Positions 1-64,000 of a DNA stretch of 64,000 bases are shown here, one piece after another. Position numbers and translations under genes: made by a program. Within the stretch, counting starts at the first letter, position 1, and the number at the start of each line of letters is the position of its first letter. A model generated the notes under the pieces. It did no database searches. It was not told where the DNA came from and worked only from the letters and a program-made list of their open reading frames with translations. Source of the stretch: Candidatus Heimdallarchaeota archaeon. Its GTDB lineage: Archaea; Asgardarchaeota; Heimdallarchaeia; Hodarchaeales; Hodarchaeaceae. The DNA lies in contig RDOB01000002.1 in the NCBI GenBank assembly GCA_011364965.1, forward strand, positions 288,001-352,000, given 5' to 3'.

Positions 1-91
1 GATTTCATCAAGGAAATAGAATGAAATTAAAGGAGCAATTATACGAAAATTATTTGATGAAATGATGAAGGTATAACTTGAGGAAAAGCAA

Positions 92-1183
92 ATGACTTTG
101 TCAAATCAACGTCTTCAGCGTATACAGAACCTGATGAGTAATTCAAATATTGGTACAATAATAATTCCCCTAGGTATCAATTTCCACTATATATTTAGCT
201 CCCAATTAGAGGAGCCAAGTGAAAGACTTCTTTTAGGAATTATAAATGACAATAATTCTCCTAAATTATTAGTTCCGAATTTTGAAATTGCTAGAATGAA
301 GCAAATGACTGGGATTTCAGATGTAATTGGCTGGGAGGAAACTCATGATCCATATAAACAGATTGCTGATTTGGTACCACATGATAGACAGAAATCCATT
401 GCTATTGAACCAAAAATGTGGTTTTCGGTTTACAATCAACTTTCACAGTCCTTGAACGAGTATACTATCGTCTCAGCTGAAAACATATTTAACATAGTTA
501 GAGCAGAAAAAGACGAAACTGAACGGAAATTGATACTTGAAGCTTCACAGAAATCTGGTAATGCAATTATAGAAGTATTATATGAACTAGAAACTGGAAT
601 GACTGAAATTGATGCTTCAAAAATACTAAAAGAGAAGTTGAATTGGGGAATAGACCAGAAAACATTCGCTTTGGTGCAATTTGGAGAAAATAGTGCACTA
701 CCTCATTATCATGGAGGAGAGAAAAAACTTGAAAAAAACAATGTTGTTCTAATTGATGCTGGAGGCTCATTAGAAAATTACTGGGGAGATATTACAATAA
801 CTGCGGTATGGGGTGAAGCACCAAGAGACTTTAAAGAAATTTTTGACATTGTATATACAGCCAATGAAAATGCTAAAGCAGCTACGAACGATAATAAACT
901 CCCCGGTGACATTGATGCTGCAGCTCGTGATTATATCAGAAGTTTTGGTTATGGAGAATATTTTACTCATCGAACTGGACATGGAATTGGCTTAGAAGTT
1001 CATGAACATCCTTATATTGTGGGAAAGAACCATAATCCCCTGAAAACTGGAAACGCTTTCACTATTGAACCTGGAATATACTTACCCGAAAAATTTGGTG
1101 TACGTATCGAAGATAATGTAATTAAAACAGAAGAAGGTATAAGAACAAGCGAAATTCCGAGATATGAGATCATGGAAATTTAA
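92..1183 (+). CDS. pepQ: Xaa-Pro dipeptidase/aminopeptidase (M24B)
   Basis: Creatinase N-domain plus M24 motifs DAGG, GDITIT, HRTGHGIGLEVHE, TIEPGIY, GVRIED. Confidence 0.92.
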   Translation: MTLSNQRLQRIQNLMSNSNIGTIIIPLGINFHYIFSSQLEEPSERLLLGIINDNNSPKLLVPNFEIARMKQMTGISDVIGWEETHDPYKQIADLVPHDRQKSIAIEPKMWFSVYNQLSQSLNEYTIVSAENIFNIVRAEKDETERKLILEASQKSGNAIIEVLYELETGMTEIDASKILKEKLNWGIDQKTFALVQFGENSALPHYHGGEKKLEKNNVVLIDAGGSLENYWGDITITAVWGEAPRDFKEIFDIVYTANENAKAATNDNKLPGDIDAAARDYIRSFGYGEYFTHRTGHGIGLEVHEHPYIVGKNHNPLKTGNAFTIEPGIYLPEKFGVRIEDNVIKTEEGIRTSEIPRYEIMEI

Positions 1184-1488
1184 AAAAAAATTCGTAGCAA
1201 TTATGTTATTTAAGAAACAAGGGAATATTATTTCAGTAATCGTCTCTTGATTTTATAGAAAATTTGAAAAAAAAGATAAATTCATATTCTTTTACTTGAT
1301 TCAGGTTGTTGAAAATGCAAATGTGGAAAGTTCAAATAGCTTATACTTATCTTAATTGGACTTTATCCCATGAAGCACAATATCTTAACGATCCTGACAA
1401 GCTGGCTTTAATGATCAATTTTTACCCGATTAAATATTTAATTCCCTTAGAGAAAGCATAATATCTGTGTAACAAGTTTGGAGTCTAG

Positions 1489-2511
1489 TTGATTACCATG
1501 GAAATTAGAAAAATCCAAGTAACGGGAGCAGGTGATACTAGGATTATCAGTCTCCCCAAAGAATGGGCTGAACGACACAATCTCGACAAAGGTTCAAATA
1601 TTATAATCAAAGAGCTGACAAATGGCGACTTGATTATCTACCCTCAAGACTCCTTATCAGAGAAACGTTTTTCGAGAATAATTGAATCGGATCATGTCAG
1701 TAGAGATATTTTAGCGGCTTATTTACTTGGTAGCGATGTAATTATTGTCAGCTCGAAGAAAGGTGAATCTTTCAGTAAAAGAAGTGAGATTAAAGAGCTT
1801 AGTCGTCAATTAATTGGATTAGAGGTTTTAGGTGAGACAAAAGATAGCATCGAACTTCATTTTTTGATAGGTGAAGAAAAAGAAAATCCTAAGAAGTATG
1901 TAAAGCGATGCTTTTCAATTGCGAACCTAATGCAAAAAGATGCATTTATGGCTTTCCTTAATTCTGATATCATTCTTGCAGATGAAGTGATCGAACGGGA
2001 TGTCGAAGTTAATAGACTTTATTTCTTAATAGTTCGAATGCTAAAAATAATGGTTGATGACAAAAGAGAGATTTCCTATTTAAAATCTACTGCTTGTTTG
2101 GATTGGCGTATGGTTGCAGCATATGGAGAAGATTTGGGTGATGCTGCTGTTGAATTTGCAGAAATGATTAAAAATTCACCAGAAATGAAGGATAAGCTAT
2201 CTAAAACAACTCTGTCCAAAATCCGCACGTTAAGTGAGTTAACAACAGATGTATTAAAAGAGAGTCTGGAGAGCTTTTTTAGTCAGAATGTCAATGTTGC
2301 AGAGAAATTGAAAAATCGGATTCGTAATCAACTTCAAAATCTTCATACTGAAATTCAGGAAGATATTTCGAAACTAGAAACAGAGGTGGTTTGGAAACTC
2401 TCGTCTCTATTGAATTTTTTTAAGTTATTGAGAGAAACAGCCATTGATATCGGTGATTTAGTCATTGCTAACGATACATCAATTGATTCGGACTCAATAA
2501 ACAATGAATAA
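1489..2511 (+). CDS. phoU: Archaeal phosphate uptake regulator (AbrB/MazE N-domain + PhoU domains)
   Basis: RKIQVTG...ISLPKEWA N-terminus; VIERDVEVNRLYFL PhoU repeat. Confidence 0.85.
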   Translation: MITMEIRKIQVTGAGDTRIISLPKEWAERHNLDKGSNIIIKELTNGDLIIYPQDSLSEKRFSRIIESDHVSRDILAAYLLGSDVIIVSSKKGESFSKRSEIKELSRQLIGLEVLGETKDSIELHFLIGEEKENPKKYVKRCFSIANLMQKDAFMAFLNSDIILADEVIERDVEVNRLYFLIVRMLKIMVDDKREISYLKSTACLDWRMVAAYGEDLGDAAVEFAEMIKNSPEMKDKLSKTTLSKIRTLSELTTDVLKESLESFFSQNVNVAEKLKNRIRNQLQNLHTEIQEDISKLETEVVWKLSSLLNFFKLLRETAIDIGDLVIANDTSIDSDSINNE

Positions 2512-2591
2512 CGGAAAAAAGATCGAAATTTTAATATAGAAGTACCAATTTCCAAGCTATCAAACAGAATTTGCCTTGGAGGCAGGTTTTT

Positions 2592-2822
2592 ATGAGTATC
2601 AAAGATGAAATTGCTAGTGCATTAGATGAAATACGTCCATATTTGCAAAGAGACGGTGGAGATGTAGAATTTGTAGATTATGACGCTGAAAGTGGAGTTC
2701 TAAAAGTAAAATTAGTGGGAAGCTGTAGGGGGTGTCCTTATTCACAAATGACTTTAGCAAATGGGATTAAACAAACACTCCAACGAAATTTCCCCCAATT
2801 GAACGATGTTGTGGGAGTTTAG
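2592..2822 (+). CDS. NifU/Nfu-domain Fe-S cluster scaffold/carrier
   Basis: IRPYLQRDGGDVE...GSCRGCP; ATG at 2592 preferred over TTG at 2571. Confidence 0.9.
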   Translation: MSIKDEIASALDEIRPYLQRDGGDVEFVDYDAESGVLKVKLVGSCRGCPYSQMTLANGIKQTLQRNFPQLNDVVGV

Positions 2823-2851
2823 AATAAAAGGAGGGCATTTCTTTCTTTTTA

Positions 2852-3628
2852 TTATGATTCTAAACTTTTTTCCATCTCGTTTAACATATACTCAAAATCT
2901 TTGCCAATTGTTAGTAAATGGCCTGAATTTTTTAATCTTAAAACACGAATCTGGGTTTCAGAAGTAAACTTATTGCATATTGCTTCTTCAATTGCATGTA
3001 TTGAAACAGTTTCATCCAGTAATCCATATATAACTAAGGTAGGTATAGTGATTTGCATGTTAGTGGATTTTATCACCTTAAGAAACGTAATTAGATCTTG
3101 AATGCTCTTAGTTGGATAATAATAGTAGCTATATAGATTATTATCTTTGTACAACTGAAGGGTACCATCCCCTTTATACACATACTTTTTTACATATTTT
3201 AGAATAGGAGAAAAGTAGGCCAATTTCGATTTGGGAGCAAAGATAGGCGCTAATAAAATCAATTTACAAATATTGGCTTCCTTAACGTTATGAACCAAGT
3301 ATAAACACAATGTAGCCCCCATAGAAATCCCTATCGGTACAATATTGTCACATTTTGATTTAAGAAAATTATAACCGTCTTCTACAGAGGCATACCAATC
3401 TTTCCAAGAGTATTTCGTCATTTCTTTGTAATTTATACCGTGTCCAGCTAAACGAACTCCAAGTACTGTATATCCCTTGGAATTTAGATACTTTCCAACC
3501 GGAAGCATTTCAGTGGGTGATGCAGTAAAACCATGTACTAATAATAATCCAATTTTTAATGTTCCTTCGAAATAGAAAGGCTCTGTGAGGTGCTTCACAG
3601 CCTCAAGTTCATCTTTCTCGACTACCAT
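2852..3628 (-). CDS. Carboxylesterase / monoacylglycerol lipase-like alpha/beta hydrolase
   Basis: HGFTASP oxyanion motif, GISMG nucleophile, D and H (SGHLL) of the triad; start trimmed to MVVEK. Confidence 0.88.
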   Translation of the reverse strand: MVVEKDELEAVKHLTEPFYFEGTLKIGLLLVHGFTASPTEMLPVGKYLNSKGYTVLGVRLAGHGINYKEMTKYSWKDWYASVEDGYNFLKSKCDNIVPIGISMGATLCLYLVHNVKEANICKLILLAPIFAPKSKLAYFSPILKYVKKYVYKGDGTLQLYKDNNLYSYYYYPTKSIQDLITFLKVIKSTNMQITIPTLVIYGLLDETVSIHAIEEAICNKFTSETQIRVLRLKNSGHLLTIGKDFEYMLNEMEKSLES

Positions 3629-3752
3629 GAATATCATCGCTCTATTAATTATTTCTGTTAATATAAAATATTTATATTTGCATTTAAACTGAAATGAAAA
3701 AACTAAAGAATCATGTAACATTGCGAATTTAAGTAAGTATGCAACACTTCAA

Positions 3753-5147
3753 TTGAGAGTGAATAATTTGTTTCATCATACTCCAGCAGGTAATAAAAAA
3801 TTCAAAGTAACTTTATTTGTGCTTTGGCTTTTAATGACTTCTGGAGTGGTTTCTACCGCCACCAGTTATCAAACAGTGATCAAATCTAATCAAACTCAAA
3901 TTAGGGTTGTTGAGGAGCAATTACCGATCTTAGGAGGAATTAACTCCATAAGAGCTGTGATAGGTTCTAGTACTATTGGTGTGGGGTATGGTACACCATC
4001 GAATCCACAATCCATCGCGATCTTTACAAGTTTTTCACAGAATATCGCTAAAATTGAATTGAAGGACAGACAGGGAATTGTTATAAATCGTACGCAATTA
4101 ATTACAAGAAATAGCTTTCTCGTGTCATTAGATAGTATAATTGAATTTAATGATGTGAATGATGACAACATTTCTAGTTCATTAGAAATTCATCGAGCAT
4201 ATCGGATGATTAATTTGTCACAAATTCAATTCAATATAGAAAGAATAGGTTTTGGTCCAAACACCACAGAAGGAGAAATTCATTACCAACTCAGATTATT
4301 TGCTGAGGAGATTCCGTACATAGATTTGTGGGGAGGATCTTCCTCTGATACGCTAGATCAATTAGTTTTCACTTTTGACCTGTTCATGAGAAGGGACACA
4401 ATCATAATGAGTTCTGTGCCAATTATCTCTGTACAGCCAGTAAATCGACAACTGCGTATATCTATTGATAATGAAAATCTTACTACCCCTGCTAATAGAT
4501 TTACTCCTCGATTGAAGTTTTCTTGTAATATTTTAGGTTGGGATTATTCATCTCCTAAATCTAAATTATTACTTATAGTAAATTCGTTTACACGTGAAGA
4601 CATCCAGTCATTAGGAAATATTTCAGGACTTCCTTTAAATTCCGAGGTTTTGAAAAATACTAATTTATTATCTACCATTGGATTTATGGCAAAACGCTTA
4701 GGAGTTACAACTTCTTATAACATGGATCTCAGTGAGCGTCAGCGAATAAATTTCACTTCTTATCGGTTTTTAAATAATCAATACTCTCTTCAGAATTCAT
4801 TAAGAAGTTATTTAAATTTCAGCTGGCTACCAAATGTAAATGTAGATGGAATTGTACACCCAGTTGTATTTCAACCCTTGCTTTCAGGTGAAAGAAATCT
4901 AGATCTTGGTTTCTCTCACCAGGTTTCCACTTTTTATTTGTTAGGTGGATTTATTTTCCCACAAGGAACCGAAATAAATTATGATCCGGAAATTCAGCTT
5001 GAAGAGCTCAATCCAATTTTTAAATTCCTAGCAATCCCAAATCGAATGTTATTAGAACAGAGTAGTTTACTAATCCTAATATCTGGATTTCTCTTAGGAA
5101 TTGTAATAATATTCCGTCAACGAATTAGAATAAAAAAACAAAACTAA
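3753..5147 (+). CDS. Secreted/membrane-anchored beta-rich surface protein, apparently related to 6396..8255
   Basis: N-terminal signal, C-terminal TM helix plus basic tail; IIEFNDVNDD, LKFSCNILGW, INYDPEI motifs. Confidence 0.6.
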   Translation: MRVNNLFHHTPAGNKKFKVTLFVLWLLMTSGVVSTATSYQTVIKSNQTQIRVVEEQLPILGGINSIRAVIGSSTIGVGYGTPSNPQSIAIFTSFSQNIAKIELKDRQGIVINRTQLITRNSFLVSLDSIIEFNDVNDDNISSSLEIHRAYRMINLSQIQFNIERIGFGPNTTEGEIHYQLRLFAEEIPYIDLWGGSSSDTLDQLVFTFDLFMRRDTIIMSSVPIISVQPVNRQLRISIDNENLTTPANRFTPRLKFSCNILGWDYSSPKSKLLLIVNSFTREDIQSLGNISGLPLNSEVLKNTNLLSTIGFMAKRLGVTTSYNMDLSERQRINFTSYRFLNNQYSLQNSLRSYLNFSWLPNVNVDGIVHPVVFQPLLSGERNLDLGFSHQVSTFYLLGGFIFPQGTEINYDPEIQLEELNPIFKFLAIPNRMLLEQSSLLILISGFLLGIVIIFRQRIRIKKQN

Positions 5148-5180
5148 TTTCCTAGAACATTCGATTGAGGATCAAGTATT

Positions 5181-6074
5181 ATGGGCACTAATGGTCACAA
5201 TGTATCAGAAACCCCTCCAATTCAGGACTTATACGCTGCCCTAGGTCACGCAATTCGATATGATATAGTTCAATATTTGGGAACCTTTCACAGGCCAGTT
5301 CATTATAAAGAATTGGTTGAATGGTTGAATATAAAACCTGGTTCTTTTTATTTTCATATGAAGAAACTCGAAGGCCTTGTTGCACAAGATGACCACAAGA
5401 GGTTTTATTTAACACCTTCTGGGTTATTCACTCTCGATCTATTGAGATCTGGAGAAAATCTAAGATCGCAAACACCCAAAAGAATTACAGAAGAAACAGA
5501 TGAGCCCCTAAATCCTCCAGAAAGATTTAAAATTACGTTATTTGGTGAATTCGTTCGAAGGAAGGCATTTAATGCTCAATATAAGTCGCTTATGGTAATA
5601 ATTCTTCTTTTACAAATTTTTATCCTCGAATTGGCTAAACTTGGAGTGATTCCGTTTTATTTTGATGGGCGTCTTTATATCAATGCCATCGTTGGAGCAA
5701 TTGAGCTTATCCTTACCTTTATGGTAGTATGGATTTTACTAGAGTTAATTTCGCGGTTCCTTAGCCCGATAAAAGGATTTTCAATTGAATTACTAGTAGG
5801 AATACCTTTAGCGATGTCACCGTTGTTTATTTATCCTGTTTTGGTATTCTTCGCTACAATCACTAATTTAAGTTTACTTTTGGATTTATTAGCGCATCCA
5901 GTTGTATCTGTCGGGTCATTATTTCTATTACAGATTTTAAGTGCAATATTTTTGATACAATTACTGCAAGTCATTAAATCCTTAAATTTTGAGAGAGCAT
6001 TAATTCCAGTGTTTATATTACTATATGGTTTCAGTATCCTTACTTTCATTCTAACCAATCTTATTTCAGGTTAG
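5181..6074 (+). CDS. ArsR-like winged-helix regulator fused to a ~5-TM membrane domain
   Basis: ALGHAIRYDIV...SFYFHMKKL...FYLTPSG wHTH followed by hydrophobic helices. Confidence 0.8.
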   Translation: MGTNGHNVSETPPIQDLYAALGHAIRYDIVQYLGTFHRPVHYKELVEWLNIKPGSFYFHMKKLEGLVAQDDHKRFYLTPSGLFTLDLLRSGENLRSQTPKRITEETDEPLNPPERFKITLFGEFVRRKAFNAQYKSLMVIILLLQIFILELAKLGVIPFYFDGRLYINAIVGAIELILTFMVVWILLELISRFLSPIKGFSIELLVGIPLAMSPLFIYPVLVFFATITNLSLLLDLLAHPVVSVGSLFLLQILSAIFLIQLLQVIKSLNFERALIPVFILLYGFSILTFILTNLISG

Positions 6075-6137
6075 ATGATTCTTGCCAATTTATAATTACT
6101 AATCATACTTATTCCTTATAATAAACCGTAATTATAA

Positions 6138-6157
6138 ATTTCAACAATGGTTGAAAT
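6138..6157. promoter_or_regulatory. Perfect 8-4-8 inverted repeat, candidate operator
   Basis: ATTTCAAC-AATG-GTTGAAAT; partial second copy TTTTCAAC-ATTG-GTAAAAGT at 6321-6340. Confidence 0.55.
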
Positions 6158-6395
6158 CTAAGAATCGCATATTATTTTCAAATTATGAGCTAGATTAAGG
6201 GATAAATGCTCTCTGATAGGATAATGTCAAACCATGCATAAATTAAAAGAGAAAAGCAGCATTTTTTTCCTATAAATGTGTTTTAAGGATTAAGTGATCC
6301 AAAAAAAGGCGATTAAAAAATTTTCAACATTGGTAAAAGTAAAAATGCTTAAACCATAAAGTGTTTGTATTAACCACACAAGAAGGTGAATACTA

Positions 6396-8255
6396 ATGAA
6401 AATTACCAAAATCAAAAAAATAATAATATTTATTCTATTCATTATATCAATCTTCGGGATGACAATTTTTCCGAGTTCAGGTACTTCATCAGAGGTTCCG
6501 ATTAGTGTTACACGTCCACTAGGTACAATGCAGGCCCAAATTCATAATGCTTTTCTGTGGCTAATCAAAAATATGCAAAGTGCGAATTTTACACCCGATA
6601 ATGTATACTACAGTGTGTTTGATAATGCAGGGAGCTATCAATATCCTATTAAAGGGGCAAGAGAACAGAATATTTCGGTTAATCTTTTACCATTAAAGGT
6701 ACAACTTAACATTACCATTGAACGAATGCAAAACGATCTTTCTGCTGATCCTTCTAATTTAGCGTATTTAGAAAGCTTGGCACTTGAACTCCGTGCTCAT
6801 AATTATATTAATATTTATAATAAAGTTGATACGGATCTTCAAATAACAAGTAACCGAGATAAAAAAGTAGTAGCAATTTTCTATGATAATGATCGTAGCG
6901 TATTTGAAGTTTTAGAACAGATTAGAAACGAGGAAGACATTACTAATCAACCCTTTACTGGGGATGAAATCCTCACTAATGTGTTTATGGAGCTTCAAAA
7001 AGATGAAGTTCTTGGAACATATGAAGTTTGGAATGAATGGAGATATCAAGAAGATGGTTTAGAGGCATCCTTATTGAAAGATTTTATTGAAAAGCTCTCT
7101 ACTCATCGCTGGCTTGTTCGAGAGCTTGCGTTCCTATATGAACTCCGAGGAATCAACATTATGCGAATGCTACTTGGTCCAGATCATTTTCAATTCACTC
7201 CTGGTCCTGAGCCCCGAACTATCGAACGAGGCCGATTTTCAATTTCTCAGTTGAAAATTGATGAGCTCACTCTACAAAAAATTGGAAATAATTTAATAAT
7301 CAAAGATTATGAATATACTTACTTTGAACATCATTTCCTTGGAAGTTTAGTGTATAATGATACTAATATGAATGGTTACATGGATATCGGGGTCAGAAAT
7401 GCGACAGTAGGGGAATATAATATTGCTTATCCCTCGATTGGAGATGAAGCACTTTTCCGTTTTGACATGGAGGATATAGAGACACGTATCTACCAAAAAC
7501 CAGTCTCTGATGGGGATGTACTGGAATTTGGTTCCGAATTCACTAATGTTGAGGGATATCTTCGTCCTATGGAAAGAAATGCAGATTATTCCATGTTTGA
7601 TGTGTCCACTGAAGAATCCTATACTATTGACGAAGTTTCCACTCTGTTCCATTTCAGCGTGAATAATACTGACGGAAGCGCAGAGTTGAAGTTTGATTAT
7701 GTATTAGGTGAATGGAGTAATGTAGAGGGTCTTGAAGGTTTATCATTTAATCAATTAATGGCTTCTACGGTTGTTGACGGAAAAAGAGAACGAACTATTC
7801 AATGGCGAAATAGTACTGATTCTGAGTTGGATGATGAATTTGAAAACGCAACTCGAATTTCTAAGTTCCGCTTTGCTGACTCAGAAGAAATGTTTGGTGA
7901 AATTCGTCTTGATGACATCCCCTATTTATGGGATGATACTGAGGAGGTAAATGCAGTTGGTCAACTTATTCCTATGAATCTTATTGACATCGCTTTTGGT
8001 GTTGTTTCGAGCGAAGCTGACTTGATAAGAAATTTCAGAGCAGATACTCAAAGAAAAACGTTTATTTATTCAGTTTCCTATCCTAAATGGGATGGTAAAA
8101 GAATTGTGCATGATCCTACCTATGCTGTCATGGGTGGCATTGCAGCAGATGCAGAACAAACTGGAGGCGTTATTGCTGGTTTTGAATTTGCAACTTTTCT
8201 CTTAGCTATCCCTATTCTCGCAGTTGGAGAGATCTATCGTAGAAAACGGGTATAA
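6396..8255 (+). CDS. Large acidic cell-surface protein with PGF-CTERM-like sorting signal
   Basis: Signal peptide, YNDTNMNGYMD, LKFDYVLGEW, IVHDPTY; C-terminal AGFEF + TM + RRKRV; GGTGA RBS upstream. Confidence 0.7.
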   Translation: MKITKIKKIIIFILFIISIFGMTIFPSSGTSSEVPISVTRPLGTMQAQIHNAFLWLIKNMQSANFTPDNVYYSVFDNAGSYQYPIKGAREQNISVNLLPLKVQLNITIERMQNDLSADPSNLAYLESLALELRAHNYINIYNKVDTDLQITSNRDKKVVAIFYDNDRSVFEVLEQIRNEEDITNQPFTGDEILTNVFMELQKDEVLGTYEVWNEWRYQEDGLEASLLKDFIEKLSTHRWLVRELAFLYELRGINIMRMLLGPDHFQFTPGPEPRTIERGRFSISQLKIDELTLQKIGNNLIIKDYEYTYFEHHFLGSLVYNDTNMNGYMDIGVRNATVGEYNIAYPSIGDEALFRFDMEDIETRIYQKPVSDGDVLEFGSEFTNVEGYLRPMERNADYSMFDVSTEESYTIDEVSTLFHFSVNNTDGSAELKFDYVLGEWSNVEGLEGLSFNQLMASTVVDGKRERTIQWRNSTDSELDDEFENATRISKFRFADSEEMFGEIRLDDIPYLWDDTEEVNAVGQLIPMNLIDIAFGVVSSEADLIRNFRADTQRKTFIYSVSYPKWDGKRIVHDPTYAVMGGIAADAEQTGGVIAGFEFATFLLAIPILAVGEIYRRKRV

Positions 8256-8274
8256 TCTTACAATAAGACGTACT

Positions 8275-8297
8275 CTTTTTCCCCTTTTCTTTTTTTT
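8275..8297 (+). terminator. Pyrimidine/T-rich tract between convergent genes, probable archaeal terminator
   Basis: ctttttccccttttcttttttt downstream of the 6396..8255 stop. Confidence 0.4.
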
Positions 8298-8300
8298 ATA

Positions 8301-9755
8301 TTATCCTTTGATATTTCCAATCGGAACTAGTTGTGAGACTTTCCGAGATAAATCTGCCCCATGAATGGACTCAACAACATCATTGATATTTTTATATGCA
8401 AATCCCGCTTCTTCAGCGAGTCCAGCCATCGAAGCTGCCCTGACATATATCCCTTTGGAAGCCATTTGGTCTTTTAATATGTTTCCTCTGATTTTTTTCT
8501 TAGCTTTCGCTCGAGACATAGTACGTCCAGAACCATGAGCTGTAGATCCAAAAGTTTGATCCATTGCAGTCTGTGTTCCTGCTAATAGGTAACTTCCAGT
8601 TTCCATGCTTCCTCCTAAGATAACTGGTTGTCCAACTGCACTATATATATTCGGTATATCTTTGGAACTTGGTCCGAAGGATCTGGTTGCCCCTTTTCTA
8701 TGAACTAATACTTTTTGCTTTTTTCCTTCAATCATATAATCTTCTTGTTTCGCAATGTTATGTGCAACATCATAAACCAAACTCATTTCCATATCTTCTG
8801 CCGATTGATTGAAAACTTTTTCAAATCCCATCCTAACCTGATGCAAAATAACTTGTCGGTTTGAAAATCCCATATTTGCTGCACACGCCATTGCTTTAAG
8901 ATATTCCTGTCCATCCCTACTCTGGATTGGAGCTGCAGAGAGTTCTCTTTCATATATGGGAATTCCCCAATCAGATTCCATTTTGTCCAGAAATAGCTTT
9001 AAATAATCTGAAGCAATTTGATGCCCAAAACCACGACTTCCACAGTGAATCATAGCAACAACTTGATCCTCAGAGTGAATTCCCATGATTCTTGCAGTTT
9101 CTGAATCAAAGATTTGGCTAACGCGTTGCACCTCTAGATAGTGATTACCTGAACCAAGTGTTCCAAGTTGACTTATTCCACGTGACTTCGCTTTTTCACT
9201 CACCGCGTCAAAATCTGCTCCTGGGATTTTGCCCTGACTTTCTTGCCTGTTTAAGTCTTCTTCCCAACCATAACCCTTCTCAATACACCATTCAGATCCA
9301 TTTTCGGACACATCACGAAATTCCTTTGTTGATAATCTTACAAATCCTTTCTTTCCAACTCCAGTTGGGATTAAATTATAGAGCGTGTCCATTAATTCCT
9401 TGATTTTTGGTTTTACTTGATTAAAGGTTAAATTTGTCGTTACAAGTCTCATTCCACAATTAATGTCGAAACCAATACCTCCAGGACTCACAACTCCCTT
9501 CTCAAGATCAAATGCAGCGACTCCTCCAATGGGAAATCCATACCCCCAATGGGCATCTGGCATAGTCATTGCATATCCAACTATCCCTGGTAATTTACTA
9601 ACGTTAATTATTTGCTCAAATACCCCCTGATCTAAGGTATTGTATATTTTTGGATTCCCATATATTTTTACCGGGACTTGCATTTTCATTTGGTGTTGAA
9701 TGGGAATTTCATGAATGTATTGGTTCTTTTTTTCAGCTTTATCCCTAATTGACAA
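8301..9755 (-). CDS. rtcB: RNA-splicing ligase RtcB
   Basis: MPDAHWGYGFPIGG, GFDINCG, GSGNHYLE, HCGSRG, HRKGAT, HGSGR. Confidence 0.97.
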   Translation of the reverse strand: MSIRDKAEKKNQYIHEIPIQHQMKMQVPVKIYGNPKIYNTLDQGVFEQIINVSKLPGIVGYAMTMPDAHWGYGFPIGGVAAFDLEKGVVSPGGIGFDINCGMRLVTTNLTFNQVKPKIKELMDTLYNLIPTGVGKKGFVRLSTKEFRDVSENGSEWCIEKGYGWEEDLNRQESQGKIPGADFDAVSEKAKSRGISQLGTLGSGNHYLEVQRVSQIFDSETARIMGIHSEDQVVAMIHCGSRGFGHQIASDYLKLFLDKMESDWGIPIYERELSAAPIQSRDGQEYLKAMACAANMGFSNRQVILHQVRMGFEKVFNQSAEDMEMSLVYDVAHNIAKQEDYMIEGKKQKVLVHRKGATRSFGPSSKDIPNIYSAVGQPVILGGSMETGSYLLAGTQTAMDQTFGSTAHGSGRTMSRAKAKKKIRGNILKDQMASKGIYVRAASMAGLAEEAGFAYKNINDVVESIHGADLSRKVSQLVPIGNIKG

Positions 9756-9774
9756 TTTTACTCACCATAGAACA

Positions 9775-10221
9775 TCATAAATCAAATGTGACTCTTGCTT
9801 TCCATCCATTTTCCATTTTTCTTACGAAAAGCTGGTAATATGTAATTGCTTTAACATCAGTTATTGTTTTAACTGAATCTGTAACTTCTTGACCTTTCAA
9901 TACAGCATTCAATACAAATTTAGAGTCTGAACTGCTCTTATTGATTGAGATTTCACATTCTTTGAACAATAAATATTCTGCATCCTTTAAGAATATCAAT
10001 TCTTCGAGAAAATTAAATAAAAGTCTTTCTAACGATAATTCAGATAACGATATTACTTTTTGAATTGATGAATTTAAGGAGCTCATCTCAACACTTGTTT
10101 CCATAAGCGCATAGAATCCGCTAAGAAAGATTTCTTCAAGCGTATCCCCTGTTAATTCAAAACAAGCGTCTGCAATTGCAATATCTTCTAGCAACAAGTA
10201 AGGAAATCTTTTCACCGCCAA
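9775..10221 (-). CDS. Archease (RtcB activator)
   Basis: ADACF N-terminal motif, VKAITYY, C-terminal FDL; adjacent to rtcB. Confidence 0.93.
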   Translation of the reverse strand: MAVKRFPYLLLEDIAIADACFELTGDTLEEIFLSGFYALMETSVEMSSLNSSIQKVISLSELSLERLLFNFLEELIFLKDAEYLLFKECEISINKSSSDSKFVLNAVLKGQEVTDSVKTITDVKAITYYQLFVRKMENGWKARVTFDL

Positions 10222-10366
10222 ATCAGTGTTGTCAAGTTCTGAGATCGTATATTAGCTTTACTAACGTTGGGTTTAAAGAATCTTGATATATTTTTATTTA
10301 CTAAAATAGGATCTTATCAAAATAAACACAAGAAGAAATTGACAGTGATTTGATTAATTTTTTTTT

Positions 10367-11077
10367 TCAAGTTTCATCCTCAATCATTGAATGAGAGATA
10401 TATGTAATAGGTTCTATGTCGGATTTTTTCACAATTAAGACATTCTTCAAATAATTCGAACCGTTAAATATGAAAAATAGTCCGATGAATAGGAGAGTTA
10501 TATTTAGAATAGCATAAAAAGCTAGAAAATAGTTTAATTTTTCATAGACGAGGTAATAGAAGGGGAAGGTGAAAAAGGTGAAATCAATGAAGTCATTAAA
10601 TAGTAACCATATAAATGAAATAGCAAAATTCCGAAATGATCTTTCTAGGAAGAAAATAGCAATAATGATGCCTTGTACAAATAATATTAAATGAAAATAG
10701 TCAAATGGATAGATGTTTGGTAGATTTATCCCAAAAATTGGAGGTGCGTGATAGTTTTGGGGAAATAATATAAAAATCATGGGAGCTGCAAGGGAGAATT
10801 TTAATAATCCCAAGGTTAGAATCCACATGAAATTTTGATGTGTTTTTATTCGGTTTCTATCAATGAGGAATGCAGCAAAGAGAACTGTATAAAGAGGACA
10901 ATCGGGGATAAAGAGCCATAAGAAAAATGAGATTCCATTTGTTTGAGGAAAATACGCTATAAACCCTAAAATTCCCCAGAATAAGTTAATAATGATGGCA
11001 ATGAATAGAACGATGGGATGAGTGAAAAATTTTGGAATTCCTTTTTTGAGAATTGCTGAAATTGATTTCGTATGCAT
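10367..11077 (-). CDS. DUF1405-like multi-pass membrane protein
   Basis: WLFIPDCPLY and NDFIDF motifs; several TM helices. Confidence 0.65.
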   Translation of the reverse strand: MHTKSISAILKKGIPKFFTHPIVLFIAIIINLFWGILGFIAYFPQTNGISFFLWLFIPDCPLYTVLFAAFLIDRNRIKTHQNFMWILTLGLLKFSLAAPMIFILFPQNYHAPPIFGINLPNIYPFDYFHLILFVQGIIIAIFFLERSFRNFAISFIWLLFNDFIDFTFFTFPFYYLVYEKLNYFLAFYAILNITLLFIGLFFIFNGSNYLKNVLIVKKSDIEPITYISHSMIEDET

Positions 11078-11234
11078 TTCAGTTCAGCCATGCCGTAGAA
11101 ATAAATGTATTGCTTCTGTTTAAATAATTTTCTTGGCATAAATCTGACTTAACACATATTTAATTACAATCTCATGATTCCATAAGTCATTTGAGTCAAA
11201 TTATGCACTATAAATCAATATGTCCTACAAATCT

Positions 11235-11891
11235 TTATTTCTCTGGGATTTTAACAGGACAGTTTACACCTTTAGCAAACTCTTTTGCCATTGATTCGTC
11301 TCCTACAACTCCCGATCCCCAATGCATAGGAATAGCAAGTTTAGGGGAAAGTACTTTAGCAGCTTCAATCGCCTCCTTAGCTGTCATAACATAGGTCCCA
11401 CTGACAGGGATTAATGCTACGTCTGTTTTAATTTCACTCATTTCTGGAATATGATCTGAATCTCCCGTATGATAGATTCGTGTACCCTCTAGTGTAATAA
11501 TTACCCCGATGTGCTTATCGCTTTTAGGGTGAAATGGTACTCCAGGTGATCTAAACTTATTAATATTATATGCTGGAACCATCTCAAATTTTATTTCATT
11601 GATGATAATTTCATCGCCAGGTTGCACAAGATTTACTTTTTTGCATTTTACTCTTTCAAGAACATCCTTGGCTAAAGGGATACCTATAATCTCAGTTTCT
11701 GATGATGTAAACTTTGATATATCTTCAAAGCTGCAATGATCTCCATGCTGATGAGTACTAATGATTACATCTACAGGAGTAAAGATTCCTTTCACTCTGA
11801 AAGGGTCCAAACATACTTTTTTGCCATTACTGGATATTAGAAAACCATCATGTCCCAACCACTGAATCTTTACATTTTGGAACTCAATCAG
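11235..11891 (-). CDS. Metallo-beta-lactamase-fold hydrolase (probable CTG start)
   Basis: THQHGDH, YHTGDSD, IPMHW; in-frame extension (M)IEFQNVKIQWLGHDG begins at CTG 11891 after AGGTGG RBS. Confidence 0.85.
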   Translation of the reverse strand: MIEFQNVKIQWLGHDGFLISSNGKKVCLDPFRVKGIFTPVDVIISTHQHGDHCSFEDISKFTSSETEIIGIPLAKDVLERVKCKKVNLVQPGDEIIINEIKFEMVPAYNINKFRSPGVPFHPKSDKHIGVIITLEGTRIYHTGDSDHIPEMSEIKTDVALIPVSGTYVMTAKEAIEAAKVLSPKLAIPMHWGSGVVGDESMAKEFAKGVNCPVKIPEK

Positions 11892-12034
11892 TTTTTTCCA
11901 CCTGAAAACCTATAGTAAAACATAGTTTAAGAAGCTTATTGCTATATTATTAATTGAACGAGGAATCAAAAAAGAAAATAAAGTCCATCAGAAATTAATA
12001 GAAAGGTTAGAACATACGTAAAAAGTGGTATATA

Positions 12035-12832
12035 TTGAGTATTATGATTTTTCGTGAAAATATATATAAAATCATTAATGTAATTGAGAAAAAATATTCT
12101 TCAGATCTATATTCTATAATATTATTCGGATCATTAACATTTCCACAGTCTAATTTAGGTTCAACTGATATAGACTTGGTAATTGTAATAAAAAATGAAT
12201 CAAGGGAAGTTTTCCAGGAAATCAAGCATTATTTGAGTTTATTAGATCAAACTCAATTTTCTCAACATCGAACTTTGAGTTTTAATAAAAGTTTAGAACG
12301 CGCTACCGGAATGTTTGTGAATTTCTTTGCGTGTAAATTATCTGATTTCCAAAATAGATGTTTTCATAAAGTCTTCGGATTGAATAGGTTTGTTAGCACT
12401 ATCTTAGCTCCTCAAACTTCCGTTTGGATATCTTTATGGAAACAACATCAGATCCTTTGGGGTGAAGATCCCTTTAAAACTTGGCTGGATATCCCAAAGT
12501 TCACAAAACTTGATTTATACAGATCATTCTTAATGAATTTTCTACTAGCTCTAGGATCCATAGTTTTGTATCCATTATCGCGATCTTTCGTGAAATACTC
12601 AATGGAAGCAATGAAGTGGAGCTTATTTACATGGCGAAATGTCCAAGATCTACCTATTATTCCGATTGATAAGTTGGTGTGGTATTATACAAAACAAAAA
12701 TTATTACCTCTGGAGATGTTAGCACTTCGATATTTTGTTGAATATCGAAAAACACAAGAATCAACTGTTCTTTTTCCTGCGTTGACGTTTTATTTTGTTA
12801 TATGTCTCCATTTATTTGTATATAGAATTTAG
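12035..12832 (+). CDS. Pol-beta-superfamily nucleotidyltransferase domain protein
   Basis: ILFGS...TDIDLVIV signature. Confidence 0.7.
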   Translation: MSIMIFRENIYKIINVIEKKYSSDLYSIILFGSLTFPQSNLGSTDIDLVIVIKNESREVFQEIKHYLSLLDQTQFSQHRTLSFNKSLERATGMFVNFFACKLSDFQNRCFHKVFGLNRFVSTILAPQTSVWISLWKQHQILWGEDPFKTWLDIPKFTKLDLYRSFLMNFLLALGSIVLYPLSRSFVKYSMEAMKWSLFTWRNVQDLPIIPIDKLVWYYTKQKLLPLEMLALRYFVEYRKTQESTVLFPALTFYFVICLHLFVYRI

Positions 12833-14154
12833 GGGGAATATATATCTGGAGTTCTGGGAAACATGCTTGCTTCTCGAACGTGTGATAGATTAGCTACCCA
12901 TCGAATAAGTCGTTCAAAACCTAAACCATATCCTGCATGGGGTGGCATACCATATTTGAACATACGAAGGTACCATTCAAAATCATCTGGATTAAAACCC
13001 TTACCCAAAATTCGTTCATTCAATGTATCATACCTAGCTACTCTCTGGCCACCGCTTGATAATTCTCCAAATCCTTCAGGAGCCATCAAGTCAAGTGAAC
13101 GAGTGACTTCTGGATTATCAGGATCTGTTGCATAGTACATTCCACGTAAATTCGTTGGAAAGTGTGTTATAAAGAATGGTTCATCAAAACTTTTGGATAG
13201 AACCGATTCCTCTGGCGCACCAAAATCCTCTTTTGGGTTTACTTCCAATTCCATGTCTAGTAGAATTTGCTTTGCTTCTACAAACTTAATTCGTTTGAAG
13301 GGTTTAGAAGGTATCTTTATAATTCGATTTAGTTTATTCAATTGCTCTTTTGCTTCTAAATTTACTTTTTTTAGAACAAATATAACTAAATCTTCCTGAA
13401 CCTGCATTATTTCTTGATCTGTTGCGAAGGCAATTTCATTTTCAATCTGCCAAAATTCAGTCATATGTTTTGGAGTATGTGATTTTTCAGCTCTCCAAGA
13501 AGGAATTATTCCGAAAACTTTTTCGTGACACGCAAGAGCTGCTTGTTTATAAAATTGACAGGATTGAGCAAGAACAGCTGGACGACCAAAATAATCTAAT
13601 TTGAATTGTTCCGCTCCTCCCTCCGTTGAAGCTGTTAGAATAAAAGGAGTAAAAATTTCAATAAAATTATTTTTTCGGAAAAATTCCCGTATAGCTCCAG
13701 CTATAACATTCTTAATTTCCATAATTCTCGATACTTCAGGATCGCGAATAGCTAATTCTCTATATCTAAAAGCAGTATCGATATCCATCTGGGTTTTTTT
13801 TCCTGTTAGATCGATGGGGATTTTCGGATCCGCAATTGCATGAATTTTGATAGAAATGGGAATAATTTCTGCGCCAAGTTTCGAGCGCGGGTCAGATTTG
13901 ACTAAACCCCGTATTGAGACAACTGATTCTAGGGTTATCTCTTTGGCACGATCCCATATTTCTGAGCTTACTTTCTTCTCATGCAATGTTACTTGAGCAA
14001 GACCATGATGATCTCTAAGTGTAAGAAAGATTAAACGTCCTTTATCTCGTTTTTGATGTATCCATCCTGCTATTATAACTTCTAATCCATTATTCGTGCC
14101 TGTAACATCTTTTGTAGTGCTAGTACGCCATTCAGGATTTACTGCATAAATCAT
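12829..14154 (-). CDS. aspS: Aspartate--tRNA ligase, archaeal type
   Basis: OB anticodon domain, QSCQFYKQ (Asp-type YKQ), motif 2 RAE, motif 3 GMPPHAGYGLGFER; start trimmed to ATG 14154 (AGGAG RBS), which avoids overlap with trxB. Confidence 0.85.
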   Translation of the reverse strand: MIYAVNPEWRTSTTKDVTGTNNGLEVIIAGWIHQKRDKGRLIFLTLRDHHGLAQVTLHEKKVSSEIWDRAKEITLESVVSIRGLVKSDPRSKLGAEIIPISIKIHAIADPKIPIDLTGKKTQMDIDTAFRYRELAIRDPEVSRIMEIKNVIAGAIREFFRKNNFIEIFTPFILTASTEGGAEQFKLDYFGRPAVLAQSCQFYKQAALACHEKVFGIIPSWRAEKSHTPKHMTEFWQIENEIAFATDQEIMQVQEDLVIFVLKKVNLEAKEQLNKLNRIIKIPSKPFKRIKFVEAKQILLDMELEVNPKEDFGAPEESVLSKSFDEPFFITHFPTNLRGMYYATDPDNPEVTRSLDLMAPEGFGELSSGGQRVARYDTLNERILGKGFNPDDFEWYLRMFKYGMPPHAGYGLGFERLIRWVANLSHVREASMFPRTPDIYSP

Positions 14155-14270
14155 GTCCAATACTCTCCTCATTTTTCCTAATTTCATAAAAGTGTTAAAA
14201 ATAGCATATGTTAAATAATTTAGGGTAGAAAGATAATAAAAACCCTTATACAACCTAGGGAAGGAATATA

Positions 14271-15242
14271 ATGCAATTAATCTTACACAAAAAACCAACA
14301 GATGAAGATATCAGTCCTAATCGAGAAATTGTGATCATCGGAAGTGGGCCTGCTGGTCTAACAGCAGCTATATATGCTGCACGTGCCCAATTACATCCCC
14401 TAGTGATTGCAGGATTGGAGCCTGGAGGTCAATTGATGACCACAACTGAAGTTGAAAACTTTCCAGGATTTCCTGAGGTTGTGCACGGCCCTGATTTGAT
14501 GTCTGAAATGCGAATTCAAGCTCAAAGACTTGGAACTGAATTCCTAGAACAGAATGTGATGGATGTTAACTTTGATCAGTACCCTTTTCTTGTATTAACT
14601 GATCAACGTCAGTTCAATGCGAAAGCTGTCATTATTGCAACAGGTGCAGAACCTAAAAGACTTGAATTAGAAAATGAGGCAAAATTAAGTGGAAGAGGGG
14701 TAAGTTATTGCGCTACTTGCGATGCTCCTTTCTTTAAGGATGTTGAAGCAGCTGTGATCGGAGCTGGAGACGCAGCATTTGAAGAAGCCCTGTTTTTAGT
14801 AAAATATGCTTCTAAGGTGAAGCTAATCTATCGGGGTTCAAAAGAAAAAATACGTGCAAATAAATCTCTTCAAAATAGAGCTTTGAAAGATCCTAAAATT
14901 GAATTTATCTACAATACTATCGTTACAGAGGTATTAGGTCAGGAAAGATTACTTGGTATCAAAGTATTGAATCTAGAGTCTCAAAAGGAATATGAAATTC
15001 CCTTAGGAGGTTTATTAGTTGCAATTGGCCATATTCCCCAAACTCAATTGTTTAAAGGGAAAATTGAGATGATTAATGGATATATTCTACATAAAAGGTA
15101 CACTATGACGAATATTCCTGGGATTTTTGCTGCTGGAGATGTAGTGGATTTTCGATATCGACAAGCAATAACTGCTGCAGGGCAAGGATGTCAAGCAGCA
15201 ATCGATGCTGAAAAATGGCTACAAGATCCTAAGTTATTCTGA
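14271..15242 (+). CDS. trxB: Thioredoxin-disulfide reductase
   Basis: GSGPAG, CATCD redox motif, GAGDAAFEEA, FAAGDV. Confidence 0.96.
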   Translation: MQLILHKKPTDEDISPNREIVIIGSGPAGLTAAIYAARAQLHPLVIAGLEPGGQLMTTTEVENFPGFPEVVHGPDLMSEMRIQAQRLGTEFLEQNVMDVNFDQYPFLVLTDQRQFNAKAVIIATGAEPKRLELENEAKLSGRGVSYCATCDAPFFKDVEAAVIGAGDAAFEEALFLVKYASKVKLIYRGSKEKIRANKSLQNRALKDPKIEFIYNTIVTEVLGQERLLGIKVLNLESQKEYEIPLGGLLVAIGHIPQTQLFKGKIEMINGYILHKRYTMTNIPGIFAAGDVVDFRYRQAITAAGQGCQAAIDAEKWLQDPKLF

Positions 15243-15279
15243 TTAAAGAAGTAAAAATAAAAAAAGGAAGGAGGAGGGT

Positions 15280-17586
15280 TTATGGGGGGCTTCCACCGCT
15301 GAAAATATCAGTTAGTGGTACACCATCCATATCTTCAAAGAATGTTTGAATGATTTCTTGAAATCCTGGGGCGTCAAGGAGATCAAGAATCGCTTCAAGC
15401 GAGGCCATTGTATTTAGAATACCTTGGGCCAATCCTCCTATAGATCCCCCTTCAGGGTCAGGTTCTAGTTCAAATAATGGATTGGGAGTGTAAAGCATAT
15501 TTTTCCAATTCGTTTTTGCCTGACTATCAATATTATCCGCTCCATCTATAGCAAACCATCCTGCAGATGCATTGGCAATACAGAAATTCATATAATCTTT
15601 TGATTTGTTATAATCTGGATCATTCAATAGGAAATTCACAAAATCGGTAGCATTGGATGCAGCTGCATATGATGTAGTATATGATTGATTAAAGAGCGAA
15701 AATCCTTCTGTTAATGCGCTAATTGAAGATACTGTATACCCAAGTCCTGAAATTAGTCCTCCAATTTGAGTAATATTTTGACTAAAAGTAGAAAGCATCG
15801 ATGAAAATTCATTCAACATCGGACGTAAAGAGCCATCGATAATTTCCCCATAGCTTTTAGTTGTCAGGGTTTCACTGAAATCAGTTGCATGAACAATATT
15901 ACCGGCAGCTGCGTTGAAAAGAGTTGATACCTCTGATAAATCAGCTGATAGTGCTCCTAATCCTTCGGAAAGACTAATTAAGTCACTTCCATTGAATTCT
16001 AAAGTATCTAGTGTAATTAAAACGTCTTCCATCTTTGTATAACACTCTGTTCCATTTGCTGCAGCCAACGAAAACCAACTGAGAAGATTAGTCATATCTT
16101 TGAGAATTTCTACTGTTCCCCAAAATGGTAAGGGTGAATTTGGGTCTAAACCAGTGCTATTTATTGCATTTAATGTTGTATTTGCATCTATCAGATCAAT
16201 AGCCGCGCTTACTATCCAGGAATGTGATCCAATGAAGTCACTATCTCCAAGATCTTCAACCGCTAAAGTTGTTTTATAGGTTGCATTTAGAAAATCGATA
16301 GCTCCAGTAGCTATATCAAGGATTATTCCATAACCTACATCAACTTGGTCAATAATTTCAAGAATAAAAGCCATCTCTCCTGAAGTATCTACAATAACTT
16401 CTGCAACAATATCTCTAGCTCCACTAATTGCACTAACGACCCCATCACGAGATTCTTGGAAATAATCAATTGCATCAGATAAGTTTCCTAGTCCTACATT
16501 GAAATTAGGATTATAATCAGCTGAAGGTGCAGAAATAGATCCACCAGATCCACCTCCTAAATCTGAAGTACCTAATACAGAGAATGTCCTATTAAAACCG
16601 TCTACTAAGCTGAAGTAACCTAGGAGTAAATAAGGGATCTCTGAGGAGACATCAGCGAGAACTTCGGAGATATCTAATAGAATTGGCAATTTTTTTAGAT
16701 CAATACCGCCATAGGTGCCTTCGGGAAAGATATATTCCGCAAGAATAGATGTGAGAATAGTAGTGTAAAAATTCCCTTGAACTTGATCGAATTTATATTG
16801 AGATCTTCTGAACCATTCCGTGGCACGTTGAGCCGATAACATTAGCTCTTGCAATACTTCGGGATCACTAAGATCGATTGGTATTCCACCATTTTGTGCT
16901 CCAAGTCCTCCGTCTAAACTTCCACCGAATATTCCCATAAATTCAGCACCTCCCGCAACTAGTGAAATACTACCGTCCACAAGGTTAGCGATTCCATGAT
17001 ATGTGAAAGGTATAAGCAATATTAATAATATAACGAAAATTGCAGCGATAGGTTTACTTATCACAGATATAATGGAAAATTTGCCTTTTTTAGTCCAAAA
17101 TCCTGTAGCTAGCATGGATAGGAAAAATCCGAAAAATAATGCCATAAGCTCTAGGATGAATAGATCAGCAATCATTGCTCCCTGCACGACCTGATCCATC
17201 ATTGCGGCAGATTCTGCTGGAATAAGCCCCGTTTGAGTAATTGATCCCAGAGGCCCAGCTAAAGCAGAAAGCAGCCCAAAGGGATTAGGAATCATATTAT
17301 TTGATAATGTATCTATAAAGAATAGAATAACCCATGAGATTGGAGCTGCAATTACACTTAAAAGGCCTAGAAGCTTTGATCTTGCTAGAATTCCCGTTAA
17401 ACAGAATGCTATAGCAATTATTAATATCTCTAGTTGTAGTAAAAAGGCATTTCTGGCTGATCCTAAAATCCCAAATACGATAGCTACGACAATAGGTGCC
17501 ACAATTGCTGCTAAAAACGCTTGCCATAACGGAAGGGCTTTTACGGTTCGTAAATCATCAGATTCTTCTGGAGACATCATATTCAT
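15280..17586 (-). CDS. Hypothetical membrane protein with large acidic helical domain
   Basis: About 5 N-terminal TM helices, then ~550 aa acidic region with many N-x-S/T sequons. Confidence 0.65.
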   Translation of the reverse strand: MNMMSPEESDDLRTVKALPLWQAFLAAIVAPIVVAIVFGILGSARNAFLLQLEILIIAIAFCLTGILARSKLLGLLSVIAAPISWVILFFIDTLSNNMIPNPFGLLSALAGPLGSITQTGLIPAESAAMMDQVVQGAMIADLFILELMALFFGFFLSMLATGFWTKKGKFSIISVISKPIAAIFVILLILLIPFTYHGIANLVDGSISLVAGGAEFMGIFGGSLDGGLGAQNGGIPIDLSDPEVLQELMLSAQRATEWFRRSQYKFDQVQGNFYTTILTSILAEYIFPEGTYGGIDLKKLPILLDISEVLADVSSEIPYLLLGYFSLVDGFNRTFSVLGTSDLGGGSGGSISAPSADYNPNFNVGLGNLSDAIDYFQESRDGVVSAISGARDIVAEVIVDTSGEMAFILEIIDQVDVGYGIILDIATGAIDFLNATYKTTLAVEDLGDSDFIGSHSWIVSAAIDLIDANTTLNAINSTGLDPNSPLPFWGTVEILKDMTNLLSWFSLAAANGTECYTKMEDVLITLDTLEFNGSDLISLSEGLGALSADLSEVSTLFNAAAGNIVHATDFSETLTTKSYGEIIDGSLRPMLNEFSSMLSTFSQNITQIGGLISGLGYTVSSISALTEGFSLFNQSYTTSYAAASNATDFVNFLLNDPDYNKSKDYMNFCIANASAGWFAIDGADNIDSQAKTNWKNMLYTPNPLFELEPDPEGGSIGGLAQGILNTMASLEAILDLLDAPGFQEIIQTFFEDMDGVPLTDIFSGGSPP

Positions 17587-17730
17587 TCACGATAAATAAC
17601 TTTTAATTGATATTTACTCTAAGGATAATGAAGGTTGTTATTAAGATTATCCGTATAAAAACAAAAAAATCATCTAGAAGGTACAATTCGATTTTTCAAG
17701 AATAGAGTGAGAAAATTGAGGCTTTAATGA

Positions 17731-19713
17731 TTATGAATGAATTTTTTTGCTAAATTTATCCCAAGTTTCAATTTTAATTCCATATTGTTTAGCTTTTTCT
17801 ATTTTCTTTGATCCAGGTTTTTCTCCTAATACTAATAAATCTAATTTCTTGGTTAAAGGTGCCCATTCATATCCATGACTGGATAGTATATCCTGTAGTT
17901 CTCTTTTGGTCAAGCCTTCAATTTTTCCTGAAACATAAATCGAGATGGAATTTTCATTATTATGTGAAGTAGAAAATTCTGGTTCGGGTTTTATTGGTTT
18001 TTTGGTTGAACTAGGAAGGTATGTTTCTAGTGTAGTTTTCTTTTCCTCCTTTCTTTGAACTCTTTTCCCACTATAGTTTAATTTCAAACCTTTCGATAAA
18101 ACTTGTTCTGCTAAAGAGGAGTCTTGTAGACCTTTGATTATATAATCTGCAGTAATATCTGAAATCCCTTCGATTTTCATTAAATCTTTTGCATCTGCAC
18201 TTTTTAGTGAATTAAAATCCTGAAAATGATGAGCTAGAACCTTAGCCATACGTGTTCCAAGAGAATCTATACCTAATGCTGCAAGAAAAATACTAAAAGG
18301 TAATTCCCGTTTATTTTGGATACTCTCATAGATTTTTGCCCCATTTTTCCCTAAGATATTTACCAGGATGTTTTCACTTAGTTTTTTATCATAAAGATCT
18401 GAAAAATGCCTTACTATACCCTCGTCATAAAGTCTAGCTATATTTTTCACCCCCAATCCCATAATTTCGGTAATTTTAACCCAATGTCGAATTCGTTGGA
18501 TTTCTCGATCACGACAGATAAGTGCTTGACATTTTAAATTTACTCCTACTCTCTCAAGTTTTGAATCACAAGAAGGGCATCGAACAGGAAATGATGGTTC
18601 CAATGCTCCTTTCTCATTAACTTCGATGATTTTGGGGATTACATCTCCAGATCTTACAACGAGGACTTTATCACCTGGAGCGGCATTTAAAGATTCCATA
18701 AATTCTGCGTTATGAAGTGTTGCACGTTTAATTACTGCGCCAGCAATTTCTATGGGTTTGAGCTCTGCTACTGGGGTAATGCTTCCAGTTCGTCCTACTT
18801 GCCAAGTTATTGATTCAATAGAGGTAATATCTCCTTGACTTTCAAACTTTAAAGCGATCATCCACTTTGGATGATGAGCTGTGCTTCCTGCATTGCTTCG
18901 TTCTTTTGCAGCATTATATTTCAGCACCAACCCATCAATTTCAAAATCTAAGGTGTTTCTATCTTCTTCTACTTGTCTGAATATTTCTTTGATTTTTGTT
19001 TCTGTTGGGATTTCAATATAGCCAACAAATGCTGTCTCAAATCCCCATTCATTAAGTATTTGATTTTTTATTTTTAGATCAGCTTCATCATCATATCCAA
19101 TTAATTCAAATGCAAAAAAGTTCAATTTTCGTCTTGTTAATAGCTTTAGGTTTTTTTGTTTCAGAGTTCCCACTGCTAAATTTCTGGGACTATTATAGTC
19201 AAATCCTTCTTCTCGTTTTATCCTTTTAAACTCTGATATCTTCATATATATTTCCCCCCTTATGTTAATTCGTGCTTGAACGGGAACTTTTTTCGGTATC
19301 CTTGGAATTTTCATAACATCTATTGTTACATCATCACCCGCTGTCGCATTTCCTCTCGTTGCCGCTTGAATCAATTTTCCGTCAACATAAATTAAGGAGA
19401 GAGAGAATCCATCTATTTTATATTCAACTAACAGATCCAATCCCTTACTCCATTTTAATACCTCTTCAATATCCCCTGCTTTCTGACACGATAACATTGG
19501 AGTATCATGGATGACTTTTCCTCCTTCTGGTGTTCCAACGATATATAATACTGGATTATCTGGATCAAGTATACGAAGTTTCTCCTCTATAGCATCGTAT
19601 TCGGCATCAGAGATCACTGGTTCCCCATTATAGTACTTTTTCTTATGATAAAGGATATGATCAACAAGCCTCTGAATTTCTGATTCACTAGAGTTCCCCT
19701 GCATTATAATCAA
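17731..19713 (-). CDS. ligA: NAD-dependent DNA ligase
   Basis: YYNG..ISDAEYD, KIDG adenylation motif, TRGN, ATLHN, SGDVIP, C4 Zn finger, HhH, C-terminal BRCT. Confidence 0.95.
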   Translation of the reverse strand: MIIMQGNSSESEIQRLVDHILYHKKKYYNGEPVISDAEYDAIEEKLRILDPDNPVLYIVGTPEGGKVIHDTPMLSCQKAGDIEEVLKWSKGLDLLVEYKIDGFSLSLIYVDGKLIQAATRGNATAGDDVTIDVMKIPRIPKKVPVQARINIRGEIYMKISEFKRIKREEGFDYNSPRNLAVGTLKQKNLKLLTRRKLNFFAFELIGYDDEADLKIKNQILNEWGFETAFVGYIEIPTETKIKEIFRQVEEDRNTLDFEIDGLVLKYNAAKERSNAGSTAHHPKWMIALKFESQGDITSIESITWQVGRTGSITPVAELKPIEIAGAVIKRATLHNAEFMESLNAAPGDKVLVVRSGDVIPKIIEVNEKGALEPSFPVRCPSCDSKLERVGVNLKCQALICRDREIQRIRHWVKITEIMGLGVKNIARLYDEGIVRHFSDLYDKKLSENILVNILGKNGAKIYESIQNKRELPFSIFLAALGIDSLGTRMAKVLAHHFQDFNSLKSADAKDLMKIEGISDITADYIIKGLQDSSLAEQVLSKGLKLNYSGKRVQRKEEKKTTLETYLPSSTKKPIKPEPEFSTSHNNENSISIYVSGKIEGLTKRELQDILSSHGYEWAPLTKKLDLLVLGEKPGSKKIEKAKQYGIKIETWDKFSKKIHS

Positions 19714-19860
19714 CTATATGGAAGTGGTTTGATCTCTATCATTCAATAAATGTCAAGTTAAAAAAACTTAGCAGTTATTCAACTTGAAACATACGCGCGG
19801 GGTTTTAAAACTCATGTAGAGAGTCTGAAAAAAAAATCAGAGAAAACGTGATGAAAAGTA

Positions 19861-20700
19861 ATGGAGATCGATTTAATTATTAAAATAGGTGGATCTTGCC
19901 TATCAAACAAGATGCTCTTATACAAGGCATTAAAAGAACCCTCTGAGGAGAATATTAAAGCAGCAGTGAAAATAGATTTAGAAATCATTGACCAAATCGC
20001 AGCTGAGATTGGACAAGTCTACTTTTCAAAGAAAAGAAGAATGATAGTTTTAACAGGAGTTGGGGCTCCTGGACATTTTACAGTTTTAAAATATAATATG
20101 CACAAAGGTGACGATGGAACTTTGGAACAGCATCTGGGACTAGTTGAAGCTCAGATTGCTGTAAATAATCTGCGCCAAGCCAATTTGAAGGCATTTTTAC
20201 ATCACAAAATTCCAGCAGTACAAGTTTATGCCTCAAGTATCTATCAATCTGATAAAATGCGAATCATCGAAAGCTATACAGAAAATTTTGAGAAATTTAT
20301 TGAATTGGGAATAGTACCGATAATTTCAGGTGATATGGTTCCTGATCGGACGATGGGTTATAGTGTCCTCTCTGGGGATCAAATTTTGTTGGACTTAGCT
20401 ACAAAATTTCAGCCTAGAAGGGTGATCTTTGGCTCAGATGTCGATGGATTGTATGATTCTGATCCAAAAATCAATCGGAATGCTAAATTAATTCCAAAAA
20501 TTACACAGGATAATATGGACGGTTATATTGGAGAAATTAAGGGAGACGATGCCTCTGGTCAACTTAAAGGGAAGATTCAGGAAATTAAGAACCTTCTTGA
20601 AGCAGGTTTCAAAGATATAACATTAATGAATTTAACTCAAAAAGGGAGGTTATTAGATGTTTTAGAAGACAAAAATGTTCCAATGAGTAGATTTACTTAA
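19861..20700 (+). CDS. Isopentenyl phosphate kinase (amino-acid kinase family)
   Basis: KIGGS, GxGxxGH, PIISGD, SGDQI, SDVDGLYDSDP. Confidence 0.8.
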   Translation: MEIDLIIKIGGSCLSNKMLLYKALKEPSEENIKAAVKIDLEIIDQIAAEIGQVYFSKKRRMIVLTGVGAPGHFTVLKYNMHKGDDGTLEQHLGLVEAQIAVNNLRQANLKAFLHHKIPAVQVYASSIYQSDKMRIIESYTENFEKFIELGIVPIISGDMVPDRTMGYSVLSGDQILLDLATKFQPRRVIFGSDVDGLYDSDPKINRNAKLIPKITQDNMDGYIGEIKGDDASGQLKGKIQEIKNLLEAGFKDITLMNLTQKGRLLDVLEDKNVPMSRFT

Positions 20701-21238
20701 ATTTTCCCTTTTCGTTTAATATTTTAATACATAAGGAGAAATCATCCGATTCTAGCTCTGAGGAAAGCACTGGAAAGGTTTCGAGTTCAGATATATTTGT
20801 CTTTGAAATTATTCCAGTGATAAATAGGGGTTTTTGATTCAGATATCGTTCTCTGAGTTTTTGAAAATCTTCTATCGATTCACAGGTAAAAATTAATGGG
20901 ATAGGGGGAAATTCCGCTGGATAACTCTCACAAACAACCACATCAATGCCAAGGTCACTTTTATTCATTATATCTAATAGTTCATCAAGTTTTTGACGAC
21001 TTTTCTGCCTTTGATAATAAACTGTTTCATATGGAGTTGAAGAAATTACTATTTGCGCTTTACTTTTTCTTAAAAGTGTTGAATCTTTATCAGGGGGTTG
21101 AAGATCAAATTTATGATGACTATATTTAATAATTGCAGCATTTAGACCTTTTTCTGTAAAATAACTTACAATCCGCAGAACTGTAGTAGTTTTACCTGTA
21201 TTTTTATTTCCTACAATACCAAATAACAATTTTGGCAT
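20693..21238 (-). CDS. mobB: Molybdopterin-guanine dinucleotide biosynthesis protein B
   Basis: GNKNTGKTT, IKYSHHKFD, KDS. Confidence 0.85.
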   Translation of the reverse strand: MPKLLFGIVGNKNTGKTTTVLRIVSYFTEKGLNAAIIKYSHHKFDLQPPDKDSTLLRKSKAQIVISSTPYETVYYQRQKSRQKLDELLDIMNKSDLGIDVVVCESYPAEFPPIPLIFTCESIEDFQKLRERYLNQKPLFITGIISKTNISELETFPVLSSELESDDFSLCIKILNEKGKFK

Positions 21239-21272
21239 CAGTGATCCTCATAGTAAGTTATTCGTATTTCGA

Positions 21273-21641
21273 TCAAAGAATATAGAAGATGAAATAAATT
21301 AACGCCCCAGAGAATGCAATTAAACCTCCGACTGTTCCACCAATTATTCCAAGGAACGCAGCTATTACAATCCAACTAGTAGTTTTGGAGTCGTGAGGTT
21401 TTTGCATAGTAGTGACAATTAGGACTGCAATTCCACATATAATTGTCACCAAACTCCATAAGAAAGATAAATTCACATCTAAGTTGAAAAAGTTCGTTAA
21501 TAGGAAGGCTGGGGGCGTTTGTTGAGTTAGGAGAGCTTGAATTCCTAATAGTATCATGAAAAGGCCCCCAATTGCTACCAATAAAACCCCAATTAGCGAA
21601 CCATATCTATACCACTTTGATTTATATTTTCGTTTTGGCAA
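21273..21641 (-). CDS. Small membrane protein (3-4 TM)
   Basis: Hydrophobic helices with GIIGGTVGGL. Confidence 0.6.
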   Translation of the reverse strand: MPKRKYKSKWYRYGSLIGVLLVAIGGLFMILLGIQALLTQQTPPAFLLTNFFNLDVNLSFLWSLVTIICGIAVLIVTTMQKPHDSKTTSWIVIAAFLGIIGGTVGGLIAFSGALIYFIFYIL

Positions 21642-21770
21642 ATGACTGAACCTCGGTAAGATACCTTGTTAGGTGGTATTTGAATCAATTTAAGAATTTT
21701 TTGACATGAATTTGTAACTATTTAGTTTAAAGTTACTTTCAAAAAAACAGGTATAAGAACAAGTGTTGAT

Positions 21771-22220
21771 ATGAAAATTAATAAACGCGACTCTTGGGAA
21801 AATTATTTTATGCGAATTGCACTGGAAGTAGCCACAAGAAGTACCTGTGATCGTAAACATATAGGAGCTGTCATTGTACGAGACCGAACGATTTTATCAA
21901 CTGGTTATAATGGCAGTATAAGAGGATTAGCGCATTGCGATGAAGAGGGGCATATGATGGAAAATGGACATTGTGTAAGAACAGTTCATGCAGAAGCGAA
22001 TGCACTAGCTCAAGCAGCAAAGAATGGGGTTCGTGTGGAAGCAAGTGAGATATATATAACCACATCTCCATGTTGGACGTGTTTTAAATTACTAGCAAAT
22101 TCTGGAATTACCAAGATTTATTACGGTGAATTTTATCGTGATAACCGCATATTCGATGCAGCTAAGGAAGCAAACATTCAACTAGTGCATTTAAGCATTA
22201 AGGATCTTTGCTCAGATTAA
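21771..22220 (+). CDS. dCMP deaminase (ComEB family)
   Basis: RSTC.R, TGYNG, HAEAN, PCWTC. Confidence 0.92.
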   Translation: MKINKRDSWENYFMRIALEVATRSTCDRKHIGAVIVRDRTILSTGYNGSIRGLAHCDEEGHMMENGHCVRTVHAEANALAQAAKNGVRVEASEIYITTSPCWTCFKLLANSGITKIYYGEFYRDNRIFDAAKEANIQLVHLSIKDLCSD

Positions 22221-22331
22221 TTATTGAAATATTTTTCAAAATAAAAAGAAACCGATGTTAATTTAAGCACTTCTCTCCCCTATAGGAAAAAAAGAGAAGA
22301 AGATTCTGAAAACCGTTATTATATTCTTCCT

Positions 22332-22712
22332 TCATATATTATATCTTTGAAAGAATTGCATACGAGATTTCTTGACTCTTTTTTTTTGTCCCTTCTTCAT
22401 TATCGTTCTACGTTTCGTTGGCTTTAATTTTTGGCTATTCTTTCTGAATGAAAATTTTTTTTGTTTCTTTGGTGAATCAGGTAATTCGGAATAATTTTTG
22501 ATTGGCGTTTTTCTGTTCTTCTTCTCAACAATGATTTCTGAGGATTGAATTTCGGAGTAGGATTTCTCATCTGATTTTGAGGCATACTGCCTTTTTTTCT
22601 TTTCTAAGAGTTTCTTCGTCCGTTCTTTTTCTTCCTCGAAATATTTGGTCGCTATATCAATTTCTGTACGGCCATATTTATTTCTTCTTGAGTGTGCTGT
22701 CATTGTAATCAC
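22332..22712 (-). CDS. Small very basic Lys/Arg-rich hypothetical protein
   Basis: 126-aa open frame, strongly K/R-rich; no family recognised. Confidence 0.55.
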   Translation of the reverse strand: MITMTAHSRRNKYGRTEIDIATKYFEEEKERTKKLLEKKKRQYASKSDEKSYSEIQSSEIIVEKKNRKTPIKNYSELPDSPKKQKKFSFRKNSQKLKPTKRRTIMKKGQKKRVKKSRMQFFQRYNI

Positions 22713-23124
22713 ATGTAACCAAAATCGAGCAAAATTATACTCGATGCCAGTCAGAGAAGCATCACTCGATGCTCTATTCCTGTATGTCTTCGAGGAACTC
22801 GAGGATTGTTTGACTTGTGATAACTATTTGCTTTTGAATCGCTTGGTATCAGATATTTAGTATTACTTGGGTGTACATTGCCCTTTTAATACGATTGTAT
22901 TGAATTCAAAGCCAGATTTTAAGTGTATGTATCCACTTTATCGTATCTCCAAGCTCTTGAAATTGGAATCCCTCAATAAACCAGAGATACTGTTTATTCA
23001 GTATCTCACTTAAATTTTTAAGCCTATCTATTTAGATATCTTAAGAAATAATTAGAATTTTTGAGTAATAATACTAAGCTAATCATTGTTCAAAGGTTAA
23101 AAATACATTATTTATGGGATATAT

Positions 23125-23841
23125 ATGCCTCAAATTAACGTAGTTTTCTTTAATGCGGGAGGTACATTAATTCAATTAAAAAATACAACTATTCCCAAAC
23201 TATATTCGCAAATTTTGTCAAAAATTCTAGGAAAACACATACCAGAAGAAGTAATCTATAGATGTTTTCATGAAGCAGATCAATGGGCGAGGTCTCGGAA
23301 GGTTCTTACATTATTCAATGATTTAGAACAACGAAAATATCAAAATGTTTTTTATAGTCACCTAGGTATCACAAAGAGGAAAGAAATTAATAAAATTGAA
23401 CATCTTGTGGCTCAAGATATTAATTATGACTTTGTCCTTGAAACTAACGCGAAGAAGGTATTAAAACAGCTACAGAAAGAGTATAAAATTGGATTAATAT
23501 CGAATTGGGATGAGAATCTGTTTGATATTCTAGAAGATCTTGCTATTGTGGATATATTTGATTCTATTACAATTTCAGGTGATATTGGCTATAATAAGCC
23601 TAGTCAAGAAATTTTTAAATCCGCTCTTTCAGATTTTCCAGATTCGAAGCCTAATTCAACCATTTATATCGGTGATGATTACTATACGGATATCATCCCC
23701 GCGCAAGCAATGCGTATGCATTCTATCCTTTTTGATAAAGGTCCTACGGGTATGCATGGTCATCCATTTCGCTCCGAGATGAAATGTGCTAAGATAAATA
23801 GTCTTGATCAAGTTTATCATACCATTAGTAATATCTTGTAG
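23125..23841 (+). CDS. HAD-superfamily hydrolase (motif I Asp replaced by Asn)
   Basis: FFNAGGTL, ISNWD, KPS..IF, IGDD..TD. Confidence 0.85.
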   Translation: MPQINVVFFNAGGTLIQLKNTTIPKLYSQILSKILGKHIPEEVIYRCFHEADQWARSRKVLTLFNDLEQRKYQNVFYSHLGITKRKEINKIEHLVAQDINYDFVLETNAKKVLKQLQKEYKIGLISNWDENLFDILEDLAIVDIFDSITISGDIGYNKPSQEIFKSALSDFPDSKPNSTIYIGDDYYTDIIPAQAMRMHSILFDKGPTGMHGHPFRSEMKCAKINSLDQVYHTISNIL

Positions 23842-24010
23842 TTTCCTATGCTTTTTCCTAGTCATCTTTGGACGATTATCGATTTCCATTGAGGAAACAA
23901 AATTTCTATTCATTCTCATTTTAATAGAAATGATTAAAATAATTCCAATTATTTCTAAAATAGGGATCGTTAATTTAATTATTCATAGATTAGATTGAGG
24001 ATGTTCGAAT

Positions 24011-26143
24011 TTGCAAAGAGAATTAATACCTCAGACTGAAATTTTGTACTCCAGTCGAACTGGCCATCTATTTTCCGTGATACGTCTATTTCCTTTTCAT
24101 TCAAACTCTTTATTTGCGTCAAGTTCTTTTGATGGTACTGTTAGGATCTGGAATGATTCGAAGCAAGAAAGAGTTCTATTCTATTTCTCTGAAGCAATAG
24201 AAGGTCTACATATTACTCCCAACGACAAAGAAATCATAGTTATATTGGCAGATTCATCCAAAGCATACATTTATAATCTTGAGTCAGAAAGCTTACTCAC
24301 AATAGGGGAGGATCAACTATTTCGTAATATTATTGGAACTAATCCTAGTAGTACGAAAACAGCATTAGTTACATTTAATGATGAAGTATTGATATACAAC
24401 CATCAAACAAGAAGGATAAGTTCTTCTGTACTTATTGAAAATATATCTGGGGATTCTTTAATTTGGATTAATGATGAGAAATTTTGCGTTCCAAAACGGA
24501 ATGGATCTATTTGTATTGTTGATTTGGATAAAAAAGAATTGAAGAGAGAAATACCGGTTCATGATGGATTGGTCACCTCAATTTGCCTGAATGGTGGGGA
24601 TATTATTACTGTGTCAGAAGATGGAACTGGTAAAGTGCTAGATATTGATTTCAATCCGAAAAAGGGATTTAAGATTGATTTTTTGCCAATTTCTGTTGAT
24701 TATAATGCAAAAGCAAAGCTAATTGCTGTAACTGGGGAAAGAAATTTACTTATCATTAACACTCGAACAGGGGAAATTTTGCAATTAGAGCAAGAATTAT
24801 CAGGTTCCAATGCTATTATTTTAGACGATGCAACAATAATTAAAGGATCTGGGGAGCATGATATCATTTTTATTGATATTAATGGGAATTTGAAAAAAAA
24901 AATTGAGGGAAGGTTTCATACTGCTGAATTTACAGCTTTTTTGGAGGAAAATAAATTAGCAATTGCCTCGGGAGACAACTCAGTCCATCTATTAGATTAT
25001 TGTCATCATCTTGATCAGATACTCCAAACTCATAAAGAAACTGTTTCTGCAATCATTTTTAGTCCTCAATACAATTTATTGATTTCTGGAGCATATGATG
25101 ATAGTTTAATCATTTGGGATATTATAAATAATCGCTTGAGAAAACAAATCGACGGATTACCCTTAATATCTGCATTAACACTTTCACCATCATCAGATAA
25201 GATAGCAGTGGGATGTAGCGGAGACAATACAATACATATTTTTACTATAGAAGGTGAAGAGCTGACTAAATGGGAGGCTCATCGAGATTTCATCTCATAT
25301 CTCATATTTATGAGCGATGAAGTTTTAATTTCAGGTTCAGATGATTCTAATATTAAATTTTGGAAACCTGATGGAAAATTGATAAGTTCAATTCAAGAAA
25401 AGTCTCCAATAAAATCTATTGAAACAACTATTGACTTTGATTATTATATCACTGGACATAAAAATGGGGCTCTTAATATTTATGAAAAAGTATCAAACCG
25501 TAAGGTAGCATATCATCTTGCTTCGTCACAGGTTCAACAAATTAAAATTATTGACAATAAAAGAATCCTCTTTGCTTCTCAGAATATACTTCATCAAATT
25601 GAGTTCGACGGATACCACATCGTTGACATACAAGAGATAGATAGCCATGTAGAGCCGATTCGTGGAATAATGTGGTATGAAAATCCATTTAGAATCATAT
25701 CTGTTTCTCATGCAATAGAGATTCATGAAACTTTATTTAAGACTAAAGACATTTCTATACCCTTAATAGATGAAGAAGACTCAGGAATGGTAATTTATGC
25801 TCCAGAGGATTTCGAGGAAACTTCTGATCAAATATTAAAACCGGAAAGTTCCGACTCAAAAGTAATAAGGGCCGAAATCGATGAAAAGAATCTAGGGAAT
25901 GTCCTAGATTATCTTGATACTATATCGAAACAATTTAATGATTTGATCATCCCAAAATTGCAAATTTATGGGATAGAATTCAATCTTTTCAATGAATCAT
26001 TAGATCAGATACGTATAAAGATACAAAATCTCATCAAAGATAGACAGGCTATAAAGCAAGAGAGTGATAAGAATTTGAACGTGAGGGAAACCACTGAAGA
26101 TTGGAAAAGCATCGATTGGGGAGGAAAAAAACATAATGAATAA
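24011..26143 (+). CDS. WD40-repeat protein with acidic linker and C-terminal helical tail
   Basis: SSSFDGTVRIW, SGAYDDSLIIWD, SGSDDSNIKFW repeats over ~570 aa. Confidence 0.88.
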   Translation: MQRELIPQTEILYSSRTGHLFSVIRLFPFHSNSLFASSSFDGTVRIWNDSKQERVLFYFSEAIEGLHITPNDKEIIVILADSSKAYIYNLESESLLTIGEDQLFRNIIGTNPSSTKTALVTFNDEVLIYNHQTRRISSSVLIENISGDSLIWINDEKFCVPKRNGSICIVDLDKKELKREIPVHDGLVTSICLNGGDIITVSEDGTGKVLDIDFNPKKGFKIDFLPISVDYNAKAKLIAVTGERNLLIINTRTGEILQLEQELSGSNAIILDDATIIKGSGEHDIIFIDINGNLKKKIEGRFHTAEFTAFLEENKLAIASGDNSVHLLDYCHHLDQILQTHKETVSAIIFSPQYNLLISGAYDDSLIIWDIINNRLRKQIDGLPLISALTLSPSSDKIAVGCSGDNTIHIFTIEGEELTKWEAHRDFISYLIFMSDEVLISGSDDSNIKFWKPDGKLISSIQEKSPIKSIETTIDFDYYITGHKNGALNIYEKVSNRKVAYHLASSQVQQIKIIDNKRILFASQNILHQIEFDGYHIVDIQEIDSHVEPIRGIMWYENPFRIISVSHAIEIHETLFKTKDISIPLIDEEDSGMVIYAPEDFEETSDQILKPESSDSKVIRAEIDEKNLGNVLDYLDTISKQFNDLIIPKLQIYGIEFNLFNESLDQIRIKIQNLIKDRQAIKQESDKNLNVRETTEDWKSIDWGGKKHNE

Positions 26144-26217
26144 ATCATCCATTTTTGAAAAAAAAGATACTTTTATCAAAGCTACTTAATGAACTGACTG
26201 ATAGCGAGGTTAAAAAA

Positions 26218-27330
26218 ATGAATGGAAATCAAAAAATTGCTGATATAAATCAAAAATCCCCAAGCTTTTTATTAAAAGTTAAAGAACACATGCTTGAAAC
26301 TCTCAAGATCATGTACAATAGTATGAGATATCCAGAATTCAAGTTTACAAGATCAGGATTAATCATTTCAATTATCTTAATAATTGCTTCGGCATTAATA
26401 TTTCTAATTCCTCTTATAATAGGAGAAATCAAATTCTTAACCTTTAGTATTCCAGCTAACCTTCTTGGAATACCTATAAGTCTACTAGTTGCATTTTTGG
26501 TTATATATTTATGGTTCTTACTCGGATTGAAGGTAACTCCGATTATTGCTCACCTCCTAGTTGATAATAAAGTATTAACCTTATTGTTTACTAAAGGAAA
26601 TGTCCATTATGTGGAATATGTTCCGTTAGAGAAGCGAAAAATTGCTTTTCCACATATTCTAAACAAATATATTGCTCTGATAGTAGCTTGGGTTTCTGTT
26701 TCAGCATTTTTACTTAATCTTTTAGCAGGTTTCGTAGCTGGAGGAGATCCTCGACTTCTTGTGAGTCCAGGTGAAAATATCTTCTTCTTTATATTGAGAA
26801 CCGTTGTTTTATTTGTGTTTGTACCAATTATCTTCACAGGTTTATATCCAATCGGTTGGATGCTTATCGATGCGAAATTAAAGGCTTATAATAGTGTAAC
26901 CCAACTAAATTGGTTGATTGGAAAAAAGGTGCTTAACATTACAGCTGGTATTATAACCATTGGATCCGTTCTGGCCTTGGGAGCTAGTGTAATTGAGTAT
27001 TTTGCCGTGAGGGCTCAATTAATTGTAGATCTTCTTCTATTCTGTGTTGTTAATATTTCATTAATAGTTTCACTAGTTACTGTTTTTTATAATATGTTCT
27101 TTCAGGGAAAGTTTTACCAAAACATAATAGATTCGTTGAATGTGGGATATGGTATCACCTCCGTTACTTTAGTAGATGCAGAAGGACTACCCATTCACAA
27201 TAAAGAAGAAGAGGAAACACTTGTTGAAAAACCTCTTGAAGAAGTTAAGAAAGAATCGATGCATGAAATAAGTTCTGATAATGTAACAGAGGTTTCACGG
27301 TTAAAAGAGGATCATGAAGAGATAGAATAA
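26218..27330 (+). CDS. Hypothetical multi-pass membrane protein with acidic tail
   Basis: About 6 TM helices; start set at ATG 26218 after GAGGT. Confidence 0.65.
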   Translation: MNGNQKIADINQKSPSFLLKVKEHMLETLKIMYNSMRYPEFKFTRSGLIISIILIIASALIFLIPLIIGEIKFLTFSIPANLLGIPISLLVAFLVIYLWFLLGLKVTPIIAHLLVDNKVLTLLFTKGNVHYVEYVPLEKRKIAFPHILNKYIALIVAWVSVSAFLLNLLAGFVAGGDPRLLVSPGENIFFFILRTVVLFVFVPIIFTGLYPIGWMLIDAKLKAYNSVTQLNWLIGKKVLNITAGIITIGSVLALGASVIEYFAVRAQLIVDLLLFCVVNISLIVSLVTVFYNMFFQGKFYQNIIDSLNVGYGITSVTLVDAEGLPIHNKEEEETLVEKPLEEVKKESMHEISSDNVTEVSRLKEDHEEIE

Positions 27331-27436
27331 TTTCTATCAAAGTTTTTATTTCACCCTCATTGGAACAGTTGGAACTTCTTAAGTTCAATCATCATTATCG
27401 GATTTTAGAGTAAATGCAGGAAAGAGTAGAAAAATA

Positions 27437-28954
27437 ATGGATTTCGCTTCAGTTTTAAATTACTATTGCAGGAAGATAGGTACATGGTTTTTAGGGGTAA
27501 TCCCTATTTTATTGACAATATTGTTATTTTTGGTTATGTTTACTCAATATCCCACAAGTGCAACGGATAGTGATTATCTTTCTCAATCCTTAAATGACCC
27601 AATTCATTTCTTAATTGTTTTTTTATACATTACACTAATTATAGCGGCAATTCCATTTTCTTTGAACGGTTTCTTCATGGAAACAGCGTTCAATAAAGAA
27701 GTTAAGAGAATAACCAAGACTGGATTACTCATAAGAAGAGGAGTAGAAGGTTTTTCAGAGGTTGAGTCTTCAATTAAGCTTCTTTATCGGGGATCTTATT
27801 CAGTAATCGCAACTGTCATAATAAGTTTTTTAGTATTCTTGTCCGCCTTAATTCTACAAGAGTATGCTAATGATGCGATACTTTTCCATTCTACTAAACT
27901 ATTTATCTTTACTGCAAGTATTGGATTGTTAGCTATATCTTCAGGAGCTTCTATATTATTGAAACTTCCAGATAAATCTGCGTTACAACCCGGAGGATTA
28001 ATGCGATATTATTCCCCCAAAAGTCTCGCGCTGCGTCTAGATAATATATTATCTGACTCAATTTTTACTCAACTCGACCCAATTACTCGAATAAAAATGG
28101 ATGAATGGGCGAAATCAATATCCGAGAATTTTAATGTTAATTTCATTCCTCACGAAGACAATCAAACAAGACTGGAACGGGCTAGGGAAAAGATATTTTT
28201 GCTAGTCTATTTAAAAGAGTTTATTCCTGAGTTAATGACAGAGGATATCTTTAAGAATGAAATCGGAGAGATATTTGCTCCCAATTATATGAACATATTC
28301 ATAGAAGGAAAAGATTCTGGAATTTCATTACAAGTTCTTTCAACGATTATTAGAGATGTTGAAAAAGAAATCCCCCAAATTTTTGAACTTGTTCAAAGGA
28401 TTTTTGTATTAGTTAAAGATAATCTGAGCTACCTGAGAACCAAAGAGGAGATTATAACGATTTGCCATCCAACACATCATATTGGTAATATTGATCCCTT
28501 CCGCATAATAATCTTTATTCTAAATTTAAAAAAGGAAGTAAGAAAGGTTTTGATACAAGCACAAACTTCAATGAGTTCTTTAGATCCAGATGACGCCTCT
28601 CAATCCCTTTTACTAGATACAGGTGATCTGTTTATTCCCAGAACTGAGAATGAGATAAAATTTTCATCATCTGAAGACCCAGTTGATATTATTCGTCTTG
28701 TAAGTTCTATTTTGCAAATTGGAGATGCTTTAGCTCTACAATTTCGTCCTAATAGGTTTGGAACTCATGTTCTAAATATTTCAATTGGAAATGAGGAAAT
28801 TGGTATAATTACGGGAAAATCTGTCGTGATCGATGTCCATCGTGACATTCAATTTTATGTAAAAACATTTGGAGCAAAAGCTCTTGGTTATATCGGAGCT
28901 GCCCTTTCTTTCATTGGAATTGGTTTAGGTTCATTTGTTGGCCTGTTTGGCTAA
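27437..28954 (+). CDS. Hypothetical membrane protein (4 TM + soluble domain + C-terminal TM)
   Basis: Hydropathy pattern; beta-rich C-terminal soluble segment. Confidence 0.65.
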   Translation: MDFASVLNYYCRKIGTWFLGVIPILLTILLFLVMFTQYPTSATDSDYLSQSLNDPIHFLIVFLYITLIIAAIPFSLNGFFMETAFNKEVKRITKTGLLIRRGVEGFSEVESSIKLLYRGSYSVIATVIISFLVFLSALILQEYANDAILFHSTKLFIFTASIGLLAISSGASILLKLPDKSALQPGGLMRYYSPKSLALRLDNILSDSIFTQLDPITRIKMDEWAKSISENFNVNFIPHEDNQTRLERAREKIFLLVYLKEFIPELMTEDIFKNEIGEIFAPNYMNIFIEGKDSGISLQVLSTIIRDVEKEIPQIFELVQRIFVLVKDNLSYLRTKEEIITICHPTHHIGNIDPFRIIIFILNLKKEVRKVLIQAQTSMSSLDPDDASQSLLLDTGDLFIPRTENEIKFSSSEDPVDIIRLVSSILQIGDALALQFRPNRFGTHVLNISIGNEEIGIITGKSVVIDVHRDIQFYVKTFGAKALGYIGAALSFIGIGLGSFVGLFG

Positions 28955-28974
28955 ATAAAACAGAGAAATGCAAC

Positions 28975-30300
28975 TTGAAGGTTCATAAATCAACAGTTCC
29001 CTTTAAAATCTTATTCCTATTTGTTTTATTACTCATAAATGGGGTCGGAGCCACCTTACCTATTCCTAATTTAACTGTCCTAGCTCAATATTATAATTTT
29101 CAATATTTTGGATTCATAGAGGCAATTTTTATACTTATATTGACAAGTACGCAATTATTATGGGGTTTCTTAATAGATACACTAGAAAGAAAAAGATTGA
29201 TGAATGTAGCGAACACTATTTGGGTATTGACATCTATTTTAATCTTTTTTTTCCCTGAATATTTCTATTTTTATCTCATTAATCGTTTAATAATGGCTTT
29301 GGGGCTCTCTGCTTTTTTGCCTCTAGCATATTCTGCTATAGCTGATTTTACGGAATATAATAATCGTGGAATAGTCGCTTCGTTACTAAATATTGCTTGG
29401 GTTGGATCTAGCGCCTTAGGAATTTTGATTGGAGGATTTTTCTCTAATTCTTGGCCTTTATCATTTGGACTTGTTGCTTTATTAGGTATTTTTGTTGGTT
29501 TCTGGAGTTATTTTGTGTCTTTTCCTGAAAGAGGTAAAAAAGAACCAATTTTTCAATCCTTACCACATTATAATTACCCTTGGAGGATTCAAACTAAGGA
29601 ATATATGTTAATCCTGAAATCTAAAACAAATTTTTGGTTGCTTGTTCAAGGAATCTTCGCATTAATTCCAGGATCTTTTTTTACATACTGGATGGTTTCT
29701 TTTTTAAACTCTAATCAAGGATTCTACTTTGATATTACTCTTGCTAGTTTATTAGCCATTGTTATCGCAAGTGGGAGGGTATTCGGATATCCTACATTTG
29801 GAAAATTGGGAGATTTCTTAACCAGAAAAAGGAAATCGCCTCATAATCGTGTATTCATTGCTACTTTATGCATGATTTTTCAAGCTATATTTTTTTTCAT
29901 TGCCTTTACTATCCCAGGAAGTTCATATGCCTCGTTCTTCGCATTTTCTTTTTTTTTCTGGATTGGAAGTTTTATAGGGGGGGGTTCTGGCCCCAATCGA
30001 ACTTCAATATTATTTGAGGTAACCCTCCCCGAACATAGAGGTACTGTAGGTTCTTTATTTTCGTTTGTTGATCAAATCGGAATTTCAATAGGTTTATTTT
30101 TATCAACTTTGTGGATTCCTTACTTTGGGTATAGAGTAATGTTCGTTTTTGGTTTAATATTTTATTTATTTGCTGCTTTTTCTTGGTTTATTACCATTAT
30201 TCCTTTGAGTAAGGATAAAGAAAAAATGAATAAAGTTTTAGAGTCTCGTAAAGCTGAAATTCAGGATGAAGAAATCGTAAATGGTTCGATTGGTTATTAG
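28975..30300 (+). CDS. MFS transporter
   Basis: About 12 TM helices, WGFLIDTLERK motif A variant, PEHRGT. Confidence 0.88.
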   Translation: MKVHKSTVPFKILFLFVLLLINGVGATLPIPNLTVLAQYYNFQYFGFIEAIFILILTSTQLLWGFLIDTLERKRLMNVANTIWVLTSILIFFFPEYFYFYLINRLIMALGLSAFLPLAYSAIADFTEYNNRGIVASLLNIAWVGSSALGILIGGFFSNSWPLSFGLVALLGIFVGFWSYFVSFPERGKKEPIFQSLPHYNYPWRIQTKEYMLILKSKTNFWLLVQGIFALIPGSFFTYWMVSFLNSNQGFYFDITLASLLAIVIASGRVFGYPTFGKLGDFLTRKRKSPHNRVFIATLCMIFQAIFFFIAFTIPGSSYASFFAFSFFFWIGSFIGGGSGPNRTSILFEVTLPEHRGTVGSLFSFVDQIGISIGLFLSTLWIPYFGYRVMFVFGLIFYLFAAFSWFITIIPLSKDKEKMNKVLESRKAEIQDEEIVNGSIGY

Positions 30301-30318
30301 CAGCTTTTTCTTTATTTT

Positions 30319-30752
30319 CTAGCATATTTTCTGTGAATAGATTTGACTATGATATTTGACAGCCCAAATTATAGGTTGCTTCTGCATCGCGTCACCCAGT
30401 TTTATCATATCTGCTATATCTAAATCAATAACTTGAGTAGGACTGTGACTGATTGTATAATGAATTCTGCTAGATTCTAGTTTAATGTGCTTTTTTGAAT
30501 CTGGATGCGCACTATACCATGAAAGTGAACTTGGGTAACGCTTTAATGCATCCTCAATAAGTTCCGCTGGGATAGGAACGCGCGCGCTATCTATCTGGCA
30601 TCTATTTTTATTTAAGATCTCCAGAGCTTAATTTGTGAGAATTTTACACCAGTTGTATCCAATAAACGCAAAATTGCTTCATGACTCTCCTGAACTTGAT
30701 TCTGAGTCATCAAATCAAGAGGAGGATTATTGGTTTTAATTCCAAGGAGCAT
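30319..30752 (-). pseudogene. Frameshifted, truncated trimethylamine methyltransferase (MttB) family remnant
   Basis: Manual translation MLLGIKTNNPPLDLMTQNQVQESHEAILRLLDTTGVKF / frameshift / ALEILNKNRCQIDSARVPIPAELIEDALKRYPSS resembles the MttB N-terminus; AGGCGA RBS before ATG 30752. Confidence 0.72.
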
Positions 30753-30941
30753 TGAATCGCCTTTAAGGAAACAGGATTTAATAGAATTAGTTGGGAATTA
30801 AAATGAGAAAAGTATCTACTGAAAATAATCTTTTCAACATAATTCTGTAAACTAAACATTTTTTAGCAGATTATTTCCAATTCAAATATTATCTCTATAA
30901 TTAAATTTATTAGAATTTAGACATCAAGAGGTGTAAAAAAT

Positions 30942-32711
30942 TTGCCAGCAAATTTATATTTTAGATCATTCGCGATACTAACTTTCCTCTGGGGATTGGT
31001 ATTTGCTTTAGGAATGGCTTTGATTTTAATAGCATCATTATCCGGAGTGATTCCTCCAGGTTATGAGTATTTAATTATCATAGCCCCTGTCCTTTTTGCA
31101 TTTATCATTGTGGGAATACAGTTTCTAATATCACCTTGGATAATGGATATTACGATCGCGTGGGTATATAAAGCAACGAAATATCCAGTTGAAGATCTCC
31201 CTCCCCATATTCGGGATTTTTTATACAACCAAATGCAAATGAACAATTTCTCGTTGAAATGGGTTGCTATCATTCATGATAACAATCCAAATGCCTTCAC
31301 TTACGGTCACACAAAGAAAAGGGCCCGTATGGCAATAACCGAGGGGATTTTGAATTACTTGGATGAATCAGAGCAGATAGCAGTTGTGGCTCATGAATGT
31401 GGTCACATAGTTCACCGTGATTTCATCTGGATGACAGTAGCGGCAGCAATCCCCTTAATTTGCTATTCTTTCTATCAGGGTCTCTGGACATTTGCTCGTG
31501 TATCTTCTCGTTCCCAACGTGGTAGCCGAGACGATGCAGCTTCTGTTGGTGCCATTGCTCTGGTCGTAGCTATACTAGCTTGGGTTGTATATTATATTTC
31601 TCATTATATAGTTTTGCTTCTTTCTCGGGTACGCGAATATTTTGCTGATTCATTCTCTGCTAATGCCACGGGTGATCCTGGAGCTCTTTCTAGGGCTTTA
31701 GTGAAGATTGCATATGGAATGGTGAAATCCGATGCAGAATTAGCTTCACGTATGAAGGATGAAGGATACTCTCCTGCTGAACAACGTCAAGCTGCAAAAC
31801 AAAGTGCTTTTAATGTTGGTATGCGTTCCCTCGGGATATTCGACGTTTCAGGTGCAAAAAGCCTTGCTATGTCGGCATATGGTCGTGGAATGGACTTGAA
31901 TGAGGAAACCGTTGCAAAAGCGGCCCAATGGGATTTATCGAACCCTTGGGGTGGATTTCTAGAACTTTCATCAACGCACCCTCTGCCAGCTAAGAGAATT
32001 CTTTCATTGAATAAAATCCAAGAGGAACGTGGATTAGCACCTGAATTTCCTGGAATTGGGAAAGTAAAATTACCTGAGAGCCTTTGGGATGAATTTTTCA
32101 TCGATTTATTTTTAATGTATATTGCTCCTTTCTTATTCTTTGCTCTTCCGCCATTTTTTTCTTTAATCATGGCTCTACTAGGATATAATCCCTTAATTGG
32201 ATTTGGAATTGGATTGCTAGTATTCGCTTTGATTTGGAAGTGGAGAAGAAATGAAAAATATCCAAAAGTAAATGATAATGATCCAACACTTACAGTTGTT
32301 CATTGTTTAACAGATCAAACAAAGAACTCATTCTATGAAGCTTCCCCATTAAGAGGAAAACCAGCTGTTTTTGAGGGTAAAGTTGTAGGGCGAGGTATAC
32401 CAGGGTTCTTCCTTAGTGAAGATTTGGTAATTCAGGACAAAACAGGGATAATTACTCTTGATTATTCTCCTATTCTAGGATTTATGTCATGGATTTTTGC
32501 TTTATTCCGTGTTCCCAAGCTACAAGGACAAATGGTTAAAGCATATGGGTGGTATCATCGCAGTCCAACTCCCATATTGTCTGTATGGAAGATTAAAACT
32601 GAAACTGGTCAAACATTCAAAAATCGTTGGTCTGGAGCCAATTGGTTATTTATGTGGATAGTTATTCTTTTGGGAATAATCTCAATAGCTTTTGGATTCT
32701 TTCCTATTTAA
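30942..32711 (+). CDS. htpX: Long-form HtpX-like M48 zinc metalloprotease
   Basis: PNAFTYG, AHECGH, SRVREYFAD, STHP; extra C-terminal TM and beta domain. Confidence 0.85.
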   Translation: MPANLYFRSFAILTFLWGLVFALGMALILIASLSGVIPPGYEYLIIIAPVLFAFIIVGIQFLISPWIMDITIAWVYKATKYPVEDLPPHIRDFLYNQMQMNNFSLKWVAIIHDNNPNAFTYGHTKKRARMAITEGILNYLDESEQIAVVAHECGHIVHRDFIWMTVAAAIPLICYSFYQGLWTFARVSSRSQRGSRDDAASVGAIALVVAILAWVVYYISHYIVLLLSRVREYFADSFSANATGDPGALSRALVKIAYGMVKSDAELASRMKDEGYSPAEQRQAAKQSAFNVGMRSLGIFDVSGAKSLAMSAYGRGMDLNEETVAKAAQWDLSNPWGGFLELSSTHPLPAKRILSLNKIQEERGLAPEFPGIGKVKLPESLWDEFFIDLFLMYIAPFLFFALPPFFSLIMALLGYNPLIGFGIGLLVFALIWKWRRNEKYPKVNDNDPTLTVVHCLTDQTKNSFYEASPLRGKPAVFEGKVVGRGIPGFFLSEDLVIQDKTGIITLDYSPILGFMSWIFALFRVPKLQGQMVKAYGWYHRSPTPILSVWKIKTETGQTFKNRWSGANWLFMWIVILLGIISIAFGFFPI

Positions 32712-33567
32712 TTTCCACATTCTCTCTTTTTCTTTCTTCCATTAATCCCACATTTTTTCTGTATTCCCTTTGGGAATGAAGTTTTTCAAGATCTACAATT
32801 TTGAGAAAAGTTCCTCTTTCCCCATTTTTCATAGTATTAATGATATTGGTACCCACGGTATCTGAATTTTTAAATCTCCATGAGGGATCAGCTAAACAAC
32901 TGGCTCCCACAGAGTAATATGGTTCTCTAATGACTTGTTCTGCCATATCACTTACTGTTACAATGATTGCAGCTTCTTTCGCTCGTACAACCGCGAGATT
33001 GTACCACATAAATCGGCCATAATTGGTGTAATCTATTGAGGGAACTACAGTTAATGTTGGACAGAATAAGATATCTATTTCGGTTTCTAAAAGTTTTAAA
33101 ATTCCATTTACATTCCATAAATCACTACAAATTCGTATTGCAGCTTTCCAACCTGAGAGGTTCCAAATAAGTTCTTTATCACCTTTAGTAAATCCTTGAG
33201 TTTTCTCATATCCAAAAGGATTCTGTTTATCATAATATCCCAATAACTTGCCTGATGAATTAAATAGATGGGTTCTGTTATATAATTGTTCAATTTCTTT
33301 TACTACTTGACTACCACCAATTATCCAAGAGGAATGCTCTTTAGCTATTCTTTCTAAGAAATTTAGGGATTTGAAGTATGTAGTTTCAGAAACTGCTTCT
33401 TTCCTCAATCCATTCCAATACTCTGGAAAACAGATTGCTGTTTGATTCTCACGAAATCCGTTAATGTTGCAGTTTAGGAGAGCTTCATATTCTAACAAAT
33501 TAGAGTCGAGTTGATTTAATTGAAGCGATGGTTGAAGTACAAGAATTTCGAGTTTATCTGATGACAT
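32704..33567 (-). CDS. Carbon-nitrogen hydrolase (nitrilase family)
   Basis: FPEY, YDK, ICSD triad. Confidence 0.85.
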   Translation of the reverse strand: MSSDKLEILVLQPSLQLNQLDSNLLEYEALLNCNINGFRENQTAICFPEYWNGLRKEAVSETTYFKSLNFLERIAKEHSSWIIGGSQVVKEIEQLYNRTHLFNSSGKLLGYYDKQNPFGYEKTQGFTKGDKELIWNLSGWKAAIRICSDLWNVNGILKLLETEIDILFCPTLTVVPSIDYTNYGRFMWYNLAVVRAKEAAIIVTVSDMAEQVIREPYYSVGASCLADPSWRFKNSDTVGTNIINTMKNGERGTFLKIVDLEKLHSQREYRKNVGLMEERKRENVEIK

Positions 33568-33569
33568 TC

Positions 33570-34736
33570 TTATTGAATCCTAGATAGAACAATCTCCATG
33601 ATATCAATAGATCGTATTGAAGACCTAAGACGATTAAGGTGTTCATCTATATTTATTTGACATGCCGGGCAAGCATTTAAACAATAATCAACATTCTGAT
33701 CTTCAAGTTGCTGGATCAAAGCTTCAGCTACATCTTCTGCAATTTCAGGGTAATTGGCTTTTACTAATCCACCAGCACCGCAACATAAGGCATTCTCTCT
33801 GTTATTTTCCATTTCACAATTTTTAATCCCAGGAAGAAGATTAATTAGTTCTCTAGCATGTTCATATTCCCCACAGTGTCTTCCCAATTCACATGGATCT
33901 TTAAAAGAAACTTTTATGGATTTATTATTGGTAAATTTAAATTTATTTTTTTTAATAAGTGAAATAATATAATCCATATGCGTGATGACCTTAAAAGGGA
34001 GACTCTTCCCTATAATTTTGGGATATTCTTTTGTGAAGACCCTAAAGCATCCAGCACATGAAATTATAAGAGTTTTAATTCCCAATCTTTCAATCTCATG
34101 AATATTATGCTTTGCCAATTCTAAAGCTTTATTTGGTTGTCCACCTAAGAGATAAGGGTTTCCACAGCAATATTCTGATGGTGAAAAGACAGATATCTTT
34201 TCATTTGCCTTCTCAACTAGTTTTAAAAGGGAAACTGGAGCCCCTGAAGCCCTTGCAGAATAGGATGAAACACACCCGATGAAATATCCAACTTGAGCTT
34301 TTCTATTTACAAATTTATTATATAAAGATTCAACTTCTGAGGCCCAAAAACTCCGATCTTCTTGGTCTAATCCATAGAAATTGTTGTTAACCTTTAGATT
34401 ACTAAACATTCTTTTTGTATGAAAAGGAATATAATCTTGAACCATAGTTTTTAATTCAGAATATACCTCAGTTAAGGGGATGTCAAGCATGCATTCCTGT
34501 TCACATGCTGCGCAAAAAGTGCATTGAAATAAACCTTTTGAGAGAGCTTGTAACCCCTCTTCCTTTTTTAGCCTTCCATCTGCAAGATTTCGGGATGTAA
34601 TCATTTTTCCTCTCCCTGTTACTATCTCATGCTTTACAGAAAGATATGTAGGGCAAGCAGCATTATTATTTACGCAATACGCGCAATAAGCACAGATATA
34701 GAGCTCGTTGAAATATTTCAAAGCCTTTAAGTTCAA
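33570..34736 (-). CDS. Fe-S oxidoreductase, HdrD/GlcF-like (2x 4Fe-4S + 2 CCG domains)
   Basis: CxxCxxC...CP, CTFCAACEQEC, two CCG motifs. Confidence 0.88.
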   Translation of the reverse strand: MNLKALKYFNELYICAYCAYCVNNNAACPTYLSVKHEIVTGRGKMITSRNLADGRLKKEEGLQALSKGLFQCTFCAACEQECMLDIPLTEVYSELKTMVQDYIPFHTKRMFSNLKVNNNFYGLDQEDRSFWASEVESLYNKFVNRKAQVGYFIGCVSSYSARASGAPVSLLKLVEKANEKISVFSPSEYCCGNPYLLGGQPNKALELAKHNIHEIERLGIKTLIISCAGCFRVFTKEYPKIIGKSLPFKVITHMDYIISLIKKNKFKFTNNKSIKVSFKDPCELGRHCGEYEHARELINLLPGIKNCEMENNRENALCCGAGGLVKANYPEIAEDVAEALIQQLEDQNVDYCLNACPACQINIDEHLNRLRSSIRSIDIMEIVLSRIQ

Positions 34737-34805
34737 AATTACGATCCCCGAGATAAGTTGACTTGATTTAAGTTTCTGACCTCTTTTTAGCTTTTCTTAA
34801 TTAAT

Positions 34806-35693
34806 CTAAAAAGGAACATATCCATGTGCCATTAAGAATTCCTGTTCTTCGGGTGTTAAACTTTCTCCAGTGTCACGTTTTTTAAGAAGAAGTTTTATTT
34901 TGTCGTCAATTTCACTGAATGCTTCCTTTTTTGTTTCCTCGGAGAGTAATTTCTTTAAATTAATAATTTTTCCTTTTAATGCGTCTAATTCTTCCTGCTT
35001 AGCCTCAATATTGACTTTAAGCTCCTCGACTTTTTGTAAATGAGAAACAAAATCTTGGTGGGCCTTATCTTCTTCTTCCTTCAGAGGTTTAATGCGATCA
35101 TACATCTTTTGTACTTTAATAGATAATAATTTTCGATCTGCTTCCTCTTGTGAAATTTGCTTTTCAATTTCCGAGATTTCTTGCTCAATTTTTTCCTTGG
35201 ATTCTGGAATATCACCCAGATAATCAGCTACAATCGCTTCATTTTTTTTCTCTAAAAGTGAAATCCTCTCTTCAATACGTCTTATCTCATCCACTAATAC
35301 TTCCTCATCGTCCCGGGATAGACTGCTCGTTTGTTGCTTAAATTCAAGTTCATATAACTGATATTTTAGTTCGACAATAGTTAGCTTTTCGAGTTCATCT
35401 GAGGACAGGATTTTGAAAACAGGTCCTTCAGTTCGTTTAGCTTCCCTCCGTAGGAAATCACGACGCTTTTTCAACATTTCCAAAGTATTTCGAGAATGAT
35501 CTTGAGACTGCATCTCCGGCGCGGTTTTTTCCAACAATCCCTGCCTTTCCAATTTTTTCCTGTCTCGCAATTTTCTGAAATGTGTCGTTAATTTTTGTTG
35601 TTCCCTTAAACTATCTCTCATAATTTTAATTTCAGCAATTAATGTCGATTGTTGTTCGTAATGAAGTTTTAATTGATCCTTGGTAGATTTCAC
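34806..35693 (-). CDS. Archaeal coiled-coil protein (COG1340-like)
   Basis: Heptad-rich; LEFKQQTSSLS..EE and C-terminal GESLTPEE. Confidence 0.65.
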   Translation of the reverse strand: MKSTKDQLKLHYEQQSTLIAEIKIMRDSLREQQKLTTHFRKLRDRKKLERQGLLEKTAPEMQSQDHSRNTLEMLKKRRDFLRREAKRTEGPVFKILSSDELEKLTIVELKYQLYELEFKQQTSSLSRDDEEVLVDEIRRIEERISLLEKKNEAIVADYLGDIPESKEKIEQEISEIEKQISQEEADRKLLSIKVQKMYDRIKPLKEEEDKAHQDFVSHLQKVEELKVNIEAKQEELDALKGKIINLKKLLSEETKKEAFSEIDDKIKLLLKKRDTGESLTPEEQEFLMAHGYVPF

Positions 35694-35944
35694 GCGTATC
35701 AGTCCGTTTAATTTCTTTATACTTACGCATTATATATTTTAATGTAAATCGATAGCAAATTATTATATTTAAGGGTTATAATTGATTACTTCAACAAGGT
35801 TTTTTTATTTGGAAGAATTCTTAAGAGGCTATCTCTATTACTTTGAATTAACACATTAAAGTTCTGAACTGAGATTCTAAAGAAATAATTACATATTTTT
35901 AGCAAAAATTGGATTCAGTTATTTTAAAATGAAGAGGAAGCAGT

Positions 35945-36466
35945 ATGGATTTTTTTGAGGTAGTTATTCGGAATAAACGGTTTGAATCGTTCGATTCTGA
36001 ACATATGTTAACTTCTGACCAAATCAAACAGCTTTTAGCTTGTGCTCAGCTTGCTCCATCGTTATCAGATATTCAAAACTTTACCTATATCATAATTGAT
36101 GAAAAAATACTAAAGGAAAAAATTGCTGAATTTTCTCCTAACTTTGAATGGATCAAGAATGCATCTGCAATTTTCGCTGTTGTTGTTTTAATAAGAGAAG
36201 AGGATGATACAAATATAATCGATGCTATTATAGCTAGTTCCCAGTTGATGATGGCTACTGTAATTAATAATCTAGGTTATTCTCTTATTGTAGATTTTGA
36301 TCAGAAAGCCATTGGGGAAATTTTAGGTTTAAAAGATCCCACTTTGGAAGTGATTGCATTAATACCTGTAGGAAAACCACTTGATAAAGGAACTCAAGGA
36401 TATAAAAGAACTATAGCGGAATTAAGCAATCATAACTATTTAGGACATCCATTAAAATTTCCATAA
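35945..36466 (+). CDS. Nitroreductase-family protein
   Basis: AQLAPS..DIQ, ALIPVGKP. Confidence 0.75.
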   Translation: MDFFEVVIRNKRFESFDSEHMLTSDQIKQLLACAQLAPSLSDIQNFTYIIIDEKILKEKIAEFSPNFEWIKNASAIFAVVVLIREEDDTNIIDAIIASSQLMMATVINNLGYSLIVDFDQKAIGEILGLKDPTLEVIALIPVGKPLDKGTQGYKRTIAELSNHNYLGHPLKFP

Positions 36467-36499
36467 CAATTTGGGGACAGAAATAGGACGAAAAATAGA

Positions 36500-36997
36500 A
36501 TGAGTTCATCTTTTTTGGTATTTTCTGTGGATATTAATAAATATGCAATCACAATTGCAGAATTAGAAAGCATTCTTGAATTTCCTAATTCTTTTCTAAA
36601 TAATACTTATCAAAATGAAATCATTTATGAAAAGCTGAGGCGAATTCCAATTTTTAATTCACATGCTATTTTACGATTTAAAAATCCCGAGATGACAATT
36701 ACCCCCCATTCAAGAATTTTAATGATAAAAAAAGGGAAAAAATTAAATCAAATTGGCATCGGAGTTGATTCAATAAACAGTATCGTGAAAGGAATTCATA
36801 AGGAAGGAATTAAACAAAGAGACACTGATGAACTAAGTTCTAACTCTATATCTTATAATTCAAAAAATATTCCAGTTTTTAAACCTCAGAATTATATTCA
36901 AGAATATAGAGTTCCAAAAAAATCAGAGATTAATTTCTTTAAAAGAAAATATAAAAAGGATTATAGTAGAGCCTACTACACAGGATATAAATCATAG
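36500..36997 (+). CDS. CheW-like domain protein
   Basis: FLVFSV...YAITI, RIPIFN, IGIGVDSI. Confidence 0.6.
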   Translation: MSSSFLVFSVDINKYAITIAELESILEFPNSFLNNTYQNEIIYEKLRRIPIFNSHAILRFKNPEMTITPHSRILMIKKGKKLNQIGIGVDSINSIVKGIHKEGIKQRDTDELSSNSISYNSKNIPVFKPQNYIQEYRVPKKSEINFFKRKYKKDYSRAYYTGYKS

Positions 36998-37006
36998 GGG
37001 ATTCGA

Positions 37007-38458
37007 GTGGAAATCGCTGTACAAGAAATTAGAGTATTTTGTTTATGCGAGAATAAACAAGCTATTCAAAATTTTCTGAAATCTGCATTATCAAAGACCG
37101 ATGTCATAAGATTTATCATTGATTTCACTTATTCAGGAATAAAATCGACTGCTATATATTCAGGATTCACTCTGAAGTCATACCAAATATCAAGGAAACT
37201 AACAAAGGATTGGATCCCCACCACCTTTCTTTCTGGAATTAGAACCCTTTTAGAGGAATTTCCTCTTTCAGGATTACGGTCCAGCTTTTATTTAAATTTT
37301 TCCAAGGTAAAAATTCCAATAGATCTCGTTGAATGTTTGGAAAACCAATTGAAAGATTTTGTTTCTGAATATGAGACTTCTGCTTCTTATTATTCAATAT
37401 TTCTGGAGAGAGGATATGAAAGAAAGATACTAAATCAACTCTCTCTTAGATATCCCTTTATCTGCTTTGAAAACGGGCATGTACTACCAAATTTTTTCTA
37501 TAATACTGAAAAACTAAATAAATTCCCGAATAAATTAAAAGAGCTATATCTTCCAATAGAGTTACTTTTAGATGAATTAGATAGGAATAAATTGGAGAGA
37601 GATCAGCTAAAAAAAGAATTATTCCTTCAATCAACTCAAAATAACATACTGGAAGCAACTCTGTCAACTTTTTTAGCAATGGAAAAAGAACAGCGTGAAA
37701 AGGGAATAGAAAGCACCCCTGCAGACATGATTTCTCTTCTAGATTACAAAGAACTCCGAAAACGCTTTGATGAAAAGTCACAAATACTTTCATCTGTAAC
37801 TCACGATTTAAAATCCCCTCTTTCTGCTATTCAGGGTTTTGCTGAGCTTATGAAAGAAGGGATGGCTGGAGATATATCTGAGGATATGAAAAAGCATCTT
37901 GAGGTTATAATTAGAAATGCAAAACGCTTGAGTATTATGGTTGATTCTATTCTTGAATTTGAAAGTTATGATAGATCTGAATATGTTCTATCCAGAGAAG
38001 TTGTTAATTTAGTTGAGTTATTGAATGACGCAAAAATGTCTGTGCTCCCCCGAATGCTCCAAAAAAATCAAAAAGTTAATATTTATACTCCTGATACCTT
38101 GGAGATTGTAGCTAATCGTGAATTACTTTTAAGAGTGATACAAAATTTATTAGATAACGGAATTAAATATTCCCCAAGAGATACGGGGTTAATTGAAGTC
38201 TTTGCAGAAGAGAAGGTGAAAAATAAACAACCCTATGTTAAAATAACAATAAAAGATAATGGTTTTGGCTTTAAACCCGAAGAAGTGAAAAAAGCCTTTA
38301 TTCCTTTCACTCGGTTTGAAGCAGGTATTAGTTCTACTGGACTTGGTCTTTCTATTTCTAAGAAGATAATTGAGGATCTTCATTATGGAACAATTGAAAT
38401 TAGCTCTCCTGGAAAACAAAAAGGAACAACTTTGGTGATTACGTTACCCAAATCGTAA
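37007..38458 (+). CDS. Cytoplasmic sensor histidine kinase (HisKA + HATPase_c)
   Basis: THDLKSPL H-box, NLLDNGIKY N-box, DNGFG, GLGLSI. Confidence 0.92.
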   Translation: MEIAVQEIRVFCLCENKQAIQNFLKSALSKTDVIRFIIDFTYSGIKSTAIYSGFTLKSYQISRKLTKDWIPTTFLSGIRTLLEEFPLSGLRSSFYLNFSKVKIPIDLVECLENQLKDFVSEYETSASYYSIFLERGYERKILNQLSLRYPFICFENGHVLPNFFYNTEKLNKFPNKLKELYLPIELLLDELDRNKLERDQLKKELFLQSTQNNILEATLSTFLAMEKEQREKGIESTPADMISLLDYKELRKRFDEKSQILSSVTHDLKSPLSAIQGFAELMKEGMAGDISEDMKKHLEVIIRNAKRLSIMVDSILEFESYDRSEYVLSREVVNLVELLNDAKMSVLPRMLQKNQKVNIYTPDTLEIVANRELLLRVIQNLLDNGIKYSPRDTGLIEVFAEEKVKNKQPYVKITIKDNGFGFKPEEVKKAFIPFTRFEAGISSTGLGLSISKKIIEDLHYGTIEISSPGKQKGTTLVITLPKS

Positions 38459-38596
38459 TAAAATTACATAATTTCTAGAATATAATTTAAATTGATATCA
38501 TTCCTCATCTATTTGATTACTCAAATCTTAAAAATATCAATAACTTGTCCTAAACATAGGCATATCCTTTATGATTGAAGTAAGGACTGAAAACCC

Positions 38597-38926
38597 TTGG
38601 ACGTAAATCCTTTAAAATTACTTGAAAAGGAATATACTCTGCTTATACTACAGTATCTTCATTTGAATCCAAATGGAAGAACATTCGAACAAATTTGTTC
38701 ATCAATTGATCACCGCGCTGTTCCTAGTATGGTTAATTCAAGATTGAATACTCTAAGGGAACTTGGTTTAGTGATCCGTATAAAGAGTGAGAAAGAGTTT
38801 GAATATTTGTTTGCCCTTTCAAATCGTGGAAGGTATGCGAGTGAAATTGTTTGGGATTTATTTCGAATCATCCTCAATCCACGAGACTCGGATGAGGATC
38901 CCGATATGATAGATTTCTATAAATAA
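38597..38926 (+). CDS. Winged-helix transcriptional regulator (HxlR-like)
   Basis: RTFEQI...RLNTLRELGLV...LSNRG. Confidence 0.75.
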   Translation: MDVNPLKLLEKEYTLLILQYLHLNPNGRTFEQICSSIDHRAVPSMVNSRLNTLRELGLVIRIKSEKEFEYLFALSNRGRYASEIVWDLFRIILNPRDSDEDPDMIDFYK

Positions 38927-39162
38927 TGGGAGACAGAGTAAGTTACGTCAAGTAGTAGGATCTATTTTGACGAAAAGGGATATTTAACCCTATGTTCATA
39001 TTATAAGAGGATTCTAATAATCCCTTTTTTCTTCTTGATCAATTTTTTATAAGCGCAAATTTCCAGCTTATTTGCTTGAAAAGCTAAATAATTGAAACTT
39101 AATTAATAAATTGGACAGACTTTCTTTACTATTTTCGCGATATTGAAACAAGTGGATTCCTT

Positions 39163-40188
39163 ATGTCTTTTTCTGATCAAAAAATGCAAAATTTATTGAA
39201 AAAACAGAAATATCAACTATATGGAAAAAACACCTCAGTAAAGAAATGTAGATGGACCCATAATGCCTTAAGAGAAAACAGGTACTGCTATAAAAGATTT
39301 TATGGAATTCGTTCTCATCAATGTATTCAATTCTCCCCAACACTTATCTGTAATTTCTCATGTCAATTTTGCTGGCGTATTCATGAACGTGACATTGATT
39401 TACCTGATATGTATGATTCCTATAGAAACCGTGATAAAGATAAATTGGAATTAATGTTTGATAGACCAAAAGAGGTCATAAAAGGTATTTTATTGGGACA
39501 AAAGAGAATAATCTGTGGCTATAAACCATTTGTAGATTTGGAAAAGTATAATGAAGCAATGAATCCCAAGCATGCAACTTTATCACTAACAGGAGAACCT
39601 TTTCTCTATCCCTGGATTCCTGAATTAATAAATGAGCTAAAAGCATTAGGAATGACCGTATTTATAGTCACTAATGGAAGTGTTCCTGAAACCCTTCTTG
39701 AAATACTAGAAAAAACTAGCTTTCCAACACAATTATATGTAACACTTCCTGCACCTGGCGAGAAGCTTTTTCTTCGAACTCACCGTCCTGCTGAGAAATT
39801 AAGTGCAATGCGAAAAATTTGGAGCACTCTAGAAATAATCGGAGCTGGGGTACCCTTTCGAACCGTTGGGCGTCTTACAGTGGCTGAAGGTCTGAATTTA
39901 GTGGATCCTGAAGGGTATGCTAAAATGATCAGCGTAATGAAACCATCTTTCATTGAAGTGAAAGGTGTTGTTCATGTAGGAGCAGCTGAGAAACGTTTAC
40001 CAAGATCTGTGATGCCCTCACATAAAAAAATTGTTTCTTTTTCGCTAGAATTAGAAAAATTAACAGGTTATAAATTGGTAAAACAGTCTCAGGTCAGCAG
40101 ACTAGTTATTCTCACTAACAATTCATATCCCCTTCTTATTCCAGAATTGCAATCGAATGCAGATTTACTACCTAATGAAGACGATTGA
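39163..40188 (+). CDS. taw1: 4-demethylwyosine synthase (radical SAM)
   Basis: KKCRW, CYKRFYGIRSHQC, CNFSCQFCWR, LSLTGEP. Confidence 0.93.
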   Translation: MSFSDQKMQNLLKKQKYQLYGKNTSVKKCRWTHNALRENRYCYKRFYGIRSHQCIQFSPTLICNFSCQFCWRIHERDIDLPDMYDSYRNRDKDKLELMFDRPKEVIKGILLGQKRIICGYKPFVDLEKYNEAMNPKHATLSLTGEPFLYPWIPELINELKALGMTVFIVTNGSVPETLLEILEKTSFPTQLYVTLPAPGEKLFLRTHRPAEKLSAMRKIWSTLEIIGAGVPFRTVGRLTVAEGLNLVDPEGYAKMISVMKPSFIEVKGVVHVGAAEKRLPRSVMPSHKKIVSFSLELEKLTGYKLVKQSQVSRLVILTNNSYPLLIPELQSNADLLPNEDD

Positions 40189-40270
40189 ATCTAATAAGGA
40201 GCTCTTTTAATAATACCATTTATTCAAAGAATACAGAAGTAATGTACCAATAAGCTTTGGTGGATTATAA

Positions 40271-40474
40271 TTGAAAATCATTGAAAAAACCGTGGATAAT
40301 ACAACTTGTATAAGGATGAGATCAGGATCTATTGTTGAAGTACATATAATAACTCAAGAGGATGGAAACAAAACTCTAGCTATCGAACATGAAAATACAA
40401 AATTAGCGTTCAATGATACGGAAATAAAGGATTTTGTAAAACTCTTTGATGAATTCTTGAATTCTGTGAAATGA
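40271..40474 (+). CDS. Small hypothetical protein
   Basis: 67 aa, beta strands then C-terminal helix; 14 bp gap to the next gene. Confidence 0.55.
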   Translation: MKIIEKTVDNTTCIRMRSGSIVEVHIITQEDGNKTLAIEHENTKLAFNDTEIKDFVKLFDEFLNSVK

Positions 40475-40488
40475 TGGGGTGACTCTAG

Positions 40489-41556
40489 ATGAAAATTGAA
40501 TATGAAAACAAGAATACAATTTCTTGGTGTATTGATCGTTCGGATCACTCTAAGATATGTTTTAACGCGATTTCAATGACAGGAAAATTAGAATCAATAA
40601 AAATAAGCGGAGAAGACTTTATATTGGAATTTGAGTACGAAGAGGCTCTTAAATTCCTAGAAATTCTGAAATCTCTAGTATTCACTGAAACTGACTATTT
40701 ATTGACAAGTGATATACCTATTCCTGAAGATGAATCTTATATTTCCGAAGAAAGGTCCCCCTTGGCTGAAATAGAAGATGCCAAAAAAAGTGATATTGGA
40801 CTTGGTACATCTTACTCATATGAACCAGAGTTTAAAGAATCTTATGCAGAAGGAAAGGAAGAAATTGCACCGAAGGAACCCTCCGAAACATTAGAGTATG
40901 AACGTGCTTTTTCTCAAAGAATTGAATCAGTTAAAAGTCAATTTAGTGAATCCTTAATCGAAGAACGCAAAGAAATGATTGAAAACCTTCCTGAACCATC
41001 AGAAATTCTTAATGTAATCCAAACTACTCAAGAATCCTTTGATGAAAGTATGGATAAAGTATTTTCTACCGATGAATTAGATTCTACTCCCAAAGCTCCC
41101 ATAGAAGAGGTTGTTTCAAAAGCTACACCCCCATCCATTTTAAAATTTAGCGAATTATCCCGTACTGAGTTAGATACTGCTTCTTTCTTCCACGAGACGG
41201 AAGAAAAAAGTCCCCTTGAACTTTTACTTGAGGAAGACAAAATTGATTCCATAGGTGTCTCTGATCCCTTTGAAGATATTGATGAAACTTCAAAACGAAC
41301 CTTTTCTCCCGAAGATATGCAAACTCGTTCTTTTATAAGTAAATTTGATAAAGAGCTTAGCTCAAATGAGTTAGAGAGCTCGACATCGGTTCCAGATGCT
41401 GTGGAAGAACCAAGGGATAAGATAAAGTCCGATGAACCAATAGCAACAATCCAAAAACAGCCAATATCAATGACAGAAGAAGAAAGGAAACAAAAAATCG
41501 AAAAAGAAAGAGCAGAGCGACGTCGAAGATTATGGGAGTTAACTAGAGGATTTTAA
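40489..41556 (+). CDS. Hypothetical protein: small N-domain, long acidic disordered region, charged C-terminal helix
   Basis: E/S/P-rich low complexity; ends ERRRRLWELTRGF; GGGGTGA RBS. Confidence 0.65.
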   Translation: MKIEYENKNTISWCIDRSDHSKICFNAISMTGKLESIKISGEDFILEFEYEEALKFLEILKSLVFTETDYLLTSDIPIPEDESYISEERSPLAEIEDAKKSDIGLGTSYSYEPEFKESYAEGKEEIAPKEPSETLEYERAFSQRIESVKSQFSESLIEERKEMIENLPEPSEILNVIQTTQESFDESMDKVFSTDELDSTPKAPIEEVVSKATPPSILKFSELSRTELDTASFFHETEEKSPLELLLEEDKIDSIGVSDPFEDIDETSKRTFSPEDMQTRSFISKFDKELSSNELESSTSVPDAVEEPRDKIKSDEPIATIQKQPISMTEEERKQKIEKERAERRRRLWELTRGF

Positions 41557-41586
41557 TTTTCAATTGTAGCCTTTTTTTACATTTTC

Positions 41587-42258
41587 ATGGTGATTTTTAT
41601 GGCAAATTTGGCTATTACTGCACTAGTTTTTGATGCTGGGGATATTCTGGTTCACAGTAAAGGGGATATAGAACTTGAATCATGGAGAGAAATATCAGGT
41701 TATTTCAAAATCTGGGGGATTCCATTAGAGGATTATACTAAATATTTTTTACAATTTAATACCAGATTGAGAGAATTTGGATTAAAACAAAACTCCAAGA
41801 AAATAGTAATATCCCTCCAAAGCTCTAATCGAAAGGATTTGTGTTTACCAGTAAAATTATTAGAGCAATATGAAGCAGAAAAATGGTGGATGAACCCTGC
41901 TCCAGGATTGAAACAATTCATCGAGGAACTCAAAACTTTTAAATTTAAAATTGGTATTTTAACGGACAGTGTATTACCAGTAGTTAAAATTAGAGAAGTT
42001 TTACATGATATATCCCCAATGGTGGATTCAGTTGTTTCCTCTCGTGAATTCGGGAAACAGAAACCAGATATAGGAATATACAACCATATACTTTCGAGAT
42101 TGAAGGTAACAAATTCTAGTCTTGCATTATTTATCGGTCACGATTATGAGGAATTGGAAGGAGCTAAGAGAGTGGGAATGAGAATTTTAAGCATTAAAGA
42201 GTCGATAGACCTTTCGCTTCTCTATTCGAAAATTCTAGAAAATATTCAAATTACATGA
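41587..42258 (+). CDS. HAD-superfamily hydrolase
   Basis: FDAGDIL, KPD, FIGHD. Confidence 0.8.
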   Translation: MVIFMANLAITALVFDAGDILVHSKGDIELESWREISGYFKIWGIPLEDYTKYFLQFNTRLREFGLKQNSKKIVISLQSSNRKDLCLPVKLLEQYEAEKWWMNPAPGLKQFIEELKTFKFKIGILTDSVLPVVKIREVLHDISPMVDSVVSSREFGKQKPDIGIYNHILSRLKVTNSSLALFIGHDYEELEGAKRVGMRILSIKESIDLSLLYSKILENIQIT

Positions 42259-42277
42259 TTTTTTTGGATGTAAAAAT

Positions 42278-43462
42278 ATGTCACTAAATACTCCGATATA
42301 CGCAATATTGCACGCTTATCAACCTGCTAATCAAAATTTGAAAATTTTGGATCGTATTGTAAATTTATGTTATTTACCTATTGCAAAATTATTAGAACAG
42401 AACGCAGACTTCAGAATTACCCTCAATTTCAACGCTAGTCTATCTGAACTACTTGAATTTGAATACCCGCAGGTAATTGAAAAATATATAGAATTAGCGA
42501 GACATAAACAAATAGAATTTCTAGATTCTGGAGCATACCATCCAATATTACCGCTTTTATCTCCGAAAGAAGTTGAACTGCAGATAAAACTGAACAACGA
42601 GATTAATTCCCGGATTTTCGGACCAATTTGGAACCCAATCGGGTTTTGGCCCCCAGAATTAGCAGTTTCAACTGAAACTGCAGCTTTAGTCGAGCAGATT
42701 GGATACAAATACATGATTATACCTGAAATTTCAATTTCTACTTCCAATCCACCCAACCCACTCTATGATACTCTACTGGTTCATTCTTCTGCCCCCAATC
42801 TTGCTTTAATTAACAGAAATCGCGAAGTTTCAAATAATATCTCATTTAAAGGATATTCCACTATTAGAGATTTCACTTCTCGTGTTCAATTTTTTCAGAA
42901 ACAGCAACCTAAAGGAAATTTAATAATTGCTTCAGATTTAGAAACCTTTGGAGAACATCATTTAGAATATTATAAATTTCTAATTGAAATTTTATCGATA
43001 TGCGAGCCTCATATGTGCTCTGAACTCTTAAACCTGCCAGTTAAAAATATAAAGAATTTCAGAAGTAGTAGCTGGTCTACTTCAGAAGAAGACCTTTATC
43101 GTAATATTCCATTTCCTTTATGGGCATATCCAGGTAATTCTATACATCAGCTTCTAAATTTCCATTCTGACCTCCTTTCAGAAAGTTTAAGATATCTCCT
43201 CGAAAAAAAAGATGAAACAGATTACGATGTTAAGATTGCTCTTAAGGCTGCAGCTAAAGCTCAATATTCATGTCAACAATGGTGGGCGTCCATAAAAGAT
43301 CATTTCAGTAAGAACTTAATTATAAAAGGTATTCAAGAGCAAAGAAAGGCTTTAGAACTAATTCTAAACGCTTTAGGAAATGAAGGTAACTATTCTCTCA
43401 TCATAGGAGTATCTGATCGAACTTTGCATCGATTGGAAGGTTACCTTTCGCGTATTCGATAG
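42278..43462 (+). CDS. Glycoside hydrolase family 57
   Basis: HAYQP, YHPILPL, FWPPE, DLETFGEH. Confidence 0.88.
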   Translation: MSLNTPIYAILHAYQPANQNLKILDRIVNLCYLPIAKLLEQNADFRITLNFNASLSELLEFEYPQVIEKYIELARHKQIEFLDSGAYHPILPLLSPKEVELQIKLNNEINSRIFGPIWNPIGFWPPELAVSTETAALVEQIGYKYMIIPEISISTSNPPNPLYDTLLVHSSAPNLALINRNREVSNNISFKGYSTIRDFTSRVQFFQKQQPKGNLIIASDLETFGEHHLEYYKFLIEILSICEPHMCSELLNLPVKNIKNFRSSSWSTSEEDLYRNIPFPLWAYPGNSIHQLLNFHSDLLSESLRYLLEKKDETDYDVKIALKAAAKAQYSCQQWWASIKDHFSKNLIIKGIQEQRKALELILNALGNEGNYSLIIGVSDRTLHRLEGYLSRIR

Positions 43463-43484
43463 ATAAAGGGATTATTGATAAAGA

Positions 43485-44825
43485 TTGAAAGCTCAACAAA
43501 TTTTAAAAGATCTTATTGCTTTTGAATCGGTTAATAATCCGCAGAATGGTTGCTATCCAAGTTCTGACATTTTGGACTATATTATTGATCTTCTCACCTC
43601 GTGGAATAGCGATATTGAAGTTAAAAAATTTTCTAGCAATAAATATTCCTCAATTTATGCATTTAACCCGTTGAGAAAAGCGAGTAAAGTGCTTTTTATG
43701 GGTCATTTAGATGTTGTTCCTGTTTCAAATGGGTGGAACACAAATCCTTTTATTTTACATATTGATTCAGATCGCGCGTATGGTAGAGGGACAAAAGATT
43801 GTAAAGGATCTGTACTTTCCTCACTATTGGCATATAAATCACTTTGCGAAGAAAATAATACAAATATTAGTTCCTTGGGCTTTTTTCTTTCAACTGATGA
43901 AGAAACAGGAGGAACGCATGGAGCTAAGGAGTTCTTCAACTATGCCAAAAAGAATAAAATCTTGCCTACTTATATATTGAACGTCGATGGAGGAGCTCAG
44001 GTTGTATATAAACGCAGAGCAGGGTTTGGAGTTAAAATAACTATCCCTCCTAATCTAAAAAGGATTTCTGGGAATAAAGAAACAATTATATGTAGCACAA
44101 ATATACTTGGAGATAATAATCGGCATAGCGCTTATTTTGTACGTGGGGCTGATAGGCATGCTGTGATATCCCTTTCTAAATTACTTCATGTTAATCCAGA
44201 CTGGCAAGTATCTCGAATCGATGGGTCATGGGTAAAGGGGAATGTGATACCAGATGATGCAGAGATTGATATTGTTAAACCCTCGAAGGAACTAAATTCA
44301 CAAGATTTCACTATCGATAATAATCTCACACAATTTCTTAGAATGCTCAAGTCCATAATATTGATTGAGCTCGATACTGATATAGTAAGTGACTTTGGGA
44401 TAACAGTTAATCCTAATATTTTGGAGTATGATGAATCAGTGGGATTGAAAGTCCATTTCGACGTTCGAGCATTTCTTTCATCGAGTTCTGTCTCCTCACT
44501 TATACAAGCTTTTGAGAAAAGATTAGGCACATTAACAGAAAAGTCACGAATTGAATGTTCAGGATCTTCAGGATACTTTCATACTCCAAAAGATAATATT
44601 CTTGTTAAAACAGCAAGTTCAGTTTTAAAGGAACATAATTTGCCATATTTGCCATGTGAACAGGAGGGAGCTTCTGATGCTCGGTATGCAAGTGAATTAG
44701 GAATTCCAGTCGTCGATATTGGACCCAAAGGAGGACATGTACATGGTAATGACGAATTTATAGATTTAAAATCAATGATTGAGTTTGGCGTTATATACAA
44801 GGAGATTATTGATAAGCTTGTCTAA
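43485..44825 (+). CDS. M20 family metallopeptidase/deacylase (ArgE/DapE-like)
   Basis: GHLDVVP, GRGTKDCKG, DEETGG, HGNDE. Confidence 0.88.
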   Translation: MKAQQILKDLIAFESVNNPQNGCYPSSDILDYIIDLLTSWNSDIEVKKFSSNKYSSIYAFNPLRKASKVLFMGHLDVVPVSNGWNTNPFILHIDSDRAYGRGTKDCKGSVLSSLLAYKSLCEENNTNISSLGFFLSTDEETGGTHGAKEFFNYAKKNKILPTYILNVDGGAQVVYKRRAGFGVKITIPPNLKRISGNKETIICSTNILGDNNRHSAYFVRGADRHAVISLSKLLHVNPDWQVSRIDGSWVKGNVIPDDAEIDIVKPSKELNSQDFTIDNNLTQFLRMLKSIILIELDTDIVSDFGITVNPNILEYDESVGLKVHFDVRAFLSSSSVSSLIQAFEKRLGTLTEKSRIECSGSSGYFHTPKDNILVKTASSVLKEHNLPYLPCEQEGASDARYASELGIPVVDIGPKGGHVHGNDEFIDLKSMIEFGVIYKEIIDKLV

Positions 44826-44935
44826 AACTTGGCTTATATTGGAAATTAAGCTACACTACATAAGATTTTAATATAGTAGGATTATTAAAAAATAATAGGA
44901 TCCCCCTTTCAAGTTAAATTCGGTAAATTAGATTT

Positions 44936-45736
44936 GTGCGGACAAGTACGATGACTCTCGCAATCAATAGCATCTATAATATAGATTGTCGCGAAGGATT
45001 AAAGCAGATTGATAAAGAAAGTGTAGACCTACTTTTAACTGATCCACCGTTCGGAATTTCATTTGATAGAATGGGAACGCAGTATAATAGGAAACAGAAA
45101 AATCTAGGGGACTTATATACAGAGATTCCTCAAGAAGAATATTTTATTTTTACACTCTCTTGGTTAAGAGGAGTATGGGATGTTTTAAAACCTACTGGGA
45201 GCGGCTTTATCTTTTCTGGATGGAATAACCTTGGAGATATATTAAATGCGATTTCGGAAGTTGGATTTCGTCTTGTCAATCATATTATTTGGAAATATCA
45301 ATTTGGAGTCTATACTAAAAAAAAATACGTTACTTCTCATTATCACATTTTATATTTTACTAAACTTCCTTTAAATAAAGACCATTTAAGAACTTTTAAT
45401 CGGATTTCGGATTATTCTGTTTCCCTTGGTAAGCTTTACTTTGAGGATGTCTGGTTTATCAATCGTGACTACCAGAAGGGTGGAGAGAAAACTCCCACGC
45501 GCCTTCCTTTAGCTTTGACTGATAAATGCATAAGGATGGGTAGTGAGGAAGGAGATCTCGTTCTAGAGCCTTTCCTTGGTAGTGGAGCTGTTATACAGTC
45601 CTGTATGACATTTAATCGTCGATATATAGGGTTTGAAATAAGTCCAGAGATATTTCAGATCGCTAGAAATAGAATTGAAAAAACTAGAAATCACATCCAA
45701 AATAGAAATGGAACTTTGGAGAACTGGTTAAAATAA
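44936..45736 (+). CDS. Orphan site-specific DNA methyltransferase (N6A/N4C, beta class)
   Basis: TDPPF catalytic motif precedes EPFLGSG SAM motif; no adjacent endonuclease. Confidence 0.9.
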   Translation: MRTSTMTLAINSIYNIDCREGLKQIDKESVDLLLTDPPFGISFDRMGTQYNRKQKNLGDLYTEIPQEEYFIFTLSWLRGVWDVLKPTGSGFIFSGWNNLGDILNAISEVGFRLVNHIIWKYQFGVYTKKKYVTSHYHILYFTKLPLNKDHLRTFNRISDYSVSLGKLYFEDVWFINRDYQKGGEKTPTRLPLALTDKCIRMGSEEGDLVLEPFLGSGAVIQSCMTFNRRYIGFEISPEIFQIARNRIEKTRNHIQNRNGTLENWLK

Positions 45737-45872
45737 CAATAAGTTATCTTATTTTTAGTTATCTGGATGAAGCTTAGACGAAAAGAAGATTTTAAATTCG
45801 AAAATATAGGCGTAATTACATTCCTTAAATTCGATGTATAAATTATAAATATCTTAGTTGAGATGGTTTTCA

Positions 45873-46871
45873 ATGGTATTGTTAGTAACTGGTGGAACGG
45901 GGCTTGTAGGTAGCTTTTTGGTTGAAATACTGGCAAAAGATGAGAATTATCAAGGTTCGCGTGTAATTGTTCGAAATCAGGAAAGTGAACAATCCATCAG
46001 GAATTATGGTCTCATACCTGTTTATGCTGATTTAAATAATTTAGATACCTTGAAAACAGCGATCAAAGATGTAGATGGAGTATTAAATGTTGCATCATTA
46101 GCATCAGACACAGTTGGTTGGAATGATCTATTTCGAGTAAATGTAGAAGGCATGAAGAATCTTGTTACAGCATGTATGAAAGGTAATAATGATCCTTACA
46201 TGGCTCATGTTAGCAGTACTGGTGTCTATGGGCACTATATTCCAAAATATCCAATTGATGAATCCTATAAATTCAATCCTACAAGTATTTATCAAAAAAG
46301 TAAATATCTGCAAGAACAGGTTATTTGGGAAGCACATCATCAAGAGGGATGGGATAATTTTGGCATATTAAGGTCTCCTTCAGTTGTAGGACCCCGTGAT
46401 ACTAAGACAATGCTTCGCATATTTGAAGCTATTTATCAGAGGAAATTTCCAATATTTCGCAATGGTGTAAGTTATTTAACATTCATTCACCCTTATGACC
46501 TGAGTAAAGCGTTACTTCTTTTATATAAAGAAAAACCTCACGCTGAAGCGTTTAATCTAAAATCCTTTGAGTGTAAGCTAAAAGAATTGATGGATTACGT
46601 AATTATAAAAATAAATCCTCCAAAAGTTCCGAAGAAGATGAATTACCACTTGGTGTACGCGCTAGCAATATTTTCGGAAGCTTATACAAAAATTACAGGT
46701 CACGATACAACTTTGAACCGTTATCGAGTCAGTAAATTTGGACAATCGAGAAGATATATTGATACAAAAATTCGGTCTCTTGGATTTGAGCCTCAAAAGA
46801 CTATGAAGCAGACCATAGACGAAGCATTCGATTGGGCTGTTGAGAATGGATTATTTCCTCCTTCTAACTGA
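45873..46871 (+). CDS. NAD-dependent epimerase/dehydratase (extended SDR, 3-beta-HSD-like)
   Basis: TGGTGLVG, SSTGVYG, YQKSK, VGPRD. Confidence 0.88.
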   Translation: MVLLVTGGTGLVGSFLVEILAKDENYQGSRVIVRNQESEQSIRNYGLIPVYADLNNLDTLKTAIKDVDGVLNVASLASDTVGWNDLFRVNVEGMKNLVTACMKGNNDPYMAHVSSTGVYGHYIPKYPIDESYKFNPTSIYQKSKYLQEQVIWEAHHQEGWDNFGILRSPSVVGPRDTKTMLRIFEAIYQRKFPIFRNGVSYLTFIHPYDLSKALLLLYKEKPHAEAFNLKSFECKLKELMDYVIIKINPPKVPKKMNYHLVYALAIFSEAYTKITGHDTTLNRYRVSKFGQSRRYIDTKIRSLGFEPQKTMKQTIDEAFDWAVENGLFPPSN

Positions 46872-47010
46872 GTTCTTAATATTGAATAATGTTTTGATGA
46901 ACTTATTTTCACATTTTTGCGAGAACTTCGAATTTCAAAACAAAGAAATATGTGAATAAAGAATAATTTTCTCGAACTAGTCTTTGAAATGTTTTGACAA
47001 TCACACTTGA

Positions 47011-47931
47011 ATGGGAAGATTATTGCAGGAAAATGATATTGATCCTTTTGTTAACGCAAAAATTCTTTTGATCGAGGATTCAAAAGATCACCAATTTTTG
47101 TTTATGCAAAAATTGAACAGTATAGGACTAACTAATATCATTGTTTGCGAAACAGGCGAGCAAGCTATTTATGAACTTGAAAATGACCCTGAATATTCAT
47201 TAATTGTCTCTGATTATAATCTTCCTGGAAAATCTGGAATAGATCTCATTAAAGAAATGAGAAATATGAAATTGGAAATTCCAATTATAATGATTACTGG
47301 ACTAGGATCCGAAAAAGTTGCTGTAGAGGCAATGAAGCTTGGTATCCAAGATTATATAACAAAAGAAGATTTTATAGCTTCTGATTCAGAAACCATAAAA
47401 GAAATTATTTTTAAAATTATGTTAGAATATCATACGAAACAGGAGCTTTTGCTTACTCGTCGTTTAAGAGCAAATCCTGATCGTATTTCAGTTTTTGTCT
47501 ACAGATTTGGTGAACGAGGCCCTGAGGTTTTTTTGCGAACTAAACTACCCTTTAATAAACTTTCAAGTTTAGAAGAAGAGAATTTTCTAATCAAGCTTGG
47601 AATTCATTATATGGCCGCTACAGGTTCAGGACATGAATATGCTACAGGATTGTACGAACTTCCAGTACCAGCTCACCCAAAATATCATGCTTTGGTCTAT
47701 GCTTTTCAAATGAAAGACTCTAATCCCAAGAGTTATCATTTAGAAAGCAAAGAGATGAATTATGGAATAATTGTGATTCTCTTTCCTGTTTTATTCCGTT
47801 CTATACTTCCACTTAGATCAATCATCGAAAATAAACTTGATAAATTAATGTATGAATATTCAGATATGCAGGAATTAGACTCTGAGTTGATTAGCAGAGT
47901 TAAATCAATTTTTATTCGTGTAGAAACTTAA
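47011..47931 (+). CDS. Response regulator (REC) with uncharacterised C-terminal domain
   Basis: IEDS, SDYNLPG.SG, MITG, DYITK. Confidence 0.88.
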   Translation: MGRLLQENDIDPFVNAKILLIEDSKDHQFLFMQKLNSIGLTNIIVCETGEQAIYELENDPEYSLIVSDYNLPGKSGIDLIKEMRNMKLEIPIIMITGLGSEKVAVEAMKLGIQDYITKEDFIASDSETIKEIIFKIMLEYHTKQELLLTRRLRANPDRISVFVYRFGERGPEVFLRTKLPFNKLSSLEEENFLIKLGIHYMAATGSGHEYATGLYELPVPAHPKYHALVYAFQMKDSNPKSYHLESKEMNYGIIVILFPVLFRSILPLRSIIENKLDKLMYEYSDMQELDSELISRVKSIFIRVET

Positions 47932-47954
47932 GGTTATATGATAGGGGAAACATA

Positions 47955-48641
47955 TCAAAGCTTTTCAATAATCTTCAGTAAATCTTTGCCAACAGCTGGA
48001 ATTATTGCCAATGGTTCATAATTTACTTTTTCTGTTGGTAAATCAAAAACCCCAGTTCTTACTAGAATGAATTGCTTAATATTTGCATTCTTTGCTGTCA
48101 ATAAATCAACCAAAGTATCGCCAATATAAACAACTTCCTTGATTTTCACATTTAAACGAGATATCGCTATATATAGAGGGATAGGAGATGGTTTCTTTAT
48201 TCCCAAACTTTTTGAATCAATAATTTCGTCGAAAAAGTGCAAAAAAGGCTCGAATCGTTTTTTTAATAAGCTTGGAGATCCATTTGTGACAATTCCTAAT
48301 AAAATTCCAGTTTTCTTGAGTTTTTTTAAAGTCGTTTCAACTTCAGGAAATGGATGTCTAACTGAATCCCACTTATAAAATTGAATCGTAATCTGAAGTA
48401 TTCCGATTAGAAAAGGAATCCAATTTAATTGAAAATCCGCTCGGACCCCACGAAAAAAATCCATATGAAACCAAGAGTATTTCTCCTTCAAATTATACAA
48501 ATACCCTAACCTTCGAAGATAAGCTCGAATTCTGAGAGGTGTGGGGTTTTTTAAAAATTTTTGAGCAATTAATTGCGGAAAAATTCTCAAAGAATTAACT
48601 AAAGTTCCATCTAAATCGAAAATTACAGCTTTCACTACCAT
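47955..48641 (-). CDS. HAD phosphatase (phosphoglycolate phosphatase-like)
   Basis: FDLDGTL, VTNG, KPSP, IGDT..D. Confidence 0.87.
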   Translation of the reverse strand: MVVKAVIFDLDGTLVNSLRIFPQLIAQKFLKNPTPLRIRAYLRRLGYLYNLKEKYSWFHMDFFRGVRADFQLNWIPFLIGILQITIQFYKWDSVRHPFPEVETTLKKLKKTGILLGIVTNGSPSLLKKRFEPFLHFFDEIIDSKSLGIKKPSPIPLYIAISRLNVKIKEVVYIGDTLVDLLTAKNANIKQFILVRTGVFDLPTEKVNYEPLAIIPAVGKDLLKIIEKL

Positions 48642-48762
48642 TTTTTCAGCTTCTAATTAATCAGTTTTATTAAATTCCTGTTAAAAAAATCGCAACAAAG
48701 TAAAAACATAATTTTAACACAACACGCTATAGACATTAAGAAGCTTCTATTAGTTCTTCACG

Positions 48763-49704
48763 GTGATTCGAATCGTAATTCTAGGTCTGAATAAAAAACC
48801 ATACATACTTTCTCCCCTTGCTTCGATTACTATTCCTCCATTTCGCGGATTATGTGCAGAATTAGGTGCAGATGTTACTGTTTCCGAAATGACTTTTGCT
48901 CGGAGTATTTTATGTCAAAATCCTAGATCACTCAAAAGGATACAAAAGCACCCATCTGAAAAGCTCTTTGGAATTCAGCTGCTTACTAATAGTTCGGAAG
49001 ATTTAAAAGGAGCTATAGAGCGAATTGAGAGAAATAAGCTCAGTGATTTCATAGAACTTAATCTAGGATGCCCAAAAGCAAGAATAATAAATTCAAATTT
49101 AGGATCCAGTCTTCTCAAGAATAAGAATAAAAAGATACTGATAAATTTGCTTCAAATTGGGGGAAGCACTTGCTCAATTCCCTTTGCTTTAAAAATACGA
49201 GCTGGTTATTCAAAAAAAGTTTACAAATCAGTATTAAGGCTTGCAGAAAAATACAATATTGCTTTCATTACTTTTCATGCTCGCTTGGGGGTAGATACTT
49301 ATAAAATTCCTGCAAATCCGAAATTTTGGGCCGAAACCAAAAACATTAGTTCAATCCCAATCATAGCAAACGGTGATGTATATCATCGTCATCAAGCAGA
49401 AGAAATTCTCGGGAAGCTAAATTTAGATGGAGTTGCAATTGGTAGAGGAGCTCGAGGAAACCCACAAATTTTTAGCTCAACCCCCCAATTAGATACTTTG
49501 GAGATTTATGAGAGATTCATTGAATATTTACAAACCAGTGATTACTTTACACTCTTCAATTTAAAATTGCATTCTGCTGATATTCTTAAAAATTACCGAT
49601 TTTCCGCTCAAGCACGCAAAAAACTTATGAATCTAAATGACATGGAAGAAATTATAAAATATACCAAGAATCAATTGATTTCAAAGTCTTATTCAGAAGA
49701 ATAG
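48763..49704 (+). CDS. tRNA-dihydrouridine synthase family protein
   Basis: VSEM, NLGCP, KIRAG, HAR, NGDV, IGRGARGNP. Confidence 0.85.
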   Translation: MIRIVILGLNKKPYILSPLASITIPPFRGLCAELGADVTVSEMTFARSILCQNPRSLKRIQKHPSEKLFGIQLLTNSSEDLKGAIERIERNKLSDFIELNLGCPKARIINSNLGSSLLKNKNKKILINLLQIGGSTCSIPFALKIRAGYSKKVYKSVLRLAEKYNIAFITFHARLGVDTYKIPANPKFWAETKNISSIPIIANGDVYHRHQAEEILGKLNLDGVAIGRGARGNPQIFSSTPQLDTLEIYERFIEYLQTSDYFTLFNLKLHSADILKNYRFSAQARKKLMNLNDMEEIIKYTKNQLISKSYSEE

Positions 49705-49762
49705 GGTGTTTATAGCATTTCCACATGTTAAAGTCGATTAAAAAATTAGGAGCCAAATCTGA

Positions 49763-50944
49763 ATGCCAATCAATCTGAATCCCGAGGCTGCTGCTGAATG
49801 GGACAAATATCTAGAAGCAAATACGATTGAAGAGCAAATTATGCATTTAGAAAGGTTTTTAGGAGTTGTAGTAAAACATAAGGGAGTAGAGAACCATCTA
49901 CGTATGGCTAAGGGGAAATTAAAGAAATTAAAAGCCCAGCGAGCCAAATTAAAATTGCAGCAAGCAAAAACACGTTCAGGAGAGAGGTGGCTGGTACCTA
50001 AGGGAGAGGATGCTCAAATAGTTATAATAGGAACTGTTAATTCTGGTAGATCATCGATTCTTAATGCTTTATCTAAATCAGAAGCAGCTAAAATTGGAAC
50101 ATATCCTTTCACCACCGTGAGACCAGAAGTGGGTTCTATAACAGCTGCTGGGGCTCGCTTACAATTAGTGGAACTCCCAGCAATTGTTGATGGTAGTGCA
50201 CAGGGGGAGATGTCAGGTAAACTTGTATTAGCAGGAATAAGAAATGGAGACTGTGTGGTTATTGTTTTAGACTTATCAAAGGATCCTGTGGATCAATTAA
50301 AGCTGATTTTAAAGGAATTAAAAACAGGAAAGATAAGGCTAAACACCAAAAAACCTAATGTGACAATAGAAAAGGTTGGATCAGGTAGCATTCAAGTATT
50401 TAATTCTCATTTCTTTCAAGGTGAAGGTAAAGAAGCAATAATTGACATTCTGAGGGCAAAAGGATATACTAATGTTATAGTGAGATTCTATGATTCTACA
50501 TCTGTAGATCAATTTCTGGATGCTTTGGATTCTACTATTACCTACTTACCTGCAATTATCGTTGCGTCAAAAGGAGATTCAGAGGGGTCGAAAATGAATT
50601 ATGAAGAGCTTAAAAAATTCTTGGAAGACTCAAATCTTCAGATGCAGGTTCTTCCAACAAGCGCAGCGAGAAAAGAAGGAATTGATGGGTTAGAGGAAGT
50701 AATTTTTAGTCAGTTAGGAAAGATTAGAATATATACACGAAATGCAAATGGAGAGGTGGCCGAACGTCCCATTCTCCTGGATCAAGGAGCCATAGTAGAG
50801 GAAGCGATAGAAATCTTAAGCAAAAAAATGCTTAAATTCTTCCGATTTGCTCGAATATGGGGAAAATCAGCGAAATTTGATGGAGAAAAAGTTGGGTTAG
50901 AGCGTGAGCTTCTTGATGGCGATGTTATTCAGGTTTTTGCTTGA
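49763..50944 (+). CDS. DRG/OBG-family GTP-binding protein with TGS domain (degenerate G motifs)
   Basis: YPFTT switch I, DRG-like N-terminal helical region, ARIWGKSAKFDGEKVG...DGDVI TGS. Confidence 0.87.
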   Translation: MPINLNPEAAAEWDKYLEANTIEEQIMHLERFLGVVVKHKGVENHLRMAKGKLKKLKAQRAKLKLQQAKTRSGERWLVPKGEDAQIVIIGTVNSGRSSILNALSKSEAAKIGTYPFTTVRPEVGSITAAGARLQLVELPAIVDGSAQGEMSGKLVLAGIRNGDCVVIVLDLSKDPVDQLKLILKELKTGKIRLNTKKPNVTIEKVGSGSIQVFNSHFFQGEGKEAIIDILRAKGYTNVIVRFYDSTSVDQFLDALDSTITYLPAIIVASKGDSEGSKMNYEELKKFLEDSNLQMQVLPTSAARKEGIDGLEEVIFSQLGKIRIYTRNANGEVAERPILLDQGAIVEEAIEILSKKMLKFFRFARIWGKSAKFDGEKVGLERELLDGDVIQVFA

Positions 50945-50951
50945 TAAGCTT

Positions 50952-51521
50952 CTAGCCCTGTCCTTCTTTTTTAAATCTTTCTTGCAAACGTTCAATAAAT
51001 GAATAATATTCTTCTTCAATGATGTCAAAGTAAATTAAAAGTGGTTCTAAGACCTGTGAGATGTTTTTTCCTTTTTTACTGCTTTTAATGCCTTCTGGTA
51101 ATGAATCGTATTCTCCTTTAAGTCTTTTCAAGGCTTCATGCATTTCGGATATCATTTCAGCATTTTCTGTATAATTTTTATCCAAAATACTGATAAACGA
51201 ATATACGGAGTCTTTTTTTTCTGAATATTCATATTTATCCTTACTTGTGCCCTTTTTGGGAGTTCGAACAAGAGTTCGCTTAATTACGCCCCAATCCTCA
51301 AGTGTTTTTAGATTACGACTAATCGTGGAAACTGTTACGTTTAATTTTTCAGCTAGATCTCCTTGCTTAAATATTGTATCATGTCCAAAAATAAAAACTG
51401 TAAATAATCTTCCAAGCATCGGATTCTCATTAAACTCATGCATTAAATCCTCAAGTAAGTTACTAGCCCGTTCTTGAAGTCTATCAAGCTCTTTTGAGTC
51501 TTCCTGTATACCTGAGCTCAT
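50952..51521 (-). CDS. GbsR/MarR-family transcriptional regulator
   Basis: LGRLF...DLAEKLNVTVSTISRNLKTLEDWGVI. Confidence 0.8.
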   Translation of the reverse strand: MSSGIQEDSKELDRLQERASNLLEDLMHEFNENPMLGRLFTVFIFGHDTIFKQGDLAEKLNVTVSTISRNLKTLEDWGVIKRTLVRTPKKGTSKDKYEYSEKKDSVYSFISILDKNYTENAEMISEMHEALKRLKGEYDSLPEGIKSSKKGKNISQVLEPLLIYFDIIEEEYYSFIERLQERFKKEGQG

Positions 51522-51582
51522 GGTTTTTATTCTCCAGTAAGTTATTACATAAAACTTCTATATAAATAAAATTCTTATAAAT

Positions 51583-53643
51583 TCACTCCTGCTTTGAATA
51601 TATTATCTCTGTTTCCAATTGAAAATCTCGCGAAGAGTTTCCGATCATTAAAAAAAACCTTCCTGGTTCAATCACCCAATTGTGCACTTTTGAATCGTAA
51701 AACGCCAAATTTTTGGCTTTAATTGGAATTTCTATAGTTTTTTGCTCTTTTGAATCAATATATACCTTTTGAAACCCAATTAACTCTTTAGGAGGGCGTT
51801 TAATAGAGCATTCTAGATCTTTGGCATAAACTTGGACAACTTCAGCTCCAGCTCTTTCTCCCGCATTGAAAACTTGTATTTTCAATTTTAGTTCATCATC
51901 AATGGATTTCAATATGGTTTTATCTAGAGTAACGTCTTTAAAGACAAACTTGGAATATGTTAAACCAAAACCAAAAGGGAATAAAGGTTCAATGTCAAAT
52001 CCATCGGTATAACGATAACCAATAAATATTCCTTCTTCATAATTAACTTTAAGATTTTCTCCTGGAAAGGTTTTAGGAGATTTATGCGCAGGGGAATCTG
52101 ATAACGATTTTGGAAAAGAAATCGGTAATTTTCCTGATGGATTCACGTCTCCAAATAAAATATTTGCTATTGCTCTTCCTGCATGCATGCCTGAATACCA
52201 TGCTTCAAGTACAACTGGAACATCTTCCAACCAATCATCCATTCCAATTGGACTACCGTTAATCAAGACAACAATCGTTTTGGGATTTTTCTTTGCAGTT
52301 GATTTTATGAGTTGTACTTGTGATTCTGGCAGTTCTAATCGAATTCTATCTGTTCCTTCACTATCGTTTCCAAACGGAATCACATCTTTCCTTTTATTAC
52401 GTCTAATCATACTCTGATTTGTATAATGATCCAAACCAGCAAATACTATAGCTACATCAGCGATGCTAGAGTCATTTAACAACTGAATTTTATCTTTACA
52501 CCTTTCTTTTAATCCCTGAAAAGGAGTGATTTCATAAGGAGGTTTTACAGCACTACTTCCACCTGCTAATAATTTCCCAAATTTTCTATTCAAGTTTGGA
52601 CCCAATACAGCAATTTTCGTAAGGGTAGAGAAGTTTAATGGTAATAAGCTACCAGTATTCTTTAATAAAACAATACCATCTTCTGCCATAGTTTGAGAAA
52701 GTCTTTGATGATCAGCTGTATTTCTTTTACTAGGTAATTGGATTTTCTTATTCTCAAATAATCCAACATAGGTCATAACAGTTAAAAAACGTATAATTAA
52801 TTTATTGATTTGTGAATCAGTTATTTTACCAGCTGAATATAATTGCTTTAAGAATTCTGGTTTATACTTATTTGCACTGGGCATTTCAAGAGACAGACCA
52901 GCCTCAATACAATCCTCTGGAGAGACCGGAGGATCACTACGAGCAAGGGAATACCAATCGGAAACAACAAAACCACTAAAACCCCATTTTGCCCATAAAA
53001 GATCCTCTAGCAGCTCTTTTGATTCAAAAATGTATTTCCCATTAACTTTATTGTATGAAGTCATTATCATCCATGGATTTGCTTCCAAAATTGTTTCCCT
53101 AAATGCACGAAGATAGATTTCATGGAGAGTTCTTTCGTCAATTTCAGCACTTATAGTAAAGCGATTCGTTTCTTGGTTGTTCGCGACATAGTGTTTTATA
53201 CATGCTGCGACTTTCTGACTCTGAACGCCTTTGACATAAGAAACCGCCAACTCCTTTGTTAAGAATGGATCTTCACTGAAATATTCAAAAGTTCTTCCAT
53301 TTAAAGGAGATCGATCAATATTGATACTGGGAGCGAGAATTGCATGTCTCCCAACTGCTCTTGCTTCCTCTCCAGCTGCTTTGCCGTATTCTTTAGCAAG
53401 ATCTGGATTCCATGTGGCAGCAAGACAAATACCACCCGGAAATCTCGTATTTTTTCGAAAAAAGCTTGAGTGCATAGATATACCGAAAGGTCCATCTGTC
53501 ATTCTAAAGCGTTTGATACCCAATCGTTTAATGGGATTTGTGTCAAAAAATCGGCTCCCAGAACATAATTTGATTTTTTCATCTAATGTTAATTGATTGA
53601 GTAAGTCATTAATATGTTTCTGTTGTTCATTTGATAGTTTCAT
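51583..53643 (-). CDS. GH3 beta-glucosidase (BglX-like, Fn3 C-terminus)
   Basis: TDGP, GRTFEYFSEDP, KHYVAN, VVSDW nucleophile, PSGKLP, YEEGIFIGYR. Confidence 0.93.
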   Translation of the reverse strand: MKLSNEQQKHINDLLNQLTLDEKIKLCSGSRFFDTNPIKRLGIKRFRMTDGPFGISMHSSFFRKNTRFPGGICLAATWNPDLAKEYGKAAGEEARAVGRHAILAPSINIDRSPLNGRTFEYFSEDPFLTKELAVSYVKGVQSQKVAACIKHYVANNQETNRFTISAEIDERTLHEIYLRAFRETILEANPWMIMTSYNKVNGKYIFESKELLEDLLWAKWGFSGFVVSDWYSLARSDPPVSPEDCIEAGLSLEMPSANKYKPEFLKQLYSAGKITDSQINKLIIRFLTVMTYVGLFENKKIQLPSKRNTADHQRLSQTMAEDGIVLLKNTGSLLPLNFSTLTKIAVLGPNLNRKFGKLLAGGSSAVKPPYEITPFQGLKERCKDKIQLLNDSSIADVAIVFAGLDHYTNQSMIRRNKRKDVIPFGNDSEGTDRIRLELPESQVQLIKSTAKKNPKTIVVLINGSPIGMDDWLEDVPVVLEAWYSGMHAGRAIANILFGDVNPSGKLPISFPKSLSDSPAHKSPKTFPGENLKVNYEEGIFIGYRYTDGFDIEPLFPFGFGLTYSKFVFKDVTLDKTILKSIDDELKLKIQVFNAGERAGAEVVQVYAKDLECSIKRPPKELIGFQKVYIDSKEQKTIEIPIKAKNLAFYDSKVHNWVIEPGRFFLMIGNSSRDFQLETEIIYSKQE

Positions 53644-53982
53644 TTATTGAACCCGTTGGTTTGCCTAACCTTTAATTAAAAAGAACATAAATCTCCATTA
53701 GAATTATTAAGGACAACGGTAAGGTTTAGCTTTTTATCACTTTTCGTTTTTTAGGCTTGTTTCTTAATAAACAAGATTTTAAATAACTTTGTATTATTTG
53801 TGCAATTATAATTATTTACACAAAGATAAAAATCACAAAAAGGGATTACTCTTGATCAATCAACTAACTTATTTATTTAAAGATATTAAGATAATGAATG
53901 CAAGTAAGATGAAAACAAAGTCTCTGGAGATCTTAATAATTACTTCTAGCTAATTTAAAAATTATTTGCATGGGATTAAAGA

Positions 53983-56727
53983 ATGAAACAATATTGGCAC
54001 GCAAAATCTTTGAATTCGGTTATTGATCTTTTGGAAACAGATGATGAACGTGGTCTTTCCTCCTCTGAGGCTCTAAAACGACTCGAGACGTACGGACCTA
54101 ATGAATTAGAAAAAACTAAGAAGAAACATCCAATTTTTTTATTTTTAGACCAATTTACTGATCCCTTAGTTATCATACTTCTAGTTGCATTGGTAATTAG
54201 TGTGACGATTGGCGTTTTTTCCCCTCATGAGGAAGATAAGCTTGAATATTTCGTTGATGCAGTAGCTATTACAGTTATTGTACTCTTTAATGCCTTATTT
54301 GGTTTCATACAAGAATATAAAGCCGAGAAATCAATCGAAGCATTAAAATCAATGGCTGCTCCATTTACTACAGTTGTAAGAGATGGCAAAAAGGACAGAA
54401 TAGAAGCGAGATTTCTCGTGCCTGGAGATATTATTCAAATAGAAGAAGGTGACAAAGTTCCAGCAGATGCTCGCCTTATCCAAGCCCATTCTCTTAGAGT
54501 AGATGAATCTATGTTAACTGGTGAATCTTTTCCAGTAGCAAAAGAAAGAAATGCTGTATTACCAGAAAATGCATCAATTGCAGACATACGTAATACTATC
54601 TTTAGTGGTACAAATATCACAAGAGGACGAAGCTTAGCTGTGGTTATTCAAACTGGAATGAATACTGAATTTGGAAAAATTGCAAAGGGATTGATGGATG
54701 AAGATACTGAAGAAACTCCGTTGCAAAAACGACTCAAAGTACTGGGAAAATGGATTGGAATTGCAAGTCTTTCTATTTGTGCCATTATTTTCGCAATTGG
54801 GGTTATCTTAAGCCAAAATATAATCGATATGTTTATTGTTGCTGTTGGTTTAGCGGTTGCTGCGGTTCCTGAAGGATTACCAGCCGTTGTTACTCTCGCT
54901 TTAGCCCTTGGTGTTCAAAGAATGAGTCAGAAAAATGCTATTATTCGTCGTTTACCCTCCGTTGAAACCTTGGGATCAACAACTGTAATTTGCTCTGATA
55001 AAACTGGGACATTAACTCGAAATGAAATGACCGGAAGAAAGATACTCACTGTTGATGAAGAATTATCTATAAGCTCAAGCATGAAGATAAACGAGGCAGT
55101 AGAAAAGATTTTAGCAGTTGCTATAGAGTGCAATAATGCTCAACTTAAATCTAATGATTTCAAGAATGAGATAGACATTGGTGATCCAACTGAAATTGCT
55201 TTATTACGTGTAGCTAAGAAACTGGATTTTTCCACGAATTTTGAGCGGCTTTACGAAATTCCTTTTGATAGTAATTCCAAACGTATGAGTGTAGTGGTAA
55301 AAAATCCCTCTAAAAAATATTTTGTGTTCACAAAAGGAGCTCCTGACGTATTGCTTCAGATATGTGAAAACTATTATTCAAAAGGAGAAATTATGCCTTT
55401 AAATGAAAATGTTCGTCAAAATTTGGAAAAATCTGAACAGCTTCTTGCTGAAAGAGGGTATAGGATGTTAGGGATGGCGTTCAAAGAGGCATCTAAAGAA
55501 AAAGTTGAAATTTCTATTTTTTCGGAAGATACTGAACAAATAGAATCTAATTTAACTTATCTTGGAGCTATCGCGATTATGGATCCACCCCGTGAGGGAA
55601 CAAAGGAATCTATTGAGACTTGCAAGGTAGCAGGTATTCGTCCAGTCATGATTACTGGAGATCATATGAAAACTGCCCTTGCAGTGGCAAATGAAATTGG
55701 TTTGGTCGAGGATATTGATACTAAATATTCTATGGAAGGAAGTGACCTTGCTCTATTATCTGATAAAGAACTAAGAGATGCTGTAAAAACAGTGAGAGTT
55801 TTTGCTAGAGTATCTCCTGAACATAAATTAAAGTTAGTATCAGCTTTCAAAGCAAATAATCACATTGTTGCGATGACTGGTGATGGAGTTAATGATGCCC
55901 CCGCTTTAAAGAAAGCAGATATTGGAATATCTATGGGAATTTCAGGTACCGATGTATCAAAGGAAGCTTCTGATATGGTATTAGCTGATGATGATTTTTC
56001 AACAATCGTTGGAGCAATTCTTGAAGGAAGAACAATATATGATAATATGAGAAAATTCATTCTTTACTTATTATCCTGTAATGCAGGGGAAATCGCAGCT
56101 ATGTTTATCGGAATCATGATCACATCCATTTTATTCGGAGCTCCTGTATTACCTTTACTTGCGATACAAATATTATGGGTTAATCTTGCAACTGATGGAC
56201 TTCCTGCTCTCGCCTTGGGTGTAGACCCTCCTGATTCTGATGTAATGATAAGAAAACCACGAGATCCAGATGAATCAATACTTACTAAAAAGGCCTTTTA
56301 CTTTATTCTATATTCTGGAATCTTAATTGGCGTTGGCACGTTATTCATATTCTTTTGGTATCTTACTTTTTCTACTGCCACAACTGAAATCGAAAGGATT
56401 ATGGAAGCTCGAACGGCAGCATTTACATTACTAGTAACCTTCCAGATGATTATGGCATTAAATATTCGTAAAGAGGAGCACTCACTCTTTGGCAAGGAAT
56501 TTATCCGTAATCCATACCTGCTTTTAGCAATTATCAGTTCAATGTTTTTCCATAGCTTAATACTATATTTACCGTTGTTAAATCCGATCTTTGAAACGGT
56601 ACCTTTAAGTCTAACAGATTGGTTATTTGTTCTCATTATTGGGAGTACTCTAATTTTTATAGATGAAAGTCGTACATTTTTATCAAAAAGAGTTCCAGCT
56701 TTGAAAAGTATTGCTGGTTATTGGTAG
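53983..56727 (+). CDS. Ca2+-transporting P-type ATPase (P2A, SERCA-like)
   Basis: TGES, AAVPEGL, CSDKTGT, KGAP, TGDGVND, M5 SCNAGE, M6 NLATDG. Confidence 0.93.
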   Translation: MKQYWHAKSLNSVIDLLETDDERGLSSSEALKRLETYGPNELEKTKKKHPIFLFLDQFTDPLVIILLVALVISVTIGVFSPHEEDKLEYFVDAVAITVIVLFNALFGFIQEYKAEKSIEALKSMAAPFTTVVRDGKKDRIEARFLVPGDIIQIEEGDKVPADARLIQAHSLRVDESMLTGESFPVAKERNAVLPENASIADIRNTIFSGTNITRGRSLAVVIQTGMNTEFGKIAKGLMDEDTEETPLQKRLKVLGKWIGIASLSICAIIFAIGVILSQNIIDMFIVAVGLAVAAVPEGLPAVVTLALALGVQRMSQKNAIIRRLPSVETLGSTTVICSDKTGTLTRNEMTGRKILTVDEELSISSSMKINEAVEKILAVAIECNNAQLKSNDFKNEIDIGDPTEIALLRVAKKLDFSTNFERLYEIPFDSNSKRMSVVVKNPSKKYFVFTKGAPDVLLQICENYYSKGEIMPLNENVRQNLEKSEQLLAERGYRMLGMAFKEASKEKVEISIFSEDTEQIESNLTYLGAIAIMDPPREGTKESIETCKVAGIRPVMITGDHMKTALAVANEIGLVEDIDTKYSMEGSDLALLSDKELRDAVKTVRVFARVSPEHKLKLVSAFKANNHIVAMTGDGVNDAPALKKADIGISMGISGTDVSKEASDMVLADDDFSTIVGAILEGRTIYDNMRKFILYLLSCNAGEIAAMFIGIMITSILFGAPVLPLLAIQILWVNLATDGLPALALGVDPPDSDVMIRKPRDPDESILTKKAFYFILYSGILIGVGTLFIFFWYLTFSTATTEIERIMEARTAAFTLLVTFQMIMALNIRKEEHSLFGKEFIRNPYLLLAIISSMFFHSLILYLPLLNPIFETVPLSLTDWLFVLIIGSTLIFIDESRTFLSKRVPALKSIAGYW

Positions 56728-56881
56728 AGTTTCCAAAAAGAATCCCAGACATGTATAAAAAGAATAATTAATCATAATAGTTCATAGCAATAAGCAAGGT
56801 TTAATAAAAAAGAAGGAACTTCACCTTAAAAAGAAATAATCGTCTTTAAATAATTACCGAGAGTGGAATAGAGGACATATA

Positions 56882-58360
56882 ATGGTATCTATGACTCGGA
56901 TCAAAATTTCAAGGGTTTTTAATGCAGCCACTTTCTTCATTTTCACCTTTATCCAGATGATATTTGTTTCATGGATTTCAATAAGCCAAACTTATAAAGA
57001 ATCAGCCTTTCCACCAATTAAAGTTCTCGGTTTTTATGTTGCATTCAATCCTTTCGCTGATTTACGTTTCACTGCCTTTCTGGTTCTTTTAACGGCTGGA
57101 TTGCAAGTTTTACTACTTGCCTTACTTGTGAATATTGTTTTCTCTAATAAGAATATGGTTCAAATCTACCCTGAACCCCTTTATGGTCCTGCATATGCTC
57201 CTGAGGAAGCGCCGTTAGTCGATAGAACTCTTGGTCTTGTTCAACGCGTTGCGAGCAAAGCTCGTATAAAAGTAACAAAAGTATTCGTTTATCGTAAAGC
57301 AGTTCCAAATGCTTTTAGCTTAGATTTATTACCTATCCCAATTTTTAGAAAACCTTACTTAGTATTAAACACAAATGTATTAGAAATCTTAAATGATAAG
57401 GAAATTGAATCTGTAATTGCACATGAACTTGCTCATGTTAAAAATGGTGATAGTTTTATTCGATTAGTTCTTTCAATACCTAGACTTTTTCTTAATCTTG
57501 CTTATCTTTTTATTTACCTTCAGATTCTTACTGGAATTCTTGATGCTGTCTTTGACTCATTGGATATAGGAGCAGCTGTTGAACGTTTAATCTTCCTAGG
57601 ACTGATATATATCTTTATTGCTTTTATCACAAAATTCACAGTGCATTTTTTGTTTGCAGCTAATCATAAAGCAGAATTTCTTGCTGATTATTTTGCTGCC
57701 ACTCTAGTTGGCTCCGATATCCTCATAAATTCACTGATCCATTTGGGCCAACGCAGTGAAGCGATGCAGGTTCTGAATCGTGAAATAGAATGGCTTCAGG
57801 GCTTATCGGGAGAAAAAAAACTTTCAACTACGTTATTGAGAAATATTTACCAAAAATTTCCTAAAACTCAGCTCGATGAAGATATTGCAAGAGAAACAGC
57901 TCCAAAATTGTTCTTAGAAGAGAAATTGGAGGAATTAGTTTTTTTCTATGGAATTGAATTGGATAGGCAAATTCGAAATCAGCTTATTGAGCGCGCTGTC
58001 CCCTCGCTTTTGGAAAAAAGAGAGCAATATTACGATACGCTCAAAGATGAAGAATCAGACATCAAACCTAGTATATTAAAAGAAAAGACTATCGACTGGC
58101 GAAGATTCGATGCTGATAAGAACCAATACCTAGAAGAGGATGAAATTGAATCTTTGATTTTTACATTACTCGCGCAACCAGATAAAATGGTTTTTGAACA
58201 TGAACTTTTCCAAGGAACAGAAAAAGATCAGGATCACCCAGGTTTCCGTGTACGGATCCTAAAAATTTTCCAAGTATTTCATCCTGATAAATATGAACAA
58301 ATTGAATCTCAAATTCTCCAACAAGCTGAAAAGCAAGTTATATTAGAAAATCCAGTTTAA
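56882..58360 (+). CDS. M48 membrane zinc metalloprotease with inserted domain containing an EF-hand-like loop
   Basis: PNAF, AHELAH, AEFLAD, DHP; insert carries FDADKNQYLEEDE. Confidence 0.82.
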   Translation: MVSMTRIKISRVFNAATFFIFTFIQMIFVSWISISQTYKESAFPPIKVLGFYVAFNPFADLRFTAFLVLLTAGLQVLLLALLVNIVFSNKNMVQIYPEPLYGPAYAPEEAPLVDRTLGLVQRVASKARIKVTKVFVYRKAVPNAFSLDLLPIPIFRKPYLVLNTNVLEILNDKEIESVIAHELAHVKNGDSFIRLVLSIPRLFLNLAYLFIYLQILTGILDAVFDSLDIGAAVERLIFLGLIYIFIAFITKFTVHFLFAANHKAEFLADYFAATLVGSDILINSLIHLGQRSEAMQVLNREIEWLQGLSGEKKLSTTLLRNIYQKFPKTQLDEDIARETAPKLFLEEKLEELVFFYGIELDRQIRNQLIERAVPSLLEKREQYYDTLKDEESDIKPSILKEKTIDWRRFDADKNQYLEEDEIESLIFTLLAQPDKMVFEHELFQGTEKDQDHPGFRVRILKIFQVFHPDKYEQIESQILQQAEKQVILENPV

Positions 58361-59382
58361 TCAAATAGAACTCTTTCTAACATTAAGGGGATATTTCTTT
58401 CATTAGATGGCAGATAGAACAATTTAATATTAGGAAGTTTCCGTAGTTTGCCAAATAAAGGAGTAGTTAATTGCAAAGCTTGCCTTTTAGGAGTAATTAT
58501 AATTCTAACGTCTTGCATTTTGCTTAAAAGTGGAATAAAATCGAATCCTGTTGTAGCTAGCAAATCCGATATTAAAACAAGCGTTTTTTTACGAGAAATG
58601 ACTTTTTTAAACTCTTTATTAGTTGCTTTCAAAGCTGTATAAATATTGGTCTTTCCTCCAGAACGAATATTAATCAGCTTTTGAATGATTTCCTCACTGG
58701 TCATGAAGTGATCTGAATAGCTTTTTAAAATCCTTGGATCTGTATCAAATCCAATTATGGCCATATCACGGATATCCATGATCATGGAAAAAAGAATTGA
58801 GGCCAAGATGATTAATCTTAGATGGGTCAATACCGAATGGCTATGATCAATTAAAAGGATGACACTCTTCTCCTTCCGTTTTCTTTCATAGCATATTACA
58901 TGTTTATACATGAAATATGGGTCACCTGATCCTAGGTAATTCGCTATCGTGTGTTCAAGATGCCAAGACTTGCCTGGAACATAAGGGACCTTTCTGGGGT
59001 ATTTAGATCGGTCAATAGATTTTAATATCCTTTCTGCATGCCGAAATAATTTAGGGATTATAAGAGAGATTAGAACTTGTTTTTCATGTTCGGGAAAAAA
59101 TTCTTTTATCTGAAAAATTAAAGATGTCGATTCAAGTATAAATTCAGCGCTGGAAAAGTCTAATTGAAGAACTTCAGCAACTGCCCGTGGATGTTTTTCC
59201 GCAATTACTTCAATTGCTCTTAAATTTCTACTTGTAATGGCCTTCTTTGTAAATTCTAACGCAGAATTTTCATCTAGTTTTTGTCTTAAATCGAACTCGT
59301 ATATTCGTTCTAGAAGCATGATATCTAGGCCGTTAGAGGATTGTATTGAGATAGATGCGGGACTAATGTCCCGCTTTATCAA
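58357..59382 (-). CDS. VWA-domain protein (CoxE/ViaA-like MoxR partner)
   Basis: MIDAS DHSHS, GGKTN, LISD. Confidence 0.85.
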   Translation of the reverse strand: MIKRDISPASISIQSSNGLDIMLLERIYEFDLRQKLDENSALEFTKKAITSRNLRAIEVIAEKHPRAVAEVLQLDFSSAEFILESTSLIFQIKEFFPEHEKQVLISLIIPKLFRHAERILKSIDRSKYPRKVPYVPGKSWHLEHTIANYLGSGDPYFMYKHVICYERKRKEKSVILLIDHSHSVLTHLRLIILASILFSMIMDIRDMAIIGFDTDPRILKSYSDHFMTSEEIIQKLINIRSGGKTNIYTALKATNKEFKKVISRKKTLVLISDLLATTGFDFIPLLSKMQDVRIIITPKRQALQLTTPLFGKLRKLPNIKLFYLPSNERNIPLMLERVLFD

Positions 59383-60230
59383 TTTTTTGAAATATTTGGG
59401 AAAAAAACTGATTCTGCTATTTCAAAAAGGCATTCTTCAATGGTTTTATCAATATCTGGATGTAATTTTACCTTACCTGAATATACAGAATAAATAGCAG
59501 CAAGAAATGTATCACGAGATTTCGGTAAATCCTTTAAAAGATTAGTCAATTGAATAGCGGCCCTAATACTCGCTCCAGAGTCAAAATTGGTATTTTTTCT
59601 TGTTTTCTCTGTGAATTCAACTACCTTCTGTATCAAAGGAAGATCTTTACATCCAGTCCTTAATTTCACAATATCTTCAGCTTCTCCCCCTGATTTATGA
59701 AATAATCTAATGAGAATACATCGATCAAAAAATGCTTCTGGAAGTGGATTTGTTCCTACATATTCAGAAGGATTTAGGGTAAAGATCGAATAAAAATGGT
59801 CATGAGCTTTAACTTCTCCATATTGCGGGATAAAGATATTCCTTTCGTCCATTGCTGCCAGAACTCCGTTCATACTTTCGCTAGGAGCTCTATTTACCTC
59901 ATTGAAGAAAAATAACCCACCGTTGTTCATTGCGTTTGTTAATGGGCCGTGAATAAAGCTTTTCTCGGTGAAACCAAGTTTCATAACTAATGGCGGATCA
60001 AACCATCCCCGACAATGAGTTATGGTTAGATTTTCATCCCCATCTACCCTATAAAAAGGTCTTTTTAATGCTTTAGCGACTGTTTTAGCTAATTCCGTTT
60101 TCCCCGTTCCTGATTCTCCTTCGATTACGACAGGAATATGGTTATTAATTGCTGCTAGTATTATTTTGATTTCCGAATTGAGGCCTAAGAGATTTTTTGC
60201 ACATTCTTGTATAATTAAATCGAAATTCAT
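59379..60230 (-). CDS. MoxR-family AAA+ ATPase
   Basis: GESGTGKT Walker A, FFNEVNRA Walker B variant, TLNP, LPEAFFDR. Confidence 0.9.
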   Translation of the reverse strand: MNFDLIIQECAKNLLGLNSEIKIILAAINNHIPVVIEGESGTGKTELAKTVAKALKRPFYRVDGDENLTITHCRGWFDPPLVMKLGFTEKSFIHGPLTNAMNNGGLFFFNEVNRAPSESMNGVLAAMDERNIFIPQYGEVKAHDHFYSIFTLNPSEYVGTNPLPEAFFDRCILIRLFHKSGGEAEDIVKLRTGCKDLPLIQKVVEFTEKTRKNTNFDSGASIRAAIQLTNLLKDLPKSRDTFLAAIYSVYSGKVKLHPDIDKTIEECLFEIAESVFFPNISKN

Positions 60231-60275
60231 ATTCTTTAACCTTAAAAATCGGTATAAGAAGATTCTTAGAGTGTT

Positions 60276-62216
60276 TCAAATCTCAATTAGAACTTTTGTT
60301 AAAGTAACTTTTCCAGTATCTTCATCAAAAGTTAACCAACCTTCTTCCTCTAATTCTTTAACTAATCGTGCTGCAAATACAAGTTGAATAGCAACTGACT
60401 TTGCTAATTCAGTTATAGAAGCTTGTTGAACTTCTTGTAATACAAATAAAAGGGCATATTTTGGATTTTTTGCTAGATTAATTTTGAGAGTTTCGACAGC
60501 TGATTGAAGATTTTCCGATTTTGATTCCAATCGCATTTTTTCTTTTTCTAGGAGATTCATTACATTATTCTTATCATTCAATGCTGTTTCGACTTCTTTC
60601 AGTCTTTTTTCTAGTCTTTTATTCTCAGCATTTGAATTATCAAGATGAGACTGAAGACTTTGAATCTGTGTTGCGAAATCGTCACGTTCTCGTTCTATTT
60701 GAGACTGGAATGCTATTGATTCAGTTGCTTCCTTTGCAATTTCAGTTTGTCTTTGTCTAAATAGCTCTAAATCTTTACGAGATTCTTCTAGTTCTCTATT
60801 CTTTAATTGTAATTGGTTCTCAAAATCCGTGATTATTGATTTCTGCTTTTCGAAAGAAATATTCAAATTGGCTAATTCATCTCTCAGTTGATTTCTATCC
60901 TCTTCCAAGGAGGTAATCCTCTCATCTTTCCCCATCAGGGATTTTGTTTTATCCTCCAATTGCATTTGAATAGAACGTTTTTCTCTTTTAAGATTCTCGG
61001 AAATTTCCTCGTGTTCTTTTTGCTGGAGGCTGAGTTTTTCAATTTCTGCTGATAAATCGGAATTTTGTTGTTTAATTCTTGATAATTCTCGTTTAAAGTC
61101 CTCTATTTCCTTCTGTATAGCTAATTTTTCTTCTTTCAGAGATGCAACATATTCTGTGAGATCTTGGGAACCTTTTTCTCTAGCCTCTACTTTCAAAGAT
61201 AGTTCTCGAACTTCATCCTCCTTTCTTTCCAAGACCTTTTTGGTATCATCTAATTCTTCCCTAAGTGTGACTGCTTGCTGACTAGTTTCTGCAGAATCCA
61301 ATAATAAATCCTCATTTTCCTCCTCGAGTTGTTTTATACGTTCAGATAATTCATCATTAACATTTATTAAATTACTCATATCAGTATTAAGCTGTTTAAG
61401 TTGACTTTTAAGAGAATTAAGGTCTTCTTTGAACTTTTCTTTTTGAATATTGATTACCTGAAGATTTTCCTCTCTAATTGATTCTATCTCAAGGCGCAGC
61501 TTTTCATTAGCTTCTTTCAGTTTAATATTGTCTTCTGCACTACTTGTGAGAACTTGAACTTCCGCTTTCAAGTTTTCTATTTCCATATCGCGATCTCCCA
61601 AAACACTTTGCAATTCCTCAACCTCAAGACGAGTTGACACAAGTGCATTTCCCACAGTTTCAAATTCAGCGTCCATTTTTTCTCTATCATGTCGGGCTTG
61701 CTTCGCTTCTCGTAATGCTTGATCTAATTCTTCCTGAAGCCTATTAATATTTTCAAGTTGATCTTCTACTTTATCAGAGCTAATACCAGACTGATTTTGC
61801 AATTTTGCAATTATTCCTTCTTTTTCTTGTAATTGAATCTGAAGATCATCTAGTTGAAGTTGAATTGGTTCAATCTCCGCTGCTCTTCTTCTCCATTCGT
61901 CTATTTCATTTTTTAATTGATCGAGCTCGTCGTGAGTAACGACTATTGCTCCGCTGGAGTCGAGTTCTTCTATATTATCAACACCTTTTAACCCGATTTT
62001 GGAAAATTCCGTGTGAGCTTCCTTATTGAACGATTGCATTTTCCTTTTAAATGTTTCAATCAAAGCCTCAATTTCTGTAAGGGAATAATGCATTTTAGGG
62101 TTTCTTTGTAGATTCTGGACTATTGATTTCGCTTCAGAAGAAATCTCACGCTCTAATCGACGTTCTTGCTCTGCAATATTTTGAATAAATACTAATTTTG
62201 GGTTTTTTCTAGACAA
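60276..62216 (-). CDS. Long coiled-coil protein with C-terminal winged helix
   Basis: About 480 aa of heptads; C-terminal SITELAKSV...LVKELEEEGWLTFD. Confidence 0.75.
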   Translation of the reverse strand: MSRKNPKLVFIQNIAEQERRLEREISSEAKSIVQNLQRNPKMHYSLTEIEALIETFKRKMQSFNKEAHTEFSKIGLKGVDNIEELDSSGAIVVTHDELDQLKNEIDEWRRRAAEIEPIQLQLDDLQIQLQEKEGIIAKLQNQSGISSDKVEDQLENINRLQEELDQALREAKQARHDREKMDAEFETVGNALVSTRLEVEELQSVLGDRDMEIENLKAEVQVLTSSAEDNIKLKEANEKLRLEIESIREENLQVINIQKEKFKEDLNSLKSQLKQLNTDMSNLINVNDELSERIKQLEEENEDLLLDSAETSQQAVTLREELDDTKKVLERKEDEVRELSLKVEAREKGSQDLTEYVASLKEEKLAIQKEIEDFKRELSRIKQQNSDLSAEIEKLSLQQKEHEEISENLKREKRSIQMQLEDKTKSLMGKDERITSLEEDRNQLRDELANLNISFEKQKSIITDFENQLQLKNRELEESRKDLELFRQRQTEIAKEATESIAFQSQIERERDDFATQIQSLQSHLDNSNAENKRLEKRLKEVETALNDKNNVMNLLEKEKMRLESKSENLQSAVETLKINLAKNPKYALLFVLQEVQQASITELAKSVAIQLVFAARLVKELEEEGWLTFDEDTGKVTLTKVLIEI

Positions 62217-62346
62217 GATTGATTTTCGCCCCTAGATTACTTATTCGCCTCGGTTGGATAAAAACTTCTTTCACTCTCTACTTTGGAGTATTCAGAATTT
62301 TGCTAATTGTTGAGACATTCTAGTTTGGATCAAGTTATATTTTTTG

Positions 62347-62943
62347 TTACTCTTCTTCTTCTTCTAGAGTATCAAGTTTTAGGTGTTGAAGATTCTGAGT
62401 TAATGATCCAATCTCCTTATCAAATTGTTGGAAACGTCCTTGATATAAGTTGTTTAATGCAAGATCAAGATGAGATGTTTTACTTTCTGGTTCATATCCA
62501 ACTATTGTCAATAATTTAAAATTTTGTTGTTGCGTGTCTTTTAAAAATTTTGGTAAAGAATTTAAATCTTTGTTAACTGCTTCAAGAACCTTTAAAGCAC
62601 TCTTTTCACCTGTTGTGAGATTTTGTGTGAATGATTCGACTTGAGGTAGTAGAACTGTCCTCAATTGATATCTTACTTCATCCTTTGAGATATTCTTATC
62701 AGATGCAAGATTTTCAGCCCATTCCAATATTGTTTCAAAGTTGCGAATGCTGTTCTTTTCAAGTTTGATCCAATTAAGTAATGTCTCCAGAGCGTCCTCG
62801 ACAGTTACGAGTTGTTTATATAGCTCATCTCTATTTTCAAGTGCATAATCCCGTAGATCCTCTAAAATTTTAAATAATTCGATTGAGCTATGTTGATATT
62901 CTGTTTTATTGGGTTTTTCCTCGGTATCTGGTGTCATTTCCAT
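62347..62943 (-). CDS. Hypothetical all-helical protein
   Basis: 198-aa open frame, helical L/E/K composition; GGGAG RBS. Confidence 0.6.
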   Translation of the reverse strand: MEMTPDTEEKPNKTEYQHSSIELFKILEDLRDYALENRDELYKQLVTVEDALETLLNWIKLEKNSIRNFETILEWAENLASDKNISKDEVRYQLRTVLLPQVESFTQNLTTGEKSALKVLEAVNKDLNSLPKFLKDTQQQNFKLLTIVGYEPESKTSHLDLALNNLYQGRFQQFDKEIGSLTQNLQHLKLDTLEEEEE

Positions 62944-63102
62944 TAATACTCCCGATTAATTTGATTTTTAAGGACATTGGAGTCCAGTCAGAATGTTAGT
63001 AAGCTTCTATACCATTGGCAGTTTTAAACCTAATTATACTAGAATTATTCAGAAAATTTCGTGAAATCCATTTTATTTTAGTAGTGTGCGATTTTTGTCA
63101 AA

Positions 63103-64000
63103 TCACTTTTTAAAGAAATGAGTAGCTAGCAATGGGACTTGTCCAATTGCTATTCCACCATCACCAGGTGGGACGTGTTTGTGATAGATTAGATAATCCT
63201 TGGCGGAGTGTCTTGATACGAGTCGATGGTAGAACTCCGTAAATATAGTTCTATTAAATGTTACTCCACCTGATAATCCAATCTTATTTATTTTATGCTC
63301 ATTAGCTAATTCAAAGGCAAGGTCAGCAAACTTATGTGCTATAGCCACCTCTGCGGCTAGTGCTACTTTGTATGGATGAATATTTTCCGATAAAAGGGAT
63401 AATAATTCCTCAATAAAAACTGATGTATGTATAACGTTCAGCCCAGATTTATTCTCTGAAGAAGAAAGTTTTAGTCGAAATAAATCCCTATATTTAACAG
63501 CTTGCTCAGCAAATGACTCTAGCTTGATCGCTGGTTCTCCTTCATAGGTTCTTACTTGACTTGCACCAACTAAAATAGAAATTGTATCTAATAATCTACC
63601 GCAACTTGATGTGATATTGAATCCAATCTTCGATTTTTTATAAATTATTTTTTCTAATTGCTGGCAGATAAGTGAGTAATTTGGGGTTTTTGGTATCCAA
63701 GATAAGGAAGGGATTTTCTCTAAATTGATAGTTAATTCGTCTATCGAACGTTGTGACAAGAGTATTGAAATTAACATTCGATAGGGTTCTGATACCGCTT
63801 TATCTCCTCCTAAAAGAATCTGTTGCTCCAAATGTGCTAATCTGTCAAAGTTAGAATAATTACCTAGAAGAATTTCTCCTCCCCAAATTGTATTATCAGG
63901 GCCATATCCAGTGCCATCTAAAGCTACACAGATTACTTTCTCATCAAATTTGACTTCATTTTCGATAGCTAAGGAGCCCAGATGTGAAAAATGGTGCTGG
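63103..64000 (-). CDS. hypF: Hydrogenase maturation carbamoyltransferase HypF (C-terminal part; 5' end outside the window)
   Basis: Frame open to the window edge with QHHFSH, LDGTGYG.D.TIWGGE, SSCGRLLD, YEGEPA, LSGGV, PPGDGGIAIGQ. Confidence 0.92.
   Translation of the reverse strand, partial: QHHFSHLGSLAIENEVKFDEKVICVALDGTGYGPDNTIWGGEILLGNYSNFDRLAHLEQQILLGGDKAVSEPYRMLISILLSQRSIDELTINLEKIPSLSWIPKTPNYSLICQQLEKIIYKKSKIGFNITSSCGRLLDTISILVGASQVRTYEGEPAIKLESFAEQAVKYRDLFRLKLSSSENKSGLNVIHTSVFIEELLSLLSENIHPYKVALAAEVAIAHKFADLAFELANEHKINKIGLSGGVTFNRTIFTEFYHRLVSRHSAKDYLIYHKHVPPGDGGIAIGQVPLLATHFFKK

What the first reader, a model, noticed from the sequence alone, without database searches (positions are those of the whole stretch)
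53983..58360. SERCA-like Ca2+ pump next to an EF-hand-bearing M48 membrane protease: candidate calcium-regulated proteolysis module
Seen: the P2A ATPase retains Ca-ligand motifs (M4 PEGL, M5 N..E, M6 N..TD; M8 Glu appears as Gln). The next co-oriented gene is an M48 protease with a ~150-aa insert between the third Zn ligand (EFLAD) and the HP motif. The insert contains helix-F-DADKNQYLEEDE-helix (58109-58144), matching EF-hand positions D1, D3, N5, hydrophobic 8 and E12, with Gln instead of Gly at 6. Inference: a Ca2+-gated membrane protease linked to Ca2+ export, i.e. a possible archaeal calcium-signalling unit. I know of no characterised M48-EF-hand fusion.
Basis: partly seen in the sequence, partly recalled or inferred. 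Interest (0 to 1): 0.75.

Follow-up and report, generated by a model that had tools for sequence, protein, structure and literature searches.

The report
Asgard membrane protease with built-in EF-hand
An Asgard archaeon encodes an HtpX-like zinc membrane protease whose catalytic domain carries a conserved EF-hand calcium-binding loop, so calcium may control it, but its position beside a calcium pump looks like inherited gene order and not a dedicated pump-protease unit.

Summary
Window 53983-56727 encodes a P2A Ca2+-ATPase. It keeps the SERCA ligands N768, E771, N796, T799 and D800, and has Gln at E908. Window 56882-58360 encodes a 492-aa M48 protease (HEXXH, EXXXD). About 160 aa are inserted before its catalytic His/Arg motif, and the loop DADKNQYLEEDE lies at 58109-58144.

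This is an Asgard-restricted M48 subfamily, found in 99 of 400 Asgard genomes (Hodarchaeales, other Heimdallarchaeia, Thorarchaeota). At 26-37% identity, loop positions 1, 8 and 12 are as invariant as the zinc ligands. A family profile of the 61-aa region finds almost only solved EF-hand proteins (calbindin, best single stretch i-E 3e-5). Caveats:
- position 6 is never Gly;
- no partner hand was found;
- Pfam's EF-hand models stay below cut-off;
- fold searches of the insert were uninformative.

The "module" reading is not supported. The pump is adjacent only in one Hodarchaeales genus-level clade, where the whole ~15-kb block is collinear. It is absent in a sister family and in 20 of 20 distant loci.

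Best reading: a Ca2+-modulated HtpX-like protease, with the sensor inserted at the position of BlaR1's regulatory loop. Calcium binding itself is untested. I found no published description.

The parts
53983..56727 (+). P2A-type Ca2+-ATPase (914 aa), related to SPCA, LMCA1 and SERCA. SERCA site ligands are kept except E908, which is Gln.
56728..56881 (+). 154-bp AT-rich spacer between pump and protease. It holds a TATA-like TTTAAATA at 56845-56852, about 30 bp before the protease ATG. No T-run terminator is obvious.
   Evidence: The promoter role is inferred from sequence only.
56882..58360 (+). HtpX-like M48 zinc metalloprotease (492 aa) with four predicted membrane helices (about 15-35, 62-88, 194-222, 235-259). 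The catalytic domain and the insert are predicted to be cytoplasmic.
57422..57436 (+). HEXXH zinc-binding and catalytic motif (H181, E182, H185).
   Evidence: Invariant in alignments A1 and A4.
57674..57688 (+). EXXXD gluzincin motif (E265 is the third zinc ligand; D269).
   Evidence: Invariant. Motif definition from PMC9834060.
57752..58228 (+). Family-specific insert of about 160 aa (residues 291-449), between the helix that follows the E265 helix and the His/Arg motif. It is mostly helical and contains the conserved FP[KR]TQLNED..ARE.AP..FLE block.
58067..58174 (+). EF-hand-like unit (residues 396-431): short entering helices, a 12-residue loop and an exit helix.
58109..58144 (+). EF-hand loop DADKNQYLEEDE (D410 to E421).
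58235..58255 (+). H452-P453 and R456/R458 of the DHPxFRxR motif. These are the likely equivalents of thermolysin His231 (transition state) and of the Arg that pairs with the EXXXD Asp.
   Evidence: H452, P453 and R458 are invariant; R456 is invariant only among the close homologues. The roles are inferred from PMC9834060.

Best explanation
P0002 belongs to an Asgard-restricted subfamily of HtpX-like M48 membrane zinc proteases. The cytoplasmic catalytic domain is interrupted by a helical insert of about 160 aa. The insert lies between the helix after the third zinc ligand (E265, EXXXD) and the segment that carries the catalytic His452 and Arg458. About 30 residues before His452 it holds a single EF-hand-type loop: D410, D412, N414, the Y416 carbonyl, E418 and a bidentate E421.

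Proposed mechanism (inferred): a rise in cytoplasmic Ca2+ orders this loop and its exit helix. That repositions the insert or the His/Arg segment, or drives pairing of two protomers through their lone EF-hands. The result is a change in substrate access or in catalytic competence.

The upstream P2A ATPase is a genuine Ca2+-pump candidate, but its adjacency is lineage-specific inherited synteny. It is not a conserved functional unit.

Shown: protease family and fold, the insert and its position, conservation of the loop, sequence similarity to solved EF-hands, and the distribution of the adjacency.
Inferred: Ca2+ binding, the topology, and any regulatory effect.
For: Protease identity:
- Pfam M48 is above cut-off.
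- VIA-align on the AF2 model (pLDDT 80) gives ZMPSTE24 Z 11.1 (218 aligned, rmsd 4.7), the HtpX domain 3cqb Z 10.1 (97 of 101, rmsd 2.8), Ste24p Z 10.0 and BlaR1 Z 9.8. All of the top 14 rows are M48/M56 peptidases.

Loop conservation:
- In 42 close homologues (60-88% identity): D1 42/42, D/N3 42/42, S/N5 42/42, L8 42/42, E/D9 42/42, E12 42/42. Positions 2, 4, 6, 7, 10 and 11 vary.
- In 22 diverse members (26-37% identity) the invariant columns include H181, E182, H185, E265, D269, H452, P453 and R458, and also D410, L417 and E421.
- In 120 Thorarchaeota-type homologues the loop reads DYDGDRRLSxxE[LI]: D1 120/120, D/N3 120/120, D/N5 120/120, L8 118, S9 119, E12 120. PS00018 is matched by 114 of 120.

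Homology to EF-hands:
- The 61-aa family profile against PDB gives calbindin D28k E 3e-15 (best single stretch i-E 3.2e-5) and secretagogin E 3e-10. Thirty-six of 39 hits at E<10 are EF-hand-type calcium-binding proteins.
- The insert profile against 1.84 billion representatives finds about 58 proteins with the length and match position of the subfamily (not individually checked), plus multi-EF-hand proteins that match only profile positions ~118-150 (10 of 10 confirmed by Pfam).

Structure: in both AF2 models the exit helix starts at loop position 10, as in canonical EF-hands.

Topology: K+R minus D+E is +3.4 for the N-terminus, and -1.6 and -2.1 for the two short loops. This puts the catalytic domain and the insert in the cytoplasm, as in BlaR1.

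Position of the insert: it is the same alpha8-alpha9 connection that forms BlaR1's regulatory autocleavage loop and that carries the thermolysin His231 equivalent in ZMPSTE24.

Adjacency not functional.
Against: - Position 6 of the loop is never Gly in any member (Q, Y, R, K, S, L or F). Gly is there in most functional EF-hands (own knowledge), so affinity or geometry may be unusual.
- No second EF-hand is detectable, and the model's short beta-bridge (T403 with M436) is not the canonical loop-loop bridge.
- The entering helix is only one or two turns in the model (pLDDT 71-77).
- Pfam EF-hand_7 scores 13 bits against a cut-off of 30 for this protein. EF-hand models reach E<=0.01 in only 3 of 22 diverse members.
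- Foldseek and VIA-align on the insert alone found no EF-hand fold.
- This genome has no other recognisable EF-hand protein, so no wider Ca2+-signalling set is evident.
- No experiment on any member was found.
Confidence: 0.5

Rival explanations
1. The loop binds Ca2+ (or Mg2+) all the time as a structural site that stabilises the large insert, as the calcium sites of thermolysin-type proteases do. It has no signalling role.
For: Structural Ca2+ sites are common in metalloproteases (own knowledge). The lone, unpaired hand without Gly6 is not typical of sensors. No other EF-hand proteins are present in this genome.
Against: The predicted location is cytoplasmic, where free Ca2+ is normally too low to fill a weak site. 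E at position 12 is invariant, which is the bidentate ligand typical of Ca2+-selective EF-hands. The insert occupies a regulatory position of the fold.
Confidence: 0.22
2. One reading: the Ca2+-ATPase and the EF-hand protease form a co-regulated calcium-signalling module, with the protease acting on or with the pump.
For: Same strand, adjacent in 21 of 21 genomes of the clade at 60-70% protein identity. Both proteins plausibly handle Ca2+.
Against: The whole ~15-kb neighbourhood is equally collinear in the 16 clade genomes examined. The adjacency is absent in the sister family and in 20 of 20 distant loci that keep the EF-hand. The 154-bp spacer has its own TATA-like box. The distant loci instead share a Ras-family GTPase, an MFS transporter and TldD/PmbA genes.
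Confidence: 0.1
3. The motif is a pseudo-EF-hand that no longer binds metal. It is conserved because it packs against the protease core or contacts a partner or substrate.
For: Gly6 is absent throughout. The entering helix is unusual. Invariant neighbours (TIDWR, FEHE) form a small alpha/beta unit in the model. Pfam scores are below threshold.
Against: Pseudo-EF-hands usually lose their acidic ligands. Here every ligand position keeps an oxygen-donor side chain in all 184 sequences examined (42 close, 22 diverse, 120 Thorarchaeota-type), while non-ligand positions vary freely.
Confidence: 0.15

Closest known systems
HtpX (M48B) membrane-protein quality-control protease of bacteria and archaea
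   Same: HEXXH and EXXXD motifs, the C-terminal HP...R motif, a 2+2 transmembrane layout and a cytoplasm-facing active site. The best NCBIfam hits are HtpX models. The solved HtpX domain 3cqb aligns with Z 10.1 and 28% identity.
   Different: All HtpX equivalog models score far below their cut-offs (57 bits against 245). The protein is about 200 aa longer because of the insert before the HP...R motif. The same genome also holds a canonical 298-aa M48.
BlaR1/MecR1 (M56) sensor proteases
   Same: Gluzincin membrane proteases in which the alpha8-alpha9 connection next to the active site is the regulatory element, the autocleavage loop (PMC9834060). BlaR1 aligns with Z 9.8, and a weak Pfam M56 match is present.
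   Different: BlaR1 senses through an extracellular penicillin-binding domain and through autocleavage. Here the candidate sensor is an EF-hand inside the cytoplasmic loop itself.
ZMPSTE24/Ste24p (M48A)
   Same: Best structural matches (Z 10-11). The catalytic His that is equivalent to thermolysin His231 lies in the same connection.
   Different: Seven-helix chamber architecture and CAAX/prelamin substrates. No EF-hand.
EF-hand proteins of the calbindin D28k/secretagogin type, and parvalbumin CD-site loops
   Same: The stretch from W-R-x-[FY]-D through the loop to E-[IL]-x-x-F-[IL] aligns over about 32 residues with calbindin EF-hands. The ligand pattern D, D, S/N, E, E resembles parvalbumin's CD loop (own knowledge).
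   Different: A single hand with no Gly at position 6, embedded in a protease. A 30-residue similarity cannot show specific kinship with the eukaryotic hexa-EF-hand family.
Calpains (Ca2+-activated proteases with EF-hand domains)
   Same: The same logic, a protease joined to an EF-hand sensor in the cytoplasm.
   Different: Calpains are soluble cysteine proteases with a five-EF-hand domain. There is no homology, only an analogy.

Membership tests
Peptidase family M48 (gluzincin membrane proteases) | HEXXH zinc-binding motif | tested here: met
   H181-E182-x-x-H185, invariant in A1 and A4.
Peptidase family M48 (gluzincin membrane proteases) | Third zinc ligand Glu in an EXXXD motif | tested here: met
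   E265-F-L-A-D269, invariant. Motif as defined in PMC9834060.
Peptidase family M48 (gluzincin membrane proteases) | Pfam PF01435 above its gathering score | tested here: met
   49.3 bits against 20.3, although only profile positions 11-153 of 186 align.
Peptidase family M48 (gluzincin membrane proteases) | Fold similarity to solved M48/M56 structures | tested here: met
   ZMPSTE24 Z 11.1, HtpX domain Z 10.1, Ste24p Z 10.0, BlaR1 Z 9.8. Foldseek E-values were only 5e-3 and weaker.
HtpX equivalog (NCBIfam) | Score above the curated equivalog cut-off | tested here: not met
   Best is 56.7 bits against a cut-off of 245. The protein is HtpX-like but not an HtpX orthologue.
EF-hand | 12-residue loop with oxygen ligands at positions 1, 3, 5, 9 and 12, and a hydrophobic residue at 8 | tested here: met
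   D410, D412, N414, L417, E418 and E421. Conserved in 42 close, 22 diverse and 120 Thorarchaeota-type sequences.
EF-hand | Gly at loop position 6 | tested here: not met
   Never Gly. The residue is Q, Y, R, S, L or F in the close set and mostly R in the Thorarchaeota set. PROSITE PS00018 tolerates Q, R and K.
EF-hand | Flanking entering and exit helices | tested here: inconclusive
   The exit helix 419-431 starts at loop position 10. The entering side is two short helices, 396-402 and 406-408. pLDDT is 71-90.
EF-hand | Pairing with a second EF-hand | tested here: inconclusive
   No second loop is recognisable in the sequence or in the profile hits. Homodimeric pairing could not be modelled.
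EF-hand | Pfam EF-hand model above its gathering score | tested here: not met
   EF-hand_7 gives 13 bits against 30 for this protein. EF-hand families reach E<=0.01 in only 3 of 22 diverse members.
EF-hand | Significant profile similarity to solved EF-hand proteins | tested here: met
   Calbindin, best single stretch i-E 3.2e-5. Thirty-six of 39 hits are EF-hand-type calcium-binding proteins. The reverse check gave 10 of 10.
EF-hand | Ca2+ binding | not testable with these tools
   Needs ITC, Tb3+ luminescence or a structure with the ion.
P2A Ca2+-ATPase (SERCA/SPCA/LMCA1 group) | P-type core motifs (DKTGT, TGES, PEGL) and family-model scores | tested here: met
   The motifs are visible in the translation. 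TIGR01116 scores 722 against 703; the PMR1-type model scores 764 against 798, just below. PDB: SPCA1 6e-175, LMCA1 2e-174, SERCA2 1e-169.
P2A Ca2+-ATPase (SERCA/SPCA/LMCA1 group) | Transmembrane Ca2+ ligands of SERCA sites I and II | tested here: met
   N768, E771, N796, T799 and D800 align identically, and E309 lies in PEGL. E908 is Gln, so site I is altered.
Conserved pump-protease gene module | Adjacency kept across lineages independently of the surrounding synteny | tested here: not met
   Adjacent only in clade g1, inside a collinear block. Absent in G022 and in 20 of 20 distant loci.

The most novel reading that the evidence does not exclude
Asgard archaea (Hodarchaeales, other Heimdallarchaeia and Thorarchaeota) have a cytoplasmic Ca2+-switched membrane protease. 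An EF-hand inserted in the regulatory loop of an HtpX-like enzyme turns Ca2+ influx, for example after membrane damage, into proteolysis. This would be an archaeal counterpart of the calpain logic. It would also be evidence that EF-hand-based Ca2+ sensing existed in the archaeal lineage leading to eukaryotes, and was not purely imported from bacteria.
Probability: 0.3. Interest if true: 0.8.

Novelty: new variant of a known kind. Interest (0 to 1): 0.58.

Why it matters
Calcium signalling is a hallmark of eukaryotes. Its key EF-hand components have been argued to come from bacteria, with no comparable prokaryotic system (PMC7016017).

Here a sensor-like EF-hand is conserved as tightly as the zinc ligands. 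It sits at a regulatory position of a membrane protease, across several Asgard lineages including the Hodarchaeales. All sources annotate these proteins only as M48/HtpX.

The case is concrete and cheap to test: does Ca2+ control an archaeal enzyme? If it does, this would be a rare example of second-messenger-type Ca2+ regulation in archaea, and a new way of regulating M48 proteases.

The negative result also matters. Gene adjacency inside a slowly rearranging clade should not be read as an operon.

Tried and rejected
- Foldseek against PDB with the insert-only AF2 model (pLDDT 77): best E 0.57. A few EF-hand-containing entries (secretagogin, Cbl TKB, calpain-13 domain IV, plant NADPH oxidase) appear at E 2-3, which is not significant.
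- VIA-align wide search with the same model: best Z 5.7, dominated by the long helices 1-105. The EF-hand part was barely tested, so this is uninformative.
- ESM Atlas with residues 390-445: scores 0.75-0.82. One cluster had 27% EF-hand_5. This is within the noise range.
- Pfam on the single protein: EF-hand_7 only at E 0.13.
- Literature searches (Asgard + EF-hand + calcium; HtpX + EF-hand; M48 + EF-hand + metalloprotease; archaea + EF-hand + calcium signalling): no description of this fusion.
- The genome-contig scan retrieved only the close Hodarchaeales family, so names for the distant clades came from one protein search.
- The idea that calbindin-type similarity shows specific kinship with eukaryotic hexa-EF-hand proteins was considered. 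It was set aside as untestable on 30 residues.
- G023's copy lies at a contig edge, so its upstream neighbour is unknown.


Full report
**What is in the window.** Two co-oriented ORFs fill the stretch: 53983-56727 (914 aa, P0001) and 56882-58360 (492 aa, P0002), separated by 154 bp. Named homologues come from Hodarchaeales, Hodarchaeota, Heimdallarchaeota or Promethearchaeota MAGs, so this is an Asgard archaeon.

**The pump.**
- P0001 has all the Pfam P-type ATPase domains.
- It passes the NCBIfam SERCA-type model (722 bits, cut-off 703) and falls just short of the PMR1-type model (764 bits, cut-off 798).
- Its nearest solved relatives are SPCA1 (6e-175), Listeria LMCA1 (2e-174) and SERCA2/1 (1e-169 and 1e-165). 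"P2A ATPase" is therefore more accurate than "SERCA-like".
- The HMMER alignment to SERCA1a shows N768, E771, N796, T799 and D800 conserved and E908 replaced by Gln. PEGL, DKTGT and TGES are present.
- The genome holds three further P2-type ATPase paralogues.

**The protease.**
- P0002 matches Pfam Peptidase_M48 (E 6.8e-13), but only over profile positions 11-153 of 186.
- NCBIfam HtpX equivalogs score far below their cut-offs.
- An AF2 model built on 42 homologues (pLDDT 80) aligns best to ZMPSTE24 (Z 11.1), the HtpX soluble domain 3cqb (Z 10.1, 28% identity), Ste24p (Z 10.0), BlaR1 (Z 9.8) and BepA (Z 8.5). Foldseek E-values were weak, 5e-3 at best.
- Landmarks are HEXXH (H181-H185), EXXXD (E265-D269) and DHPxFRxR (D451-R458). 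About 160 residues (291-449) separate the helix that follows the E265 helix from the His/Arg motif. In ordinary M48 enzymes these two elements lie close together in the sequence.
- The BlaR1 paper states that the thermolysin His231 equivalent lies in the alpha8-alpha9 connection in ZMPSTE24. It also states that this connection is BlaR1's regulatory autocleavage loop, and that an Arg on alpha9 pairs with the EXXXD Asp (PMC9834060). The Asgard insert occupies that same connection, with H452 and R458 directly after it.
- Charge counts across the 42 homologues put the catalytic domain and the insert in the cytoplasm: N-terminus +3.4, the two short loops -1.6 and -2.1.

**Is the loop more than chance?** The loop DADKNQYLEEDE is residues 410-421, at 58109-58144. 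It fits PROSITE PS00018. That alone means little. The genome's 2176 long ORFs contain 7 PS00018 matches, against 1-5 in shuffled proteomes. Conservation carries the argument.
- In 42 homologues of 60-88% identity, positions 1 (D), 8 (L) and 12 (E) are invariant. Position 3 is D or N, position 5 is S or N, and position 9 is E or D. Positions 2, 4, 6, 7, 10 and 11 vary freely. W at -4 and F at -1 are invariant.
- Two members of a sister family (37-43% identity) keep the ligands.
- A profile of the insert finds it in 99 of 400 Asgard genomes. These include nearly all of the window's order, three other families of its class, and 63 of 89 genomes of a family in another class. A named identical protein shows that family to be Thorarchaeota. 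Several large families gave no match with this query.
- In 22 diverse members (26-37% identity) the invariant columns include the zinc ligands, D269, H452, P453 and R458, and also D410, L417 and E421.
- In 120 Thorarchaeota-type proteins the loop reads DYDGDRRLSxxE[LI], with D1, D/N3, D/N5 and E12 in 120 of 120. PS00018 is matched by 114 of 120.

**Homology to EF-hands.**
- A profile of the 61-residue region was searched against all PDB sequences. It returned calbindin D28k (E 3e-15; best single stretch i-E 3.2e-5; about 32 residues aligned, from W-R-x-Y-D through the exit helix) and secretagogin (3e-10).
- Below these came calmodulins, CaBPs, CIB1, CBL4, frequenin, oncomodulin, troponin C, calpain, ALG-2 and recoverin. 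Thirty-six of the 39 hits at E<10 are EF-hand-type calcium-binding proteins.
- The whole-insert profile against 1.84 billion representatives gave 72 hits. About 58 have the length and match position of the subfamily (not individually checked). Most of the rest are proteins that match only profile positions ~118-150. Ten of ten that I checked are multi-EF-hand proteins by Pfam.
- Both AF2 models place the start of the exit helix at loop position 10, as in canonical hands.

**What speaks against a textbook EF-hand.**
- Position 6 is never Gly.
- No partner hand is visible.
- The entering helix is short and broken in the model. The model's beta-bridge joins T403 to M436 and does not join two loops.
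- Pfam EF-hand models stay under threshold for this protein, and reach E<=0.01 in only 3 of 22 diverse members.
- Fold searches with the insert alone were uninformative.
- The genome has no other recognisable EF-hand protein.

**The module idea.**
- The orthologous pump lies directly upstream, on the same strand, in all 21 genomes of the window's genus-level clade.
- In the 16 of those genomes that I fetched, the whole block is equally collinear: DRG-like GTPase, pump, protease, VWA, MoxR-like AAA, coiled-coil/wHTH protein, a 198-aa ORF and HypF_C.
- In the sister family (G022) the neighbours are an MFS transporter and an ORF that looks primase-like by eye; neither was scanned.
- None of 20 distant loci has a P-type ATPase within 8 kb.
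- Those distant loci share other neighbours: a Ras-family GTPase just upstream on the same strand (13 of 20), a convergent MFS gene (11), TldD/PmbA genes (12) and a thioredoxin (14).
- The spacer in the window has a TATA-like TTTAAATA about 30 bp before the protease ATG.
- The adjacency is therefore best read as inherited gene order.

**Verdict.** The protease is a new variant of a known kind. It is an HtpX-like M48 enzyme, restricted to Asgard archaea, with an EF-hand-type loop built into the regulatory connection of its catalytic domain. My estimates:
- about 0.5 for Ca2+ modulation of activity;
- about 0.22 for a purely structural site;
- about 0.15 for a non-binding pseudo-hand;
- about 0.1 for a dedicated pump-protease unit.

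No publication describing this fusion was found in the held library. All sources annotate these proteins as M48/HtpX only.

Noticed in passing
L036-L055 (distant Asgard loci), e.g. L036:2048-2590 (-): In Thorarchaeota-type loci a Ras-family small GTPase (Pfam Ras, E 7e-39) sits 10-77 bp upstream of the EF-hand M48 gene on the same strand in several genomes. It is nearby in 13 of 20 loci. This is a possible functional partner and is worth its own look.
   Followed up: partly
L037:4202-5581 (-) and paralogues in 12 of 20 distant loci: TldD/PmbA-type metallopeptidase genes, mostly as pairs, lie next to the EF-hand M48 gene in both the Thorarchaeota loci and a second Heimdallarchaeia family. A proteolysis-related neighbourhood is therefore conserved across classes, unlike the pump.
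   Followed up: partly
window 30942-32711 (+): A second M48 paralogue (589 aa; Pfam M48 E 2.6e-28 over residues 106-358) has a C-terminal extension of about 230 aa with no Pfam match. The genome has six M48 genes in all, including a canonical 298-aa form on another contig.
   Followed up: partly
window 58357-62943 (-): Convergent with the protease is a VWA / MoxR-like AAA / 646-aa coiled-coil plus wHTH / 198-aa ORF gene string. The VWA stop overlaps the protease stop by 4 bp. The string is collinear in all 16 related genomes examined, although the 198-aa ORF gave no match in the truncated locus L071 (15 of 16).
   Followed up: partly
window 50952-53643 (-): A MarR/HTH gene and a GH3 glycoside hydrolase lie between the DRG-like GTPase and the pump. 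Neither is found at this position in any of the 16 related genomes, so this is a lineage-specific insertion into an otherwise collinear block.
   Followed up: no
G000 contigs C8 (about 812-920, +) and C15 (about 124645, -): Large ORFs (807 and 2219 aa) carry DxDxDG-type repeats such as DTDNDGLLDGFE and DSDRDGLLDGAE. These look like thrombospondin-type-3 or other extracellular calcium-binding repeats, not EF-hands.
   Followed up: no
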